A stretch of DNA of 64,000 nucleotides from NCBI GenBank assembly GCA_024229615.1, contig JAAESG010000001.1, positions 907 through 64,906 on the forward strand. Direction: 5' to 3'. A program made the position numbers and the translations under genes. Shown piece by piece: positions 1 to 64,000 of the stretch. The notes beneath the pieces were generated by a model, which was given only the letters and a program-made list of their open reading frames with translations, did no database searches and was not told where the DNA came from. This DNA is from Gammaproteobacteria bacterium. Its GTDB lineage: Bacteria; Pseudomonadota; Gammaproteobacteria; GCA-001735895. Position 1 is the first letter of the stretch, and each line of letters opens with the position of its first letter.

Positions 1-496
1 CCTCCGTAGTCAGACGGTGCTTGCGCGAACAGGCGTTAGCCACCATTTCCAGCATGCGGGTGAAGGTGTTGGCCAATTCGGCGAAAATGTGCCGGTTGGA
101 TCTGGCGTTGTCGGCCAGATAGTCGTAGGCGCTGCCACCCATGCCGATGCAGTAATCCTGTTGAATGCCGTGTCGGGTGAAACGTTCGGGAAACAATGCG
201 CCGAGAAAAAGTGCCATATCTCCGAGTTGCTGCAACATCAGGCATCGTTCACGGGCATTGTCAGTCTCAATGGCATCGCTGTAGAGTAGCGCCAGTGGTC
301 TCAATGTCATCTGTCCGTCCTGAAAGGCAAACAGTTGCTCACTGCGACCGAAACGTTCCAGCAGACTACCCAGATACCAGCAGGTGTCCTCGTGCGGTGG
401 CGGGGAAAATCGCCTCGCGTAACGCGTCAACCGCCGGCTGAAGTAGCTGGAAAGGGATGTTTCTGTAATGGGTATTTGCTGCGAGTCATAGCGCAT
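1..496 (-). CDS. hypothetical protein; N-terminus at 496, C-terminus cut by the window edge
   Basis: Uninterrupted minus-strand reading frame from ATG (complement of 494-496) to position 1: MRYDSQQIPITETSL...ANACSRKHRLTTE, 165 codons. Absent from the ORF track only because it has no stop inside the window. No family recognised. Confidence 0.45.
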   Translation of the reverse strand, partial: MRYDSQQIPITETSLSSYFSRRLTRYARRFSPPPHEDTCWYLGSLLERFGRSEQLFAFQDGQMTLRPLALLYSDAIETDNARERCLMLQQLGDMALFLGALFPERFTRHGIQQDYCIGMGGSAYDYLADNARSNRHIFAELANTFTRMLEMVANACSRKHRLTTE

Positions 497-563
497 GGTT
501 ACCTCCAAACTCCATACCATTAATTCAACTATAGTCCAAATATTCCAGGTTTATCAATGCAGT

Positions 564-823
564 TAGCCTGCATATTGCATCGGTATCCCGGATGCTGACG
601 CCGGACAGATGCGGCTGAACGCCGGGCTGGACCGAAATCCATAGTCTAGCTATGGATTGAGGGAAGGCCAAGTTCAGGTGTATCTGTCCGGCGTCAGCGC
701 CGGGATAGGGCTTGGGCCGGTTACAAACGGTATTTTTAGTAGTATCCGAAATATTGCCAGCTTACTCCAACAATTCAATAGGTTAACTCAAGGGCGAGAC
801 CGACTGGAGCAATATGCAGGTTA
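564..823. repeat. MITE-like element, family 1, copy 1 (terminal inverted repeats TAGCCTGCATATTG / CAATATGCAGGTTA); carries an ~80-bp internal insertion with its own inverted segment
   Basis: Terminal inverted repeats read directly. About 85% identity with 5571-5751 over the shared parts, and with 13018-13146 in inverse orientation. Internal palindrome CCATAGTCTAGCTATGG. Confidence 0.6.
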
Positions 824-1414
824 GTGCCAAATCTCTTCACCTGACTGTCTAGCCTGGTTTCGAAATGCATTGCTATGACAGCCCGATATGTTGCCAATTG
901 CTGCGGAGTACTCAAGATTCAAAGTCATTCCGAGGCTAGTGAATCAAATATCAAATATCCTCCGGGATAGTCCAGATGACGAGAGAATTCGGAATACTGT
1001 TGCTGCTGTTTGCGGCCATGATCTATTCCCTGATTTTTATCTGGGGCAAGCGGTTGTCGCACCGGGATTCAGTCATATCCCTGACATTTTCCATGAGTCT
1101 GGGCGACGTTGATCATTGCCGCTTGTCTCTACGTTGCCCACCGCGAGGCCCTGCACTATAAAAGCTGTTAGCCTGAATACCACCACTGACGGAACAATCT
1201 GGGAGCACAGCTGAGATACCGCTGCACAAGCGAACGGTGGTTGCTCGATGCTTGTGATCATCAGGAGGTTATGACTCCAGGATTGAATCAGAGTCATCGA
1301 CACTGACCCCTTTTAATCAGCCCTTTATCAGGCATCCCTGGCCAGGTAGTCTTTTTCTACCCTCTACTGCGAATAAAGCGCATTACGATTACACTTCTTT
1401 GATAATACTACCGC

Positions 1415-1454
1415 TTGGCCTGGATCAATACAATTTGGCCTGGATCAATACAAT
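1415..1454 (+). repeat. perfect tandem direct repeat, 2 x 20 bp (TTGGCCTGGATCAATACAAT)
   Basis: Seen directly: 1415-1434 equals 1435-1454. Confidence 0.85.
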
Positions 1455-1610
1455 TTTAAAGGGCTGATGTCATTTTAGTATCGGCAACCGCTCCATAAGT
1501 TGTAAGTGGTTTGTGCTGACAATCAACCCTTTATATTCATCACTTTTAGACCAGGTTGCCTAAACAATAATTTCAGTGAATTTTAATCAGAAGATTCAGG
1601 AGAATAGGAC

Positions 1611-3128
1611 ATGAAGTCTGTAATAATTTTTGGCTCATTTATATTTACCCTTGCTACGGGTACGGTTGCGTTCGCTCACGAAGACGAGGCGGTGGTACCT
1701 GCAAACACGTACTTTGCGATGGCAGTGACCGAAAATTCGCACAATCACTATGGTGAAAACCTGCTGTATCTGGACTTCCAGGAGCACCCCGACACGACAA
1801 AAATTGCACCTCGGATTGTAATATCGCCACGCATCAAACCGGGTAGTCTGACGATAGACGGGAAGTCTGGCGACTGGAATCCTACCTATCTCACCAAAAT
1901 CTGGGGTCGGGTAATGAATAACTATCCGCTGAGTGAGTTCTATGACGCGGTGCCAGGTGAAATTACCATGGGGTCTGCATGGGATGAAGACTACGTTTAT
2001 TTCCTGGTGCAATGGGAGGACGCCAACCACGATGCTTCCATTCATCGAAACTTGTGGACTTACAACGGTGACAAATGGAGTAAAAAGAAACATGTAAAGC
2101 CCAATCCGGGTGCTCCAGCAGCCAATGCGATAAACACAACTGACGAAATTTTCGGCAGTGAAAGTGAAGACCGTGTCTTCTTCATGTTTCCGGTCAGAGA
2201 TATGCAGCGCAATTTCCGCGAAGGTGGGCTGGGTTGCGCCGCTTATTGTCATGCCAATGCTGAGCTTAGCGGTACATCGACCGAAGCTGCGGTCGGTGAG
2301 GACGTGGCTGCGATGCACACCAATGTGCCTGAGGACAAGGCAGATGTGTGGCACTGGACCTCCACGCGGTCATTGCCATCACACACGCTTAAAGATGGCC
2401 ATTTGGTATATGGTATCGGCGATTACAACGGCAGGAAAGGAGACAAGGGGAATGCCTCGACGGTCAACAATGACAGCAAGAAGTTAAAGCATTCCAAGAC
2501 AGGTCAGCCAGCCTTCATGAGCTATCGCGACTACGCTGCTGGTAATTATGGTTCAGATAACAAGGACAGGACAAAATTCGATCAAAGTGATGCGATACCG
2601 ATGCGGGAAGTCAAATTCGTCAAAGGGGATACTATTCCGTATTCGATTAACCGACCCTCTACCGGTGGTCGTGGCGATGTAACCGCGCTTGCCACATTTG
2701 ACGAAAAATCACATCGCTGGACCCTGGAGATAAAGCGGGCCCGCAATACCGGCGATGGTGATGATTACCAGTTTATGGTTGGTACCGACGCGAATGCACC
2801 CGATAATCCGGCTGCGATCATTGGCGATGCGAAGCGCGGCGAACAGTTGTATTTGACTCACGGCTGCTCGGCCTGCCATCAGGATAAAGGGCAAGGATTA
2901 TTTCAGGGAGGAAAGTGGACCTTCCCCCGGATACAACGCAGCTCCGGAGCAACAATTCTGAAAACGGTGCGTTTCAATCGTGAAATGCGCGGAGCGGTAA
3001 GGTCTTTCATTGCTGATGAAATGAAAAAATCGGCTCAAAGAATCATGCCGGATATCCAGATAAGCGAACAGGAAGCGGAAGATATTGCCAGCTGGCTACA
3101 GCTACAGTTCACGACACTTGGAAATTGA
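1611..3128 (+). CDS. secreted di-haem c-type cytochrome with a large N-terminal non-cytochrome domain
   Basis: N-terminal signal peptide MKSVIIFGSFIFTLATGTVAFA. Two CxxCH haem-c motifs (CAAYCH and CSACH). C-terminal class-I cytochrome c-like segment GEQLYLTHGCSACHQDKGQG. AGGAGA ribosome-binding site before the ATG. Confidence 0.75.
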   Translation: MKSVIIFGSFIFTLATGTVAFAHEDEAVVPANTYFAMAVTENSHNHYGENLLYLDFQEHPDTTKIAPRIVISPRIKPGSLTIDGKSGDWNPTYLTKIWGRVMNNYPLSEFYDAVPGEITMGSAWDEDYVYFLVQWEDANHDASIHRNLWTYNGDKWSKKKHVKPNPGAPAANAINTTDEIFGSESEDRVFFMFPVRDMQRNFREGGLGCAAYCHANAELSGTSTEAAVGEDVAAMHTNVPEDKADVWHWTSTRSLPSHTLKDGHLVYGIGDYNGRKGDKGNASTVNNDSKKLKHSKTGQPAFMSYRDYAAGNYGSDNKDRTKFDQSDAIPMREVKFVKGDTIPYSINRPSTGGRGDVTALATFDEKSHRWTLEIKRARNTGDGDDYQFMVGTDANAPDNPAAIIGDAKRGEQLYLTHGCSACHQDKGQGLFQGGKWTFPRIQRSSGATILKTVRFNREMRGAVRSFIADEMKKSAQRIMPDIQISEQEAEDIASWLQLQFTTLGN

Positions 3129-3225
3129 GCGATTCACTTCAATAGGTATGAGTACCCGGGGCTTGATGCTGGCCCCGGTCACTCGCTAAACTCACGGCTC
3201 CGGTCTTTGCCAGCTATAAATGTCA

Positions 3226-3263
3226 ATACCCCGGTCAACGATGTTGACCGGGGTATTTTCTTT
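3226..3263 (+). terminator. rho-independent terminator after the cytochrome gene
   Basis: Hairpin ATACCCCGGTCAAC-gat-GTTGACCGGGGTAT followed by TTTTCTTTC. Confidence 0.6.
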
Positions 3264-3334
3264 CGTGCATCGGGATTAAACTCTATACCTTGCTCGATCA
3301 TCCAGAGCTACACTTTCAATGAGGACATCAATCC

Positions 3335-4033
3335 TTGCTTCGTGTCATATTGTGGAAACTCGGTTCTGAGTGGGCGCAGATAAAAAGAATCCTGGCGCCG
3401 GGCACGGGCCGAAAAATATACTACTTCGCATTCGGTGCAAATCTCTGCCAGACGGTGCTGGATCTACGTCGGATTACGGTGTTCGAGGCATTTGACTTCG
3501 TGCTCGATGATGCAGTTCTGCGCTTTAGCCAATCCGGTTTCTACAAGGATCACGGCTATGCATCGGCCGATGCTGCTGGCGGAGAGGTGGTGTATGGCAG
3601 GATGTATCTGATACTGGAACGAGACGCGGAGCGCATGGACTACTACGAAGGGGTCCCTTTTCTTGGCGCGCATGAGAAAGTATTTCGCGAGGCGGATGAG
3701 TTTAAATACTTCTTTTATCGAGCCACCAGCATAAGCGATGGATTGAAACCCACCCGGGAGTACCTCGATTATCTGGTTACGGCCTATCGTCAGATGCCTA
3801 ATGTGCCGCAAACCTATACTGAGTCAATCGCGGCTACCGAGGTGCTCGAATACTTCATACCGTCGGATCAAACAGGAGAATTCGTCAAGGATCTTAATCG
3901 TTGGCCGTCTTTCATGCGCCCGCTATTGATTTACTACGAAGGGATTTGTCTAAGGCTGATCGAATTACTGTGGAACCGGTCGTTGTTCAAATGGATGATT
4001 AAAAGCTCGAACAAGGTTAACCCCGGCCATTAG
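3335..4033 (+). CDS. gamma-glutamyl cyclotransferase-like (AIG2/GGCT fold) protein; start uncertain (TTG at 3335)
   Basis: YYFAFGANL motif (family YFAYGSNL) and DYYEGVP...Y.R motif typical of GGCT-like proteins. Confidence 0.55.
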   Translation: MLRVILWKLGSEWAQIKRILAPGTGRKIYYFAFGANLCQTVLDLRRITVFEAFDFVLDDAVLRFSQSGFYKDHGYASADAAGGEVVYGRMYLILERDAERMDYYEGVPFLGAHEKVFREADEFKYFFYRATSISDGLKPTREYLDYLVTAYRQMPNVPQTYTESIAATEVLEYFIPSDQTGEFVKDLNRWPSFMRPLLIYYEGICLRLIELLWNRSLFKWMIKSSNKVNPGH

Positions 4034-4265
4034 ATTCGAGGCTTTCCGTTGTCCGACCAAAGGAGTACCGGTATAGTTGCCCGCCGTGACTGCCGACAGC
4101 AGGCATGACAATTGACGAAATTAGTCTGTGAGTGCTATGTATATACCGAAATTTAATACCAAATATGAGCCCTCAGTGATTGTTTTCATGCCACAAGAAT
4201 GCATAAAATTGAGTTTCCTCGCGTAAGCTAGAAACTTACCGGTTTACTCACTTTTGGTAGGAACC

Positions 4266-5459
4266 ATGTTAGAGAAAATTTCCGCAGCACCCGCCGACCC
4301 GATTCTGGGTCTCAATGATGAATTCAATAGCGATCCGCGCGACAACAAAATTAATCTGGGCATCGGTGTGTACAAAGATGCCACCGGAAAAACCCCGGTG
4401 TTGACTGCCGTTAAGAAGGCTGAAGCTAATCTGCTTGAAATGGAAAACAGTAAATCCTATCTGAGTATTCCCGGTCCCGCCGACTATGCGCTGGCAGTAC
4501 AGAAACTGTTGTTTGGTGAAAACGCACAGCTTGTCGCCGACATGCGTGCGCAGACGGCACAAGCTCCCGGTGGTACAGGCGGACTTCGCCTTGCAGCAGA
4601 ATTGATCAAACGTCAGCTTGGTGATGTGACGGTATGGGTGAGTGATCCCACCTGGGCCAACCACATGGGAATTTTTGCTGCCGTAGGCCTCGAAGTCGCA
4701 CGCTACAACTACTACGACGCCGCTGCTCACAACATGGACTTCGAGGCGGCCATAGGAGATCTGGCTAGCGCCAGGGCAGGGGATGTGGTGCTGTTTCATG
4801 GTTGCTGTCACAACCCTACCGGGATAGATCCGGATGCAGGACAATGGCGGCAGCTGGCCGAATTGTGTGCTGACAGGGGGTTGTTGCCACTGTTTGATTT
4901 CGCCTATCAGGGATTTGCGCGTGGATTACAGGAGGATGCCGAAGGACTACGAATATTTGCCGAGCTTTGTGACGAGATTTTTGTCGCCAGCTCGTTCTCG
5001 AAAAATTTTGGTATTTATAGCGAGCGCACGGGTGCCTTCACGCTGGTAGCTAAAACCAGTGAAATTGCTGCTACGGTTTTTAGCCAATTGAAAAGCATCA
5101 TCCGGGTGATTTACTCCAACCCCCCGAAACACGGTGGTGCGCTGGTGACGCATATTCTCAACGATCCAGAATTGCGTACCGAATGGGAGGCCGAGTTAAC
5201 CGAAATGCGTGCTCGCGTGCGTAAAATGCGTAAGCTGTTCGTGGCAACCTTGAAGGAGAAGGGTGTGACCACTGATTTCAGTTTCATCGAACGACAGAAC
5301 GGGATGTTTTCATTCTCAGGCCTGAACCAGGAGCAGGTGCTGAAAATGCGAGAGAACAGTGCCGTGTACGCGGTTAATTCCGGGCGTTTTAACGTCGCTG
5401 CGATGACCGAGAGTAATATGGAAGCGCTTTGCGTGGCGATTGCAGCAGTCGTGAACTAG
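4266..5459 (+). CDS. aspartate/aromatic-amino-acid aminotransferase (AspC/TyrB family, class I PLP)
   Basis: [38 protein letters not shown]...[15 protein letters not shown] matches the AspC/TyrB N-terminus and PLP-lysine region. Track start 4254 is a TTG; ATG 4266 is preceded by GGTAGGA. Confidence 0.85.
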
Positions 5460-5570
5460 TGAAGCCAGCGCCGGCTGGCTCACATTTCATGTGGCGTATA
5501 GCGTTGTATTTATGAGCCGTTTCGGGCCAGGGATTCGTGGGGAGATTTCACTGAATCCGATGCGGATTGC

Positions 5571-5751
5571 TAGCCTGCATATTGCATCAGCATCACGGAT
5601 GCTGACGCCGGACAGATGCGGCTGAACGCCGGGCTAGGGTTCAGGCCGGTTATAAATTGCACAGTCTCATTTGGTAGGAAAACCATCGATTAATCTTTCA
5701 TATTCAATGGATTATGACAAGGCTTGAGACCGACTGGTGAAATATTCAGGC
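5571..5751. repeat. MITE-like element, family 1, copy 2 (TAGCCTGCATATTGCA ... TGAAATATTCAGGC)
   Basis: Terminal inverted repeats and internal sequence homologous to 564-823 and, in reverse complement, to 13018-13146. Sits between the convergent aspC-like and VOC genes. Confidence 0.6.
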
Positions 5752-5820
5752 TCGGTGCTATTGCCTGAAATTGCGATGAACGGGTCTGATGCCAGCAGTC
5801 AAGCCTGGAATTCCTCCGCC

Positions 5821-6120
5821 TCAGACCGGTAAGTCGCTGACATGACTCGAATTGAATTTAATCAGTGTGCCCCCCGGTTCACGCAGTTCGAATTCGTCGT
5901 GAATGCTTCCGCGCTCAATTGCACCGGGTTTTAATCCCAATTCCGTATATTGACGGTGGCTTGCATCGATATCCTCGACCATCAGGTCGAAGGCTCCCTT
6001 GATGAGTTCCGATTCGGGGTCGGCGGTGAGTACCAGGTGTGTGCCACCACGCATTTCGAGTATCGCGAAATTATCAGCACTGAAAACCAGGCGCATGGGC
6101 GATGAGCTGCATAAACTCAC
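5821..6120 (-). CDS. VOC (glyoxalase/bleomycin-resistance fold) family protein, short
   Basis: Sequence LVFSADNFAILEMRGGTHLVLT...GTLIKF resembles a single VOC module; weak. Confidence 0.5.
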   Translation of the reverse strand: MSLCSSSPMRLVFSADNFAILEMRGGTHLVLTADPESELIKGAFDLMVEDIDASHRQYTELGLKPGAIERGSIHDEFELREPGGTLIKFNSSHVSDLPV

Positions 6121-6207
6121 TCGATTCGGTTACTCGCTCGGTGTGCATGGTGACATGTCCGATCCAGACAGGGGGCCTTTTTTCTCCAGTATCTTTCAAC
6201 TTCTGAT

Positions 6208-6828
6208 CTATCCGTTGCTATTTGTAGTTACCGCTTTTTCGATCAATGGCACTAACGACTCGGGTAGTTTGACGGCTCCCGAGAGCGCGAATTCATGCGC
6301 ATTAGCAGACATCTTGTTCCAGGTTTTTTGCACAATTTCTATCCATTTCTGCTCGCTATAATCCGCATGCTTGCTGACGAATTCGAGCATGTAGTGTTCC
6401 AGAAAAACCAGATCGGTGACATCTTCCAGTAACTGGGTGTCTGGATTGCCCTTGATATTCTTCTTTGCAACCGCCTTCCTGACGCGTTCGATCTCTGCGT
6501 CCCCATAACCTGCCTGCGCGAGCAATTCGGCTGCGGTGTTGGCCTGAATCTTGTACAGGTCCTTGCGCCATTGCAGGTAACCGATGCGGTCCATCGGATA
6601 GGCATTGCGAGGCGATTTCCAGCGTTCGATATGCTGCGCACGAATGGCGAGCTTCATCGCATCGTCGGCGACGGGGTTGTAACGCTGCAGCATATCCGAC
6701 ATGCGTTCGGAATAGAGCAATTCCTTGGGCCAGTCCTTGCCGTCCGCGCTAGCCTGATTCGGGTCTTCACGGTTGGCGGCGTCGATCAGCTCACGGGCCT
6801 TGTCATAAATTGATTGTTCTTGAGACAT
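6208..6828 (-). CDS. DUF4202 domain protein
   Basis: Strong resemblance to DUF4202 proteins (ANREDPNQ...KELLYSERMSDML...AIRAQHIERW...YPMDRIGYLQWRKDL...LEDV.DLVFLEHY). Confidence 0.7.
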   Translation of the reverse strand: MSQEQSIYDKARELIDAANREDPNQASADGKDWPKELLYSERMSDMLQRYNPVADDAMKLAIRAQHIERWKSPRNAYPMDRIGYLQWRKDLYKIQANTAAELLAQAGYGDAEIERVRKAVAKKNIKGNPDTQLLEDVTDLVFLEHYMLEFVSKHADYSEQKWIEIVQKTWNKMSANAHEFALSGAVKLPESLVPLIEKAVTTNSNG

Positions 6829-6920
6829 GAAGTTTTCTGTGGGACTCCTGATGGTTGAGGTGCAGCCAGATTATACCTGCTCGAGCTGGATTTCTGCGAG
6901 CCCCACTTTAGCAAAAGTAT

Positions 6921-7706
6921 TCAGGCGGGCTTTCTTCCTCTCAAGTGAGCCGGGCGCAATTGGCCCTGGTCGATAGCGATGATCAACTTGTCCCAGACCT
7001 TGATTTCATGTTCGAGAAACTCACTTCCCACCTTCGATGACAGCCCGGCATACAAAACACCGCCCAGTTGTTCACGCTCAAGGCGTGCCTGCTGACGGTA
7101 CCAGTCATTGCGGTCCAGAATTTCGATGTCTGCAAATCCGGTGCCCTGCAAAGCCCGTAAATATGTTTTGGCCGACGCGAGCCCAAAATCCAGGCCCTCC
7201 GCAACCAGGTAAGCCTGCATCTCGGCAGAAGGTTCACCTTCGTATCCTGCTAGCCAGTCACTGGCGACAAACCAGCCACCAGGTTCGAGCACCCGATAGA
7301 CGTCGTTGGCAAGGGCCTGTTTGTCCGGGATATGTATGATTGAATCCTTGCTGGTGACGATGTCAAAACTCGCGTCGTCAAATTCCAGTGGACCAGGATC
7401 GACGCAGATAAATTTGCTTTGCGTCTCCACCTTAAATTTTCGCGCGAGTAGATTGCAACGTTCGATCAGTGACGGGTTGACATCGATTCCGGTGACCAGC
7501 GCCGCGCGATGATGTTTGATTAGATGAATGTCTACGCCGCCAAGACCACAGCCGATATCGAGTACCGAAAGCCCTTCAAGCTTAACCCCATGCAGATAGC
7601 GGTCTACCTCTTCGGTTCCGCCCGGCGACATGAAGCCCTCTCCCCAGAGGGACTCGAGCAAGGCTATGAGATTATCGTCGTATTCCTGATATTCCTGATC
7701 ACCCAT
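6921..7706 (-). CDS. class I SAM-dependent methyltransferase (phosphoethanolamine N-methyltransferase-like)
   Basis: Methyltransferase motif I VLDIGCGLGG and post-motif acidic loop. ATG at 7706 preferred over the GTG at 7751 because 7751 lies inside the upstream terminator hairpin. Confidence 0.75.
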   Translation of the reverse strand: MGDQEYQEYDDNLIALLESLWGEGFMSPGGTEEVDRYLHGVKLEGLSVLDIGCGLGGVDIHLIKHHRAALVTGIDVNPSLIERCNLLARKFKVETQSKFICVDPGPLEFDDASFDIVTSKDSIIHIPDKQALANDVYRVLEPGGWFVASDWLAGYEGEPSAEMQAYLVAEGLDFGLASAKTYLRALQGTGFADIEILDRNDWYRQQARLEREQLGGVLYAGLSSKVGSEFLEHEIKVWDKLIIAIDQGQLRPAHLRGRKPA

Positions 7707-7750
7707 TGATTGTTTTTCTCTGTTGCGAGGATAGCTATAAATTTTAGGCA

Positions 7751-7810
7751 CCGGCTATAAAAGCCGGGGTGTGTTTTACCTGAACCTGCGGATTCAGGTT
7801 TTATTTTTCT
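7751..7810. terminator. two adjacent hairpins forming a bidirectional terminator region downstream of the Rieske-GltS gene
   Basis: CCGGCT-ataaa-AGCCGG (7751-7767) and CCTGAA-cctgcgga-TTCAGG followed by TTTTATTTTT (7779-7810). Confidence 0.5.
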
Positions 7811-7841
7811 CCCGATGGCAGCAGAAATCCTGCGCCAGCTA

Positions 7842-9461
7842 TCAATCGAGCGATACTCCTCCATAAGCGATGCCCGATAGATGTGCGATTTCACGGTCCC
7901 AGGTGGTCAAATCGTCGATACAGAACTGGTTCAGGTGCTGGTGACCGCAGGCTCTGGCCATAACCTGCATCAATTCGGTTGATGCGCACAGAAAATTACT
8001 CAACTGTTGAGCACCCTTGTCGATTTTCAGACGTTGCCGCAGTTCGGGTTTCTGGGTCGCGATGCCAACCGGACAATTATTGGTGTGACAGGCGCGCATG
8101 CCGAGGCAGCCGATAGATTGTAAGGCAGAGTTGGAAATAGCTATGGCGTCCGCGCCGAGCGCCAGCGCCTTGATAAAGTCAGCGGGTAAACGCAGACCAC
8201 CGGTGATTACCAACGATATGTCGTTGCGGCCTTTCTTCTCCAGATAACGTCTGGCGCGCGCCAGGGCGGGTATGGTCGGTACCGAGATATTGTCGCGGAA
8301 GATCAACGGCGCGGCACCGGTACCGCCGCCACGACCGTCGAGAATGATGTAGTCAACGCCGATCTGTAACGAGGCTTCGATGTCGCGTTCGATATGCTGG
8401 GCCGACAATTTGACGCCGATCGGAATTCCATCCGTGGCTTCACGCACTTCGGCTGCGAAACGGCGGTAGTCGTCGATATTATCCCAATCAGGAAAATGCG
8501 CGGGTGAAATGGCGGGCTCACCTTCATTAAGTCCGCGAACCTCAGCGATGCGTCCTTTAACCTTGCTTCCAGGTAAATGACCCCCTGTGCCGGTTTTAGC
8601 ACCCTGCCCACACTTGAAGTGAAAGGCCTGACACATGGCCACCTTGTCCATCGAGTAACCGAACCGCGCCGAGGCGAGTTCATACAGGTATCGACTGTTT
8701 GCCGATTGCTCGTCCGGTAGCATGCCACCTTCGCCCGAACAAATGCCGGTACCGGCGAGCTCGGCGCCCTGCGCCAGCGCAACCTTGGCTTCCTCGGACA
8801 ATGCGCCGAAGCTCATGTCCGATACGAATAGCGGGCGCTCGAGTAAAAGCGGCTTGTTGGCATTCGGGCCGATCACGACTTCAGTAGCGACGGGATCTTC
8901 ATCGAGTGCCGGAACCTTGTGCAGTTGCGCGGTTAGCAGCTGGATCTGTTCCCATTTGGGCAGTTCATCGCGAGGAACGCCCATTGCGCTAACGCGGCCA
9001 TGATGGCCAACCTTTGTCAGGCCGTGTTCGGCCAGGTGTTGAATATATTGGGTGTGCGGCTCTTCAGCAGCTCCATGGACATCCTGGTACAGACCCTGGT
9101 AGGCATGGCGGTTGTAGGGCTGCGGGTTAGCCTGTTCCCAGGCCCTGATTTCATCCTCATCGACCAGTACCTGACCGTTTTCGATCCATGACTCGAAACG
9201 ATCCAGCCGTTCTGAGTTGTTATAGGCGCTGACCCCGGATTTGTAGTTGTAGTCCCAGTTATGCAACCCGCAGATCAAATCATTTCCGTGAACATGTCCA
9301 TCCGACATTAGCGCGCCACGGTGTGCGCAGCGTCCATACAGAACTGATGCAGCATCATCATCCTGCCAGCGAATCACCACCAGATCGACCCCCGCGACCA
9401 GCGCATAGGTAGGGTCGAGCGGCTTCAGTTCGGAAAATTTGGCGATCGATATTTTATTCAT
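7842..9461 (-). CDS. Rieske [2Fe-2S] domain fused to a glutamate-synthase-like FMN/Fe-S (GltS central domain) oxidoreductase
   Basis: N-terminal Rieske motifs CAHRG...17...CGLHNW. Remainder matches glutamate synthase central-domain family proteins (FMN-binding GxGG region, LITGGLR, Cys-rich stretch). Confidence 0.8.
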   Translation of the reverse strand: MNKISIAKFSELKPLDPTYALVAGVDLVVIRWQDDDAASVLYGRCAHRGALMSDGHVHGNDLICGLHNWDYNYKSGVSAYNNSERLDRFESWIENGQVLVDEDEIRAWEQANPQPYNRHAYQGLYQDVHGAAEEPHTQYIQHLAEHGLTKVGHHGRVSAMGVPRDELPKWEQIQLLTAQLHKVPALDEDPVATEVVIGPNANKPLLLERPLFVSDMSFGALSEEAKVALAQGAELAGTGICSGEGGMLPDEQSANSRYLYELASARFGYSMDKVAMCQAFHFKCGQGAKTGTGGHLPGSKVKGRIAEVRGLNEGEPAISPAHFPDWDNIDDYRRFAAEVREATDGIPIGVKLSAQHIERDIEASLQIGVDYIILDGRGGGTGAAPLIFRDNISVPTIPALARARRYLEKKGRNDISLVITGGLRLPADFIKALALGADAIAISNSALQSIGCLGMRACHTNNCPVGIATQKPELRQRLKIDKGAQQLSNFLCASTELMQVMARACGHQHLNQFCIDDLTTWDREIAHLSGIAYGGVSLD

Positions 9462-9546
9462 AATAAAATCCGGCGACTAATTGTTAATGTGAATCGATGA
9501 CGATGCTATGACCAATCCGGGAAACTGTCGATCAATTAAATTGCCT

Positions 9547-10785
9547 CTATTCGATTACGACCAGACGTCGCGGCGCCTTGATCGGCAGTTCGGCGCTATC
9601 CTCCTTGAACAACAAGCTGCAGATATAGTAAGTGATCCCCGACATGCGTGGGCTGAAAAACTGGCTCTCGAAGTTGACGATGGTTCTGGGCTCAAAAACT
9701 TTTTCGGAATCTGAATGCGACATTTCATAGACAAAATTTCCGACCCAGTCCGGTGGAAACCCTATCCCCAATTCATAGCCACCTACCCAGCCCGCATCGG
9801 ACCAGATGCCGACATCATCGTAATACTGTCGGGCGCTGCGTACCAATTCTCCAACCGTCAACCCCGGTTTTAAAATATCGGCGATGACCGTAAACACACC
9901 TGACGACTTGTCGTGATACTCCATCACATCTTTGGGCGGTTCACCGAGATAAAACGAACGCGCCGCATTGGCGTGATAGCGCCAGTAGACGCCGCTGACA
10001 TCGACGTTAACCTGCTCGCCCTGCATGATCACCTTGCGACTCGCCAGGGAGTGGCCGGTATTGGCCTTCAGCCCGGATAGTACCGGCAGCGTGATCGCCG
10101 GGTTTTCACCACCGGCCTTCGCCATCGCATGAATCATTTCACCGTAGACGTCGAGTTCGGTAACTCCTGGCCGTATAGCATTCTTAGCCGCCTCGAGGCC
10201 GATATCCGTGATGCGCGCGGCGTGTTCGAGATATATGATTTCCTGGGGCGACTTGACCCAGCGCACTTCGCGCAGGATGTCGCTGCCATCGGTAACCGGG
10301 CATCCATTGCCTTCAAAAGCATTGCGAAATCTTGCACTGATGGCTGGATTCGGTCGGTAGCTGTAAAGCTCCATGCCGACCGTGCCACCGAGCCAACCCT
10401 CGGCTGCGAGTTCGTCCATGATGAAACCGATACCGTCGCGACGGTTATCGATCGGGAAGATACGAATATCCTTGGCGCAGGTCACGAAACGACACATGAC
10501 TTTTTCACTCGGTGTGTCGAACATGATGAAGTGGTCATGTTCGACATGTACCGCGATACCGCTCGTCGCCGGCCATTGTTTGGGACTTTGTGCCTGGTAC
10601 CATTCGCAGGTATAGCCACTGACATAGTAAAGACTTTCGGGCGCCGTCAACCAGAGTAGGTCGATGTTGTTGGCGGACATGTGTTTGCGTATCAAGCCGA
10701 GTCGGCTTTTGTACTCCGCCAGCGAAAACCCCAGTTCCATGGCTGGATTGCATTGTTCCAGTACCAGGCTACGGTTATGCCCCAT
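9547..10785 (-). CDS. M24 family metallo-amidohydrolase (creatinase / Xaa-Pro aminopeptidase / ectoine-hydrolase DoeA-like)
   Basis: Creatinase-type N-terminal domain plus C-terminal pita-bread domain with His/Asp/Glu metal ligands. GAGGGGA ribosome-binding site 8 nt before the ATG at 10785. Confidence 0.75.
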   Translation of the reverse strand: MGHNRSLVLEQCNPAMELGFSLAEYKSRLGLIRKHMSANNIDLLWLTAPESLYYVSGYTCEWYQAQSPKQWPATSGIAVHVEHDHFIMFDTPSEKVMCRFVTCAKDIRIFPIDNRRDGIGFIMDELAAEGWLGGTVGMELYSYRPNPAISARFRNAFEGNGCPVTDGSDILREVRWVKSPQEIIYLEHAARITDIGLEAAKNAIRPGVTELDVYGEMIHAMAKAGGENPAITLPVLSGLKANTGHSLASRKVIMQGEQVNVDVSGVYWRYHANAARSFYLGEPPKDVMEYHDKSSGVFTVIADILKPGLTVGELVRSARQYYDDVGIWSDAGWVGGYELGIGFPPDWVGNFVYEMSHSDSEKVFEPRTIVNFESQFFSPRMSGITYYICSLLFKEDSAELPIKAPRRLVVIE

Positions 10786-10899
10786 AACTTTAGTCCCCTC
10801 GCTTTTTATTGGTTGATTATCGAAAATTGGCCAAATGCGTTTAGAATATCAGGCTCGAATCCTTCTGTCAGAATGTAACTTTAATGGAGTGGAGAAATT

Positions 10900-12006
10900 A
10901 TGTCGGATCGACTGGCAGTATTTTTTGACGCATGCGTCTTCGACCACGATACCGGTCAGGGTTTTTTCGAAGCCAGGGCTTCACCCTATCTCCCGATTGT
11001 CGAAGCACATCCTGAAAATGACTTGCGTGCCCGGAATATGTATGGCGTGCTACAACATGGACCGATTGCCGAAGTGCTGGACTGGCATCAAGCAGAAATG
11101 GCCGAGAGGGTTGACCTGGAACGCTTTCATTCCGCGTCCTACATCGATGAACTCGAATCTATGGCAGATAACGAATCCTGCAGGATATCGGCAACCACGG
11201 TGTTTGGTCCTGGTAGTTATGATATTTGCCGAATGGCGACAGGTCTCGCTATCGCGGCTGCCAGTCACGTGTACACAGGCAAAGCAGCAGTTGCTTATGC
11301 GCTACTGCGACCGCCCGGGCACCATGCGCAACCGGAAATGGCCGACGGATATTGCTTTTTCAACAATATCGGTGTCGCGATCGAACATTTACGCGCGCAG
11401 GGATTGAAATCGGCCGCTGTCATCGACTGGGATGTGCATCATGGCAACGGTACCCAGGAGGGATTTTACCAGGACCCGGATATTCTGACGGCCTCGTTGC
11501 ATATGAATCACGGTGCCTGGGGTGCGACCCACCCGCAAAGTGGTGATATTGATGAAGCGGGTAAGGGTGCTGGGCTTGGCAAAAACATCAACCTGCCGAT
11601 GCCTTATGGTTCAGGTGACACGGCTTATCTCCGCGTATTTGATGAAATCATCGTTCCGATGGTGCGCGAGCATCGGCCAGAAGTCCTGTTTATCGCGAAC
11701 GGGCAGGACGCCAACCAGTTCGATCCGAATGGCCGCCAGCTACTCTCGATGGGCGGTTTTTATAAATTGGGCAAGCGTGCCAGGGTGTTAGCGGATGAAT
11801 GTTGCGACGGCAAAATGGTGTTGGTACAGGAGGGCGGTTATGCCATCAGTTACGCGGCCTATTGCCTGCATGCCTCGCTCGAGGGTGCGATTTACCGCGA
11901 GCCGAGTTTGCCGGATCCTCTGGTTTACATGCGGGAAGATACCGACGCGCTTGATGAATTTCTGAGGCGATTGAAACAGCGATATGCGATGGCGCTAAAG
12001 TGTTGA
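10900..12006 (+). CDS. histone-deacetylase-family amidohydrolase (AcuC / acetylpolyamine amidohydrolase-like)
   Basis: RPPGHHA and DWDVHHGNGTQ signature motifs of the arginase/deacetylase superfamily. GGAGTGGAGA ribosome-binding site. Confidence 0.8.
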   Translation: MSDRLAVFFDACVFDHDTGQGFFEARASPYLPIVEAHPENDLRARNMYGVLQHGPIAEVLDWHQAEMAERVDLERFHSASYIDELESMADNESCRISATTVFGPGSYDICRMATGLAIAAASHVYTGKAAVAYALLRPPGHHAQPEMADGYCFFNNIGVAIEHLRAQGLKSAAVIDWDVHHGNGTQEGFYQDPDILTASLHMNHGAWGATHPQSGDIDEAGKGAGLGKNINLPMPYGSGDTAYLRVFDEIIVPMVREHRPEVLFIANGQDANQFDPNGRQLLSMGGFYKLGKRARVLADECCDGKMVLVQEGGYAISYAAYCLHASLEGAIYREPSLPDPLVYMREDTDALDEFLRRLKQRYAMALKC

Positions 12007-12046
12007 ATCAATGCCGACCTCAACTCAGTCATGATGGAGAACTAAA

Positions 12047-13018
12047 TTGAAGCCAGTACTGGTAGTACAAGGGGCGCAGCAGATAGCTGACGTACCTCGA
12101 CTCGAGGAAATAAACGATCAGGTTGAACTGCGTTTCGCGACCACGGAGGATGAATTACGTGGAGCCTTGCCCGGCGCCGAAGTATTGCTGGGTTGGAACT
12201 TTCGCGCCGGTCTGCGCGCCGCCTGGAATAGCGCCAATGATTTACGCTGGATCCATTGGGCTGGAGCCGGGGTTGACGCCGCACTGTTTCCCGAACTGGT
12301 CGAAAGTAAAGTTCTGCTGACCAACGCGCGGGGGGTGTTCGATGTCCCAATGGCCGAATGGGTGCTTGGCATGACGCTTTGTTTTGCCAAGAAATTCCCT
12401 CAAAGCCTCGCTTTCCAGGCACGGTCCGAGTGGAATCACCGGCTTTCGGAATGCATAGCTGGAAAGCGTGTGCTGGTAGTCGGGGTAGGATCGATCGGGC
12501 GTGCGGTCGGACGCCTGTTGCGTGAGGCGGGTATGCAGGTCGAAGCCGTCGGACGCAGTGCGCGTGATGGCGATGCGGATTTTGGCCACGTCTATGCCGT
12601 GGATGAACTGCACGCGCGCCTGCCGCTTGCCGACTATGTGGTATTGATAACACCGTTAACGCCCAAGACGCGTAATCTCTTTGCTGCGGCTGAATTTGCC
12701 GCGATGGCGACCCATGCCCGATTCATCAATATCGGACGCGGTGCGCTGGTCGTGGAGGATGCGTTACTCGCCGCCCTGCACAACGGAGACATCGCGGGTG
12801 CCGCCCTGGATGTCTTTGTGAATGAACCCCTGGCTGCGGACAGCCCTTTCTGGACAGCGCCGAATTGTCTGGTTTCGCCGCATATGTCAGGTGATTATGC
12901 CGAGTTCGAAGAGGCTATGGCTGATCAGTTCATGACGAATTGGAACCGGTACAGACAGGGTAAGGCGCTCAACAATATCGTCGATAAAAACCTGGGTTTT
13001 GTGACAGGTTCGAACTAG
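12047..13018 (+). CDS. D-isomer-specific 2-hydroxyacid dehydrogenase, NAD-binding
   Basis: GVGSIGRAVG Rossmann motif and catalytic R/E/H pattern of the family. TTG start; stop TAG overlaps the first base of the downstream MITE. Confidence 0.8.
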   Translation: MKPVLVVQGAQQIADVPRLEEINDQVELRFATTEDELRGALPGAEVLLGWNFRAGLRAAWNSANDLRWIHWAGAGVDAALFPELVESKVLLTNARGVFDVPMAEWVLGMTLCFAKKFPQSLAFQARSEWNHRLSECIAGKRVLVVGVGSIGRAVGRLLREAGMQVEAVGRSARDGDADFGHVYAVDELHARLPLADYVVLITPLTPKTRNLFAAAEFAAMATHARFINIGRGALVVEDALLAALHNGDIAGAALDVFVNEPLAADSPFWTAPNCLVSPHMSGDYAEFEEAMADQFMTNWNRYRQGKALNNIVDKNLGFVTGSN

Positions 13019-13146
13019 CCTGAATATATCACCAGTCGGTCTCAAGCCTTGTCATAATTCATTGAATATGAAAGATTAACTGAAGGTTTTTATGCTCAGC
13101 GAGACTGTGCAACTTGTGACCGGCCTGAGCCCTATCCTGGCGCCGG
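13018..13146. repeat. MITE-like element, family 1, copy 3 (partial, inverse orientation, lacks the second terminal inverted repeat)
   Basis: GCCTGAATATATCACCAGTCGGTCTCAAGCC... is the reverse complement of the 3' half of copy 2; similarity ends near 13146. Confidence 0.55.
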
Positions 13147-13222
13147 CTTTCCCGTAGTGGAGAGCGGCAAAGGTTCGCTTTTCTCGGTTCTTCTTCTTTT
13201 ATCTCAGTGAGTTTTGACCGGC

Positions 13223-13552
13223 CTAGTTCCTGTAACAATCCGGCAGCGCGTAGCTGTCGCCGAGAAATTCACCGAACACTTCGGTTACCTGTGGGTGATT
13301 GACGGGCTCGCCACTTTCATCGATCAGCAGATTCTGTTCCGACACGTAAGCCTCGTAAGCCGCCGATTCGTTTTCGGCCAACAGGTGGTAAAACGGCTGG
13401 TCCTTACGCGGCCGAACTTCCTCCGGAATCGATAACCACCATTCCTCTGTGTTACTGAATTCAGGGTCGACATCGACGATGACACCGCGAAATTCGAAGA
13501 TGCGGTGTCTGACCACCTGGCCGATTGCAAACTGTGTACTGGTTATACTCAT
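13223..13552 (-). CDS. hspQ: heat-shock protein HspQ (YccV-like hemimethylated-DNA-binding fold)
   Basis: FAIGQVVRHRIFEFRGVIVDVDPEFS... closely parallels E. coli HspQ ([26 protein letters not shown]). Confidence 0.8.
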   Translation of the reverse strand: MSITSTQFAIGQVVRHRIFEFRGVIVDVDPEFSNTEEWWLSIPEEVRPRKDQPFYHLLAENESAAYEAYVSEQNLLIDESGEPVNHPQVTEVFGEFLGDSYALPDCYRN

Positions 13553-13626
13553 GCTTCAGATATAGTTGTAAAATCAATTATATCAATGCTTTTATCACCC
13601 ACATTCGAACTGTTTCACAGCGCTGG

Positions 13627-14517
13627 CTAGTCTAAACCGATTTTTTTACGCGCTTCATCGGGTCCCAGGACGCGGGCGCCGAGGCGTTCAATAATCTCGA
13701 CTGCACGCTCGACCAGCATGCCATTGGTCGCAAGCACACCTCGATCGAGATAGATGTTATCTTCCAGGCCGACGCGCACATTGCCGCCGAGCAGCACTGC
13801 CTGTGCCACCATCGGCATCTGCATTCTGGAGATACCAAACCCGGCCCAGATCGAATTCTTCGGCAGTGCCTGCTGCATTGCCACCATCGTAGCGGTGTCC
13901 GCACCCGCGCCCCAGGGGATGCCCAGACAGATCTGAAACATCGGTGGCGCATCGATCAAGCCATCATCGATCACGCTACTCGCGAGGCGTATCTGCCCGA
14001 GATCGAAGACTTCCAGTTCGGGTTTGACGGCGAGCTCCTGAACCATCTGCGCCATGCGGCGTAAATAGGGTGCGGTATTGATGTAGGTGTAATTGCCGCC
14101 GAAATTCATCGTACCGCAATCAAGACTGCAAATATCGGGTTTACATTCGACGACGTGTGCGAGGCGTGCTTCCGGTCCAATCATATCGGTACCGGGCCCC
14201 GGCAGAGAAGGGTCCTCCTCGCTCGGCACCCAGTCTCCACCCATGCCGGCTGTCAGATTGATAATCATGTCAACACCGCTGTCGCGGATCATCTCCACGG
14301 CTTCCTTAAACAGTGCCGGATCGCGAGAACCCTGGCCGGTTTGGGGGTCGCGTACGTGAACGTGAACTACCGCCGCTCCCGCTCTGGCGGCTTCGATAGC
14401 GGCATCTGCCACCTGGCGCGGTGTGATCGGTACCAGATTGCTGCGGCTGGTAGTGTCGCCGGCACCCGTGATGGCGCAGGTAATGATGACATCTTGATTC
14501 ATATGCGATTCCCCCAA
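13627..14517 (-). CDS. beta-keto-acid cleavage enzyme (BKACE / DUF849; 3-keto-5-aminohexanoate cleavage enzyme family)
   Basis: [15 protein letters not shown]-terminus and TIM-barrel BKACE pattern. Confidence 0.8.
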
Positions 14518-15028
14518 TAGTATGATCGATTATTCAATTTTCGGATTTTGTTTTATTTTGGTGATTTTGACCAGACCTTCATTCATTTACAATGGCTCCA
14601 GGCACTTTATCATTAATCATGTCACACCGGGTTTTGCGATTCTGTTTGCATCCGAAACGGTGGGTCGTGCTGCCGATGTTGTGATCTGGACCTGTCTTTC
14701 ATTTCGATAATCATCGAGAAACTGTCCAACATTCGCCAGGGTGCCAGCGTTTTTCGTGGTATCCGGATGGTGACAAAGACGGTCGCGCCGAGGCCAGTCG
14801 CGGCGATGAAGCTGCCGCCCTGAATCGTGACGGTTTTAGGTCGGGATACATTCATTGCGCAGTTCTTACTGAGTTCGATTTCGAACAATGCAGTGCGAAA
14901 TCGAACTAAAATCAATCAATTTATTTTCTATCCCGCTTTGGTGGATGATAGTCGGTGAAACAGGAAAAAAAACACTCCCTGATAGGCTGAGTTATAGTAG
15001 GCATTCAGCATCAAACCAATGTTAATAA

Positions 15029-16267
15029 GTGTCAAATCTGCAACTTAACCTGCGGTTGTATCCCTGGTTCCGTGCCGCTTCCGACGGGCATGCCTGGATT
15101 ACCGTGTTCTTTTTGTACATGAGCCAGCGTCTACCGCTGGACCAGGTGATTCAGCTTTCGGCGGTGTACTACCTGTCTGCTTTTATTCTTGAAGTACCAT
15201 CAGGATATTTTTCGGATCGCATAGGACGTCGCACGACATTATTGATGGCCGCGTCTGCACTAATTCTTGCCTATTTATGCTTTATCATCGGTGCGGGTTA
15301 CTGGTGGTTTGCAGCCGGTCAGTTTCTGCTCGCGGCGGGTATTGCGATGCAATCGGGAACGGATACTGCCTTGCACTACGATTCACTCAAGGCGCTGGGA
15401 CGCGAAAGCGAGTATGCCCAGCGTGAAGCTAACGCGGAACAGTGGGGTTTGATCATGCTTGCCATAGCGACCATCGCCGGTGGTGTGCTGGGTTTGATCG
15501 ATCTACGCCTGGCGTATGTATTTTCCTTATGCAGTGCGCTTACGATGGCCGTGCTGGTATGGCGATTTGCCGAACCCATGCATGCGCAAGAGACAACGGC
15601 TTTACCGCAAAGCTTCACTGCGGTTGTACTGAGTTGCCTGGCCAGATTGCGCGATCCATTGCTTGGCTGGATTCTTCTCGTCGTTGTCGTGTTATACGCG
15701 TTGGCGCATATCGTTTACGAGCTTTACCAACCTTATATTTCACTACTGCAATTGCCGGTCTTTGCGGCGTCGTCTTATGCTCCGCTCATTTCGGGAGTGG
15801 TCATTTCGATTTCGATGTTTGGCGGCGCCCTTGGTGCCAGGGCCAGTATTTCGTGGCAATCACGGCTGGGGCTGGTCGGGATACTGGCGGTGGCGATGTT
15901 GATTCAACTCGGTATCGTCGCGGCTATGGCGATCGCTGTGAGTCCTCTTGTGCTGGCGCTCGTCTGCCTGCGGAATTTCCCGATGGCGCTGGTGCACGCG
16001 CCGGTCAGGGCCGCAATTGCACCGCGCATAACGCGCGCTCAGCGCGCGACCTACCTGTCCTTACAGGGTCTGTTCGAGCGACTGTTTTTTGCCCTGTTGC
16101 TGCTTGGGCTGTCCTCGGGGCTGGAGCGGGGTGCCGCGGTGTCAGAACCGACATTGCTGAATATTCTGACATCGACGCTATGGATCGGAATTGCGCTGGC
16201 AGTGGCGTTGTTTATATTTTCGAGCAGGATTCGGCGGGTGCTGAAAGTAAAACCGCAGGCCGAGTGA
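15029..16267 (+). CDS. MFS transporter
   Basis: 12 predicted TM helices; MFS motif region SDRIGRR between TM2 and TM3. Start uncertain (GTG 15029, ATG 15119). Confidence 0.75.
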   Translation: MSNLQLNLRLYPWFRAASDGHAWITVFFLYMSQRLPLDQVIQLSAVYYLSAFILEVPSGYFSDRIGRRTTLLMAASALILAYLCFIIGAGYWWFAAGQFLLAAGIAMQSGTDTALHYDSLKALGRESEYAQREANAEQWGLIMLAIATIAGGVLGLIDLRLAYVFSLCSALTMAVLVWRFAEPMHAQETTALPQSFTAVVLSCLARLRDPLLGWILLVVVVLYALAHIVYELYQPYISLLQLPVFAASSYAPLISGVVISISMFGGALGARASISWQSRLGLVGILAVAMLIQLGIVAAMAIAVSPLVLALVCLRNFPMALVHAPVRAAIAPRITRAQRATYLSLQGLFERLFFALLLLGLSSGLERGAAVSEPTLLNILTSTLWIGIALAVALFIFSSRIRRVLKVKPQAE

Positions 16268-16279
16268 AACACTCGGCCT
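16258..16279. terminator. hairpin overlapping the MFS stop codon between convergent genes
   Basis: GGCCGAGTG-aaa-CACTCGGCC; no strong U-run, so weak. Confidence 0.35.
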
Positions 16280-16361
16280 GCAGGTTAGATCTCTGCATTA
16301 GTGAGCACCGATATTAGCGGCGTAGTGTCAGTAATGCTATGGCCACGCTGACATCGAAGGA

Positions 16362-17039
16362 TCAGGAATCTTCCGTAATCGGGATTAAAGAAAGTTCTAC
16401 GCGGCGATTCAGACGCCTGCCTTCTGCGCTAGAATTATCTGCAATCGGTGTGTCTTCACCAAAGCCGACACCTTCGACCCTGGCTTCGATGATTCCTTTT
16501 GATAACAGGTATTGCGCCACAGAATCAGCACGTCTTTCCGACAGGGCCTGGTTGTATTCCTCCGATCCTTTGCTGTCCGTATGGCCCGCGGAGACGATGA
16601 TGGTTTTATCAAATTCCTGTAATACCAGTACGACAGAATCCAGGACTTCGTGGAAGCTGTCATTGAGATCGTGACCCGCGGTTACGAAGGTGATATTTCC
16701 CGGCATAATGAGGTTGATGTTGTCGCCGTCGCGCTCTACGCTAACGCCGGTAGCGCGCAGGGTTTTCCTGAGTTCTGCCTCCTGGGTATCCATGTAATAG
16801 CCAATTCCACCACCCGCGATGGCACCGATACCTGCGGCCTGGAGCATGCGCTTCTTACGCTTTTTACTGCTTTCATCCTTGTTTTTAAGATAGGCGAGGA
16901 CCGCACCGACACCCGCACCAATGCCGGCACCCTTGGCGGTATTCGAGGTCTTTTGCTCACCGGTATAAGCGTCAAAGGTTTCGCATCCGGTTAGGACCGT
17001 CAGGCTGAATACGGTGAGTACAATGAATAGTTTTCCCAT
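16362..17039 (-). CDS. OmpA-family lipoprotein with glycine-zipper segment (YiaD-like)
   Basis: Lipobox LTGC. Gly-zipper GAGIGAGVGAVLA. C-terminal OmpA-like peptidoglycan-binding domain (...NQALSERRADSV...NRRVEL). Confidence 0.8.
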   Translation of the reverse strand: MGKLFIVLTVFSLTVLTGCETFDAYTGEQKTSNTAKGAGIGAGVGAVLAYLKNKDESSKKRKKRMLQAAGIGAIAGGGIGYYMDTQEAELRKTLRATGVSVERDGDNINLIMPGNITFVTAGHDLNDSFHEVLDSVVLVLQEFDKTIIVSAGHTDSKGSEEYNQALSERRADSVAQYLLSKGIIEARVEGVGFGEDTPIADNSSAEGRRLNRRVELSLIPITEDS

Positions 17040-17152
17040 GATGTTTTCCAGTGGTGAATCGCGATTAAAGATGAATAGACGAGGCGGATTATAGGCAATT
17101 TTGAGAGGCCTGAATTGACTATTATTTCACAAAGCCTGTGATAGTGTGAGCT

Positions 17153-17479
17153 TCACTCGAGCGAGGGAATCTTGTAGGTTTCCAGGTCGATGGAGATCAA
17201 TCTCATGCCGGCCAGAATCAATTTTCCGTGGTAACGCCGATCGCCGGTCGACGCGAACTCAAAAACGTAGCTACGTCGGAATGTCAAACCTCCGCGTCCG
17301 TCGCGCATGGCCGAGAAGCCAGTAATCACCATGCTGTCGTCGAGAAACTGCAATTCGAGTTGCTTGCAGTGTTGAATCGCAAGTTCACGTGCGCGACCCT
17401 TGTATACACCGCTTTGCCACCAGTACAGGGCAGCGGTACCGAGTAGTACCAGGCAGAGCAGGTTAGTCAAACTGAACAT
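17153..17479 (-). CDS. DUF3301 family small membrane protein
   Basis: N-terminal TM helix then conserved ...QLLDD..V...R..R...F.F... pattern typical of DUF3301. Confidence 0.55.
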   Translation of the reverse strand: MFSLTNLLCLVLLGTAALYWWQSGVYKGRARELAIQHCKQLELQFLDDSMVITGFSAMRDGRGGLTFRRSYVFEFASTGDRRYHGKLILAGMRLISIDLETYKIPSLE

Positions 17480-17566
17480 GAAGGTCTGTTTTAGTCCGGG
17501 TTCAGAAAATACATGATTGTAACTGTTGAGTAGTCATGCTCCCCGGTGCGCATAAATCGGGGTGGA

Positions 17567-18337
17567 TTACACCCCGACCGGGTCAATCGCCTTAACGATC
17601 GTTTGCATCTTGTTGGCGGCAATCTCGCTACCGTCATCTCGTTGCCACTCGATGTACTGCGAGCAAAACGCCGCCACTTCGGCCTTGCCCGAGAGAGCAT
17701 TGAGGTCATTTGATGTGCGTACGCCAAAGCCGACGGCGAGTGGCAGGTCCGTGTGTTTGCGAATTTCGGCGATATAATTCTGAAACTTTTCACCCCATTG
17801 CGTTTCATGACCGGTGACTCCCATGCGCGATACGACGTAAATCATGCCGCGTGACGCCCGGGTTATCCGTTCGACGCGTTCTGCTGCGGTATTGGGCGTC
17901 ACCATCAATATGGGTGCGAGACCCAATTCATCGAGCTTCGGTAACCAGGGTTCAATTTCTTCAACCGGCCAGTCGGGCACGATCATACCCTGAATTCCAA
18001 CCGCTGCGGCTTTTTCAAACAAAGCCTGTAAACCGTAGCGATACAGGGGGTTCAAGTAGCTCATCAAGACAAAAGTCACCTCAGGGTGACGAGCGCAGAC
18101 CTTCTCCGCCAGATCCAGTGTGGCCTTGACTGAACCGCCCTGCTTCAGCGCTTCGTAACAGGCGTTGACCAGGGTATGGCCATCGGCCACCGGATCGCTG
18201 AACGGCACCTGCAGTTCGATCAATTTAACACCCGCCACAGCCAAGCCGGCGATCGCTTTCTCATTTTCCTCGAGACTGGGGAAGCCGATGACCGCATGTG
18301 ACATGATTTGCAAGGTTTCATACTGTGCTGGAAACAT
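17567..18337 (-). CDS. trpA: tryptophan synthase alpha subunit
   Basis: LIELQVPFSDPVADG and GFGV...signature. Start moved to MFPAQYETL (ATG 18337), 2 nt after the trpB stop. Confidence 0.9.
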   Translation of the reverse strand: MFPAQYETLQIMSHAVIGFPSLEENEKAIAGLAVAGVKLIELQVPFSDPVADGHTLVNACYEALKQGGSVKATLDLAEKVCARHPEVTFVLMSYLNPLYRYGLQALFEKAAAVGIQGMIVPDWPVEEIEPWLPKLDELGLAPILMVTPNTAAERVERITRASRGMIYVVSRMGVTGHETQWGEKFQNYIAEIRKHTDLPLAVGFGVRTSNDLNALSGKAEVAAFCSQYIEWQRDDGSEIAANKMQTIVKAIDPVGV

Positions 18338-18339
18338 GA

Positions 18340-19599
18340 TTAGTGACCTCCCTTTTGTGCCAGTAACTCGGTGGAGCGGGCAGCCTCGCGCTGCAGGAAC
18401 TCGGTCCATTCGCGTTGTGGGAAGGCGCGCGCGATGTTGAAAATATCCTTGTCGCCGCGGCCACTCAGGTTGATCACGACATTCTGCTCCGGGCGCATCG
18501 ATTTGGCGCGCTTGAATCCACCGGCGAGTCCATGCGCCGATTCCAGCGCCGGAATAATACCCTCGGTTTTCATTAGCAGGCTGAAGGCTTCGGTTACTTC
18601 ATCGTCGGTGGCCGAATCAGCGATAACACGACCCTGTTGCGACAGGTAGGCAAGAATGGGTGAAACTCCGACATAGTCGAGTCCCGCTGCGATGCTGTGT
18701 GTATCTCCGAGTTGTCCATCATCGTTTTGCAGGAACAGGGTCTTATATCCCTGTGCGATTCCGGTTTCCCCGGTTCCCTGTGACAGGCGAACCGAATGCT
18801 TGCCGTCTTCGAGGCTGATGCCGCCCGCTTCTATTCCAACCAGTGCAACTTCGGGATTTTCAAGAAAAGCGCCGAAAGCACCCATCGCATTCGAGCCGCC
18901 ACCAACGCAAGCGACGACCTCGTCGGGTAAGCATCCCATCTGACGTATCGACTGATCCTTGATCTCATCGCCGATGACACTTTGAAAGTATGACACCAGT
19001 TCGGGAAAGGGCGCCGGCCCGCAGGCAGTACCTAGTACGTAGTGAGTTGTTTCAACCGATGCCGCCCAGTCACGCAGGGCTTCGTCGAGCGCTTCCTTCA
19101 GGGTTTGTGCACCCGTGGATACGCCAACTACGTCGGAACCGAGTTGACGCATCCAGAATACGTTCGAGTACTGCCGTTCAATGTCTTCTGCGCCCATGTA
19201 TATGGTCGCATTGAGCCCAAGCCGTGCTGCCATTATTGCGGTCGCCAGACCGTGCTGGCCGGCACCGGTTTCGGCGATAACACGTTGTTTACCCATACGC
19301 TGCACGAGCAAGCCCTGGCCGAGAACGTTATTGACCTTGTGCGCGCCGGAATGATTCAAATCCTCGCGTTTGAGCCAAATCTGGGCGCCACCGAGTTGTT
19401 TTGATAGACGACGTAGTGGAGTCAATGGTGTCGGCCGACCGCTGAATTCCTGGGTCAGGGTCACGTATTCCTGCCAGAAGGCGGGATCGTCACGCAGTTC
19501 AAAGAACAAATCCTCGAGTTCGGTCAGCGCGGGTAACAGGATTTCGGGGACAAAGCGCCCTCCGAACTCACCAAAATAGCCATTTTCACTGCGTATCAT
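18340..19599 (-). CDS. trpB: tryptophan synthase beta subunit, with ~25-aa C-terminal extension
   Basis: GYFGEFGGRFVPE, HxGAHKVNN, GGGSNAMG motifs. ATG 19599 preceded by GGAGACCGTG. Confidence 0.9.
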   Translation of the reverse strand: MIRSENGYFGEFGGRFVPEILLPALTELEDLFFELRDDPAFWQEYVTLTQEFSGRPTPLTPLRRLSKQLGGAQIWLKREDLNHSGAHKVNNVLGQGLLVQRMGKQRVIAETGAGQHGLATAIMAARLGLNATIYMGAEDIERQYSNVFWMRQLGSDVVGVSTGAQTLKEALDEALRDWAASVETTHYVLGTACGPAPFPELVSYFQSVIGDEIKDQSIRQMGCLPDEVVACVGGGSNAMGAFGAFLENPEVALVGIEAGGISLEDGKHSVRLSQGTGETGIAQGYKTLFLQNDDGQLGDTHSIAAGLDYVGVSPILAYLSQQGRVIADSATDDEVTEAFSLLMKTEGIIPALESAHGLAGGFKRAKSMRPEQNVVINLSGRGDKDIFNIARAFPQREWTEFLQREAARSTELLAQKGGH

Positions 19600-19642
19600 C
19601 ACGGTCTCCGGTGGTCTTATCGTGTTAATAAGATGACATAAA

Positions 19643-19655
19643 CTAAACGGTTTAG
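19643..19655. promoter_or_regulatory. perfect 13-bp palindrome CTAAACGGTTTAG in the trpB/TetR divergent intergenic region; candidate TetR operator
   Basis: Seen directly. Lies between the trpB start (19599) and the TetR start (19676/19694). Confidence 0.4.
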
Positions 19656-19675
19656 TATAGTTTGCATAAATCTCA

Positions 19676-20155
19676 ATGCGAATCAACCCTGTAATGGCGC
19701 AAAGATCCAAAAAAGACTATATTGCGGCGGCCGCGTTGCCGCTATTTCTCGAAAATGGTTTCAAGGGCACATCGATCGATATGGTGGTCAAGGTCAGCGG
19801 GGTATCAAAGCCGACCGTCTACAATCACTTTCCCGACAAGGCCGCCCTAATGCTGGCCGTAGTGGCGCGCTGGATTGAAAACAATAAGCCAATCATATTG
19901 CCACTTAAGGATTCGACCGAGCTCGAAGCGTTTGTGCGCAACCACTGGCTAACCGATGAAGCGGTCCGTATCTATGCAATCGTTATTGGTGAAGGCAGGC
20001 GCTTTCCGCTGGCGAGGGCACTCTTCTGGGAACAGTTTGACCGCCTCTGGCGCATCGCTTTCGATTATGTTTGCGAACATTCGCCTCAATTCGATCGGGC
20101 CACAATCGATGGACTGCTCGATCGACAATTACTCGAACGCTTGCGGGCGCAGTGA
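19676..20155 (+). CDS. TetR/AcrR family transcriptional regulator
   Basis: N-terminal HTH (SIDMVVKVSGVSKPTVYNHF). Alternative start ATG 19694. Confidence 0.8.
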   Translation: MRINPVMAQRSKKDYIAAAALPLFLENGFKGTSIDMVVKVSGVSKPTVYNHFPDKAALMLAVVARWIENNKPIILPLKDSTELEAFVRNHWLTDEAVRIYAIVIGEGRRFPLARALFWEQFDRLWRIAFDYVCEHSPQFDRATIDGLLDRQLLERLRAQ

Positions 20156-20255
20156 GACCGTTTTTTTTCGCCGATCCGTTTGTGCGCCAGATTTGAACTT
20201 TCAGACTCATATGTGGCCGAAGCAGAACCGACTTTTTAATCGTGGAGATCAAACC

Positions 20256-20691
20256 ATGGGAAAATTGATTATCGGCATGCTTGCGCTTTGTTGTTTTACC
20301 GCTGGCGTATGCAGGCCAGTCAGCAGCCTTTGCTAACAAGGGCGGCGCTATTCGTGGTTATGATCCCGTTGCCTGTTTTACTGCAGGTGAACCGACGCCC
20401 GGCAAAAGCAAATACTCCACCAAATGACAGGGTGCAATTTACAAGTTTTCCAGTGCCGACAATCTCGCGCTATTCAAATCCGATGCGAAAAGATAGGCAC
20501 CCCAGTACGGTGGCTGTTGTGCGTACGCAGTCTCGCAAGGTGCCACGGCGAGTACTGAGCCCGAAGCCTGGACCATCGTCAATGGTAAGCTTTATCTGAA
20601 TTTCAGTACGGCGGTGAAAAAACGCTGGAGCAAGGATGTACCCGGTCACATCAGGGCAGCCAACAATAACTGGCCGGCGGTACTCGAATAG
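20256..20691 (+). pseudogene. YHS-domain secreted protein gene, disrupted by a +1 frame discontinuity in the signal-peptide region and by in-frame TGA (20425-20427) and TAG (20494-20496)
   Basis: Frame from 20299 reads ...FANKGGAIRGYDPVACFTAGEPTPGKSKYSTK*QGAIYKFSSADNLALFKSDAKR*APQYGGCCAYAVSQGATASTEPEAWTIVNGKLYLNFSTAVKKRWSKDVPGHIRAANNNWPAVLE*. An ATG-led signal peptide MGKLIIGMLALCCFTAG is in a different frame. Confidence 0.6.
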
Positions 20692-20844
20692 TTCGGTCAT
20701 ACCGGGCACTCCGTGAAAATTTGCCAGTCCACACTTGAGGTAACGATTCCTCTGCTGCCGATTCGCTGCGATGATTTGTTCACCGGGACTGATTTATCAA
20801 TATAATAAATCGCAGCTTCTCAATCACATTTCCGGGATCAAAAA

Positions 20845-21912
20845 GTGGACGAGGTGTTCGAAACACGCAGTAAACTGGAGCTCGCCGAAAAACGGGTCAC
20901 CATTCCAGTGGATGAAATTGTATCCCTGGTCAGTGGTATATTCGAAAACATCGGATGTAGCACCGAGATATCACGACAAGTCGCCGAGCACCTCGCGGAT
21001 GCCAGTCTTTGCGGCATGGAATCACACGGGTTAATGCGTTGCCTGCAGTACGCAGACCAGTTTGCCTCTGGCTATATGCGTCCTGACGTCGAACCTGAAC
21101 TTAAGATCAGCGAACGTGGCGCGACCATTGTGGATGGAAAAGGTGGTATCGGTATTCCTGCCATGCATCTGGCGATTGACGAGGCTTGTAGAGTTGCCGG
21201 AAAGCAGGGCGTTTCCGCAATTGCGATAAGTAACGTCGGCCACACCGGCCGATTGGGTGCTTTTACCGAGGCCGCGGCCGAGCGCGGCTTTCTGTGTATT
21301 TGCTTTGGCGGTGGTGGGCGCGAGAAATGGCGCCAGGTGGCGCCATACGGTGGTAGGCAAGCGATGTTACCAACCAACCCATACAGCATCGCGGTTCCGG
21401 GTGGTGAGCGTGGACCGATGATGTTCGACTTTGCAACCTCGAAGATTGCCGGTGGCTGGATTTATGCCGCACGCAGCGCCGGTGCTCGCTTGCCGGACAA
21501 TGTGTTGATGGATGCCGAGGGCAATGTGACGCGCGACCCGGAGGATTACTTTCTCGGAGGTGCGATTATGCCCTCGGGCGGACACAAGGGTTACGCACTG
21601 GCGTTGGCGGCCGAGATTGTTGCCGAGGCGTTACTCGGCCCCACTGAAACCGAGGGTGGCTGGTTGTTGCTCACGGTGGATTGTGGGCGTTACCGCGAAG
21701 CATCGGCCATGCAGCGCGATGCCGAGGAAATTCTCGATGAGCTGCGTAACTGCCCGCCTGCGCCGGGCTTCGACCGAGTCGAGATTCCGGGTGAACGTGA
21801 ACGCGAGCATCGCATGATGACCAAAGATAACGGAATTGCACTGCCGCAAAAAACCTGGCGACAAATCGAGGTCCTGTCGCAACGTCTCGAAGCTGCAAGG
21901 TCGGCTGGCTAA
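20845..21912 (+). CDS. Ldh_2 family oxidoreductase (malate / L-lactate / sulfolactate dehydrogenase family 2)
   Basis: ESHGLMR and GGHKGYALAL motifs of the family; GTG start. Confidence 0.8.
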   Translation: MDEVFETRSKLELAEKRVTIPVDEIVSLVSGIFENIGCSTEISRQVAEHLADASLCGMESHGLMRCLQYADQFASGYMRPDVEPELKISERGATIVDGKGGIGIPAMHLAIDEACRVAGKQGVSAIAISNVGHTGRLGAFTEAAAERGFLCICFGGGGREKWRQVAPYGGRQAMLPTNPYSIAVPGGERGPMMFDFATSKIAGGWIYAARSAGARLPDNVLMDAEGNVTRDPEDYFLGGAIMPSGGHKGYALALAAEIVAEALLGPTETEGGWLLLTVDCGRYREASAMQRDAEEILDELRNCPPAPGFDRVEIPGEREREHRMMTKDNGIALPQKTWRQIEVLSQRLEAARSAG

Positions 21913-22922
21913 AATAGCGACTTAAGATAGTCGATCGACTTCTGCCACCATGATTTTGCGGTTGCAATCTCACTGATGTCTCGACTCAGATCAAAGAAGC
22001 CTTCCGGCAAGGGTGCCTTGCCAGGTGCTTCGGTGCTCGAACGGACTAGCGCGAACTCGTTTTGTTTGAGCTCAATTTCGGCACTCGCGTTTTTGAGACC
22101 GATGCTGCCGTCTCGCACTGCAACAGAGACGCCGTACAGGTCGGCACAGGTTTCGATTTGATTGCAGCTACGCACGGTAAAGTCGGTACCTCGAATGCCG
22201 ATGCTTGCGGACAGGGTTGAATCAATCTGAAATCGGTTTCGCTGGACCTTGCCGATCAGACCGGTAATGGTTCTCAAGACGCCGTTTCGAAATGAGGCGA
22301 CCAGCGAACCCAACACATCGTCATTCGGGGACTTCGGCTTGACGAAGCCATACTCGCTAATCGTGAACTCGCTATCAGGGCCCATGATGAAGCGCGTATT
22401 ATCGAGCAGCGTAATTTCGGCGAGCGAACTTTGATGAGTTAATATGACATCATCGACGTACAGTTTTTCAGTTCCGAGAATTAGAACGGTTTCATCATCA
22501 CGCTGAATTTCGGTTTGACCACTAGCACCCATAATATTACCGATCACGGGTATTGTCGGTCCCGGCTCGGGGACAGGTTCCGCTTCGGCGACTGGTTCCG
22601 GCTCGGCTATCGGCTCTGCCTCAACGATCGGTTCAGGCGGTGTTACCATCACGGGTTGGGGCGTGGGTTTATTAGGATTTTCAGGCAGCTTAATGGTTGT
22701 ACCGGGACGCACGAAATTAGCGTTACCGCTGGCGAAAATTCCAGGGTTCAACAGCAGGACCTGATCGATGAATGGCAGCAGTTCGATATAGCTTTCGCCA
22801 TAGTTCTTGGCACGCAATACCGAGGCTAGCGTATCGCTTTTCTGGATGACGTATAAATGGGTATTGGCCAGAGACTGGCCACTGGCGATCAGCGCCAGTA
22901 TCAGAAAGGCGATGTATTTCAT
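21909..22922 (-). CDS. secreted LysM-like / FecR-domain protein with Pro/Glu-rich repeat linker
   Basis: Signal peptide; YVIQKSDTLASVL LysM-like segment; PEPIVEAEPIAEPEPVAEAEPVPEP linker; FecR-like beta-rich C-terminal domain. Confidence 0.65.
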   Translation of the reverse strand: MKYIAFLILALIASGQSLANTHLYVIQKSDTLASVLRAKNYGESYIELLPFIDQVLLLNPGIFASGNANFVRPGTTIKLPENPNKPTPQPVMVTPPEPIVEAEPIAEPEPVAEAEPVPEPGPTIPVIGNIMGASGQTEIQRDDETVLILGTEKLYVDDVILTHQSSLAEITLLDNTRFIMGPDSEFTISEYGFVKPKSPNDDVLGSLVASFRNGVLRTITGLIGKVQRNRFQIDSTLSASIGIRGTDFTVRSCNQIETCADLYGVSVAVRDGSIGLKNASAEIELKQNEFALVRSSTEAPGKAPLPEGFFDLSRDISEIATAKSWWQKSIDYLKSLF

Positions 22923-23112
22923 TGAGGTACTCCCGCACTTATTTGTTTTGGTTTACTTGTCTGCCGCCGGGGCGCTTGATTTGATGAGCCCCAGATGGCG
23001 CGCACTATGTCTGTTTGGCGCTGATTTCTCAATAAAAAAATGAACCTGGGCATTTGCTCACGGTTTCACAACGAGTTCGGGCATTTCAAGCGATGAAACA
23101 CGGGTACTTGAA

Positions 23113-24945
23113 TCACGACTCGCTGGCTTCAGCCAAACTCGATTCCTGTTGGGGGTATTCTTGTGTGATGCGAATCAATTCCGCACCGTACAGTTCGAGT
23201 TTGCGTGCACCGATTCCCGGAATCAGGGCAAGCTGCTCGCTGCTTTCGGGGCGTAGATCGCATATTGCGGCCAGGGTTTTGTCGTGCAGTATGACGTAAG
23301 GGGGGACGCCTTGCTCCTTCGCTAGTTGACTGCGATGCAAGCGCAAGGCGTCGAACAAGGGTGTATCGGCAGCACATAGTTCAGTTCTCGATTTACTCGC
23401 GGCCGGTTTTTTGGGTTTTAGCGCCTTCTCGAATTTACGCAGACGAAGTTGCTGTTCCCCATTCAATAGTGGCTTGCAGCCAGGGCTCATTTTGAGTGCC
23501 CCATAGTTGTCGATATCGGCGTACAGATAGCCGAGCGCGATAAGTTGGCGGAACAGGCTACGCCATTCGTTGTTGTCCAGATCACCAATGCCAAAGGTGC
23601 TGAGCTGATCGTGATTGTTTTGCAGAATGCGTTCACGTGCATGACCCATCAGCACGTCAATGACATAATTCACACCAAAGCGCTGGCCGGTACGGTAAAC
23701 GCAGGATAGCGCCATGCGTGCGGCTTCGGTCGCATCCCAGGTTTGCGGTGGATCAACACAGTTGTCGCAATTACCGCAAGGCTCGGCCAGCTGCTCGTCG
23801 AAATAGTCGAGCAAGGTCTGGCGACGGCAGCCGGTCTGTTCGCAGAAGCCCAGCATCGATTCCATCTTGTGGTGCAGGACACGTTTGAACTGTTCGTCTG
23901 CATCGCTTTGCGCCATCATCTGGCGCAGGGTGATGATGTCCTGTAAACCGTAAGCCAGCCAGGCATTGGCGGGATCTCCATCGCGTCCGGCGCGCCCGGT
24001 TTCCTGGTAATACGATTCGATATTTTTTGGCAGATTCAGATGCGCGACAAAGCGCACGTCGGGTTTGTCGATACCCATGCCAAATGCGATGGTGGCGACA
24101 ATGATGACCCCTTCCTGCTGCAGGAAAATGCGTTGATGTTCGGCGCGGGTGGTTTTATCAAGTCCGGCATGATAGGGCAGGGCATTGCGACCCTGCTCAC
24201 GTAACCAGGCCGCGACAGTTTCGACTTTTTTTCGTGACAGGCAATAGACGATACCAGCGTCGGTGGCATGATGCTCGCGAATGAAGTTCCACAGCCTCTG
24301 ACGACCATTATCGCCCTGGGTGATTCGATAGAAAATGTTTGGGCGATCGAAACTGTGCACATATCGAGCCGCGCCATGCAACTGCAATTGTTGCTCAATC
24401 TCGCCCAGCGTACGTTTGTCAGCGGTTGCCGTGAGCGCAATTCGTGGGACATCGGGAAAACTTTCATGCAGGCGCTGCAGCTTCTGATAGTTGGGTCGGA
24501 AATCATGGCCCCATTGGGAGACACAGTGTGCTTCGTCGATAGCAAACAACGCGATCCGGCAATCTTCGAGGGTTTGCAAAAAATCGTCGCCGAGGGCACG
24601 CTCTGGTGCGACGTAAAGCAAATCGATCTCAGCGGTGCGTAAGAGCTGCTTGACCTGTTGCTGCTGGTCTACGCCCTGGGTCGAATTCAGAAATGCCGCC
24701 CTGATGCCATTTTGTGCCAGCGCATCGACCTGATCCTGCATCAGTGCAATCAGAGGTGAAATGACAATGCCGACACCTTCGCGCAAGATTGCCGGTATCT
24801 GGTAGCACAACGACTTGCCACCGCCGGTTGGCATCAAAACAAGGGCATCCTGACCGGCGACTAGAGTATCGATGATCTTTTGTTGCTGAAAACGAAACTG
24901 CGCGTAACCAAATCGGTTGCGCAGAATATCGAGTGCCTGAGACAT
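23113..24945 (-). CDS. recQ: ATP-dependent DNA helicase RecQ
   Basis: Walker A TGGGKS, DEAH box, zinc-binding and HRDC regions; 610 aa. Confidence 0.9.
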   Translation of the reverse strand: MSQALDILRNRFGYAQFRFQQQKIIDTLVAGQDALVLMPTGGGKSLCYQIPAILREGVGIVISPLIALMQDQVDALAQNGIRAAFLNSTQGVDQQQQVKQLLRTAEIDLLYVAPERALGDDFLQTLEDCRIALFAIDEAHCVSQWGHDFRPNYQKLQRLHESFPDVPRIALTATADKRTLGEIEQQLQLHGAARYVHSFDRPNIFYRITQGDNGRQRLWNFIREHHATDAGIVYCLSRKKVETVAAWLREQGRNALPYHAGLDKTTRAEHQRIFLQQEGVIIVATIAFGMGIDKPDVRFVAHLNLPKNIESYYQETGRAGRDGDPANAWLAYGLQDIITLRQMMAQSDADEQFKRVLHHKMESMLGFCEQTGCRRQTLLDYFDEQLAEPCGNCDNCVDPPQTWDATEAARMALSCVYRTGQRFGVNYVIDVLMGHARERILQNNHDQLSTFGIGDLDNNEWRSLFRQLIALGYLYADIDNYGALKMSPGCKPLLNGEQQLRLRKFEKALKPKKPAASKSRTELCAADTPLFDALRLHRSQLAKEQGVPPYVILHDKTLAAICDLRPESSEQLALIPGIGARKLELYGAELIRITQEYPQQESSLAEASES

Positions 24946-24976
24946 AGTGATATAGTCGTCCTTTTGTGGATTGTTG

Positions 24977-25432
24977 ATGTACTGTCCTTGTCATTCCGGC
25001 CAGCAATTTGACCAGTGCTGCGATCGGTTTATATCATATCGCGAGCAGCCTGAGAATGCGCTTCAATTGATGCGCTCGCGTTACTGTGCTTATTCGCTCG
25101 CTGATCGGGAATATATATTGGAAACCTGGCATGCAGATTTCCGGCCACGACAGTTCTCCATCGATCGACGAATACGCTGGATTGGTCTGGATATAATCGC
25201 TAGAGACGAGCAAGGCACGCGAGCCATGGTCGAGTTCGAAGCGCGCCTGATGCTGGAGAATACAGTCGAAGCCCTGCACGAGCGTAGTGCCTTTGTGCGC
25301 ACAGGCGGGCAGTGGCTGTACACCACCGGTGACATAATGACGCCGAGTTTCGCGCCGTGGAAACCGGGTCGCAATGAAAGTTGTCCCTGTGGCAGCGGCC
25401 TCAAGTTCAAGCGTTGTTGCTCCAGGCGTTAA
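24977..25432 (+). CDS. ychJ: YchJ family (UPF0225) protein with SEC-C zinc motifs
   Basis: N-terminal CPCHSG...CC and C-terminal CPCGSGLKFKRCC. ATG 24977 chosen by alignment to E. coli YchJ. Confidence 0.8.
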   Translation: MYCPCHSGQQFDQCCDRFISYREQPENALQLMRSRYCAYSLADREYILETWHADFRPRQFSIDRRIRWIGLDIIARDEQGTRAMVEFEARLMLENTVEALHERSAFVRTGGQWLYTTGDIMTPSFAPWKPGRNESCPCGSGLKFKRCCSRR

Positions 25433-25466
25433 AAAAAACCCGGCCGGGAAATCGGCCGGGATTTGC
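25430..25466. terminator. bidirectional rho-independent terminator between ychJ and the esterase gene
   Basis: AAAAAAAA-CCCGGCCG-ggaaat-CGGCCGGG-ATTTGCTCT. Confidence 0.6.
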
Positions 25467-25477
25467 TCTCGGTGGAC

Positions 25478-27460
25478 TTAAGGATCTAGCGGATCGAACA
25501 CCGCGTTCGGCCCGGGTGACGTGTCGAACGGGTCGGCCTGATTGCTCCGATTGGGGTACCAGTTGTAGTGCCATGACCACATCACGTAGTACTCGATAAA
25601 GTCACGCACGTTTTCGTTCGGGTGTGCCAGATGCGCCTCGTACAGTTCCTGAGGTGTGCGATTGATGTCATCGCTATCCATGTGCACGTCGAGCGTATCG
25701 TAATCTGCATCGAAAACGATCATGCGTTCACGATTTTTCTTCCAGCGCTTCCACTTAACCGGCTGCTCCTTGCTGTGTCGAATTTTGCCCGAACGGTTAT
25801 GGATGAACTCGTTCAGATAGGCCCTGGCTGCATGCGACAGTTTCAGGCGACCATCGAAATTGTCGGCAGTGTACTGGTATCCGTTTTCGACCGTGCCGCC
25901 ATCGGCTAACCCCTCGAACCTTTGCCAGAAAAAGTCGGCCTCGGCTACGTGTGGAGCACCGACATAGAACTTCCAGGCATCCTCAAATGGAATTTTATAT
26001 TCCTTGTTCGCATCCGAGCCCCAATCGAATCGATACACGTATACCGGTATCCGCGGTTTGGCCTGAGACAGGTTTCGCGCAAGGTTTTGCGCACCCAGAT
26101 AATTATTCAGTTCATCGATCAACTCGGTACCGAACTTGTAGTTAGCCATGAATTCTGCCGGACTGTCGCCCATGGTCGCGAGAAAGTCCAGCAACCACGA
26201 GGGTCCGCCGTCATTGATGGCTTCGTCGACCAGTGTTTCCAGTGATTTACCCTGTTCAAAGTTATACGGCCAATAGGCATTCCATGCGTTGTTTTCGTTT
26301 TTGGTGGTACCTATCACGGTTGGTTTAGGAAAACCGTTTCCGTTTGAGAAATCAGCAAAACTGATATTATCCGGCAGCACATAGCCGTCACCGATGGTGT
26401 AAACGAATTCGGGTCGGTTCGCCGACTTCTGTACCATAGGCGGCGGTACCCATGCATTGCCCGAGACAATATCGTCGCGATAAAAATCACCCCAGTTGAT
26501 TGAACCCCAGTATCCATTCCAGTAAACGTCGCGGATTTCCGCCGCGGTCTTGCCGTATAAGTAATCACGAATCTCGTCATTGCTCATACCATCGGCCAGG
26601 GTCTTGGCAGCCGGTGTATCGACAGCCAGACCATCGCCGACAAGCAGGTTGTACAGTGCCTGTTTTGAGGATTTGGTCGCAGCGGCAACTGGTCTGATTC
26701 CGGGATAGTTGCTCTCCATGATCGCCTTGTGGAACAGATTCTTCGCCAGCGGTGTGTGCATAAGGTAGGAAACGTTTTGTGCGCCGGCGGATGCTCCGGC
26801 GATCGTGACGTTGCGGGGATCGCCGCCGAAGCGCCTGATATTTCTTTTGACCCATTGCAGCGCTTTGACCTGGTCGAGTAAACCATAGTTACCCGAATCG
26901 TCGATACGGTTGTCGGTTTTCAGCGATGGATGCGAAAACCAGCCCATCACGCCGACGCGATAGTTGATGGAAACGACCAAGGCGTTGTAGTTTTTTGCCA
27001 CGGTGTACCACGAACCATCTCCAGAACCGCCCGTGTTGCTGCCCCCGTGGATGTAAAAGAACACCGGCAACAAGCGGTGATCGTCGTCGTCCCGCTCGTC
27101 GTCGTCATCGTCATCATGACCCTGGTACTGTGATTGCGGTTGCCAGACATTCAGGTATAAACAGTCCTCACTGCCGCCTCTGCCCTGGTGGCACCTGCTG
27201 CCGAATTCGCTGGCGTCCCTGATGCCTTCCCAGGATTCGGGATCCTGGGGTGCTTTCCAGCGTAGATCGCCGGTGGGGGGTCGAGCGTAGGGAATACCCT
27301 TGTAGGCGATAACGTCGAATTCTTCCACCAGGGTGCCCTGCACCAATCCCGATCGGGTAGGGACGACGGTATCGGTCGAAGGTCGGTCCCCGGCAAATGA
27401 AAATATCGAGTAAACCAGCAATAAAATTGCGGAAACGCTTAAATATGAGTGCTTTTTCAT
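25478..27460 (-). CDS. secreted type-B carboxylesterase/lipase family protein with poly-Asp insertion
   Basis: Signal peptide; GASAG nucleophile elbow; EDCLYLNV oxyanion region; acidic insert QGHDDDDDDERDDDDH. Confidence 0.8.
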   Translation of the reverse strand: MKKHSYLSVSAILLLVYSIFSFAGDRPSTDTVVPTRSGLVQGTLVEEFDVIAYKGIPYARPPTGDLRWKAPQDPESWEGIRDASEFGSRCHQGRGGSEDCLYLNVWQPQSQYQGHDDDDDDERDDDDHRLLPVFFYIHGGSNTGGSGDGSWYTVAKNYNALVVSINYRVGVMGWFSHPSLKTDNRIDDSGNYGLLDQVKALQWVKRNIRRFGGDPRNVTIAGASAGAQNVSYLMHTPLAKNLFHKAIMESNYPGIRPVAAATKSSKQALYNLLVGDGLAVDTPAAKTLADGMSNDEIRDYLYGKTAAEIRDVYWNGYWGSINWGDFYRDDIVSGNAWVPPPMVQKSANRPEFVYTIGDGYVLPDNISFADFSNGNGFPKPTVIGTTKNENNAWNAYWPYNFEQGKSLETLVDEAINDGGPSWLLDFLATMGDSPAEFMANYKFGTELIDELNNYLGAQNLARNLSQAKPRIPVYVYRFDWGSDANKEYKIPFEDAWKFYVGAPHVAEADFFWQRFEGLADGGTVENGYQYTADNFDGRLKLSHAARAYLNEFIHNRSGKIRHSKEQPVKWKRWKKNRERMIVFDADYDTLDVHMDSDDINRTPQELYEAHLAHPNENVRDFIEYYVMWSWHYNWYPNRSNQADPFDTSPGPNAVFDPLDP

Positions 27461-27720
27461 GAAACTCCTCCTATTTATCAGTCAATTATCTGTTGTAGCC
27501 GGATGTTTTTGTTTTTATAGAAAGACAGGTTGCTATGTGTTTCACACTGTTAAGGAAGTTGAACGGGATCAGGCGTTTCTTTGAAGAAGACCTGAGGTTC
27601 GAGCTCTTCCCTGGGTTCAGTTTTTTGTTAATCTCCCTGTCCTTGGAATGACGAGGGTTTATTTCATCAGATTTGTTCCTCGCCAGTCAACCACCGGGGT
27701 GCATCTACCTTGCCGGTAGT

Positions 27721-27742
27721 GCAGTCATGCATGCATGACTGC
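27721..27742. repeat. perfect 22-bp palindrome GCAGTCATGCATGCATGACTGC
   Basis: Seen directly. 27 nt downstream of the CBS gene stop, 260 bp upstream of the esterase start. Confidence 0.6.
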
Positions 27743-27768
27743 TGTGCTGACAGGCGGGAATAAGCCGG

Positions 27769-28176
27769 TCAGAGCAGGCGATCGCGAATGCCGTGCAACA
27801 CGATATCGGTGTATCCGACGATACCGACCACCTTGCGGTTGTCGACCACCGGGGCGCGACCGATGCCGAAGTTTTCGAACAGGCGCGCACAATAGCGAAT
27901 ATCCATCTCCGGATCCACGCTGATCACTGGCTTCGACATGATTTCGTAGATATTGACTCGCTCGGCCGACTTATCCCTGGCCAGAACCTTCTTCGCAATA
28001 TCGGATAACAAGACGATTCCGTATTCGTCGTTCTCATGGCGGGTATCGACGATGAAACACTTGGATTCGGGATGTATCGACTTTTTTAGGACATCTGCTA
28101 CGGTGTCCATGCCATCGACGAGATCGAAATCCGGAGTCATGACGTCCTTAACGCGAATGATGACTTTCTCACTCAT
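27769..28176 (-). CDS. CBS-domain pair protein
   Basis: Two CBS motifs (VKDVMTPDFDLV..., ...IYEIMSKPVISV...). Confidence 0.8.
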   Translation of the reverse strand: MSEKVIIRVKDVMTPDFDLVDGMDTVADVLKKSIHPESKCFIVDTRHENDEYGIVLLSDIAKKVLARDKSAERVNIYEIMSKPVISVDPEMDIRYCARLFENFGIGRAPVVDNRKVVGIVGYTDIVLHGIRDRLL

Positions 28177-28523
28177 ATCTCTTCCTCAACAATTTCTGCC
28201 AGCTTGCTTACCTGATGTGACACTCCGACCGCATCCTCAACATCGATGCTGAATGCGATGCCGGAACCCGGGCTGGCGTCGAAGTTCCCGGCGACCTCGA
28301 TGGTTTCGAGAATTTCCCGGCACATGTGTTCTTCGACCAGTAGTAAAACCACATCTCGCTGAGCTTCCAGGTTCAGTCCGAGAAAAGTTTTGCTAATCTG
28401 CATACCTTCACCTCGAGCGCTGGAGATCACAGTTGAGCCGGTGGCACCGTTATCGCGCGCAGCTTCGACGATCTTATCAGTGATCGAGTCCTCGGTCAGT
28501 GCGATGATTAATTTAAAATGCAT
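28173..28523 (-). CDS. P-II (GlnB)-like signal-transduction protein
   Basis: 116 aa, ferredoxin-like beta-alpha-beta double fold with T-loop-like segment, PII-like. Overlaps the CBS gene by 4 nt. Confidence 0.65.
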   Translation of the reverse strand: MHFKLIIALTEDSITDKIVEAARDNGATGSTVISSARGEGMQISKTFLGLNLEAQRDVVLLLVEEHMCREILETIEVAGNFDASPGSGIAFSIDVEDAVGVSHQVSKLAEIVEEEI

Positions 28524-28536
28524 GGCGATTTCTCTT

Positions 28537-29316
28537 TTAAGTTATGGGTTTGTTGCTGCGCCGATTACGCCATTCGGACAATTGGGCGTAGGCTAGCACA
28601 GACATAATCGGAAAAAGACTGGCGAAGGCGATCAGGCCAAAGCCGTCGAGTAACGGGTTACGACCCGGCACGGTGCTGGCTAGTCCGAGCCCGAGAGCAG
28701 CAACCAGTGGAACCGTTACGGTCGAGGTGGTGACACCGCCCGAATCATAGGCGAGCGCAATTATCATGCGTGGTGCGAACATAGTTTGTGCCAGCACCAA
28801 CACGTAACCGCTAATAATGTACCAGTAGAGTGGGGTGCCGGTGATGATTCGGAACACGCCCAGTGCGATACCGATAGCAACGCCTATCGCGACCGCGATG
28901 CGCAATCCCCAGGTTCCGATACTGCCGGCCGAGACCTGGTTTGCCTTAATCGCCACAGCCAGTAACGACGGTTCGGCGATGGTGGTTGAAAATCCGATGG
29001 CGAAGGCGAATAGGTAGACCCACTGGTAGTCCCACCATTGTAGAATCCTGCCGACATCGTCACCGGCGATGAAGACTGGATCGGTCAACTGTTGCGCCAT
29101 CAGCCGTCCAAGCGGGAACAGTGCCGCCTGCAGACCCTCGAGGAAAAAACCCAGTCCCAGCAACACCAGCAGGAAGCCGGTAAGAATTTTTTTCAGGTTG
29201 GGGATGGGTTTGCGCAGGATAAACAACTGGAATCCGAAAATAACCAACGCGATCGGTAAGACATCCCAGACGGTTGCTGCGATCGCATAAATCAGGTCTG
29301 TCAGGATGTGTATCAT
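28537..29316 (-). CDS. DUF1538 family integral membrane protein
   Basis: Multi-TM; paralogous to 29324-30055 (shared GVTTSTxTVPLVxALGxGLAS and [11 protein letters not shown] segments). Confidence 0.75.
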   Translation of the reverse strand: MIHILTDLIYAIAATVWDVLPIALVIFGFQLFILRKPIPNLKKILTGFLLVLLGLGFFLEGLQAALFPLGRLMAQQLTDPVFIAGDDVGRILQWWDYQWVYLFAFAIGFSTTIAEPSLLAVAIKANQVSAGSIGTWGLRIAVAIGVAIGIALGVFRIITGTPLYWYIISGYVLVLAQTMFAPRMIIALAYDSGGVTTSTVTVPLVAALGLGLASTVPGRNPLLDGFGLIAFASLFPIMSVLAYAQLSEWRNRRSNKPIT

Positions 29317-29323
29317 GGGCGCG

Positions 29324-30055
29324 TCATACCAGCATGCCGTAGCCCATGACGAATATCATCGGAGTCAGCGACGCGAATGCGATCAACCCGAAGCCGTCGA
29401 TCATCGGGTTGCGTCCCTTGATTGAACTTGCCAGGCCTACTCCCAGCGCAGTGACCAGAGGAACCGTAATCGTAGAAGTCGTGACGCCACCGGAATCATA
29501 AGCGATGCCGACTATCTCTTTGGGCGCAAACACGGTCATGATCACGACCCCCAGGTATCCGACTACGATCAGGTATTGAATCGGCCAACCCATGACGATG
29601 CGAAACACCCCGATCATGATGGCGATACCAACTGAAATCGCCACTGTTAGTCGTAAACCGGTGGCATAAGAGTTGAGCGACGGTGGACTGTTTTCAATCA
29701 TACCGCCATTGGCGGCGACAATTGCCGCTTCGTCGGCGACCGCGATCAGGGCTGGTTCGGCGATGGTGGTGCCAAAACCCAGTGCAAAGGCAAAACACAA
29801 CAGCCAGAAGATATTACCCTTGCTCGCGAAAGCATTGGCCATGCTCTCGCCGATGGGGAACAAGCCCATGTTCAAGCCCTGAACAAACAGGGTTAAACCG
29901 ATCACGACAAATAGTATGCCAACTGCGATTTCGCCGAAATTCGGAATGGGTTGCTGTAATACTGCGAATTGGAAAAATCCGATGACAACGATGATGGGGA
30001 GTAGATCGCGCAGGCTGTCAAATAGTGAGATCCATACCACCTTCAGTGATTTCAT
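29324..30055 (-). CDS. DUF1538 family integral membrane protein
   Basis: Paralogue of the downstream gene; first gene of a 4-gene operon. Confidence 0.75.
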
Positions 30056-30541
30056 GTAAGCCCATTTATGAAATTCTTATTTGGCTGACTATATCAGGGC
30101 ATCGAGTACAGGCCTATGACGAATATCAATAAACCGATCGCCAGCGAATGTCGGTTGCCTTGACACTCGAAATTACGGTCGAACAAAGAAGATGCTTGTT
30201 TACATGTTTAAAACCAGGTTGTTTTGGGTAATGAAATCCGAGAAATGTGACGATGTCGATTGCGGCGTCATTCCTGATTAAAGACCTCGAAGCGGCGTGC
30301 AGGGTTCTGGGTATCGAAGCAAAATTGCTGACTTATCGGCGCCAGTATTATCTCTACGCGACACAACCATCGGCACGGCTGGCACTGGTATATCCGCTTG
30401 AGCGGAAACTGTCGAATCACGGCCTTGCAGCACCCGTCTCTGAGCGGTCGGTTAGCGGTTGGATTGTCGGAGTATGAATCCTTAGCTGACTTTGCGCAGT
30501 CGTTGCTCGCTGGTCTGCCGATATATGTCCCTTATTCGCTG

Positions 30542-31501
30542 CTACGGGACTGCTCTTTGACCTGAGGCCGCGACGCGTTCGCGCCAGGCGGTGATAACCC
30601 CGGCCGAGCCGATTAGTGTCATACCGATCAGGGCCTGCCCCGTCGGCCACTGGTCGAAAATCACGCGGCTCCAGAATGCAGCAAAAATCAGGTAGCTGAA
30701 ATCGATGGGTGCGAGCCAGCTGGCATCGGCGGTCTGGTAGGCGCGGCTGAGACAGATATTACCGGTCAGGTTGAGTACCGACGCAAACAGCGCAAAGCCG
30801 GCCACCAGCAGGGTTAATTCCGGCCAGCCGATGGCGACGAAGGGCATGTTGTCGCGAATTTCGGTCGACGGTGGAAACACCGACAACAGGAAAATTCCAA
30901 GCATACCGACAGCGATAAAAACGATTCCCACCGCAAATGCCAGGGCCAGGGTGCTTTCCTGGCGACAGGCTTTGCGTAAGGTCAAGATATTGGTTGCATA
31001 GAAAAAGCCCGCCAGGATGGGCAACACTTGCACCGCCGAAAAGTTATCATCCCAGGGGCTGAGAATAAAAGCGGCCCCGATACCCCCCAGCAAAAGGGCC
31101 GCGATTCGCCAGCGTCCGACGGATTCACCCAGAATCGGACCCGCCAGTAGCGATACAAACAGCGGGTAGGTATAGAGCCCGGCCGCCATCTGCGGCACTG
31201 TCAGGTAGGGTGCCCCGGCAAAAAAGCAAAACATGCAAACCGTTAATAAAGCAGCGCGCAGATAAACCGGTCGCCAGTTGTCGGGTCTGATCAAGCTGAT
31301 GCCGCCACTCATCAATGCGAGCACGACGATGAAGCTGAGATTGCCAATCGAACGCAGTGTTTGAAACTGCCAGAAGGAAGTGTCCGCGGACATTAACTTG
31401 ACCAGCGAATCCTGCAATGCGAGTGCGAAAACACCCGTTAATAAAAGGATGAGCGCGAGTAGCGGACGATCTTCACCTGGTTGTTGGAACAGGCTTTTCA
31501 T
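30542..31501 (-). CDS. DMT superfamily (EamA) transporter
   Basis: 10 TM helices, two EamA repeats. Confidence 0.75.
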   Translation of the reverse strand: MKSLFQQPGEDRPLLALILLLTGVFALALQDSLVKLMSADTSFWQFQTLRSIGNLSFIVVLALMSGGISLIRPDNWRPVYLRAALLTVCMFCFFAGAPYLTVPQMAAGLYTYPLFVSLLAGPILGESVGRWRIAALLLGGIGAAFILSPWDDNFSAVQVLPILAGFFYATNILTLRKACRQESTLALAFAVGIVFIAVGMLGIFLLSVFPPSTEIRDNMPFVAIGWPELTLLVAGFALFASVLNLTGNICLSRAYQTADASWLAPIDFSYLIFAAFWSRVIFDQWPTGQALIGMTLIGSAGVITAWRERVAASGQRAVP

Positions 31502-31641
31502 TGACTCCTGGTTTGTTATTTTCGGAAAGCTCTGTGTAAGTCATGACGACATTGCAGAGATTCCTCAGGTTTTAAGGAAAGGCGCAGTGTAATGCAACAA
31601 ACAGCCTCTTTGCCATTCGCCGGTCCACCTGTCGGCGTGGC

Positions 31642-33126
31642 TTAGGCCTGAATTTTTTCGCGACCGATTCGTAGTACGCTAGCCAACAAACCTTCGATGT
31701 GTTCGGCGCGGGTGGCGTGGTTCATGATGCATACGCGCAGTACCGGTCTGCCCTGCACCTGGGTAGCCGACATCAGGTAATCGCCTTCGAGCTGGATTTG
31801 ATCACGGATTGCGGTGTTCAAGTGGTCGATACTGTCATCGTCGAGGCCGTCAGGACGAAACCGATAACAGAGGATAGACAGCTGTGGCGCGACGACGAGT
31901 TCAAGATCATCTTCCGAACGGATCAATTCGGCAAGGTACTCGGCGCACTGCACATTATGCAGCGCGTTGCGTCCGAGTGTCTCCATCCCGTAACAGCGTA
32001 GCGACATGTAAAATGGCAAGGCGCGAAAACGTCGCGACAACTCGGGAGCCAGGTCATAAAATCGATACTGCTCGGGCGTGTCTTCTTCGCTGGCGCGCAG
32101 GTAGTCCGAATTCTCGAAGAAAAGCTGGCGTGCCGAACTGGCGTCGCGGTATAGCAGCAGGCTGCCTCCCAGCGATTGGTAAAACCATTTGTGCATGTCC
32201 ATGGTGACCGAATCCGCCTTTTCAATGCCACGGTAACGTGGTCTCAGCTGCTCTGACATCAATCCACCGCCGCCGTAAGCCGCGTCGACATGTAACCAGA
32301 TATTGTGCGTGGCACAAAGTTGGGCGATATCATCCAGTGGATCGATTGCACCTGTATTCGTGGTACCTGCGGTCGCTGCCACGCAGACAACATTACTGTT
32401 TTCTGCGATGGCCTCCTCCAGCTTGTCGATACGCATGCGAAATTCAGCATCGGTATCGACGGGGATTATATTGTCTGTACCGACCCCGAGCATAACCGCG
32501 GCGCGCCGGATCGAGAAATGCGCCGCCTGTGAACAAATAATCACCGGTTTTGCCGACTGGCTGAACGCGGCCAATCCTTTTTTGCGATATTCAGGCCCAA
32601 AACGTTTTGCCAGGGCGCTCGCGATACCGGACATATTGGCCATGGAACCGCCGCTGAGGAAGATACCTTCGGACTGTGCCGGGAAATTCACCAGATCGGC
32701 GAGCCAGCGGATCACCGTTTTTTCGATCGTGGTGCCCACCGGAGAAGCCCAGTAACCACCGAGGTTTTCGTTTAACACGCTAACCATGGCGTGTGCCAAT
32801 GGATCGCTCGGTAAACCCGATGGCGCGATCCAGCCGAAGAATCCGGGGTGTGTGTTGCGTCGCGGGTATTGTCTGTTTGCGTCGCTAATCTGGGCCACTA
32901 ATTGTTCCAGCGAGTCACCGCCCAGCGGGTAGGATTGATCGATGAGTTTGGCGACATCCGTGGCTATAGAAGGACGTACGATCGGCGATTCACAGCGTTG
33001 CTGGATCAGCGGCGCCAGCAATGCCGATATATCGACATCGGCTGCACGGGTCAGATCATCTGCGGGTTCGAGATGGGGGCGATGCGGTCGGGTCATTGAC
33101 AGATGTACTGGTCCAGCAAGGCGCAA
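31642..33126 (-). CDS. PLP-dependent group II decarboxylase (aromatic-amino-acid / L-2,4-diaminobutyrate decarboxylase family)
   Basis: S-x-D-x-HKW PLP-lysine motif (DMHKW) and fold-type I architecture. Start uncertain. Confidence 0.8.
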   Translation of the reverse strand: MRLAGPVHLSMTRPHRPHLEPADDLTRAADVDISALLAPLIQQRCESPIVRPSIATDVAKLIDQSYPLGGDSLEQLVAQISDANRQYPRRNTHPGFFGWIAPSGLPSDPLAHAMVSVLNENLGGYWASPVGTTIEKTVIRWLADLVNFPAQSEGIFLSGGSMANMSGIASALAKRFGPEYRKKGLAAFSQSAKPVIICSQAAHFSIRRAAVMLGVGTDNIIPVDTDAEFRMRIDKLEEAIAENSNVVCVAATAGTTNTGAIDPLDDIAQLCATHNIWLHVDAAYGGGGLMSEQLRPRYRGIEKADSVTMDMHKWFYQSLGGSLLLYRDASSARQLFFENSDYLRASEEDTPEQYRFYDLAPELSRRFRALPFYMSLRCYGMETLGRNALHNVQCAEYLAELIRSEDDLELVVAPQLSILCYRFRPDGLDDDSIDHLNTAIRDQIQLEGDYLMSATQVQGRPVLRVCIMNHATRAEHIEGLLASVLRIGREKIQA

Positions 33127-33281
33127 GCGGTGTCGAGTCGGAATTCATTGTCGCATGGGAATCGCGTCGAATAAATCAAAACCTGGACTCTTGCTAATCG
33201 AAGAACTGTAGCCCCGACTTTGCTGTTGTCTGCTTGCAGTTAGCTTTCAACAGGTAAGCGGAGCCAGGCCACATCGTCGTT

Positions 33282-34490
33282 TCAGTCCTCGACGAGGTGG
33301 CCGTAATGTTTGTAAAACAGACGCAGCCAGAAGGGTGTGAGCAGAGTTGTGTAGGCGATGACGATAACCACAGTGGCATAGATTTCGTGGTTGAACAGCC
33401 CGGTATGACGGCCAATCTCGGCGAATACCAGGCCGACCTCACCGCGTGGCACCATGGACATTCCGATGATGATACGACGCGCGAGTTTTTCTCGAATCAG
33501 CAATCCTGCGAGAACTTTGGAGAGGATCGCCACGCCGGCGAGGGTTACAGAAAATATCCAGAAAAAAACCGAACTCAAATCCAGCGAACTCAAATCCAGC
33601 GACAGCCCGACCGTGACAAAGAAAACGGGTGTGCACAGCTGAATCACCGGTTTCATCTGGTTGTGTACGCGAGATGAAAATTCCGGATCAGCTTTAAGCG
33701 CGACACCGAAAGGAAGAAAGAAGCGGCGCGACAGCGCGAGCCCAGTAGCAAAACCACCGAGCAATTGCGGAATCCCAATGGCATGCGACAACCAGGCCAT
33801 GAAAAGCACCAGCGATACGATTGTAGTCGGGACCATGCCGGGAGTTTCGCTGACCGACTCCCAGCGATTGATGACGTAACTGATCGTCTTCGCCATTGCC
33901 GGTGCGACCATGAAGAAAACTGCCATGAACAGCAGGATTTTCGAGGTGCCAATCAGGTCTACCGAGCCGCTGGTAATGAAATTGAACAGAATCGCCAGCA
34001 GCAGTACGCCCATGATATCGTCCAGTACTGCAGCGCCCAGGATGATGTGCCCCTCGTGGCTCTGGTCGCGGTCGAGGTCGGTCAGGGTTCGCATGGTAAT
34101 ACCGATACTGGTTGCGGTCATGGTTCCCGCAATGAGTAGCGAGACCAGGAATTCGAGCTCGAAGCCGTAATAGCTGATCGTGAAACAACTCGCAAACGGT
34201 AGTAAAAATCCTGCGATTGCAACGATGACAGATTTGGTCCCGGCGCTTGCGAGCTCACCGATATCGGTCTCCAGCCCGACTTCGAACAACAGCAGGATGA
34301 TGCCGATTTCAGCCAGCACCCAGATCAATCCATCGGCTTCGATGAAGCCTAGTAGTGACGGTCCCAGGATAACCCCGGCAATAATTTCACCGATCACCGT
34401 GGGTACTTTAATATAAGCCGCCAGTTCGCCCATGACGCGTGCGGCGATCAGGATCATCGCGACTTGCAAAATGGTCGTCGAAGTATCCAT
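33282..34490 (-). CDS. monovalent cation:proton antiporter (CPA family, Kef/NhaP-like)
   Basis: N-terminus MDTSTTILQVAMILIAARVMGELAAYIKVPTVIGEIIAGVILGPS typical of CPA antiporters; 12-13 TM helices. No Shine-Dalgarno sequence upstream. Confidence 0.8.
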   Translation of the reverse strand: MDTSTTILQVAMILIAARVMGELAAYIKVPTVIGEIIAGVILGPSLLGFIEADGLIWVLAEIGIILLLFEVGLETDIGELASAGTKSVIVAIAGFLLPFASCFTISYYGFELEFLVSLLIAGTMTATSIGITMRTLTDLDRDQSHEGHIILGAAVLDDIMGVLLLAILFNFITSGSVDLIGTSKILLFMAVFFMVAPAMAKTISYVINRWESVSETPGMVPTTIVSLVLFMAWLSHAIGIPQLLGGFATGLALSRRFFLPFGVALKADPEFSSRVHNQMKPVIQLCTPVFFVTVGLSLDLSSLDLSSVFFWIFSVTLAGVAILSKVLAGLLIREKLARRIIIGMSMVPRGEVGLVFAEIGRHTGLFNHEIYATVVIVIAYTTLLTPFWLRLFYKHYGHLVED

Positions 34491-34774
34491 TAGTGGTCAT
34501 TCAAGGTGATAATGACGGGTGCAGAGCGTTCCAGGTGCTGTGGGACAAGTGATGCGGCATCCCGACGCAGTCCGAAGGGAAGACCCAATGCATTCGCTGC
34601 GCTCATGGAGCCGGTCCTGGCATGCCCTTTCCAAGGATTGCAACGCTGTACCACGCCAACCAGGACGCTCCCTTCGGGCGGGCAGCAAAACGGCCATTCG
34701 CCGCGTTGCGTCTTTTGCCAAGGGATGGGCCATTGTCTGCAAGACGCGCCTTGCGACTGACTGCTTTGCTTCAT
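34490..34774 (-). CDS. candidate 94-codon upstream ORF translationally coupled to the antiporter (stop TAA overlaps the antiporter ATG as TAATG)
   Basis: GAGGGG Shine-Dalgarno sequence 6 nt before ATG (complement of 34772-34774). Protein MKQSSQSQGASCRQWPIPWQKTQRGEWPFCCPPEGS...VIITLNDH, Trp/Cys/Pro-rich, no recognised family. May be fortuitous within a repeat element. Confidence 0.3.
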   Translation of the reverse strand: MKQSSQSQGASCRQWPIPWQKTQRGEWPFCCPPEGSVLVGVVQRCNPWKGHARTGSMSAANALGLPFGLRRDAASLVPQHLERSAPVIITLNDH

Positions 34775-34809
34775 GCTGAACCCCTCATTATTACCTTGAA
34801 AGACCACTA
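34491..34809. repeat. 319-bp element bounded by a 26/30-nt imperfect terminal inverted repeat (TAGTGGTCATTCAAGGTGATAATGACGGG / CCCCTCATTATTACCTTGAAAGACCACTA)
   Basis: Inverted repeat seen directly. The element fills the entire gap between the antiporter start codon and the adjacent MITE. GC-rich interior with open frames on both strands. Confidence 0.55.
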
Positions 34810-34962
34810 GGGAAGCTCTGCATAAGTCATCCTGACTTAGCAGAGCACGAAAAACGCAAAATGCGATTTTTCGTTTTTCTTCATTTTTCAATCACTTGTG
34901 TGATCGAAAAATGGCGGCACATCCCTGTGCCGCAGGAATCTCTGCATTTTGCAGAGATTCCC
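34810..34962. repeat. MITE-like element, family 2, copy A (terminal inverted repeats GGGAAGCTCTGCA / TGCAGAGATTCCC, TA flanks); contains a nested perfect 27-nt palindrome GGAATCTCTGCATTTTGCAGAGATTCC
   Basis: Terminal inverted repeats read directly. About 85% identical to 54356-54428 over the shared 73 bp; the extra 90 bp is an internal insertion. Its last 3 bp (CTA) form the stop codon of the metallophosphoesterase gene. Confidence 0.6.
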
Positions 34963-35582
34963 TAGCTATACAGCATGCTGAAATTCCAGCATTTGACGAT
35001 ATTCTGGTTTCCGAGTGCGTATAGTTTCACGCTGAGGTCGGGTAGCGACAGTATCATACAGCTGTGATTGAAAACCGAACTTCCCGGGTTGACCACAAAA
35101 ACACCTCCGAGTTGTTCAGCATAGACCTGGTGGGTATGGCCGACAATCAGTACGTCGTAGTCAAAGTCGGACAGATTCTGGTGCCAGACATCTCTTTGTT
35201 GCTCGATAATCTGACCCTGCTGATCGAGCAGTTTTATACCGCCATGTTGTTCGCTGGGCGGGTTGGCGTGAACCACGAATACGCGCTTCTGCTCGATCGT
35301 CAAATCCAGTGTTTGCGGTAACGTCCGTAAGTAGTTGCGAGTCGACTGATCGCCTTCGAGTGAAGCCTTTTGCAGCCAGGATTGATCGTGGTTACCGACG
35401 ATTACCTGACAATTTGCCGAAGTCAGCAGTTCGATCGTCGGCAGCAGTGTGTCGTAGTAGCCGGCAATGTCACCCGCGCAGATAATTTCGTCGACGTTTT
35501 CTCGCCTGAAGATTTCAAGTGCCTGGCCGAGTGGGCCGGGGCTTGAATGTACGTCACTGATGAGTCCGACGGTGGTTGTCAT
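34962..35582 (-). CDS. metallophosphoesterase (YfcE-like calcineurin-fold phosphodiesterase)
   Basis: GLISDVH, GDIAGY, GNHD and HTH metal-binding motifs. Stop codon lies in the MITE terminus. Confidence 0.8.
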   Translation of the reverse strand: MTTTVGLISDVHSSPGPLGQALEIFRRENVDEIICAGDIAGYYDTLLPTIELLTSANCQVIVGNHDQSWLQKASLEGDQSTRNYLRTLPQTLDLTIEQKRVFVVHANPPSEQHGGIKLLDQQGQIIEQQRDVWHQNLSDFDYDVLIVGHTHQVYAEQLGGVFVVNPGSSVFNHSCMILSLPDLSVKLYALGNQNIVKCWNFSMLYS

Positions 35583-35622
35583 TTGTTTTTACGCAATCTC
35601 CTGGTTAGGCCAGAGGGAGTTT

Positions 35623-36231
35623 CTAGCGTGAAAGCTGGCGATTTTCGTTGGCGTCCCGCCGTTCCCGTTTCCTCGCGTGTATCTCGGCCTGCGGTTTCCA
35701 TTGGTAACTGGAATCTTCCAGCGTGTTTGACCAGAATAACTCTCCACCCCGACGCCAGGGATCAAGCACCAGTCCCTGATAAAGTGAATTTCCGCGGGCG
35801 CTGATAATGACCGTACTATGCTCGAGACGAAAGGTGGTTTCGTAGTTAGCGATTCCCCAATGCAGGTCGAGGCTGTGAAACTGTTCCTGCTGCAATCGGG
35901 TCAGCAGATCCGAGGTCCAGTGGACGCAAAGGCCGCGCGGTTTGACGCCCAGGTTGACGAGCAAATTGTGAAATACCGGTGAACTCGATATTTCATATTC
36001 GTGCGCCAGCCGCCGGGTATATTCGATCGAAATCCGTGCCGCACGCTGGGCCTCGCTCGCATCGATATCTTCGCCGAGTGCGAGAATGGAGTGATTCAGG
36101 TCGCGGATGCGTTGCTGCTCAAGCAGCGGCGGTAGCTCGGGTTGTGGTTTTGTACTCGCACAATTTGTCTGCAACGCCATGACCAGAGTCAGGCAGCAAA
36201 TCTTGCATAGATTTTGAAATTCGTAGCGCAT
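35623..36231 (-). CDS. hypothetical secreted protein / lipoprotein
   Basis: N-terminal hydrophobic segment with Cys (LVMALQTNCAS). No family recognised. Confidence 0.45.
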   Translation of the reverse strand: MRYEFQNLCKICCLTLVMALQTNCASTKPQPELPPLLEQQRIRDLNHSILALGEDIDASEAQRAARISIEYTRRLAHEYEISSSPVFHNLLVNLGVKPRGLCVHWTSDLLTRLQQEQFHSLDLHWGIANYETTFRLEHSTVIISARGNSLYQGLVLDPWRRGGELFWSNTLEDSSYQWKPQAEIHARKRERRDANENRQLSR

Positions 36232-36348
36232 CGGATATTCAGCTATTCAGATCGATAAAGGTATCTCAGCCAGCGGTAATTTGTCGAGCGATTGTCAGGA
36301 TAACTCTGATACACTGCGGCTGACCTGTAATTCCGCATCGATCTTGAT

Positions 36349-37287
36349 ATGACCAGTTTAACCGAGCGCCTGGACAATAAGGAAATTCTGCTACTCGATG
36401 GTGGTGTCAGTACCGAGATCCGCCGGCGTGGTATTGCTCTGGATAAAAACGTCTGGAGCGGCCTGACCACCAAAACTCACCCGGATGATGTGCGTCAGGT
36501 CCACCAGGACTATATTCAGGCAGGCGCGCAAATCATTACCGCCAATACCTACTCGACGGCACGCCACGTACTGGAAAGCATTAATCTGGGCCATGAATCC
36601 AAGTTGATCAATCTGAAATCGGTGCAACTGGCACAACAGGCACGCGACAATGTGGCGCAGCGAGATGTATATATTGCTGGATCTATGTCGAGTATGCCGC
36701 CATTGACGAGTCATCGTGAAGTCGCGATCGACGGTCAGATTGAATCCAGCTACATGGAACTTGCGCAAGGGCTTGCCGAAGCCGGCGTCGATCTGATCAT
36801 TGCTGAAATGATGCGGGATATCGAAAATGCGAGCATTGTGATCAAGGCGGCGGTATCGACCGGGTTACCGGTCTTTATTGGATTTAGTGCGATGCTGGCT
36901 GAAAACGGAGTCGATGTACGCAGCCTGCGCTGGAAGAATACCGACGATACCACCAGCGCTCACGACTTTAGTGATATGGTCGATGCGCTTAAACCCCTCG
37001 GTGGGCATGCTGCTGGCATCATGCATACCAGGGTAGAAGACATCGTTCCGGCACTCGAAGTGTTAAAACAACACTGGTCCGGCCCCTTGCTTGCCTATGC
37101 TGAAACCGGCAAGCTGGTGTTGCCCGACTGGCGCTACGAGGAAATCAGTTCCCCCGATAACTATGCAAGCGAAATCGACAGCTGGATCGAAAACTTTGGC
37201 GTGCAGATCGTAGGAGGGTGCTGCGGCACGGGCCCTGAACACATTCAGGCATTGAGGCATCTGCTGGACCAACGCAGCAGCAATTAA
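36349..37287 (+). CDS. mmuM: homocysteine S-methyltransferase
   Basis: LLDGGVSTE N-terminus and zinc-binding GGCCGTGPEHI C-terminal motif. Confidence 0.8.
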   Translation: MTSLTERLDNKEILLLDGGVSTEIRRRGIALDKNVWSGLTTKTHPDDVRQVHQDYIQAGAQIITANTYSTARHVLESINLGHESKLINLKSVQLAQQARDNVAQRDVYIAGSMSSMPPLTSHREVAIDGQIESSYMELAQGLAEAGVDLIIAEMMRDIENASIVIKAAVSTGLPVFIGFSAMLAENGVDVRSLRWKNTDDTTSAHDFSDMVDALKPLGGHAAGIMHTRVEDIVPALEVLKQHWSGPLLAYAETGKLVLPDWRYEEISSPDNYASEIDSWIENFGVQIVGGCCGTGPEHIQALRHLLDQRSSN

Positions 37288-37388
37288 TAGCGATCGAATC
37301 CGTTTCCGTGGCGCAAGCTGACATGGGTCAGTAAAAGCCATTGATCGGCCGCTAGAATCATCTACCAGATTCAATTAACGGAAACCAA

Positions 37389-38582
37389 GTGTCAGAAAGC
37401 ACTCTTGATACCAAAAAAGTAACGCGTGCTGCATTGTTGGGCCGTGATTATCGTGGGGTCAAATTTGAGCTGCTTTGCCGGGAGGGTGACGAAGTCGGCG
37501 CCGGCGATGCGGTGATGCGTGATCTGCGCCGCCCGGCTATCAAGTTTGTGGCTCCGGTATCCGGCCGGATAGCCCGTATTGACAGGGGAGCCCGACGCAA
37601 ACTGATTTCGATGCAAATAGATATCGACGATTCAGTGCCGGTGGCCGGGGTGGAACCACCGGCTGATAACAAGACTGATACATTGCGCAGTTTCATGCTC
37701 GAGTCGGGCGCCTGGAGCGCGTTACGCACGCGACCATTCGGGAATATCCCGGGTCCCGACGGCGAGCCTGCCGCGATATTTGTAACCGCGTTGGACAACG
37801 ATTCTTATGCGCCTCGAGCGTGCCAGATCATCGATTCACGAATGGATGAATTCCGCGCTTCGCTTGAGGTTCTCGCGGATATCAGCACTGCACCGTTATA
37901 CCTTTGCCACGCTCCCGATCATAGCCTCGCGTTCGCGGATTCCAGCAAGATTCGCTGCGTACCGTTTAGTGGCGGATATACGGCCGGCTTGCCCGGCTTC
38001 CATATCAACCGCCTGGCACCGATCGGATTTGCCGGCCGGGAAGTCTGGCACATGGGTTATCAGGATGTGATTGCGCTAGGACATTTGTTAGTGCATGGCA
38101 AACCCTGGTTGCATCGCGTTATTTCGCTAGCCGGTAGCGCTGTCCAAAATCCTCGCAATCTGTGCGTGGTGCCCGGCGCCGCAAATGATGAATTACTCGA
38201 AGGTGAGCTTGCCGATGGCCCCAACCAGATTCTGGCGGGATCCCCGCTATACGGTCGCCCTCTCGACACAGGGCAGTCTTTCCTGGGTGCCGGGCAGCGC
38301 CAGCTCAGCGCACTGCTCGGGAAATCCGAAGAATCTGGCAAGTCGGACGGGGTCGGTACGATAATCCCGAGCGACAGACTGGAAGCGGCGTCACCGCCGG
38401 GCATCTACCCGGTGCCGTTGATGCGTGCATTGCAACTCGGCGATGCCGAACGTGCGCGCGAACTGGGTGCCCTGGAACTGGTGGAAGAGGATTTGTCACC
38501 GCTTAGCCTGGCCTGCGTTTCAAACAGCGACTATGGGTCGCTGCTGCGTGCGGTGCTCGAGCAGATCGAGGCGGCACGCTAG
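37389..38582 (+). CDS. nqrA: Na+-translocating NADH:quinone oxidoreductase subunit A
   Basis: Alignable to NqrA (...WSALRTRPFGNIPGPDGEPAAIFVTALD..., GALELVEEDLSPLSLACVSNSDYGSLLR). Confidence 0.9.
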   Translation: MSESTLDTKKVTRAALLGRDYRGVKFELLCREGDEVGAGDAVMRDLRRPAIKFVAPVSGRIARIDRGARRKLISMQIDIDDSVPVAGVEPPADNKTDTLRSFMLESGAWSALRTRPFGNIPGPDGEPAAIFVTALDNDSYAPRACQIIDSRMDEFRASLEVLADISTAPLYLCHAPDHSLAFADSSKIRCVPFSGGYTAGLPGFHINRLAPIGFAGREVWHMGYQDVIALGHLLVHGKPWLHRVISLAGSAVQNPRNLCVVPGAANDELLEGELADGPNQILAGSPLYGRPLDTGQSFLGAGQRQLSALLGKSEESGKSDGVGTIIPSDRLEAASPPGIYPVPLMRALQLGDAERARELGALELVEEDLSPLSLACVSNSDYGSLLRAVLEQIEAAR

Positions 38583-39670
38583 TGGCGACAATGACGACAC
38601 AAGTGACCAGGCGAGCGGATGCGCGTCGGCACATTGTCAAATTGTGGCTAATCGCCCTGCTGCCCGTCAGTTTGGTTGCAATATTCAATTCCGGGCACCA
38701 ATACCTGAGCGCTGTCGATAGCAATCTGCTTGCCGCTGATGATCTGCGTAGCCTATTGCTCCGAGGGCTCGGTGCCAGCGCACAAAACCCGGGACTGTAC
38801 GACATGGTTATCGTTGGAGTGGCGCATTTCCTGCCGATCCTGACCATGGCGCTGCTGGTGGGTGGTTTCTGGGAGCGAATTATTGCAGATCGTAGTCAGC
38901 GATCCATGGAACCGGGATTTATCCTGGTCGCGTTGCTGTTCACGCTGATGTTGCCGGGTGCAGCTGCGTTCATGCATGTCGCTTTTGGCATGTCGCTGGC
39001 GATGATACTTGGCAAGGCGATTTTCGGCGGTGACGGAAAAAGCTTTTTGAACCCGGCATTGCTGGGTGTGGCGATCGTGCAGGTCAGTTTTCCGGGTGCT
39101 GCCGGGTCACACCCGTTGTGGAGCGGACTCGCCGGTTATGCTGGCAGTGACGCCATCGGTTTGTATCATCGAGGCGGTGAAAGCGCGCTCACGGCGGCCG
39201 ACATGGACCTGTGGTCGGCGTTTATCGGCAGCACCCCGGGGCTGATGGGAACCACTTCGGTTTTGGCGGTTGCGCTGGGTGCAGCCCTGCTGCTGTGGAA
39301 GGGCCTGATTGCCTGGCGATTGCTCGCCGCGCAAATGATTGGCTTGTTTGTATTTGCAGGGATTTTCAATTTACTCGGGGCCGATCAGGGTGCCGGCACG
39401 ATGCCCTTCTACTGGCATCTGTTACTTGGCAGCTTTGCCTTCGGTGCGGTGTTTCTGGCCTGCGATCCGGTTGCATCTTCGTCTACTAATCCCGGGCGCT
39501 GGATCCAGGGATTTCTGATTGCCGCCCTGGTGGTACTGATTCGGGTTGCCAACTCGACTCATCCGGATGCGGTCGTCCCGGCCTTGTTGCTGGCCTCGAT
39601 CATGGCCCCGCTCATCGATCACGGGGTGATCGCATGGAACATACGTCAGCGGGCTCGCCGTCATGTCTGA
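38582..39670 (+). CDS. nqrB: Na+-NQR subunit B
   Basis: FLPILTMALLVGGFWE..., GKAIFGGDGKSFLNPALLG, FMN-attachment region SGAT absent here but TM pattern and C-terminus IDHGVIAWNIRQRARR match NqrB. Start overlaps the nqrA stop. Confidence 0.85.
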   Translation: MATMTTQVTRRADARRHIVKLWLIALLPVSLVAIFNSGHQYLSAVDSNLLAADDLRSLLLRGLGASAQNPGLYDMVIVGVAHFLPILTMALLVGGFWERIIADRSQRSMEPGFILVALLFTLMLPGAAAFMHVAFGMSLAMILGKAIFGGDGKSFLNPALLGVAIVQVSFPGAAGSHPLWSGLAGYAGSDAIGLYHRGGESALTAADMDLWSAFIGSTPGLMGTTSVLAVALGAALLLWKGLIAWRLLAAQMIGLFVFAGIFNLLGADQGAGTMPFYWHLLLGSFAFGAVFLACDPVASSSTNPGRWIQGFLIAALVVLIRVANSTHPDAVVPALLLASIMAPLIDHGVIAWNIRQRARRHV

Positions 39671-40439
39671 AGTGATACCCAGAGACAGTACTGCCAGGGC
39701 TCTCGGCGTCGCGCTGCTGGTGGCGTTTATCTGCGGACTTCTGGTATCGGTAGTCGCGGTTGAGCTGCGGCCGATCCAAAAGGCCAACATCGAAGCCGAA
39801 CGTATCGCTCAGCTCGAACTGGTGCTGGATGCATTGTCGGACATCGGACGAGTGCAGAGCATTGACAGCCTCGAGGCACGAATCGTCGAACTCACCAGCG
39901 GCCAGTTCGACGACAGCATCGACCCGGCAACCTTCGATGCGGAAAGGGCGGTCAGAAGATCGACGAGCAGTGTCGCGATTCCAGCCGATCTCGATCTGGC
40001 CGGGCTTAAGCGACGTGCGAAGCACGCACAGGTTTACCTCGTCAACGACGCCAATCGGCGTATCGAATTGATCATCCTGCCAGTTTCGGGCCGTGGATAT
40101 CAGTCGACTTTACGCGCCTGGCTAGTGCTCGATGGCGGTACTCAAACCGTACGCGCGCTCAAATTTTACCAGCATGGCGAGACTCCGGGTGTCGGTGCGC
40201 GCATCGAGGAACCTGAATGGGAAGCGCAATGGCGTGATTTGAGTGCCTACGACGATGCCGGTGTACTGCGCATTGGCGTCAGATCGCAGGCTGGCTATAG
40301 CGATGACGCCGAGTTCCAGGTCGATGGCATCTCCGGCGCGACCCGCACCATGCAGGGTGTCGATGGCATGCTGCGTTTCTGGCTCGGCGAGTTTGGTTTT
40401 GCGAACTTTCTGCAACGTATCCGTGAGGAGCAACTCTGA
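39663..40439 (+). CDS. nqrC: Na+-NQR subunit C
   Basis: FMN-attachment motif DGISGATRT and NqrC topology. Confidence 0.9.
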
Positions 40440-41098
40440 TGCAGAACAATAACTGGAAAATTCTGACCCGCCCGCTGATCGATGACAATCCATTGACCCT
40501 GCAGATTCTCGGCATCTGTTCCGCGTTGGCGGTGACTACATCGCTCGATACCGCGTTGTTGATGAGCCTGGTCGTGGTTTGTGTACTCGCCTTGGGCAGC
40601 GCTTCGGTTAGCCTGATTCGAAAATTTATCCCGCATACGATACGGATCATCGTACAGATTACGATTATTGCGACCCTGGTCATCGTGGTTGACCAGGTAC
40701 TTCAGGCCTATGCTTTCGAGCTCAGCAAACGTTTGTCCGTTTTCGTCGGCTTGATCATCACCAACTGCATCGTACTCGGGCGCGCCGAAAGCTACGCCAT
40801 GCACAATGGTTTTGTCGCCAGCACGCTGGATGGAATCGGTAACGGACTGGGCTACTCCCTGATTCTTGTTATCGTTGGTGCGATCCGTGAATTTTTCGGT
40901 AAAGGAAGCCTGCTCAATGTGCAGATACTGATCCCGCAAAGTCAGGGCGGATCTTTCGAACCCCTGCAATTGATGCTGTTACCGCCGAGCGCGTTTTTCA
41001 TTATCGGTGGCATTATCTGGTTTATTCGCAGGCGTCGCCCGCAACAGGTCGAATCCGCAGAATTCAGCTTGCGCCAGCTCGAGGATAGTGCGAAATGA
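40439..41098 (+). CDS. nqrD: Na+-NQR subunit D
   Basis: [18 protein letters not shown] and [13 protein letters not shown] match NqrD. ATGA overlap with nqrC. Confidence 0.9.
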
Positions 41099-41700
41099 AC
41101 GGCTTGTTCGAACTACTGTTGCGATCGGTATTCCTGGATAATCTCGCCTTGTCGTTTTTCCTCGGCATGTGTACTTTTCTTGCGGTTTCGAAGCGCGTGG
41201 ATACTGCATTTGGTGTAGGGCTTGCGATGATGGTGGTGCAGACCGTGACAGTGCCGGTGAATAATCTGATCTATAACTGGTTACTGGCGCCAGGCGCTCT
41301 GGACTGGGCCGGCCTGGGCGATGTCGATCTTTCTTTTTTACGCCTGATCGCATTCATCGGTGTGATCGCGGCGATGGTGCAGGTGCTCGAAATGACACTC
41401 GAGTTTCACGTTCCCAAACTGCACCGGGCGATGGGTATTTTCCTGCCGTTGATTACCGTCAATTGCGCCATACTCGGCGGCAGTCTGTTCATGGTCGAAC
41501 GCAGTTACAGTTTTGGCGAAAGCCTGGTTTTTGGATTTGGCTCGGGCCTGGGCTGGGCACTGGCGATCGTCATGTTTGCGGCGATTCGGGAACGCCTAAA
41601 ATATGCCGATATACCCGATGGCCTGCAGGGACTCGGTATCAATTTCATAGTCGCCGGCATCATCTCGTTGGGCTTCATGGCGTTTGCAGGGATGGGTTGA
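41095..41700 (+). CDS. nqrE: Na+-NQR subunit E
   Basis: [12 protein letters not shown] and [11 protein letters not shown] match NqrE. Confidence 0.9.
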
Positions 41701-42920
41701 TGCACGAAGCGATCCTCGGAGTTCTGTTCTTTTCCGGCATTGTGCTGCTATTGACGCTGTTCGTGCTGGCTGCACGACGCGTGCTGGTGCCGCGTGGAGA
41801 ATGCGATATCGAAATAAATGCGCGAAAAACGGTCAAGGCACAGATTGGCCAGCGCCTGCTTTCGGTGTGCCAGCATGCCGAAATCCATTTGCCCAGTGCC
41901 TGCGCCGGCGCCGGCACCTGCGGTCTGTGCAAGGCCCGTGTAGTCGCTGGTGGCGGTGAAGCGGGACCCCAGGAACTCGCGCACCTGAGCCGGTATGAGG
42001 CCCACAAGGGGATGCGACTGGCGTGCCAGGTTTCGGTATTGGGGCCGATGGCGGTCGAGGTTGACGAAGCCTACTTCGACGTGCGGACCTGGCGTTGCCA
42101 GGTCGAGCAAACGCGTAATGTCAGTACGCTGATTCGAGAAATCGTGCTGCGCCTGCTCGGGGACGAGCCGATGGAGTTTCGTGCCGGCGGTTTCGTCGAG
42201 TTGAGCAGCCCGCCTTACCAGGTCGATTTCAGTGACTTCGAAATCGAAAGCGAGTTTCGCGATGTCTGGGACAAGTTCAATCTGTGGAAACTAAGGTCGG
42301 TCAGCGAAACCCCGGTGTCGCGTGCCTATTCGATGGCAAATCACCCCGCGGAGAAAGGGGTTATCATTCTTAATATACGCATTGCGTTACCACCGTCGGG
42401 TCAGCCACAAGCGCCCCCCGGGGTGGTTTCGAGTTGGCTCTTTTCACTTAAAGCAGGCGATCAGGTCGATCTACGGGGCCCGTACGGACACTTCGCGGTC
42501 GAACCTTCCGAACGGGAACTGGTCTTCATTGGTGGCGGCGCTGGTATGGCGCCCTTACGTGCCCAGATTCTCGATCTACTCGAAACCCAGCACTCGAAGC
42601 GCAACATCAGCTACTGGTATGGCGCGCGTTCGCGACGCGAGCTGTACTATGACGATGTGTTCGACAAACTACAACTTGAGCACGATAATTTTCACTGGTA
42701 TCCAGCGCTGTCGGAAGCGGAAAAAAGCGATGACTGGCAGGGTTTGGCGGGTTTCATTCACCAGGTTGCCTATGACAAATACCTGGCACGTCATCCGACC
42801 CCCGAAGCTTGCGAGTACTACCTTTGCGGTCCGCCGCTGATGGTGCAGTCGGTGCTTGCGATGCTCGATGAGCTCGGGGTCATGGCGGAGAATATTCACT
42901 ATGATGATTTTGGCAGTTAA
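41699..42920 (+). CDS. nqrF: Na+-NQR subunit F (2Fe-2S ferredoxin / FAD / NADH domains)
   Basis: N-terminal TM helix, Cx5CxxC...C ferredoxin motif (CAGAGTCGLCKARV), RAYSMAN FAD motif, GGGAGMAP NADH motif. Start at ATG 41699 overlapping the nqrE stop. Confidence 0.9.
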
Positions 42921-42941
42921 ACAATACGGGAGCGTCAAACA

Positions 42942-43082
42942 ATGACCACAATATTGATAGCAATCCCTTTGTTCGTCCTCGCGGTCGTCGGGCTGGGGCT
43001 GGGTTTCGTATTAAGGCGGCGTCCACTTTGCGGCAGTTGTGGCAATTGCAGTGAATGCATCATGCGCAGGGCCGGGTCATGA
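42942..43082 (+). CDS. nqrM: (Na+)-NQR maturation factor NqrM-like small membrane protein, 46 aa
   Basis: MTTILIAIPLFVLAVVGLGLGFVLRRRPLCGSCGNCSECIMRRAGS: one TM helix then C-x2-C-x2-C-x2-C. Not in the ORF track because it is under 60 aa. Confidence 0.65.
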   Translation: MTTILIAIPLFVLAVVGLGLGFVLRRRPLCGSCGNCSECIMRRAGS

Positions 43083-43483
43083 ACAAGAGCATCGAAAATT
43101 ACATGGCCACCGAACTGGTTTGCTTCGCGCCCGACGACGATATTATCGACGCCATGCGAACCTTGCTGGAGCGGCATATTTCGGGAGCGCCGGTGCTCGA
43201 TTCGGATGGGCAGATGCTTGGCCTGCTGACACAAAAGGATTGCCTTGCGATCGTATACAACACGGCCTACCACCAGGATTGGGGCGGACAGGTCGAACAG
43301 TATATGAGTCGAGAAGTGGAGCATATAGATGCCGACAGCAGCATTCTCGAAGTCGCCGAGAAATTCCTGCACTCCAATTTTCGCCGTTTTCCGGTGCTGC
43401 GTGATGGGCGCCTGGCAGGCCTGATCAGTCGGCACGATATCATGCGTGCACTGGACGAAAACTACCTGGCCACATCCGCTTGA
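43079..43483 (+). CDS. CBS-domain pair protein, start overlaps the nqrM stop (ATGA)
   Basis: Two CBS motifs (YMATELVCFAPDD..., YMSREVEHIDADS...). Confidence 0.75.
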   Translation: MNKSIENYMATELVCFAPDDDIIDAMRTLLERHISGAPVLDSDGQMLGLLTQKDCLAIVYNTAYHQDWGGQVEQYMSREVEHIDADSSILEVAEKFLHSNFRRFPVLRDGRLAGLISRHDIMRALDENYLATSA

Positions 43484-43487
43484 AGAT

Positions 43488-44687
43488 TCAGATCAGAGCC
43501 CGGTAAACCGCGTCGCGAAAATCCTTGCGTCCGGCATGATGCAGTGACGGCAGATACTGTTGCATCAGGATCGCAATCAATTCCTGTTCGGGATCGACCC
43601 AGCAGTAAGTGTCGGCCATGCCACCCCAACCGAAATCCCCGCGTGTGCCGGCCGCCGCCGCGGTGGCCGGATCCAGGTTGATGCAATAGCCGAGTCCGAA
43701 TCCGTAGCCCTGGTAAGCCCCGGGGGCGACACCGTTGAAACTGAGCGGCAACAATTTTTTATCGAGGTGATTTGCAGTCATCAAGGCAACGCTGTCGGCT
43801 TCGAGTATACGACAGCCTTCCAGCTCGCCGCGGTTTAACATCATTTGCGCAAAACGCAGATAGTCTTTGGCAGTAGAGGTCAAACCGCCGCCACCGGAAT
43901 GCAGCCTGACCGGAATCCCCGAAATGGCGGATATGAAAGGTGAACTCTCGTTTGTTTCAAGTTGCGCCAGTGCATTGTCGTCAGTGTATCCATACAGGGT
44001 TGCAAAGCGTTCAATTTTCCCTTCGCTGACCTCGAACGCGGTATCGACCATGCCGAGCGGATCGAAAATAGTCTGTTGCAGGTAATCTGCGAGTGGTATG
44101 CCGCTGATCAATTCTACCAGGTATCCACAGATATCGGTCGCGACACTGTAGTGCCACAGGGTTCCCGGTTGTGCCACTAACGGAATCTCTAGTACCTTTT
44201 GCATGACCTGTGCCAGAGTCTGATCCTGGATACGACTGCGCCAGATTTCGGCGTAAAGTTTATCAACTGGATACAGCTCCGGTTTGAAACCGTAACTGAA
44301 ACCAGCCGTATGCGTCAGCAATTGTCGAATCGTGATATCCGATTCGATTTTCCCTTGTTGATAAACTTCCATTTCCGCGAGTGCGGGAATCCAGTGTTTT
44401 GCCGCATCGTCCAGTTCGAAATGGTCCTGTTCCATCAGCGTCATCAAGGCCACGCTGGTGATCGGCTTGGTCATCGAGTAAATACGAAAAATGGTATCCT
44501 CCCGAATCGGGGTGACACTGGCAATATCCGCGTAGCCTCGAGATGACAGTTGTGCAACCTTCCCATAGCGACTGACCAGGGTCAGCATGCCAGCCGATTT
44601 GCCGCTGGAAACATAGCTTTCCATCATTTGTTCGATACTTGCGAGGCCCGTTGGGCTGAACCCCCTGGGAGTGATGACGGCCGCCAT
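43488..44687 (-). CDS. serine hydrolase of the class C beta-lactamase / esterase family
   Basis: S-x-x-K motif SMTK and YxN-like downstream motifs. Confidence 0.8.
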   Translation of the reverse strand: MAAVITPRGFSPTGLASIEQMMESYVSSGKSAGMLTLVSRYGKVAQLSSRGYADIASVTPIREDTIFRIYSMTKPITSVALMTLMEQDHFELDDAAKHWIPALAEMEVYQQGKIESDITIRQLLTHTAGFSYGFKPELYPVDKLYAEIWRSRIQDQTLAQVMQKVLEIPLVAQPGTLWHYSVATDICGYLVELISGIPLADYLQQTIFDPLGMVDTAFEVSEGKIERFATLYGYTDDNALAQLETNESSPFISAISGIPVRLHSGGGGLTSTAKDYLRFAQMMLNRGELEGCRILEADSVALMTANHLDKKLLPLSFNGVAPGAYQGYGFGLGYCINLDPATAAAAGTRGDFGWGGMADTYCWVDPEQELIAILMQQYLPSLHHAGRKDFRDAVYRALI

Positions 44688-46012
44688 CAGGCGTTCAGTT
44701 CTTGCAGGGCGTTGTCAATCGCCATTAGCGCTGTATCGGCATCCGTTTGCGAGAATACCAGCGGCGGCCGTAGCTTCAGTATCTGATCATAGCGACCCGA
44801 AGTGCCGGTAATGACGCCCTGCTCGACGATGAGACTGCCCAGGTGGCGCATTTGCTGCTCGGAAAGTGGTTCCCTGGTATCGGGGTCGGATACCATGTCG
44901 AGCCCCCAGAACAAACCACAACCCTGGACATCCCCGATCAGCGGGTGGCGTTCAGCGAGCTTACGCAATCCGGCCTCGAGATAGGCGCCGGTTTCCTGGG
45001 CGTTCTGCAATAACCCATCGTTGTCGATGACCTCGATGACCGCTTTGCCGACGGCGGCCGAAACCGGGTTACCGCCGAAGGTGTTGAAGTAATGGTACTG
45101 ACGCGAGTAATTGTTGGCGATCTCTCGGCTCGTGGCCATCAATGAAAGTGGGTGTCCAGCGCCCATGGGTTTGCCGCAGGTCAGGATATCGGGCTGCAAA
45201 GCGTAGAAATCACTGCGCCACCAGTTTTGACCGCTGCGGCAATAACCGGACTGAACTTCGTCAGCAATCACCAATCCCCCGCGCTTGCGGATTTCGGCGC
45301 AAAGCCCGAGCACATAATCGGATGGTGGTGACAGGGGACCATTGGAGTCCCAAACCAGATCGATCATTACCGCCGCTGGTTTATATCCTCGCTGCTCAAG
45401 CCCGTCGAGCGCCCGCCGGGCCAGTTGCAGATATTTTTCTCCGGCCTTGGGATCGTCGCGATGATAGGGCCCGCGATATAGGTTGGGCGGTTCGATCACG
45501 GCCAGCCAGTCGGGGCGATGCTCGGGAGGATAACTGTGTGTCGACAGGCGTCGAGTCAGTTCGGAAACACCGTGATAAGAGGCTTCGGTGACGACTATGC
45601 CCTGGTTGCCAGTGACGTGACGCGCAATTTGCGTGGCCAGGTCGTTGGCTTCACTACCGGTACAGGTAAACACACAGCAATCAATATCGCCGGGCATTTT
45701 ATCGACCAGCATTTCTCCCAGTTCGACGATACCGGCATGCAGATAGCGGGTATGGGTGTTGAGCGTGGCTGCCTGCTTGCAGAGCGCATCGACGACATGG
45801 GGATGGCAATGTCCGACCGAAACCACATTGTTGTAGCAATCCAGATACTGGCGCCCTGCCGCGTCCCACAATCGAGTACCCGAGCCGCGTACCAGGTGGA
45901 GTGGTTCATCGAAAAAGTTTTGATAGGTGGGGGCGAGGGTCGCCTTACGCCGAGCAATCAGTTGCTGATCATGCATGTTATGTACTTTACGGGCTGAATC
46001 CGTCAATTTCAC
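44687..46012 (-). CDS. class III PLP-dependent aminotransferase
   Basis: DEVQSG...R.G and PLP-lysine TCGKPMG motifs; 441 aa. Confidence 0.85.
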
Positions 46013-46024
46013 TTTGAAAGAACA

Positions 46025-46912
46025 CTAGGATTCAATTTTAATTTTGGTATCGCCACCTAGCACCGGTTTACTCAGATGGATAGACATGCCTTCCGCCGCA
46101 CAGACGCTACGCGTGGGTGCTCGATGGGATTTAAGGTATTTCTCGTTTTCGATCTGAATTTCATCGAGTTCGGAATCGCTGCGATCAGGGTCGTGGTGAA
46201 ACATGACCAGGGTGCCTACCTCGGCATCACTGGCCAGTTGTCGAACCTGTGAAATCAAGCTATGCCCCCATCCGTGCTTGTGTGGCATGTCGTCTTCGAC
46301 GTACTGGGCGTCGTGAATCAGTACGTCGACACCCTGCAGGTAATTGACCCACTGGTCATAGTTGGTGCTCTGAGCATAGGGTGGGTCGAGCTCGTTGTCG
46401 GTAACATAGGCGCAAGTGACGCCGTTTTCATTGATCATGTAAGCAACGCCACCGCCAGGATGATTGAGTGCCTGCTTGGCCACCTTGATACCTTCGCGTT
46501 CATACATCTCACTTTCGATCCCCTTGAATTTCGGAATGTTGTTCGATGGCAGATCCTCAACTTTTACCGGGAAGTGAGTGCCATCCATTTGCCGGAACAG
46601 CGTATTGAATAGCTTGCGTCCGGACTCCATGCTGATATAGACATTGATATCGCGGCCGGTTTGATAAATAGGTGCGAAAAACGGGTAACCCTGGATATGA
46701 TCCCAGTGACCGTGTGATAGCAGGATATTGACGTGTGTCGATTTCTTCGCGAGTTTGTTGCCGAGCATGCGAATGCCGGTTCCGGCATCGAGGATCAGAT
46801 CATTGCCGCTTTCGAGTTCGATATGAACGCAGGAAGTGTTACCACCGTATTTTACGGTCTGTGGCCCGGGTACCGAGGTAGAACCACGCACGCCATAAAA
46901 TGTGATGATCAC
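46025..46912 (-). CDS. MBL-fold metallo-hydrolase
   Basis: HGHWDH zinc-binding motif. Confidence 0.8.
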   Translation of the reverse strand: MIITFYGVRGSTSVPGPQTVKYGGNTSCVHIELESGNDLILDAGTGIRMLGNKLAKKSTHVNILLSHGHWDHIQGYPFFAPIYQTGRDINVYISMESGRKLFNTLFRQMDGTHFPVKVEDLPSNNIPKFKGIESEMYEREGIKVAKQALNHPGGGVAYMINENGVTCAYVTDNELDPPYAQSTNYDQWVNYLQGVDVLIHDAQYVEDDMPHKHGWGHSLISQVRQLASDAEVGTLVMFHHDPDRSDSELDEIQIENEKYLKSHRAPTRSVCAAEGMSIHLSKPVLGGDTKIKIES

Positions 46913-46924
46913 TGACTGTACCTG

Positions 46925-47884
46925 CTATGGCGATATCTCCGCGCCTGCGGTCTTGTTAGCATCTTTACCCTCTTCCTCTTCGTCAGGGTTTACCAGCACC
47001 AATCCGAGTAACATGACAACCACCGCGGCCCATACCCAGGTACTGTGTTGCTCCGAAAATATCATAATACCCCAGATGACCCCAGAAATCGTAACGATAT
47101 AAGCGCATTGGCTCGCAAAAACCGGTCCCGAGGCCTTGATCGAATAGAAGAACATCGAATAGGCAAAGCCGCTGCCGATCGCAATACCGATAATTGCGAG
47201 CCCGGCATCGCTGGCAAGCCAGTCCCAGGGCTCATTGATACCGAGATAAATAGCCAACGGAAACTGGATTGCAGTTGCCAACAGGTTCGAACCGAACAGT
47301 AATTCGCGAATATCGATATCAGGCTCTACGCCTCTACTGATATAAACATTCTCGACCGCATAGAGCAGCGCGCACAGAATTACCAGCAGAATCCAGAAGC
47401 TGGCATCGTCGCTGCCGAGACCCTGGTCGGGAATCACCAGTAACAGGATTGCGATCATACCGAGCAGGATTCCGAGCAGACGTCTGGCGATGACTGATTC
47501 GAAGCGCAGCGTCAACATGATGGCGTAGGTGAACAGAGGCACAGTCGATACGGTAATCGCGAGGATTCCAGCCGACAGATGCGACGCGGCGTAGTAGTAA
47601 AAAAGATTCGGCGCGGTAATTCCAACCAGGGCCAACACGAGGTAATGACGCAGATTTCTGAAATTGAACAGGGTAGTGCGTGATAACAGGCATGCGACCA
47701 GGAAAAATGCGGCAGTTACCGCGACTTGCCAGGCCGATAACGCGAGTGGGTGGGCGCCTTGTCCGGTTGCAATCAGTGCCAGTGAAAATGTCGCACCCCA
47801 GATCATGCCGGCGGCCAGGATCAGGAGGTAGGGAAATAATCGGTGCTCGGTCATGCTTGCGCTCAACTCGGTGATGTGCGGCAA
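46925..47884 (-). CDS. DMT superfamily (EamA) transporter
   Basis: 10 TM helices, duplicated EamA domain. Confidence 0.75.
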   Translation of the reverse strand: MPHITELSASMTEHRLFPYLLILAAGMIWGATFSLALIATGQGAHPLALSAWQVAVTAAFFLVACLLSRTTLFNFRNLRHYLVLALVGITAPNLFYYYAASHLSAGILAITVSTVPLFTYAIMLTLRFESVIARRLLGILLGMIAILLLVIPDQGLGSDDASFWILLVILCALLYAVENVYISRGVEPDIDIRELLFGSNLLATAIQFPLAIYLGINEPWDWLASDAGLAIIGIAIGSGFAYSMFFYSIKASGPVFASQCAYIVTISGVIWGIMIFSEQHSTWVWAAVVVMLLGLVLVNPDEEEEGKDANKTAGAEISP

Positions 47885-47993
47885 AGCGTCGATTATAGAG
47901 AGCAGCGACTATCACGGTAACTATTTTATTTCTACCTCAGCATGGCTTTAACATTCCGCGCTGTTGGGCTGCAGTTCCCGGTGCCAATATCCT

Positions 47994-48160
47994 CTAGCCC
48001 GCATTTCTCACCAGGATGGCGGGCCCTCGCTTGTTCTTTGAACTCACAAGGGATTTTCTTCAGGCGGGTTACGCTCTGTTATTCCGCTCCTTCAGAAAAC
48101 CCCTTGTGAATCCAAAGCCCTGCGCGATCATCCTGCCCCCTGGTGAGAAATGCGGGCTAG
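47994..48160. repeat. 167-bp nested inverted-repeat (hairpin) element: 22-bp perfect terminal inverted repeats CTAGCCCGCATTTCTCACCAGG / CCTGGTGAGAAATGCGGGCTAG plus an inner ~25-bp inverted repeat
   Basis: Seen directly. Located in the divergent promoter region between the DMT transporter and the aldehyde dehydrogenase. Confidence 0.6.
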
Positions 48161-48275
48161 ATGGTGTTGGAAGCACAGAATTTGCCCCAATATTGAAAAA
48201 AGCCTTGCAGATGAATCCGCTTCACGGCACATTTCGCATTCCATAACTTAATCGATTTACCAGGAAATCAAGCAG

Positions 48276-49703
48276 ATGGATTACCTCAAGTTTTTTATCG
48301 ACGGCGCGTGGGTGGATCCGATTACCCCGGCAACTATCGATGTTATCAACCCAGCCACCGAACAGGCGTTTACCCAGATCAGTGCGGGTAGCCCTGCGGA
48401 TGTCGACCGCGCCGTGACCGCGGCACGCAATGCCTTTCCCGCATACTCACAATGGAGTGTGCAACAGCGACTCGAACTACTGGAAAAAATTCGAGTGGTC
48501 TACAAAGAGTATTTTGATGATATCGCGCAGGCCATTTCTGACGAAATGGGTGCTCCAGTCGACCTGGCTCGCGGTTCGCAGGCTAAACTCGGTGCCGGGC
48601 ATATCAAAAGCGCGATCAAGGCCCTGTTGAATTTCAGCTTTGAAAGTATTGAAGACGATATGATTCTACGCCACGAACCGATCGGTGTTTGCGGCATGAT
48701 CACGCCGTGGAACTGGCCGATGAATCAGGTTGCGGTCAAGGTCATTCCGGCGCTGGCTGCCGGTTGTACGATGATCTTGAAGCCCAGCGAAGAGTCACCG
48801 CTGGACTCGATGATTTTCACCGAAGTGCTACGCGAAGCCGGGGTTCCCGCGGGTGTTTTCAACCTGGTTAACGGATACGGGGCCGTCGTCGGGGAAGCGA
48901 TGTCCTCGCACCCTCAAATCGATATGATGTCATTCACCGGGTCTACCCGGGGCGGCATCGCGGTCGCAAAGGCGGCGGCCGATACCGTTAAGCGGGTGGG
49001 TCAGGAACTGGGTGGAAAATCGGCCAACGTGATCCTGAAGGATGCGGATATTGCCCGGTCTGTTACCGAAGGTGTGCACTACATGATGAGTAATAGTGGT
49101 CAATCCTGTAACGCGCCGACGCGCATGTTGGTGCCGAACACGATGATGGCTGAAGCAATCGAAGCCGCCCGGGCGGCGGCGGAAAGCATCGCTGTCGATG
49201 ATCCGGCCAAGCCGGGTAATCATATCGGTCCGGTCGTCAATCAGGCTCAGTTCGACAAAATACAAGGCTTGATTCAACAGGGCATCGACGAAGGTGCCAC
49301 CCTGGTTACCGGCGGCATTGGGCGCCCTGAGCATTTACCCAGGGGTTATTATGTGAAACCCACCGTGTTTGCCAACGTCGACAACAATATGACGATTGCA
49401 CGCGAAGAGATTTTCGGTCCGGTGCTTGCGATTCTCGGCTATGACACCGAGGACGAGGCGGTTGAAATTGCCAATGACAGTGTCTATGGCCTGTCTGCCT
49501 ATGTCACCTCGACTGAAATGGAGCGTGCCAAGATGGTTGCCAGGCGCCTGCGCGCGGGCCAGGTCGTTGTCAACTACGTAGGCGGTGACCCCGATACACC
49601 GTTTGGTGGGTACAAACAATCCGGCAACGGACGCGAGAAAGGCAAGTGGGGACTCGCGGAGTTCCTTGAACTGAAAGCCATCACCGGCTTGCAGGCGGGT
49701 TAA
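48276..49703 (+). CDS. NAD(P)+-dependent aldehyde dehydrogenase
   Basis: Catalytic Cys region GQSCNAP, Glu motif ELGGKSA, GxGxxG-like FTGST. Confidence 0.9.
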   Translation: MDYLKFFIDGAWVDPITPATIDVINPATEQAFTQISAGSPADVDRAVTAARNAFPAYSQWSVQQRLELLEKIRVVYKEYFDDIAQAISDEMGAPVDLARGSQAKLGAGHIKSAIKALLNFSFESIEDDMILRHEPIGVCGMITPWNWPMNQVAVKVIPALAAGCTMILKPSEESPLDSMIFTEVLREAGVPAGVFNLVNGYGAVVGEAMSSHPQIDMMSFTGSTRGGIAVAKAAADTVKRVGQELGGKSANVILKDADIARSVTEGVHYMMSNSGQSCNAPTRMLVPNTMMAEAIEAARAAAESIAVDDPAKPGNHIGPVVNQAQFDKIQGLIQQGIDEGATLVTGGIGRPEHLPRGYYVKPTVFANVDNNMTIAREEIFGPVLAILGYDTEDEAVEIANDSVYGLSAYVTSTEMERAKMVARRLRAGQVVVNYVGGDPDTPFGGYKQSGNGREKGKWGLAEFLELKAITGLQAG

Positions 49704-49709
49704 GGTCTG

Positions 49710-50489
49710 GTGACTGCCGCGGCGATTAAATTTGACTTCAACGGACGGCGGGTGCTGGTCACCGGCGGTACCTCTGGAATGGGCGAGGCGAGCGCGATCG
49801 CCTTTGTCAAGGCCGGTGCCAGGGTTGTGATTAGCGGTCGCAACCAGGAGCGGGCCAGAGAAATCATGAGTCGCTGTAAAGGTGCGGCAGGCAGCATCGC
49901 ATTTGTTGCGGGAGATATTGGCAAGCGAACTGTATGCGATCTGATCATCACTGAAGCGGCCGGAATTCTTGGCGGGCTGGATGTTGTCGTTAACAGTGCC
50001 GGCATCATCTACCATGCGACCGCCGAAGAAACCACCGACGAGCAGTGGCTGGAAACGATGAACATAAATGTCAATGGCGTGTTTTACCTGTGCCGTGCCG
50101 CGCTGCCACATCTTAAATCCAGCCAGGGCACCATTGTCAATATCGCTTCTGATGCGGCTCTGACGGGTAGTCATCATTTAACCGCTTATTGCGCCAGCAA
50201 GGGTGCTGTGCTGCAGATGACCCGCGCGATGGCGCTTGACTATGCGAGCGATGGAGTTCGCATCGTGCCGATTTGCCCGGGTGATGTCGATACGCCGATG
50301 CTGCGTGGTGAATTTCGCGATCGGGGCCTGGATGCGGATACCGGATTGAAAGAGTCTGCCGCGGCTGTGCCTCTGAACCGTGTTTGTAGCGCAGAGGAAG
50401 TCGCCGATATGGTGTTATACGCCTGTAGTGATTCGGCTAAATTCATCACAGGCTATCCGCTGGTTCTGGACGGCGGTAATCGCGCTTAA
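49710..50489 (+). CDS. SDR family oxidoreductase
   Basis: TGGTSGMG cofactor motif, YxxxK (YCASK) catalytic motif. Confidence 0.85.
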   Translation: MTAAAIKFDFNGRRVLVTGGTSGMGEASAIAFVKAGARVVISGRNQERAREIMSRCKGAAGSIAFVAGDIGKRTVCDLIITEAAGILGGLDVVVNSAGIIYHATAEETTDEQWLETMNINVNGVFYLCRAALPHLKSSQGTIVNIASDAALTGSHHLTAYCASKGAVLQMTRAMALDYASDGVRIVPICPGDVDTPMLRGEFRDRGLDADTGLKESAAAVPLNRVCSAEEVADMVLYACSDSAKFITGYPLVLDGGNRA

Positions 50490-50541
50490 CGTAGTACCTG
50501 AATCTACGAATTCAGGTAGTATTTATCAGCTTTCGCTTGCG

Positions 50542-50976
50542 TTAAAACTCTATCTGTTCACCGAGCAAGGCCATCACTTCACGCCAGTGTTTCTCGGCCA
50601 CTGGCCCCGTTTTCCTGAATATATCTGCGAAACGCTCGCGTTGCACCTCGGTTAATTCCTGTTCCAGTTTTATACCACTCCTGCTCAGACGCAAACGTTT
50701 TATGCGTCGGTCTTTCGGATCGGGTCGTTGCAGGATGTAGCCAAGCGCGAGCATTTTCCTCAACGGCTGATGCAGGTACTGTTTCGAAATGCGCATCGCC
50801 TGCAGCAATTCGTTGATACTGCAATCCGTCTGTCGAGCGATGAAATAGAGCAGGCGGTGATGAATGCGGGAAAGGCCCAGTTGCGCCAGGCGTTGATCGG
50901 GTTTGTAGGTCATCGCACGAAAGCCGAAGTGCATCGCTTCCAGCGCCAGGTTCAATTCCTGTTGTCGTCTATTCAT
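50542..50976 (-). CDS. MarR family transcriptional regulator
   Basis: Winged-helix region ...INELLQAMRISKQYLHQPLRKMLALGYILQRPDPKDRR. Confidence 0.8.
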   Translation of the reverse strand: MNRRQQELNLALEAMHFGFRAMTYKPDQRLAQLGLSRIHHRLLYFIARQTDCSINELLQAMRISKQYLHQPLRKMLALGYILQRPDPKDRRIKRLRLSRSGIKLEQELTEVQRERFADIFRKTGPVAEKHWREVMALLGEQIEF

Positions 50977-51064
50977 ATCAATAAATTATGTCAATAGTGT
51001 TGACATTATAGGGCGAATTCGGCAATCTTTATAGGTCAATAGTATTGACTTTTTAGAGTGAGCC

Positions 51065-51940
51065 ATGAATAACCACGCACTTTGCTGGATCAACCAGACA
51101 ATCAAGCCGGCTGCTGAAGCCTCGATATCGGTTTTCGATCACGGCCTGCTTTACGGCGACGGGGTCTTCGAGGGACTACGCTACTACTTTGGCAAAACCT
51201 TCATGCTTGAAGCCCATCTCGAACGGCTGTGGTCGTCGGCACAGGCAATCGGGCTGGAGCTCCCCTACAGCAGGCAAGAGATCACCGCTGCGATCGAGCA
51301 GTTAATCGAACAGTATCATAGTGATTCCGGCTACCTGCGCCTGGTCGTGACCCGGGGGCAGGGCTCATTGGGCATCGATCCCGGAAAATGCGCCAATCCG
51401 AGCCTGTTTATCATTGCCGATGAGTTGTCAGTGATGAATGTTACTGATCTCAGCCAGGGCGTCAGTCTGCATGTCTCCCGGACTCGTCGTTCCCCGGCCG
51501 AGTGTCTGGACCCAAAAATCAAAAGCATGAATTACCTCAATAACATCCTCGCGCGAATCGAAGCGAACCAGGCCGGCATGGATGAAGCCTTGATGCTGAA
51601 TCTGGATGGCTATGTCTGCGAGGGCAGTGTGGACAACCTGTTTATCGTCTCCGATGGAGTACTCAAGACACCGTCGCTTGACTGTGGTCTGCTCGAAGGT
51701 ATTACGCGAGCGGTGGTCATCGATATCGCGATCGGTCTCGGTATCCCTTGTGAGGAAACCCGACTCGTGGTCGCGGATCTGGAGCGGGCCGAGGAATGTT
51801 TTTTAAGTGGAACCGGTGCGGAGTTGATACCGGTCCGGCAGATTGGTGCGCATGTTTTTGACAGACCACGAACATCGCTGGTTCCGTTGATTATGCACAC
51901 CTTCAAGGAAAAAATCGCCGAACACTGCACGAAACGGTAG
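51065..51940 (+). CDS. class IV PLP aminotransferase (branched-chain / D-amino-acid aminotransferase family)
   Basis: GDGVFEGLRYY...HLERL and E..G.N motifs of fold-type IV. Confidence 0.85.
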   Translation: MNNHALCWINQTIKPAAEASISVFDHGLLYGDGVFEGLRYYFGKTFMLEAHLERLWSSAQAIGLELPYSRQEITAAIEQLIEQYHSDSGYLRLVVTRGQGSLGIDPGKCANPSLFIIADELSVMNVTDLSQGVSLHVSRTRRSPAECLDPKIKSMNYLNNILARIEANQAGMDEALMLNLDGYVCEGSVDNLFIVSDGVLKTPSLDCGLLEGITRAVVIDIAIGLGIPCEETRLVVADLERAEECFLSGTGAELIPVRQIGAHVFDRPRTSLVPLIMHTFKEKIAEHCTKR

Positions 51941-51972
51941 TATAACTGCTCCATTTCCTCGAGGAACAGAGT

Positions 51973-52572
51973 GTGAAAGTTATCGTGATTGGCGCCGCTG
52001 GCGCTGTTGGTAAGACCGCGGTCGATGCGTTGTCATCGAGACATGAAATCATTACGGTCGGGCGCGGTAGCGGCGATATACAGGCGGATATCGAGGATAT
52101 CGATAGCATTCGCGCGTTGTATCGACAGGTAGGCAAGGTCGACGCGGTGGTGAGCGCGGTCGGGCATGGGCATTTCGGCAAGGTTGATGAAATGAATAGC
52201 GAGCAATTCATGAAGGGAATCAATCACAAGGTCCTGCCGCAGGTCAACCTGGTACTGGAAGGCTTTGACTACATCAATGACGATGGCTCCTTCACCCTCA
52301 CCAGTGGAGTACTGAATCGCGATCCGATCCCGGGTGGCTCCTGCGCAGCGGCTGCCAACGGTGCGCTGGACGGTTTTGTGCTGGGTGCGGCGGTCGATAT
52401 GCCGCGCGGCATTCGCATCAATGCGGTTAGCCCGGAAGTGCTCGAAGTGTCGCGCGAGAAGTACGACGGATTTTTTCGTGGGCATGTGCATGTATCCGAC
52501 GAGGCGGTTGGTCTGGCCTACAGCAAGGCGGTTGAGGGCTGTTTGACCGGCCAGGTATTTATAGTCGATTAA
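51973..52572 (+). CDS. short NAD(P)-binding SDR-like protein (199 aa)
   Basis: GAAGAVG Rossmann motif at the N-terminus. Confidence 0.65.
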   Translation: MKVIVIGAAGAVGKTAVDALSSRHEIITVGRGSGDIQADIEDIDSIRALYRQVGKVDAVVSAVGHGHFGKVDEMNSEQFMKGINHKVLPQVNLVLEGFDYINDDGSFTLTSGVLNRDPIPGGSCAAAANGALDGFVLGAAVDMPRGIRINAVSPEVLEVSREKYDGFFRGHVHVSDEAVGLAYSKAVEGCLTGQVFIVD

Positions 52573-52946
52573 ACAGGGCGCTTAGTTGACCAGAATGGTA
52601 TCGGGAGGTGTATGCGATCGTTGCCGGTCGTCTGACACTTCGCTAAACCCGGTATCGGGGAGATTTTGCAGCATAAAGAACAAATTGACAAAGTGCTCTG
52701 CGGCATCGGGTCGTTGAGTGCTTGCTGAGGGTTGCAGGCTAAAGACCAGTAGGCCTGCGATCAGCAGTAAGAATCGGTCGCGATTGATTTTCAGGGTGGT
52801 CTCGGGCAGAAACGTTTAGAACTTCGCAAAATGCCAAGGTTTCCGCGCTGATCTGATTTATTCTCATGCAATTGCCGGGGATCAATAAAAAGTGCAATGA
52901 CAGGCCTGATAATTGAGTTTCCTAATAAACCAGCACGGGTGCGTGT

Positions 52947-53414
52947 ATGCAATCAATCGAAGATTACCTGTCCAGTCATACCTTCTTCTCGGGCCTTGCC
53001 GACAGCTATCTGGAATTTCTGGCTAATTCAGCCACCGAGGTGAACTACAAAGAGGGCGATGCCCTGTTCAAGCAGGGTGCGGCCGCGGACCAATTCTACC
53101 TGTTGCGCAATGGAAGGGTGTCGGTCCAGGTGCCGGCGTTAGTCGGGCCGACTCTGGAAATTCAATCCCTCGGCGCAGATCAAATGCTCGGCTGGTCCTG
53201 GCTGATTCCACCATACCGCTGGAGCTTCCAGGCCCGGGTCATGGAAAATACCGACCTGCTGCAGTTTGACGGTAGCGCTATCCTGGCACGCTGCGAGCAA
53301 GACCCGAAATTCGGATACGAATTGTTCAAGCGATTTACCGCGCTGATGTCCGAACGGCTCGATGCCGCACGTCAAAAGATGATGGACCAGTGGAATCCGC
53401 CGGGTTTCGCGTGA
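52947..53414 (+). CDS. cyclic-nucleotide-binding domain protein (no DNA-binding domain)
   Basis: cNMP-binding beta-barrel pattern (FFSGL...GDALFKQG...FYLLRNGRVSV). Confidence 0.7.
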   Translation: MQSIEDYLSSHTFFSGLADSYLEFLANSATEVNYKEGDALFKQGAAADQFYLLRNGRVSVQVPALVGPTLEIQSLGADQMLGWSWLIPPYRWSFQARVMENTDLLQFDGSAILARCEQDPKFGYELFKRFTALMSERLDAARQKMMDQWNPPGFA

Positions 53415-53729
53415 ATCCTGCGGCCGCCGCGTAAGAAGCAATCCTGACAAAGAGTGTTTTTACCGCAGTGAAAAAGCGGTTCCTGGGTCGGATTATATGT
53501 TTGCTGAATGTCTGTTTTGGGGGATGCTCCCGATACCGATACTGAGCTAATTTTCAGATAATTTTAAATTTCTTATACCACAGGATATATTTCTAAAATA
53601 ACAAGATATCAAGTGATCCGCATCAATTCACGTTGATACTTTTGATTTATATTTCGAAATAAGTTGCTAAAAACGAATAGGTTACTGAAAAAAGCGACTA
53701 CTACCACAAAGTTAATGAAGGGTGATCAC

Positions 53730-54239
53730 ATGAAAATATTACTGGTATTGGCATCCATGCTGCTACTTTCAGTATCAGCGCAATTGCGTGCCTCGGAAGG
53801 CGCATATGGCGGATTAGGGGGTGGCTTACTAACCTTCGACGATGGTTTCGACGAGGTGGAACCGAAACAGTTGTTCGGCCGCCTCGGATACAATTTCAAT
53901 AACTATGTTGGCGTCGGCTTTGAAGGCGGTTTTTCGCTAATCGAGGACGAAGTATATGGTGTCGACTTCGACGTTACTACGACCTTTTTCTATTTACGCG
54001 GGAGTGTCCCGGTTGGCGAGAAATCAAGCGTGTATGTCTTGATCGGTCCAACCAATGTTGAATTGACGGGCAGTTCCGGCGGTACCTCGCTGTCGGCCGA
54101 TGACAGCGATACTGGCACCGGATTCGGATTTGAAACTCAGCTTGAAACAGTTTCTTTCCTCGTCGATTACATCAAGTATTTTGACGACGACGGAGTCGAT
54201 GTCTCTTCGATCAATCTCGGCGTGTTGTGGTACTTCTAG
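53730..54239 (+). CDS. small outer-membrane beta-barrel protein
   Basis: Signal peptide MKILLVLASMLLLSVSA, alternating amphipathic strands, C-terminal ...LGVLWYF. GAAGGGTGA ribosome-binding site. Confidence 0.7.
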   Translation: MKILLVLASMLLLSVSAQLRASEGAYGGLGGGLLTFDDGFDEVEPKQLFGRLGYNFNNYVGVGFEGGFSLIEDEVYGVDFDVTTTFFYLRGSVPVGEKSSVYVLIGPTNVELTGSSGGTSLSADDSDTGTGFGFETQLETVSFLVDYIKYFDDDGVDVSSINLGVLWYF

Positions 54240-54355
54240 ACTAGTCAGCAAATTGGGACTTATTGTCTGCCGGTTTCTGACTGGCCAGACTTGCATCGGT
54301 CTGTCCGCCTTTGGTAAAACCGACACTCGGGATTACTTCTGTATCTACATATTTA

Positions 54356-54428
54356 AGGAATCTCTGCAAGATCGTATTTTGTGTTTTTCTTGCTCTGCTG
54401 GGTCAGCACGACTTATGTAGAGCTTTCC
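54356..54428. repeat. MITE-like element, family 2, copy B (73 bp; terminal inverted repeats AGGAATCTCTGCA / TGTAGAGCTTTCC, TA flanks)
   Basis: About 85% identical to the outer parts of 34810-34962. Its last base is the first base of the dctM-family stop codon (CTA on the plus strand). Confidence 0.55.
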
Positions 54429-55732
54429 TAAGATGTCATAAGAGTCGGCAGATAAAGTGCTATGGCGGGGTAGGCCGTTATCAACACAATAGCGACGGCA
54501 ATCATGAAAAAGAACGGTAGTGCGGCCTTGGCAACATAAATAATATTTTTACCGGTCAGGGATTGAATCACAAAAAGATTGAATCCGACCGGTGGGGTAA
54601 TTTGCGACATTTCAACCACCAGTACGAGAAAGATACCGAACCAGATGGTATCGATCCCGGCCTGTGTCACCATCGGCAATACCACGGAAGTCGTCAGAAC
54701 GATGACAGATATACCATCGAGAAAACAGCCCAGCGCAATAAAAAATACCGTCAAGCACATGATTAGCTGAATCGGCGATAGGCCGAGTGACGCGATCCAC
54801 TCGGCGAGTGCGTTAGGAATGCCGATAAAACCCATCGCCAGGGTTAAGAAGTGCGCGCCCACTAGAATTAATCCAAGCATGCATGAATTTTTCACCGCGC
54901 CGGTCACGCTACTGACAAAACTGGAAAAGGCGAAGCTGCCCAGTAGCATGGATAAAACCAGCGCTCCGATTACCCCGAATGCCGCGGCTTCGGTGGGCGT
55001 CGCGATGCCCTGATAAATTGAACCCAGCACGCCACCAATCAAAAACATGATCGGAATCAGTTTTTTAAACGCGATTATCTTTTCAGCGAATGAATAGCTG
55101 ATGTCGTCAACGACGCCACCGGATTTACCTTTTATGATCGACCATACGACGGTGTAGCACATGAATAAAAGAATCAGAATCAAGCCAGGCAAAGCCCCGG
55201 CCAGAAATAAACGCGCGATTGAAACTTCGGCGGCAACACCGTAAATAATCAGGATGATCGACGGTGGAATGAGCAGGCCCAAAGTCCCTGAGCCAGCCAG
55301 GGTTCCGATTGCCATCGAGTCATCGTAGCCTCGCTTTGACAGTTCAGGTAATGTCATGCGCCCAATGGTAGCTGCGGTTGCCGCGGATGAGCCCGAGACC
55401 GCGGCAAAGATACCGCAACTCAGAATATTGACGTGTAACAATTTACCGGGAAGTTTTGACAGGGTCGGGGACAGACCTTCAAACAGGTCTTGTGATAAAC
55501 GCGTGCGAAACAGGATTTCGCCCATCCAGATAAATAGTGGCAGTGCGGTGAGTGACCAACCTGTGGTTGCACTCCACGACGAGGTGCCGAGCAATAAACC
55601 GATGCTGCCATTATCGATTAACTTAAGCCCAACGATTGCGAGCCCGGTTAGTGTCAAAGCGACCCAGATGCCGCTGGTTAACATCAGGAACATGCAAACG
55701 ACCAGGATTCCGCCAATCAATGTCATATCCAT
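54428..55732 (-). CDS. TRAP transporter large permease (DctM family)
   Basis: 434 aa, about 12 TM helices, DctM-family signature segments. Confidence 0.9.
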   Translation of the reverse strand: MDMTLIGGILVVCMFLMLTSGIWVALTLTGLAIVGLKLIDNGSIGLLLGTSSWSATTGWSLTALPLFIWMGEILFRTRLSQDLFEGLSPTLSKLPGKLLHVNILSCGIFAAVSGSSAATAATIGRMTLPELSKRGYDDSMAIGTLAGSGTLGLLIPPSIILIIYGVAAEVSIARLFLAGALPGLILILLFMCYTVVWSIIKGKSGGVVDDISYSFAEKIIAFKKLIPIMFLIGGVLGSIYQGIATPTEAAAFGVIGALVLSMLLGSFAFSSFVSSVTGAVKNSCMLGLILVGAHFLTLAMGFIGIPNALAEWIASLGLSPIQLIMCLTVFFIALGCFLDGISVIVLTTSVVLPMVTQAGIDTIWFGIFLVLVVEMSQITPPVGFNLFVIQSLTGKNIIYVAKAALPFFFMIAVAIVLITAYPAIALYLPTLMTS

Positions 55733-55735
55733 GGC

Positions 55736-56251
55736 TTAAATCTCTTCGCTCATTTCGTCTTCATTGACGATATATCGAGGGGTTTTGCCGGTTAGCATCT
55801 CGGCAAAACTATCAGCCATGGCGATAAATAAAAATAACGAGCCGATCGCCATCGGCATCTGCACCATCCATAGCGGCACGACCAGGTAGGTATCTGTCAC
55901 GTCACCGAAATCGTAAGATTCATACGCGGTATGGGCGGTATAAAAGGCGAGGTAACCACTGATAAACAGGCCAATAGCGAGATTCAGGAATTCGAGGTAG
56001 CGACGTTTTGCTTTTCCGAGTCTGACCAGCAACATGGTGACTCGAATATGTCCACCCTCGTGGAAAGTATATGCCAGTCCAAAAAAGATAGTGGCCGACA
56101 GCAACCAGCCTGCAAAATCCTCGGAGGATGGAATTACAGCACCCACAAACCGCGCAACGATCTGAGCTGAAATCAGTAAGGTCATTGTCACCAGACATGC
56201 GCCCGATAATAAAGCCGAGGTAAAATAAAAGTACTTTCTCAATGCGTTCAT
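55736..56251 (-). CDS. TRAP transporter small permease (DctQ family)
   Basis: 171 aa, 4 TM helices, immediately upstream of DctM. Confidence 0.8.
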   Translation of the reverse strand: MNALRKYFYFTSALLSGACLVTMTLLISAQIVARFVGAVIPSSEDFAGWLLSATIFFGLAYTFHEGGHIRVTMLLVRLGKAKRRYLEFLNLAIGLFISGYLAFYTAHTAYESYDFGDVTDTYLVVPLWMVQMPMAIGSLFLFIAMADSFAEMLTGKTPRYIVNEDEMSEEI

Positions 56252-56396
56252 GTTAGGGCTTGAATGATTGCGCGAGGATAAACCGATCGAGCAAAACGTA
56301 AGGTTTAGGATTTGGCGGGAAGATAAATTTCAGGCTATTAAATCCGGTCTTGACCGAGGTGCTAAAAGACACTTTGGTCAAGACCGGAAATTATAA

Positions 56397-57368
56397 CTAC
56401 ATGGCTTTGTAAGCATCAACGACAGACTTGCCACTGGCACCCGCTTCGCTGAGCCATTCATCGACCATGGTCGCGCCAATTTTACGCAATTCGGCGTCCA
56501 GTTTTTGGCTGGGTGGTGACACCGTCATGCCATTTTCCTTGAGCATATTGGTATGCTCGACAGCGAGTTTACGACCGAGGGCCCAGCCTTTTTTCTCAGC
56601 ATTTGCGGCCGCGGTCAAGATGACATCTTTGGTCGCGTCATCCAGTCGGTCGAAGAGTTTTTTATGCACGAACATCATGTTTTTTGGAATCCACGCGTTA
56701 ATCGTCGTGAAATGACTGATGTAATCCCAACTCTGACTATTGACGCCGGTACTGGGAGAAGTCACCATCGCGTCGATCGCATTGGTCGTGAAGGCTTGCG
56801 CAACATCACTAAAAGGAATATTCACCGGTGTTGTTCCCATGAGGTCGGCCAGGCGGGAGGTGGTTGGGCTATAGGCGCGCATTTTGAGACCAGACAAATC
56901 AGCCAGGCTGTTGATTGGTTTGTTTGAATACAAATCCTGAGCAGGCCACGGAGAGGTATACAGCAACATCAGGCCGTCCTTGCCCAGTTCCTCATTTAAC
57001 GCGGCTTTAGATGCCTTGTACAACTTTTCGGCGCTGTCAAAATCGGTCGCCAAAAACGGTATATTGTCTAATTTATAAATAGGGTTGTTATTCCCCAGGC
57101 GCCCTATAAAAACTTCGCCAATCTGTACCTGGCGGGATTTTACCGCGCGATAAATTTCCGGATGCTTGATTAACGAACCACCCGAGTGGATTTTTATGGT
57201 GAGCTTACCACCGGAATTGGCAGTTACTTCGTCAGCGAAGCTGCGTGCAACCTGTGTTTGATGAGTGCCATCGCCATAGGGTGTGGGGAGGTCCCATTTG
57301 TCGGCAGCGAATGCTGTGGTTGTACCGAAACAGAGTGCTAATCCGGCTAGCAACAGGGATTTATTCAT
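56397..57368 (-). CDS. TRAP transporter periplasmic solute-binding protein (DctP family)
   Basis: Signal peptide plus DctP-family fold (LNEELGKDGLMLL...). Confidence 0.85.
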   Translation of the reverse strand: MNKSLLLAGLALCFGTTTAFAADKWDLPTPYGDGTHQTQVARSFADEVTANSGGKLTIKIHSGGSLIKHPEIYRAVKSRQVQIGEVFIGRLGNNNPIYKLDNIPFLATDFDSAEKLYKASKAALNEELGKDGLMLLYTSPWPAQDLYSNKPINSLADLSGLKMRAYSPTTSRLADLMGTTPVNIPFSDVAQAFTTNAIDAMVTSPSTGVNSQSWDYISHFTTINAWIPKNMMFVHKKLFDRLDDATKDVILTAAANAEKKGWALGRKLAVEHTNMLKENGMTVSPPSQKLDAELRKIGATMVDEWLSEAGASGKSVVDAYKAM

Positions 57369-57525
57369 TTTGACGATCGCTCCTTAGGTATTGTTATCAG
57401 TTTTCAAGTTCTTGCCGGAACACTCGATAAATTAGGTGGATTTAAGAGCGCCGAGGCAAAAATGAGGGACTTGCATCTTAGCATTGAAAATCTTTGGCTC
57501 CAACGTATTTGGCTGGACACAGCGG

Positions 57526-58770
57526 TTACCCGTGCAGGGGGGGTAAATTATCCCGGCTGCGATATGCGTAGTAAGCCAGTGCCGAAGTGATGAAAATGTA
57601 GAATGCAGAGGCGATGGCCAGGGTGCTCATACCGGTACCGATATCAATTTGCCATCCGAATACCAGCGGCGATAACGCGGTACAGAAAACCATCGCAGAG
57701 GCACCCAGTGACTTGATCGCGCCGAGATGCTGATTACCGTACATTTCCGACCAGAAGGGTGCGGTAACGGTCGACTGAAAACCAACGGTAATGCCGGTCA
57801 ATACCAGGAATATGCCGCCCCCGAAAAGACTGTTCGAAAACGCCAGGATGATGAGCCCGACACCCATCGGAAGTGCTACCAGCGGCACCATACGGATCGC
57901 ACCATAGCGGTCAATCGAGATTCCGGTTATCAGCTTGGTGCCAACCGACACCAGTGCATAGATTGAAAATAGCGCGGCCCAACCGATCAGCGGCCAGCCC
58001 TTGCTTTCCACCAGGTGTACCTGATGGAAGATGAACCCGGTGAACATCAACGGTTGTGACATTAGTCCAGGCGCAAACAGGTAGAAGTACTTGTCACGAA
58101 TGACTTCCTTGCGCGTCCACTGGCGGCGGCGATATACCGGTACCTGATCGTCCGTGGAATTCTGTGATAGCTGATCCAGGTAGTGATCGTGACGTCGCGC
58201 GTGGCCTCGTAGCAGATAGAGAATTGCCGGTACCATGAATAATACCAGCAACAGACCCCCCACCTGCCAGCTCTGACGCCAGCCTACCCACAGCAGCAAT
58301 GCGACTAGCATGCTCGGCATCGTGGCTTCTGCCATCGCGTAGCCCATGCTTGCGAGTGCCGAGGCTTTGCCCTTGTGTTCATCCAGGTAGCGCACCATGG
58401 CGGTGGAACTGACGATGAACATCAGTCCCTGACCGAGCTGCCGCAATATAAACAGACTCAGCAGCAGCGTGGTCACATTCATGCTGACCGACATCAAGCT
58501 GCAGCCGACACCGAGACCGAGGACGATAGCGATCGATAGTTTTTTAAGATCGATCCGGTCTACCAGTGATCCGCTCCAGATCATGACGATAGCGCTAAGC
58601 AGGGTTGCGATCGAATAGATGCCGGCAAATTCGCCATCGCTCAGGGATAGCTCGGCGCGAATCTCGCCGCTGAAAAGCGATATCAAAAATGTTTGGCCCG
58701 GTGATGACCAAAAGGTCATGAGAAACCCGAACAGCAGTAGCTGCCACTCGGATCGAATCAGTTTTAACAC
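57526..58770 (-). CDS. MFS transporter
   Basis: 12 TM helices; overlaps the acyl-CoA synthetase gene by 7 nt. Confidence 0.75.
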   Translation of the reverse strand: MLKLIRSEWQLLLFGFLMTFWSSPGQTFLISLFSGEIRAELSLSDGEFAGIYSIATLLSAIVMIWSGSLVDRIDLKKLSIAIVLGLGVGCSLMSVSMNVTTLLLSLFILRQLGQGLMFIVSSTAMVRYLDEHKGKASALASMGYAMAEATMPSMLVALLLWVGWRQSWQVGGLLLVLFMVPAILYLLRGHARRHDHYLDQLSQNSTDDQVPVYRRRQWTRKEVIRDKYFYLFAPGLMSQPLMFTGFIFHQVHLVESKGWPLIGWAALFSIYALVSVGTKLITGISIDRYGAIRMVPLVALPMGVGLIILAFSNSLFGGGIFLVLTGITVGFQSTVTAPFWSEMYGNQHLGAIKSLGASAMVFCTALSPLVFGWQIDIGTGMSTLAIASAFYIFITSALAYYAYRSRDNLPPLHG

Positions 58771-60869
58771 TGGGTTCTGGACTTGTTGAGTGCGATCAGG
58801 GCGTCCACGGCCACCGCTTCGTGCTCATTAACCAACACGGGATTGATATCTATTTCGGCGATGCTGTCGTGAAATTCGAAAGCAATGCGCGATAGCGCGA
58901 CGATCGCATCGATCAGTGCTTGCCGGTTTACCGCGGGTTTACCACGGACGCCTTGCAGCAATCGGTTTACCTTAAGCGAGGAAAGCATTTCATCGGCCTG
59001 TCGCGAGTTGACCGGGCATATTGCCACCGAGCGATCGGATAGTAACTCGACCAGTATGCCCCCGGCGGCGACCATGATGATTGGGCCAAACTGCGGATCA
59101 TTTAAGGTTCCGAGCGCAATTTCGACGCCCGCGGCGACCATTTGCGAGACCAGTGCTTTCGGACCCAGGCGTTGGCAAAGGTCGGAATAGTGCTCCGATA
59201 AATCAACTTCAGATTGAATGTTGACGAATACCCCGTTGCTGTCGCTTTTATGGTTGATACCGATCTCGGCGGTTTTAAGCACGAGTGGATAGCCGATACG
59301 CCTGGCTGTCTTTAACAGGCTCGAAACGTTTGAAACGGTTTCGTGTTTAACCACGTTCACCGAAAAATCTTTCAGTAAAGCAAGCGCCTCTGCCTCACCA
59401 ATTGTTTCGTTCTGATCGGCTGCCAGTTTCCGCTGCCAGGCATCCACTGGCTCGCGCTCGAGTTGGAGCAATGGATCTTGCTTGTCCCGATGACGCTTGA
59501 ATTCGCGGTAGTCGAACAGGTGCTTGAACGCAAGCAGGGTTTCATGTGCGCCATCGATAAGCGGAATTCCAGCTGCATGTGCCTGTCGTCCGATGGTCGA
59601 ATTCGCGAGGTCTGAATAACAGGTCGCAAGCGCGATCGGTTTGGCGGTTTGCCTGCTAACTGCCTCCACTATCCGGTAGATTGCTTCTGAAAGAAAGTAG
59701 CCGTCGCGATAGTTGCTGATAAACGCCCCTGCTGCGACGTTGGGATCTCGCATCAACGCACTCATGCAAGCCTCAAATCGTTCCTCAAAATGGTCATGCG
59801 AGCCCCAGGCATCGAGCGGGTTTTCGGCCTTCAGCCCGGGATCGAGGTTTTCTGTGATCACCTCCCGGGTCGAATCTTCGAGCTGGGCAAACCCTATGCC
59901 GAGCTCGAAAGCCTCGTCGGTGACCAGCTCGCGAAATCCACCTGATTCGAAAACGGCGGAAAAACCACCTTCCCCGGCTTCGCGCCCTGATTGCAGCAGC
60001 ATCAGTATCGACGCCATTTCATCGAAATCATTCACCTCGATCACACCGTAGCGTTTGAACAGCGCCTGGAATACGGCGTGGTTACCGGCAATTGCACCGG
60101 TGTGGGTCAGTGCCATCGCCGCGCTCAATGGTGATTTACCGATTTTCAGAACCACGACCGGGATATTTTTTTGATTGGCTTTTTCGAGCGCGTCGATAAA
60201 CGCTGACGGGTCACGTACCGTTTCGAGGAACAGACCTATCACCCGGGTATCGCCTTGGTCGAGGCTCCAGTCCATGTAATCGGCAACGCTGGTGGTGATC
60301 TCGGTGCCGGCAGAAACACAGAGGTTAAAACCGAGTCGGCAACCGTTGTGGCACAGCGTAGTGAAAGCCGATCCCGATTGGGCAATGTAACTAATTTCTC
60401 CCTTGATGATCTCCGCAGCACGCGGGAAAATGCCCGCGTACAGGTTATGGCTGACACTGTAAAATCCCATGCCGTTGATGCCGCAAATCTCAATATCGGC
60501 TGTGTCAGCCATCTTCGCCAGACGATCCGTCAACTTCGGTTCCGAATCCTGCGCGAGCACGCCACTGGAATAAATGGTCGCGGCTTTTGCGCCATGTTCG
60601 ATCGTTGCTTTGAGCGCGGCTTCGAGGTGCTGGTTGCCCAGAGCGATGACGACGTGATCCACCCTGACCGGCAATGATTCGAGGTTGGGGTGGCAGGGCC
60701 GTCCGAGTAATTTCCGGTAACGCGGGTTGACCAGGTAGACTTCACCGGTGTAGTCAGAACCGACAACCATATTTGCCAAAACCTGCCCGGGGCTGTCGCG
60801 GCGCTCGGAAACCCCTACCAGTGCAATACTACCTGGCTTCAGCAGGGGGTCTAACCGATGTTTACTCAT
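58764..60869 (-). CDS. acyl-CoA synthetase (NDP-forming; acetate--CoA ligase [ADP-forming] family: CoA-binding + ligase-CoA + ATP-grasp domains)
   Basis: N-terminal CoA-binding SIALVGVSER...; 701-aa three-domain architecture. Confidence 0.85.
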   Translation of the reverse strand: MSKHRLDPLLKPGSIALVGVSERRDSPGQVLANMVVGSDYTGEVYLVNPRYRKLLGRPCHPNLESLPVRVDHVVIALGNQHLEAALKATIEHGAKAATIYSSGVLAQDSEPKLTDRLAKMADTADIEICGINGMGFYSVSHNLYAGIFPRAAEIIKGEISYIAQSGSAFTTLCHNGCRLGFNLCVSAGTEITTSVADYMDWSLDQGDTRVIGLFLETVRDPSAFIDALEKANQKNIPVVVLKIGKSPLSAAMALTHTGAIAGNHAVFQALFKRYGVIEVNDFDEMASILMLLQSGREAGEGGFSAVFESGGFRELVTDEAFELGIGFAQLEDSTREVITENLDPGLKAENPLDAWGSHDHFEERFEACMSALMRDPNVAAGAFISNYRDGYFLSEAIYRIVEAVSRQTAKPIALATCYSDLANSTIGRQAHAAGIPLIDGAHETLLAFKHLFDYREFKRHRDKQDPLLQLEREPVDAWQRKLAADQNETIGEAEALALLKDFSVNVVKHETVSNVSSLLKTARRIGYPLVLKTAEIGINHKSDSNGVFVNIQSEVDLSEHYSDLCQRLGPKALVSQMVAAGVEIALGTLNDPQFGPIIMVAAGGILVELLSDRSVAICPVNSRQADEMLSSLKVNRLLQGVRGKPAVNRQALIDAIVALSRIAFEFHDSIAEIDINPVLVNEHEAVAVDALIALNKSRTQC

Positions 60870-61695
60870 CCTGAGCGAGTCTGGCCTCGCGCCATGCGAG
60901 TGCCGCCTTCATGCCCTCGCTGCGCAAAATCTGATTAAAGCGTTTACGTAGTTCGGTTTCCAGAGTCTCGATTTTGATTGAGGTGTCGGCGCCCATGCGC
61001 AAGGCTTTGCCGAGACCCATGATTTCATAGGTCTGATTGATTGCCTGTTTGGTCAATTTTACCGAATCCGGGTCCATCAATGCGACCTCGCGCGCGAGTG
61101 CGATACCCTGTTTCAAAGCTTCGCCCTCGACCACCACCTCGTTGACGATGCCATGTTGCAGGGCTTCGTCAGCACGCATACGGTCATGCCCGCTGAGCAG
61201 CATCTTCTTGGCACGCTTGGGGTTGACATACCAGGGCAGCAACAGCGCTACGATGCTGCTGCCGAAGCGCAGCTCGGGTTCACCGAACAGAGCACTGGTA
61301 TCGCAAACACTCATATCACAGGCGAGCGCGATTTCGAAGCCGCCGGCCAGCACGTAGCCGTGCAGCGCGGCAATCGTCGGCTTGCTGCAATGCCAGAAGC
61401 GCATGATGAGATTCAGATCGATGTCGATCGCATGACGCCAGTCGGCCTCGCCGCGACGATTGGTGGCTACTCCGGCCTGTAAGTCGAAGCCTGAACTGAA
61501 AGCACGTCCGTTGCCGTTAACGACGATCGCATGTACCCCATCATTGCCCTCCAGGTCATCCAGTGCACGCCCGATTTCGTCAATCATGGTCGCGTTGATG
61601 GCGTTGAGTTTCGCGGGTCGGTTCAGGCTGATAACGGCGACGGGCCCATGCTGGTTCAGCTCGATGGTTTCACACGACATGGATTTGTCTGACAA
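60862..61695 (-). CDS. enoyl-CoA hydratase/isomerase (crotonase) family protein
   Basis: GNGRAFSSGFDL oxyanion-hole motif. Confidence 0.85.
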   Translation of the reverse strand: MSDKSMSCETIELNQHGPVAVISLNRPAKLNAINATMIDEIGRALDDLEGNDGVHAIVVNGNGRAFSSGFDLQAGVATNRRGEADWRHAIDIDLNLIMRFWHCSKPTIAALHGYVLAGGFEIALACDMSVCDTSALFGEPELRFGSSIVALLLPWYVNPKRAKKMLLSGHDRMRADEALQHGIVNEVVVEGEALKQGIALAREVALMDPDSVKLTKQAINQTYEIMGLGKALRMGADTSIKIETLETELRKRFNQILRSEGMKAALAWREARLAQDE

Positions 61696-61807
61696 ATAGC
61701 AACAGGTCGATTATATTGGCAAAAAGGAGAGCTGCAAATACTTCTTTGCCTAATGCTCGCAGCGTGGCTAAAATCGCCGATGTTGCGATAAATCCAGGCT
61801 TAGTACC

Positions 61808-62239
61808 ATGTCATCGTCGCCTTACAACGCCACCGGCGAATACCAACCCGAATCGACGCTGAAATTACCCGACTTATTCGCCTGGCCACCGCGACCCCTG
61901 AATGCTTTGCGCTGGGTATGCTTCGATATGCTGTTTCCGTGGGGGTTTTTTTACATCGCGCTCGCGTTCATATCCTGGTACTACCTGACGCCTTCGCTGG
62001 CAAGCATGACCGAATTCTCGGCCGCATGGATAGCACAGATCTGGCTACGCAACGCGGCACTGTTGACCCTGGTGGCGACTGGTTCGATCAATTGCATCAT
62101 CAGTATTTCAATCTCAATTTTGGCAATACGGGCGCACCGCTGGATGCTGCTTTCGGCAGCTGGCATGACGGCAGTAAGGAATCATTGCTGGTCCAGAAAG
62201 GGCGTAAGCGCCGGCAACGCCGTCGGACCACCTGAGTAG
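61808..62239 (+). pseudogene. remnant of a fatty-acid hydroxylase / sterol desaturase family gene (frameshifted, internally deleted)
   Basis: Frame A encodes TM segments (WVCFDMLFPWGFFYIALAFISWYYL). The overlapping +1-shifted frame encodes a C-terminal His box and tail (DWFDQLHHQYFNLNFGNTGAPLDAAFGSWHDG). Only one of the three His boxes is present and the total is about 143 aa. Confidence 0.5.
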
Positions 62240-62244
62240 TAGCC

Positions 62245-63798
62245 ATGTCTGAAGCTGAAGCTGGCGCTCGCGCCAAACGTAAACGCCGCCGCCGCGAGCC
62301 GGGCTCGACCCGCGCAGAATCGAGGTTTCCGAGATTAAGCGGCATAGTCGGTGGGCGATATCATCCGTTGAATGAATCCGACTTGCCGCAGGTCGATCGG
62401 GCTGTGCGTAAGATCTTGCAGGATGTAGGTATGTCTGAAGCCCCCGATATGGTGATCGAACAGGTGACCCGGGCCGGAGGCAGTATCGATGCGGATGGAC
62501 GCCTGAGATTTCCGGCTGATTTGATCGAACGCGCGCTCGCCGGGTTGCCGCGTAATTTTGTACTTTGCGGTCAGCAAATCGAGCACGATATGCATCTCGG
62601 TGGACGGCGTGTCCACGTCGGTTCCGGGGGTGCCGCACCGATGATTCTCGATCTCGAAAGTGGGCGTTATCGGGAATCCAGTTTGCGCGATCTTTACGAT
62701 GCCGCGCGCGTCGTCGACAGTCTCGAGCATATCCATTTCTTCAGTCGCTCACTGGTCGCGCGCGACATGCCCGACCTGCACAGTCTCGATATCAACACAG
62801 CCTATGCCTGCCTGGCAGGCACCGGTAAACACGTTTTTACCTCGGTGTCGATCGCCGAGAACGTCAAAGAGATTGCTGAAATGTGTTTCACTATCGCGGG
62901 ATCGCCTGAGGCCTTTTATGCCCGTCCGTTCCTCTCGCTGAACATCAATATGCCGGTTCCACCGATGCGTTTCGATGCGGATTCCTGCGAGGTCATGGCA
63001 GAGGCCGCGCGTCTGGGTATTCCGCTACATTCCAATACCTTCGGCCAAATGGGTGCATCGAGCCCGGTGACTGTCGCCGGAACTGTCGCGCAGACTATTG
63101 CCGAAACCCTGTCCGGCATGATCTTCGCGTGGTTAATCAATCCCGAGGCAAAGGTGATTTTCGGTGCACGACCACTAGTGGCCGATTTACGCACCGGCGC
63201 GATGAGTGGCGGTAGCGGTGAAGCGGCGATCACGATGGCGGCCAGTGCGCAAATGGCGAATTATTATGACCTGCCCAACTCTACCATTGCCGGTGCCTCC
63301 GACAGCAAATTGGCCGATGCGCAAAGCGGATATGAAAAATGTTTAACCGTTGAACTCGCTGCTCAGGCAGGTTCTAACCTAATTACCCAGGCCGGCGGCA
63401 TGCAGGCCAGCCTGATGGGTTGTGCCTTGGAGAGCTATGTCATCGATAACGATATGCTCGGTAGCGTCATGAAATCGCTGACCGAAATCGAGGTCAACGA
63501 GGCAACCCTGGCTATCGACACGATCGATGAAGTAGTACGCGGTGACGGTCACTTTCTCGGCCAGCCCGAAACCTTGCAACGTATGCAAAGCGATTTCCTT
63601 TACCCGGAAATCGGTGATCGTCGCACTATTGATGAATGGGAAGCCGATGGTTCGAAGGATATTCGCGAGGTCGCGCGCGAACGCACCCGGCAAATTCTGA
63701 AACAACATTACCCCAAACATATTTCTACCGAAATGGACCGCATGCTGCGTGACAGATTTGATATACGATTGCCCGTGGAGGCGATGATAGAACCATGA
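62245..63798 (+). CDS. MttB-superfamily (trimethylamine methyltransferase family, non-pyrrolysine) quaternary-amine methyltransferase
   Basis: 517 aa; Arg/Lys-rich N-terminus followed by GGRYHPLNESDLPQVDRAVRKILQDVGM, and TIM-barrel MttB pattern. No in-frame TAG. Confidence 0.85.
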   Translation: MSEAEAGARAKRKRRRREPGSTRAESRFPRLSGIVGGRYHPLNESDLPQVDRAVRKILQDVGMSEAPDMVIEQVTRAGGSIDADGRLRFPADLIERALAGLPRNFVLCGQQIEHDMHLGGRRVHVGSGGAAPMILDLESGRYRESSLRDLYDAARVVDSLEHIHFFSRSLVARDMPDLHSLDINTAYACLAGTGKHVFTSVSIAENVKEIAEMCFTIAGSPEAFYARPFLSLNINMPVPPMRFDADSCEVMAEAARLGIPLHSNTFGQMGASSPVTVAGTVAQTIAETLSGMIFAWLINPEAKVIFGARPLVADLRTGAMSGGSGEAAITMAASAQMANYYDLPNSTIAGASDSKLADAQSGYEKCLTVELAAQAGSNLITQAGGMQASLMGCALESYVIDNDMLGSVMKSLTEIEVNEATLAIDTIDEVVRGDGHFLGQPETLQRMQSDFLYPEIGDRRTIDEWEADGSKDIREVARERTRQILKQHYPKHISTEMDRMLRDRFDIRLPVEAMIEP

Positions 63799-64000
63799 AG
63801 ATAGCAATTTTCGGAGTGGGTGCGATGGGCTCGGTTTACGCCGCTTTGATGGCCGAAGCCGGGCATGATATCTGGGCGGTCGATATCTGGCAGGACCATG
63901 TCGATGCGATCAATGCGTCAGGTTTGCGCATCGAAGGTGCCAGTGGTGATCGCCTGGTGCAGGGTATCCGAGCGACTACCAATGCCGATGAGGTCGGCGA
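63795..64000 (+). CDS. 2-dehydropantoate 2-reductase (ApbA/PanE)-like NAD(P)-binding protein, C-terminally cut by the window edge
   Basis: MKIAIFGVGAMGSVYAALMAEAGHDIWAVD Rossmann N-terminus. ATG overlaps the MttB stop (ATGA). Not in the track because it has no stop in the window. Confidence 0.6.
   Translation, partial: MKIAIFGVGAMGSVYAALMAEAGHDIWAVDIWQDHVDAINASGLRIEGASGDRLVQGIRATTNADEVG

Follow-up and report, generated by a model that had tools for sequence, protein, structure and literature searches.

Within the 64,000-bp stretch of gammaproteobacterial DNA analysed here (64 kb, hereafter referred to as the window), a MITE had been predicted immediately behind a phosphoesterase gene, which is followed by the gene of a Na+/H+ exchanger. 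The two genes are:

33282-34490, minus strand: Na+/H+ exchanger gene, according to the Pfam Na_H_Exchanger annotation of orthologous genes
34962-35582, minus strand: YfcE-family metallophosphoesterase gene, 206 aa (NCBIfam TIGR00040, Pfam Metallophos_2), the stop codon of which is the insertion target

According to the original prediction, the element donates the stop codon of the phosphoesterase and in this way defines the C-terminus of the protein. The locus raises the question of what kind of element was inserted, by which enzyme it may have been mobilised, and whether the adjoining protein was changed by the insertion.

Boundaries and anatomy of the element

The element had been placed at 34810-34962, as a sequence of 153 bp flanked by TA, possibly a duplicated target. 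Inspection of the sequence confirmed that 34810 is the first base of GGGAAGCTCTGCA, that 34962 is the last base of TGCAGAGATTCCC and that TA is found outside both. The outermost G and C, however, belong to the duplicated target, because both vary together with the flank in other copies. The MITE proper corresponds to the interval 34811-34961, 151 bp, each end being located one base inside the earlier limits, and is organised as follows:

34807-34810: left target-site duplication, CTAG, same as 34962-34965
34811-34961, plus strand: MITE proper, GGAAGCTCTGCA...TGCAGAGATTCC, non-coding, with five hairpins in series and about 91% identity, over the whole length, to copies of the Olavius algarvensis Gamma 3 symbiont
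34811-34822, plus strand: left terminal inverted repeat, GGAAGCTCTGCA; the similarity runs on to TAAGTC (34811-34828)
34815-34846: hairpin 1, in which the left repeat pairs with its own internal inverted copy (helix 1, 98% of cells paired)
34849-34879: hairpin 2, the inverted pair GAAAAACGCAAAAT-GCG-ATTTTTCGTTTTTC, with compensatory double changes at 5 of 13 pairs in 24 copies
34882-34913: hairpin 3, the inverted pair CATTTTTCAATCAC-ttgt-GTGATCGAAAAATG (helix 3 of the covariation alignment)
34904-34933, minus strand: hairpin 4, GCGGCACAGGGATGTGCCGC followed by CATTTTTCGA, from the terminator-pattern scan, with a conserved stem (helix 4)
34935-34961: hairpin 5, a 27-nt palindrome made up of the right terminal repeat (34950-34961) and its own internal inverted copy
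34962-34965: right target-site duplication, CTAG; the phosphoesterase gene, on the minus strand, has its TAG stop codon at 34962-34964

The terminal repeats GGAAGCTCTGCA and TGCAGAGATTCC are complementary at 11 of 12 positions, or at 89% of 19 nt when the duplication is included. The 151 bp are crossed by chance open reading frames only, none of which has a Pfam match. The hairpin that had been predicted with a 14-bp stem does contain 14 pairs, plus one bulged A, formed by the arms GCTCTGCATAAGTCA (34815-34829) and TGACTTAGCAGAGC (34833-34846) around the loop tcc. The 27-nt palindrome is also present, at 34935-34961, and reads GGAATCTCTGCA-TTT-TGCAGAGATTCC.

Target-site duplication

Identical 4-bp flanks were found in 29 elements, coming from the window, from the O. 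algarvensis Gamma 3 symbiont and from marine metagenomes. The tetranucleotide of these perfect duplications is CTAG, TTAG, TTAA or CTAA in 28 cases and TTTA in the remaining one. When copies were aligned with their flanks, CTAG was observed on both sides of the elements in the window and at loci L061 and L009, TTAG on both sides at L042a and L095, and TTAA on both sides at L042b, the bases which flank TA co-varying left and right across copies. Because the base outside each TA changes jointly on both sides, the duplication is 4 bp long and not limited to TA. It is the Py-T-A-Pu target of IS5, an insertion sequence which duplicates Py-T-A-Pu and most often CTAG (PMC5493358). Of the predicted boundaries, the TA on either side was retained, while the size was corrected to 151 bp and the duplication to the 4-bp CTAG.

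Copies within the window

Eight sites in the window match the 12-mer GGRAWYTCTGCA with at most one mismatch, compared to 2.4 +/- 1.5 in shuffled sequences, and none of 100 shuffles reached 8. Three copies of the family, of 151, 71 and 40 bp, are contained in the window; the two shorter ones are:

54357-54427, minus strand: 71-bp internal-deletion derivative, flanked by TTAA (54353-54356) and CTAA (54428-54431), with the TAG of a DctM gene (54428-54430) in the flank
31525-31564, plus strand: 40-bp minimal derivative, in which hairpin 1 directly joins the right terminal repeat and the flanks, TTCG and TCAG, are decayed

The first of them corresponds to the 73-bp relative originally located at 54356-54428, which proved real (85% identity over 60 nt, E = 3.5e-8, in opposite orientation to the 151-bp copy), its limits being shifted to 71 bp, 54357-54427. 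The 40-bp copy, found between the EamA and decarboxylase genes, had not been noticed earlier. A counterpart of 40 bp with a perfect TTAA duplication exists at locus L162, and other short derivatives, of 64-96 bp, are found at L133 and L153. Recombination or deletion between repeated GCAGAG motifs accounts for all these short forms (40, 64-96 and 71 bp). In this genome the family may be an old one that is no longer active, because the duplications of the two shorter copies in the window are either imperfect (TTAA/CTAA, 71 bp) or decayed (TTCG/TCAG, 40 bp).

The family in other genomes and in metagenomes

A scan with the left-end motif, performed on one genome per species, detected at least 114 loci. 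In the Olavius algarvensis Gamma 3 endosymbiont the family is represented by 5 or more full-length copies (L009, L042 twice, L061 and L095), with about 86-91% identity to the copy in the window, and one further full-length copy is found in an unclassified MAG (L073). A copy in a Terriglobia chromosome (L112), 76% identical, has the same architecture as the window element. Scanning metagenomes with a longer left-end motif added 44 loci, mostly copies of 151 bp. Altogether 22 distinct further copies of 148-152 bp were obtained from genomes and metagenomes. The predicted MITE family, bounded by terminal inverted repeats and present in multiple copies, was thus confirmed in the window, in the symbiont and in metagenomes.

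Among repeats with the same 18-19 nt end, of which MAGs of Burkholderiales contain many, there is a MITE of 281 bp; YTA precedes this end in nearly all cases. Many Burkholderiales MAG contigs were seen to break about 100-140 bp into a repeat having the family end. No match to the element was found by BLASTN, in distant mode, among 72,556 plasmids. A text search of the accessible literature for the terminal repeat returned only unrelated primers, and the family appears not to have been described before.

Stop codons and empty sites

The stop codon of the phosphoesterase gene, 34962-34964 (CTA on the plus strand), had been taken for the final triplet of the element. Only position 34962 falls in the interval proposed at the time, and all three bases are contained in the CTAG duplication. 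Because it lies entirely inside the right duplication, the stop codon is a pre-existing target and is not carried by the element.

Orthologous loci lacking the elements were sought, and were found both for the 151-bp copy (7 phosphoesterase/exchanger loci) and for the 71-bp copy (two DctM loci); these comparisons are between species, at 70-78% amino acid identity for the phosphoesterase and 97% for DctM. The 7 phosphoesterase loci share the syntenic order S-methyltransferase, hypothetical, phosphoesterase, Na+/H+ exchanger, decarboxylase. An empty site is present in all 7, where the ATG of the exchanger is located 3 nt past the phosphoesterase stop codon, as in TATAGT TAG GGC ATGGATACT; the spacing of the two genes is 471 bp in the window versus 3 nt in the orthologues. 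A length of 206 aa, that of the window protein, is found in most of the best 120 phosphoesterase homologues listed (identity 68-78%), and 5 of 18 aligned homologues end, like this protein, in ...CWNFSMLYS. The claim that the insertion defines the C-terminus of the protein has to be dropped, as homologues agree with this protein in both length and ending, and the stop codon is present at the empty sites. The MITE landed on the stop codon, and the 4-base target duplication left the protein unchanged.

A similar situation is found at the DctM gene. Most of the best 120 DctM homologues listed are 434 aa long, and a precise empty site was identified in the nearest relatives, L166 and L167 (97% identity at the amino acid and 88% at the nucleotide level). 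The junction reads ...ACGTCT TAG|ATATCGTGTAGAT in the relatives and ...ACATCT TAG[71 bp]TTAA|ATATGTAGAT in the window. Both the phosphoesterase and the DctM protein are full-length and ancestral.

The association with stop codons was evaluated over the whole set of elements. Open frames of at least 200 codons end exactly in a duplicated TAA or TAG at 10 of 58 element ends, compared to 0 and 0 in the two control frames. When frames of at least 100 codons are considered, 12 of 29 elements (41%) have at least one stop-codon end, while about 22% of the non-disruptive Py-T-A-Pu sites in the window are stop-codon sites according to a crude ORF model. The excess is mild, and passive target choice together with purifying selection can largely explain it; active homing to stop codons is not claimed, 41% against about 22% being only a mild excess. 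Elements which target Py-T-A-Pu can insert exactly on TAA or TAG stop codons with the reading frame kept. Whenever a MITE seems to 'donate' a stop codon, the codon should be compared with the target-site duplication before an altered C-terminus is claimed.

A second MITE at the same locus

Of the 471 extra bases found between the phosphoesterase and exchanger genes, 155 are due to the 151-bp MITE and its duplication. The remaining gap is filled by a second, unrelated MITE, hereafter MITE-B, which directly adjoins the first:

34491-34809: MITE-B, about 319 bp, with 34-nt terminal repeats TAGTGGTCATTCAAGGTGATAATGACGGGTGCAG, 88% complementary

MITE-B, not mentioned in the original prediction, is missing at all 7 orthologous loci. 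No other full copy was detected in the data searched, where one repeat-like remnant was found at 45993-46029. The 471-bp gap consists of two stacked MITEs, and represents neither regulatory DNA nor small genes.

Removal of both elements and of their duplications restores TATAGC TAATG GAT, in which stop and start codons overlap. From this junction, an order of events can be proposed. MITE-B would probably have inserted first, at the TA of the TAATG stop/start overlap; its first base, G, would have converted TAA to TAG, completing a CTAG, and this new CTAG would then have been targeted by the IS5-type MITE. The reverse order, with the 151-bp MITE inserting first, predicts ...TAG, the original spacer and ATG after MITE-B, while ...GACCACTA ATG is observed. 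Insertion of MITE-B first would be the simplest history, the duplication of MITE-B itself, represented by a single copy, being readable either as TA or as CTAG/CTAA.

Insertion sequences with matching ends

Two full-length insertion sequences with the ends of the MITE were identified outside the window. In a MAG of Solirubrobacteraceae (L093), an insertion sequence of 1178 bp, GGAAGCTCTGCGTAAGTC...TGCAGAGCTTCC, is flanked by a CTAG duplication, contains one ORF of 323 aa and matches the left end of the MITE at 17 of 18 bases. A metagenome contig (L163) carries a 151-bp copy of the MITE and an insertion sequence of 1150 bp, located 270 bp apart, each with a TTAA duplication. All 15 terminal bases of the left end of this insertion sequence, GGAACCTCTGCAAAAGGC, and 17 of 18 overall, are those found at the right end of the neighbouring MITE copy. 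Both transposases match the NCBIfam model NF033581, 'IS5 family transposase', with 325.7 (L093) and 347.2 (L163) bits, the cut-off being 140; the Pfam domains DUF772 and DDE_Tnp_1 were recognised in the L093 protein.

IS5-family insertion sequences with the same ends, candidates for the cognate transposase for which a search had been proposed, do exist elsewhere. No IS5-family transposase was detected by tblastn in the 64-kb window, and a partner transposase in the source genome itself is putative. The interiors of the MITE and of the L163 insertion sequence are unrelated, with only about 15-18 terminal bases in common. The possibility that the MITE was produced by internal deletion of this insertion sequence was discarded, as the terminal 15 nt alone match. 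Judging from these alignments, the MITE would share only its ends with the presumed mobiliser.

A mechanism of the IS5 type can be envisaged for the insertion. The transposase would recognise the 12-18-nt terminal inverted repeats, GGAASCTCTGCA(TAAGTC), and insert the element at a tetranucleotide Py-T-A-Pu, in which its cuts would be staggered by 4 nt; subsequent repair would duplicate the tetranucleotide. At the locus under study, the target would have been the CTAG holding the TAG of the phosphoesterase gene, and the duplication would have restored the stop codon.

Conservation and possible role of the hairpins

The energy predicted for folding of the element is -87 kcal/mol, compared to -37 +/- 4 for shuffled sequences (z = -12.7). 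Conservation of the structure was evaluated on an alignment of 24 distinct copies. Across these copies, 95.5% of the cells are paired, versus 40-47% in slid controls, and compensatory double changes affect 11 pairs, versus 5.5 +/- 1.2 in shuffles, none of which (0 of 500) reached 11. Hairpin 2 by itself contributes 5 covarying pairs. The 27-nt palindrome, which had been read as a possible footprint of excision followed by re-insertion, is kept in all full-length copies and covaries within the family, with C-G in 11 sequences and U-A in 8, and the footprint reading was abandoned.

Wobble-type mismatches are balanced, 20 being of the G-U type on the plus strand and 18 of the A-C type, corresponding to G-U on the minus strand. 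Because the two types are balanced, the constraint is strand-neutral. A single structured RNA, read on one strand, fits less well, given the lack of strand bias (20 versus 18 mismatches). The pattern suggests, as most likely, a role of the palindromes in the DNA itself, or else one that is symmetrical with respect to the strands; they might, for instance, be binding sites for the transposase or for host factors, or fold-back structures. A search against Rfam 15 returned nothing at gathering score in the window, and permissive settings produced only chance-level hits to isrK and RsmV (E = 0.1-0.2).

A terminator-like site was found by pattern matching on the minus strand at 34933-34914, where 8 pairs, 6 of them GC, are followed by CATTTTTCGA. 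The site is located about 30 nt 3' of the phosphoesterase stop codon; in the region, 2 sites fit the pattern versus 1.1 expected. Together with its T-run, hairpin 4 is a putative terminator-like signal on the 3' side of the phosphoesterase gene. The pattern scan of the spacer detected no promoter-like site. In relatives, the phosphoesterase and exchanger genes are adjacent, and are probably co-transcribed; by means of the terminator-like hairpin, the insertions may have uncoupled them.

A broader hypothesis is put forward tentatively, and is to be regarded as rather doubtful. In a fold-back design, all five palindromes would be required, and each terminal repeat would pair with an internal inverted copy, giving in all four transposase-binding sites, or hairpinned ends; together with the use of Py-T-A-Pu stop codons as a 'safe harbour', this would explain distant spread. 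If this were true, regeneration of TAA or TAG would allow the element to settle flush against genes harmlessly, even in a 3-nt intergenic gap. The same design would explain the presence of the MITE in Gammaproteobacteria and Terriglobia, and of the same ends on elements of Burkholderiales and Actinomycetota.

Nature of the element

Taken together, the element is very probably a non-coding MITE dependent on an IS5-family (IS5-group) DDE transposase supplied in trans, which inserted at the CTAG of a stop codon and left the protein unchanged. The interpretation from which the analysis started is a different one, i.e. a TA-duplicating MITE of 153 bp, similar to Correia or to IS630/mariner elements, which donates a stop codon and a new C-terminus and bears in its palindrome the trace of excision and re-insertion. 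TA is indeed found on both sides of 34810-34962, the stop codon adjoins the element and the palindrome is built from two terminal-repeat sequences. All the same, such an element is very unlikely, given that the 4-bp flanks co-vary in 29 copies, that the stop codon is wholly within the duplicated target and that element-free homologues share both length and last residues; the palindrome, in addition, occurs with covariation in every full-length copy, and the autonomous relatives belong to the IS5 family, not to IS630. That the similarities reflect a local duplication or chance matches, with no mobile family involved, can practically be discarded. The window contains only three copies, two of which are short, but dozens are found elsewhere at unrelated loci, each with its own 4-bp duplication, precise empty sites exist, and the motif count in the window exceeds that of all shuffles.

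The five hairpins might instead point to a structured module having a function for the host and only resembling a MITE, such as a bidirectional terminator or insulator, an mRNA-stabilising array of stem-loops or a group of protein-binding palindromes, conserved by selection. Compensatory changes do maintain all five hairpins, a GC stem followed by a T-run is located on the minus strand just behind the gene, the architecture is conserved out to Terriglobia (L112, 76% identity), and MITEs provided with terminator-like modules are known, SPRITE being an example (PMC10969869). We nevertheless consider a host module improbable. Orientation preference is absent, stop-hit genes among close family members entering from the right in 6 cases and from the left in 3, and the wobble-type mismatches lack strand bias. 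No Rfam family is matched, and only one hairpin in five is terminator-like, on one strand only. That the copies arose by mobility is indicated by their perfect duplications, by the empty sites and by the deletion derivatives.

Comparison with known elements

The IS5-dependent MITE described here finds its closest described analogue in MITEPsy1 of Pseudomonas syringae pv. phaseolicola, an element of 100 nt with the repeat GGAAGGTCTG... and a 4-nt duplication at CTAG/YTAA, which is a presumed derivative of ISPsy2, from the IS5 family, and was experimentally caught transposing (PMC3189936). Both are small and non-coding, have terminal inverted repeats and a 4-nt CTAG/YTAA duplication, and would use an IS5-family transposase in trans; the repeats start with GGAAGGTCTG in MITEPsy1 and with GGAAGCTCTG in the window element, with 9 of 10 bases in common. 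The two differ in size (100 versus 151 nt) and in their unrelated interiors, the five-hairpin interior and the fold-back of the terminal repeats not being described for MITEPsy1. Host range also differs, the window family being found in Gammaproteobacteria from marine sediment and from gutless-worm symbioses. MITEPsy1 was trapped experimentally, while the window element is known from sequence. The present data add an apparently undescribed IS5-dependent MITE family from these marine sediment and gutless-worm-symbiont Gammaproteobacteria, in which duplications, empty sites and deletion derivatives can be recognised with unusual clarity and for which a candidate partner insertion sequence is co-resident. 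Their main use is in correct annotation, and as a clean case of a Py-T-A-Pu element placed on a stop codon without harm.

IS5 itself, from E. coli, has the terminal repeat GGAAGGTGCGAACAAGTCC, which is of the same type as GGAAGCTCTGCATAAGTC(A/C) in the window element. The Py-T-A-Pu target and the 4-bp duplication, with CTAG as the commonest one, are also shared (PMC5493358). The transposases of the full-length relatives in L093 and L163 match NF033581, with DUF772 and DDE_Tnp_1 domains recognised in L093. The window element differs from IS5 in being about 8 times shorter and in lacking a transposase gene, and the full-length IS5-type elements that were found have the terminal 12-18 nt alone in common with the MITE.

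The Correia elements of Neisseria and the ERIC elements of enterobacteria are similar to the window family in size, roughly 100-160 bp, in having inverted-repeat ends and strongly folding transcripts, and in being often located where genes end, from where they may influence the termination or the stability of transcripts. Correia and ERIC elements duplicate TA, and are not known to have a partner transposase; in the window family, in contrast, the duplication is the 4-bp Py-T-A-Pu, and matching ends are found on IS5-family partners. The sequences themselves are not similar.

Precedents have been documented for MITEs with internal structure, for modules resembling terminators and for the stacking of one MITE on another (reviewed in PMC10969869). 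In the SPRITE, BOX and RUP clusters of Streptococcus pneumoniae, which differ from the elements described here in hosts, sequences and transposase families, MITE-like repeats carry terminator-like stem-loops (PMC10969869). They accumulate in intergenic regions, side by side or one within another, and in this piling up they resemble the two abutting MITEs at 34491-34965.

Longer variants of the 151-bp MITE and an element with the same ends but a different interior

The family of the 151-bp IS5-type MITE includes longer variants, 178-200 bp in size, found at four metagenome loci (L128, L134, L135 and L149), where additional palindromic modules are located within hairpin 1 or hairpin 4 and perfect TTAA/TTAG duplications are retained. 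These variants indicate that the family evolves through both gain and loss of hairpin modules.

The same terminal 19 nt (GGGAAGCTCTGCATAAGTC), together with CTAG duplications, are found in a 281-bp MITE, detected in Burkholderiales and other Pseudomonadota MAGs (loci L024, L035, L055, L083 and L091), whose GC-rich interior is wholly unlike that of the 151-bp family. Many MAG contigs end about 100-140 bp inside the 281-bp element; such frequent breaks imply that it is present in high copy number.

On the metagenome contig L163, which carries the 151-bp MITE and a 1150-bp IS5-family element, another repeat, about 55 nt long (GGGACAGTATACCTATCTC...GGCGGATATCGATAATTAA), is present in two copies (3398-3470 and 3821-3890, minus strand). 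Each copy ends in a TTAA, occupied in one case by the MITE copy and in the other by the full-length IS5-family element, which suggests an insertion hot spot within a further repeat family.

Other inverted-repeat elements in the window

Directly adjoining the 151-bp MITE is a second MITE-like element (MITE-B, 34491-34809), about 319 bp long and unrelated to it. MITE-B takes up what is left of the interval that separates the phosphoesterase gene from the Na+/H+ exchanger gene. Its terminal inverted repeats (TAGTGGTCATTCAAGGTGATAATGACGGGTGCAG) extend over 34 nt and are 88% complementary. None of the seven orthologous loci of other species contains MITE-B. A solo 37-nt stretch at 45993-46029, 81% identical to its terminal repeat, is probably the leftover of another copy.

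A further repeat family and a further single element are listed below.

~564-830, 5571-5752, 13009-13143: three-copy repeat family, with ends CTAGCCTGCATATTGCA... and ...GAAATATTCAGGCTAG
47984-48170: MITE-like candidate, 187 bp, with inverted-repeat arms of 32 nt, 91% complementary (CCAATATCCTCTAGCCCGCATTTCTCACCAGG...)

The three-copy family, also bordered by CTAG, has arms of 126 nt, 86% complementary (5627-5752 versus 13017-13142), and probably represents a further MITE family. The 187-bp candidate adds to the other elements, making the window rich in small inverted-repeat sequences.

Extended phosphoesterase homologue

One homologue (P0035) of the phosphoesterase encoded at 34962-35582 (minus strand) is 218 aa long, with 12 residues (EHEGGTLNLIKQ) beyond the conserved ...MLYS end; this extension may reflect disruption of the stop codon at this position in a different genome.
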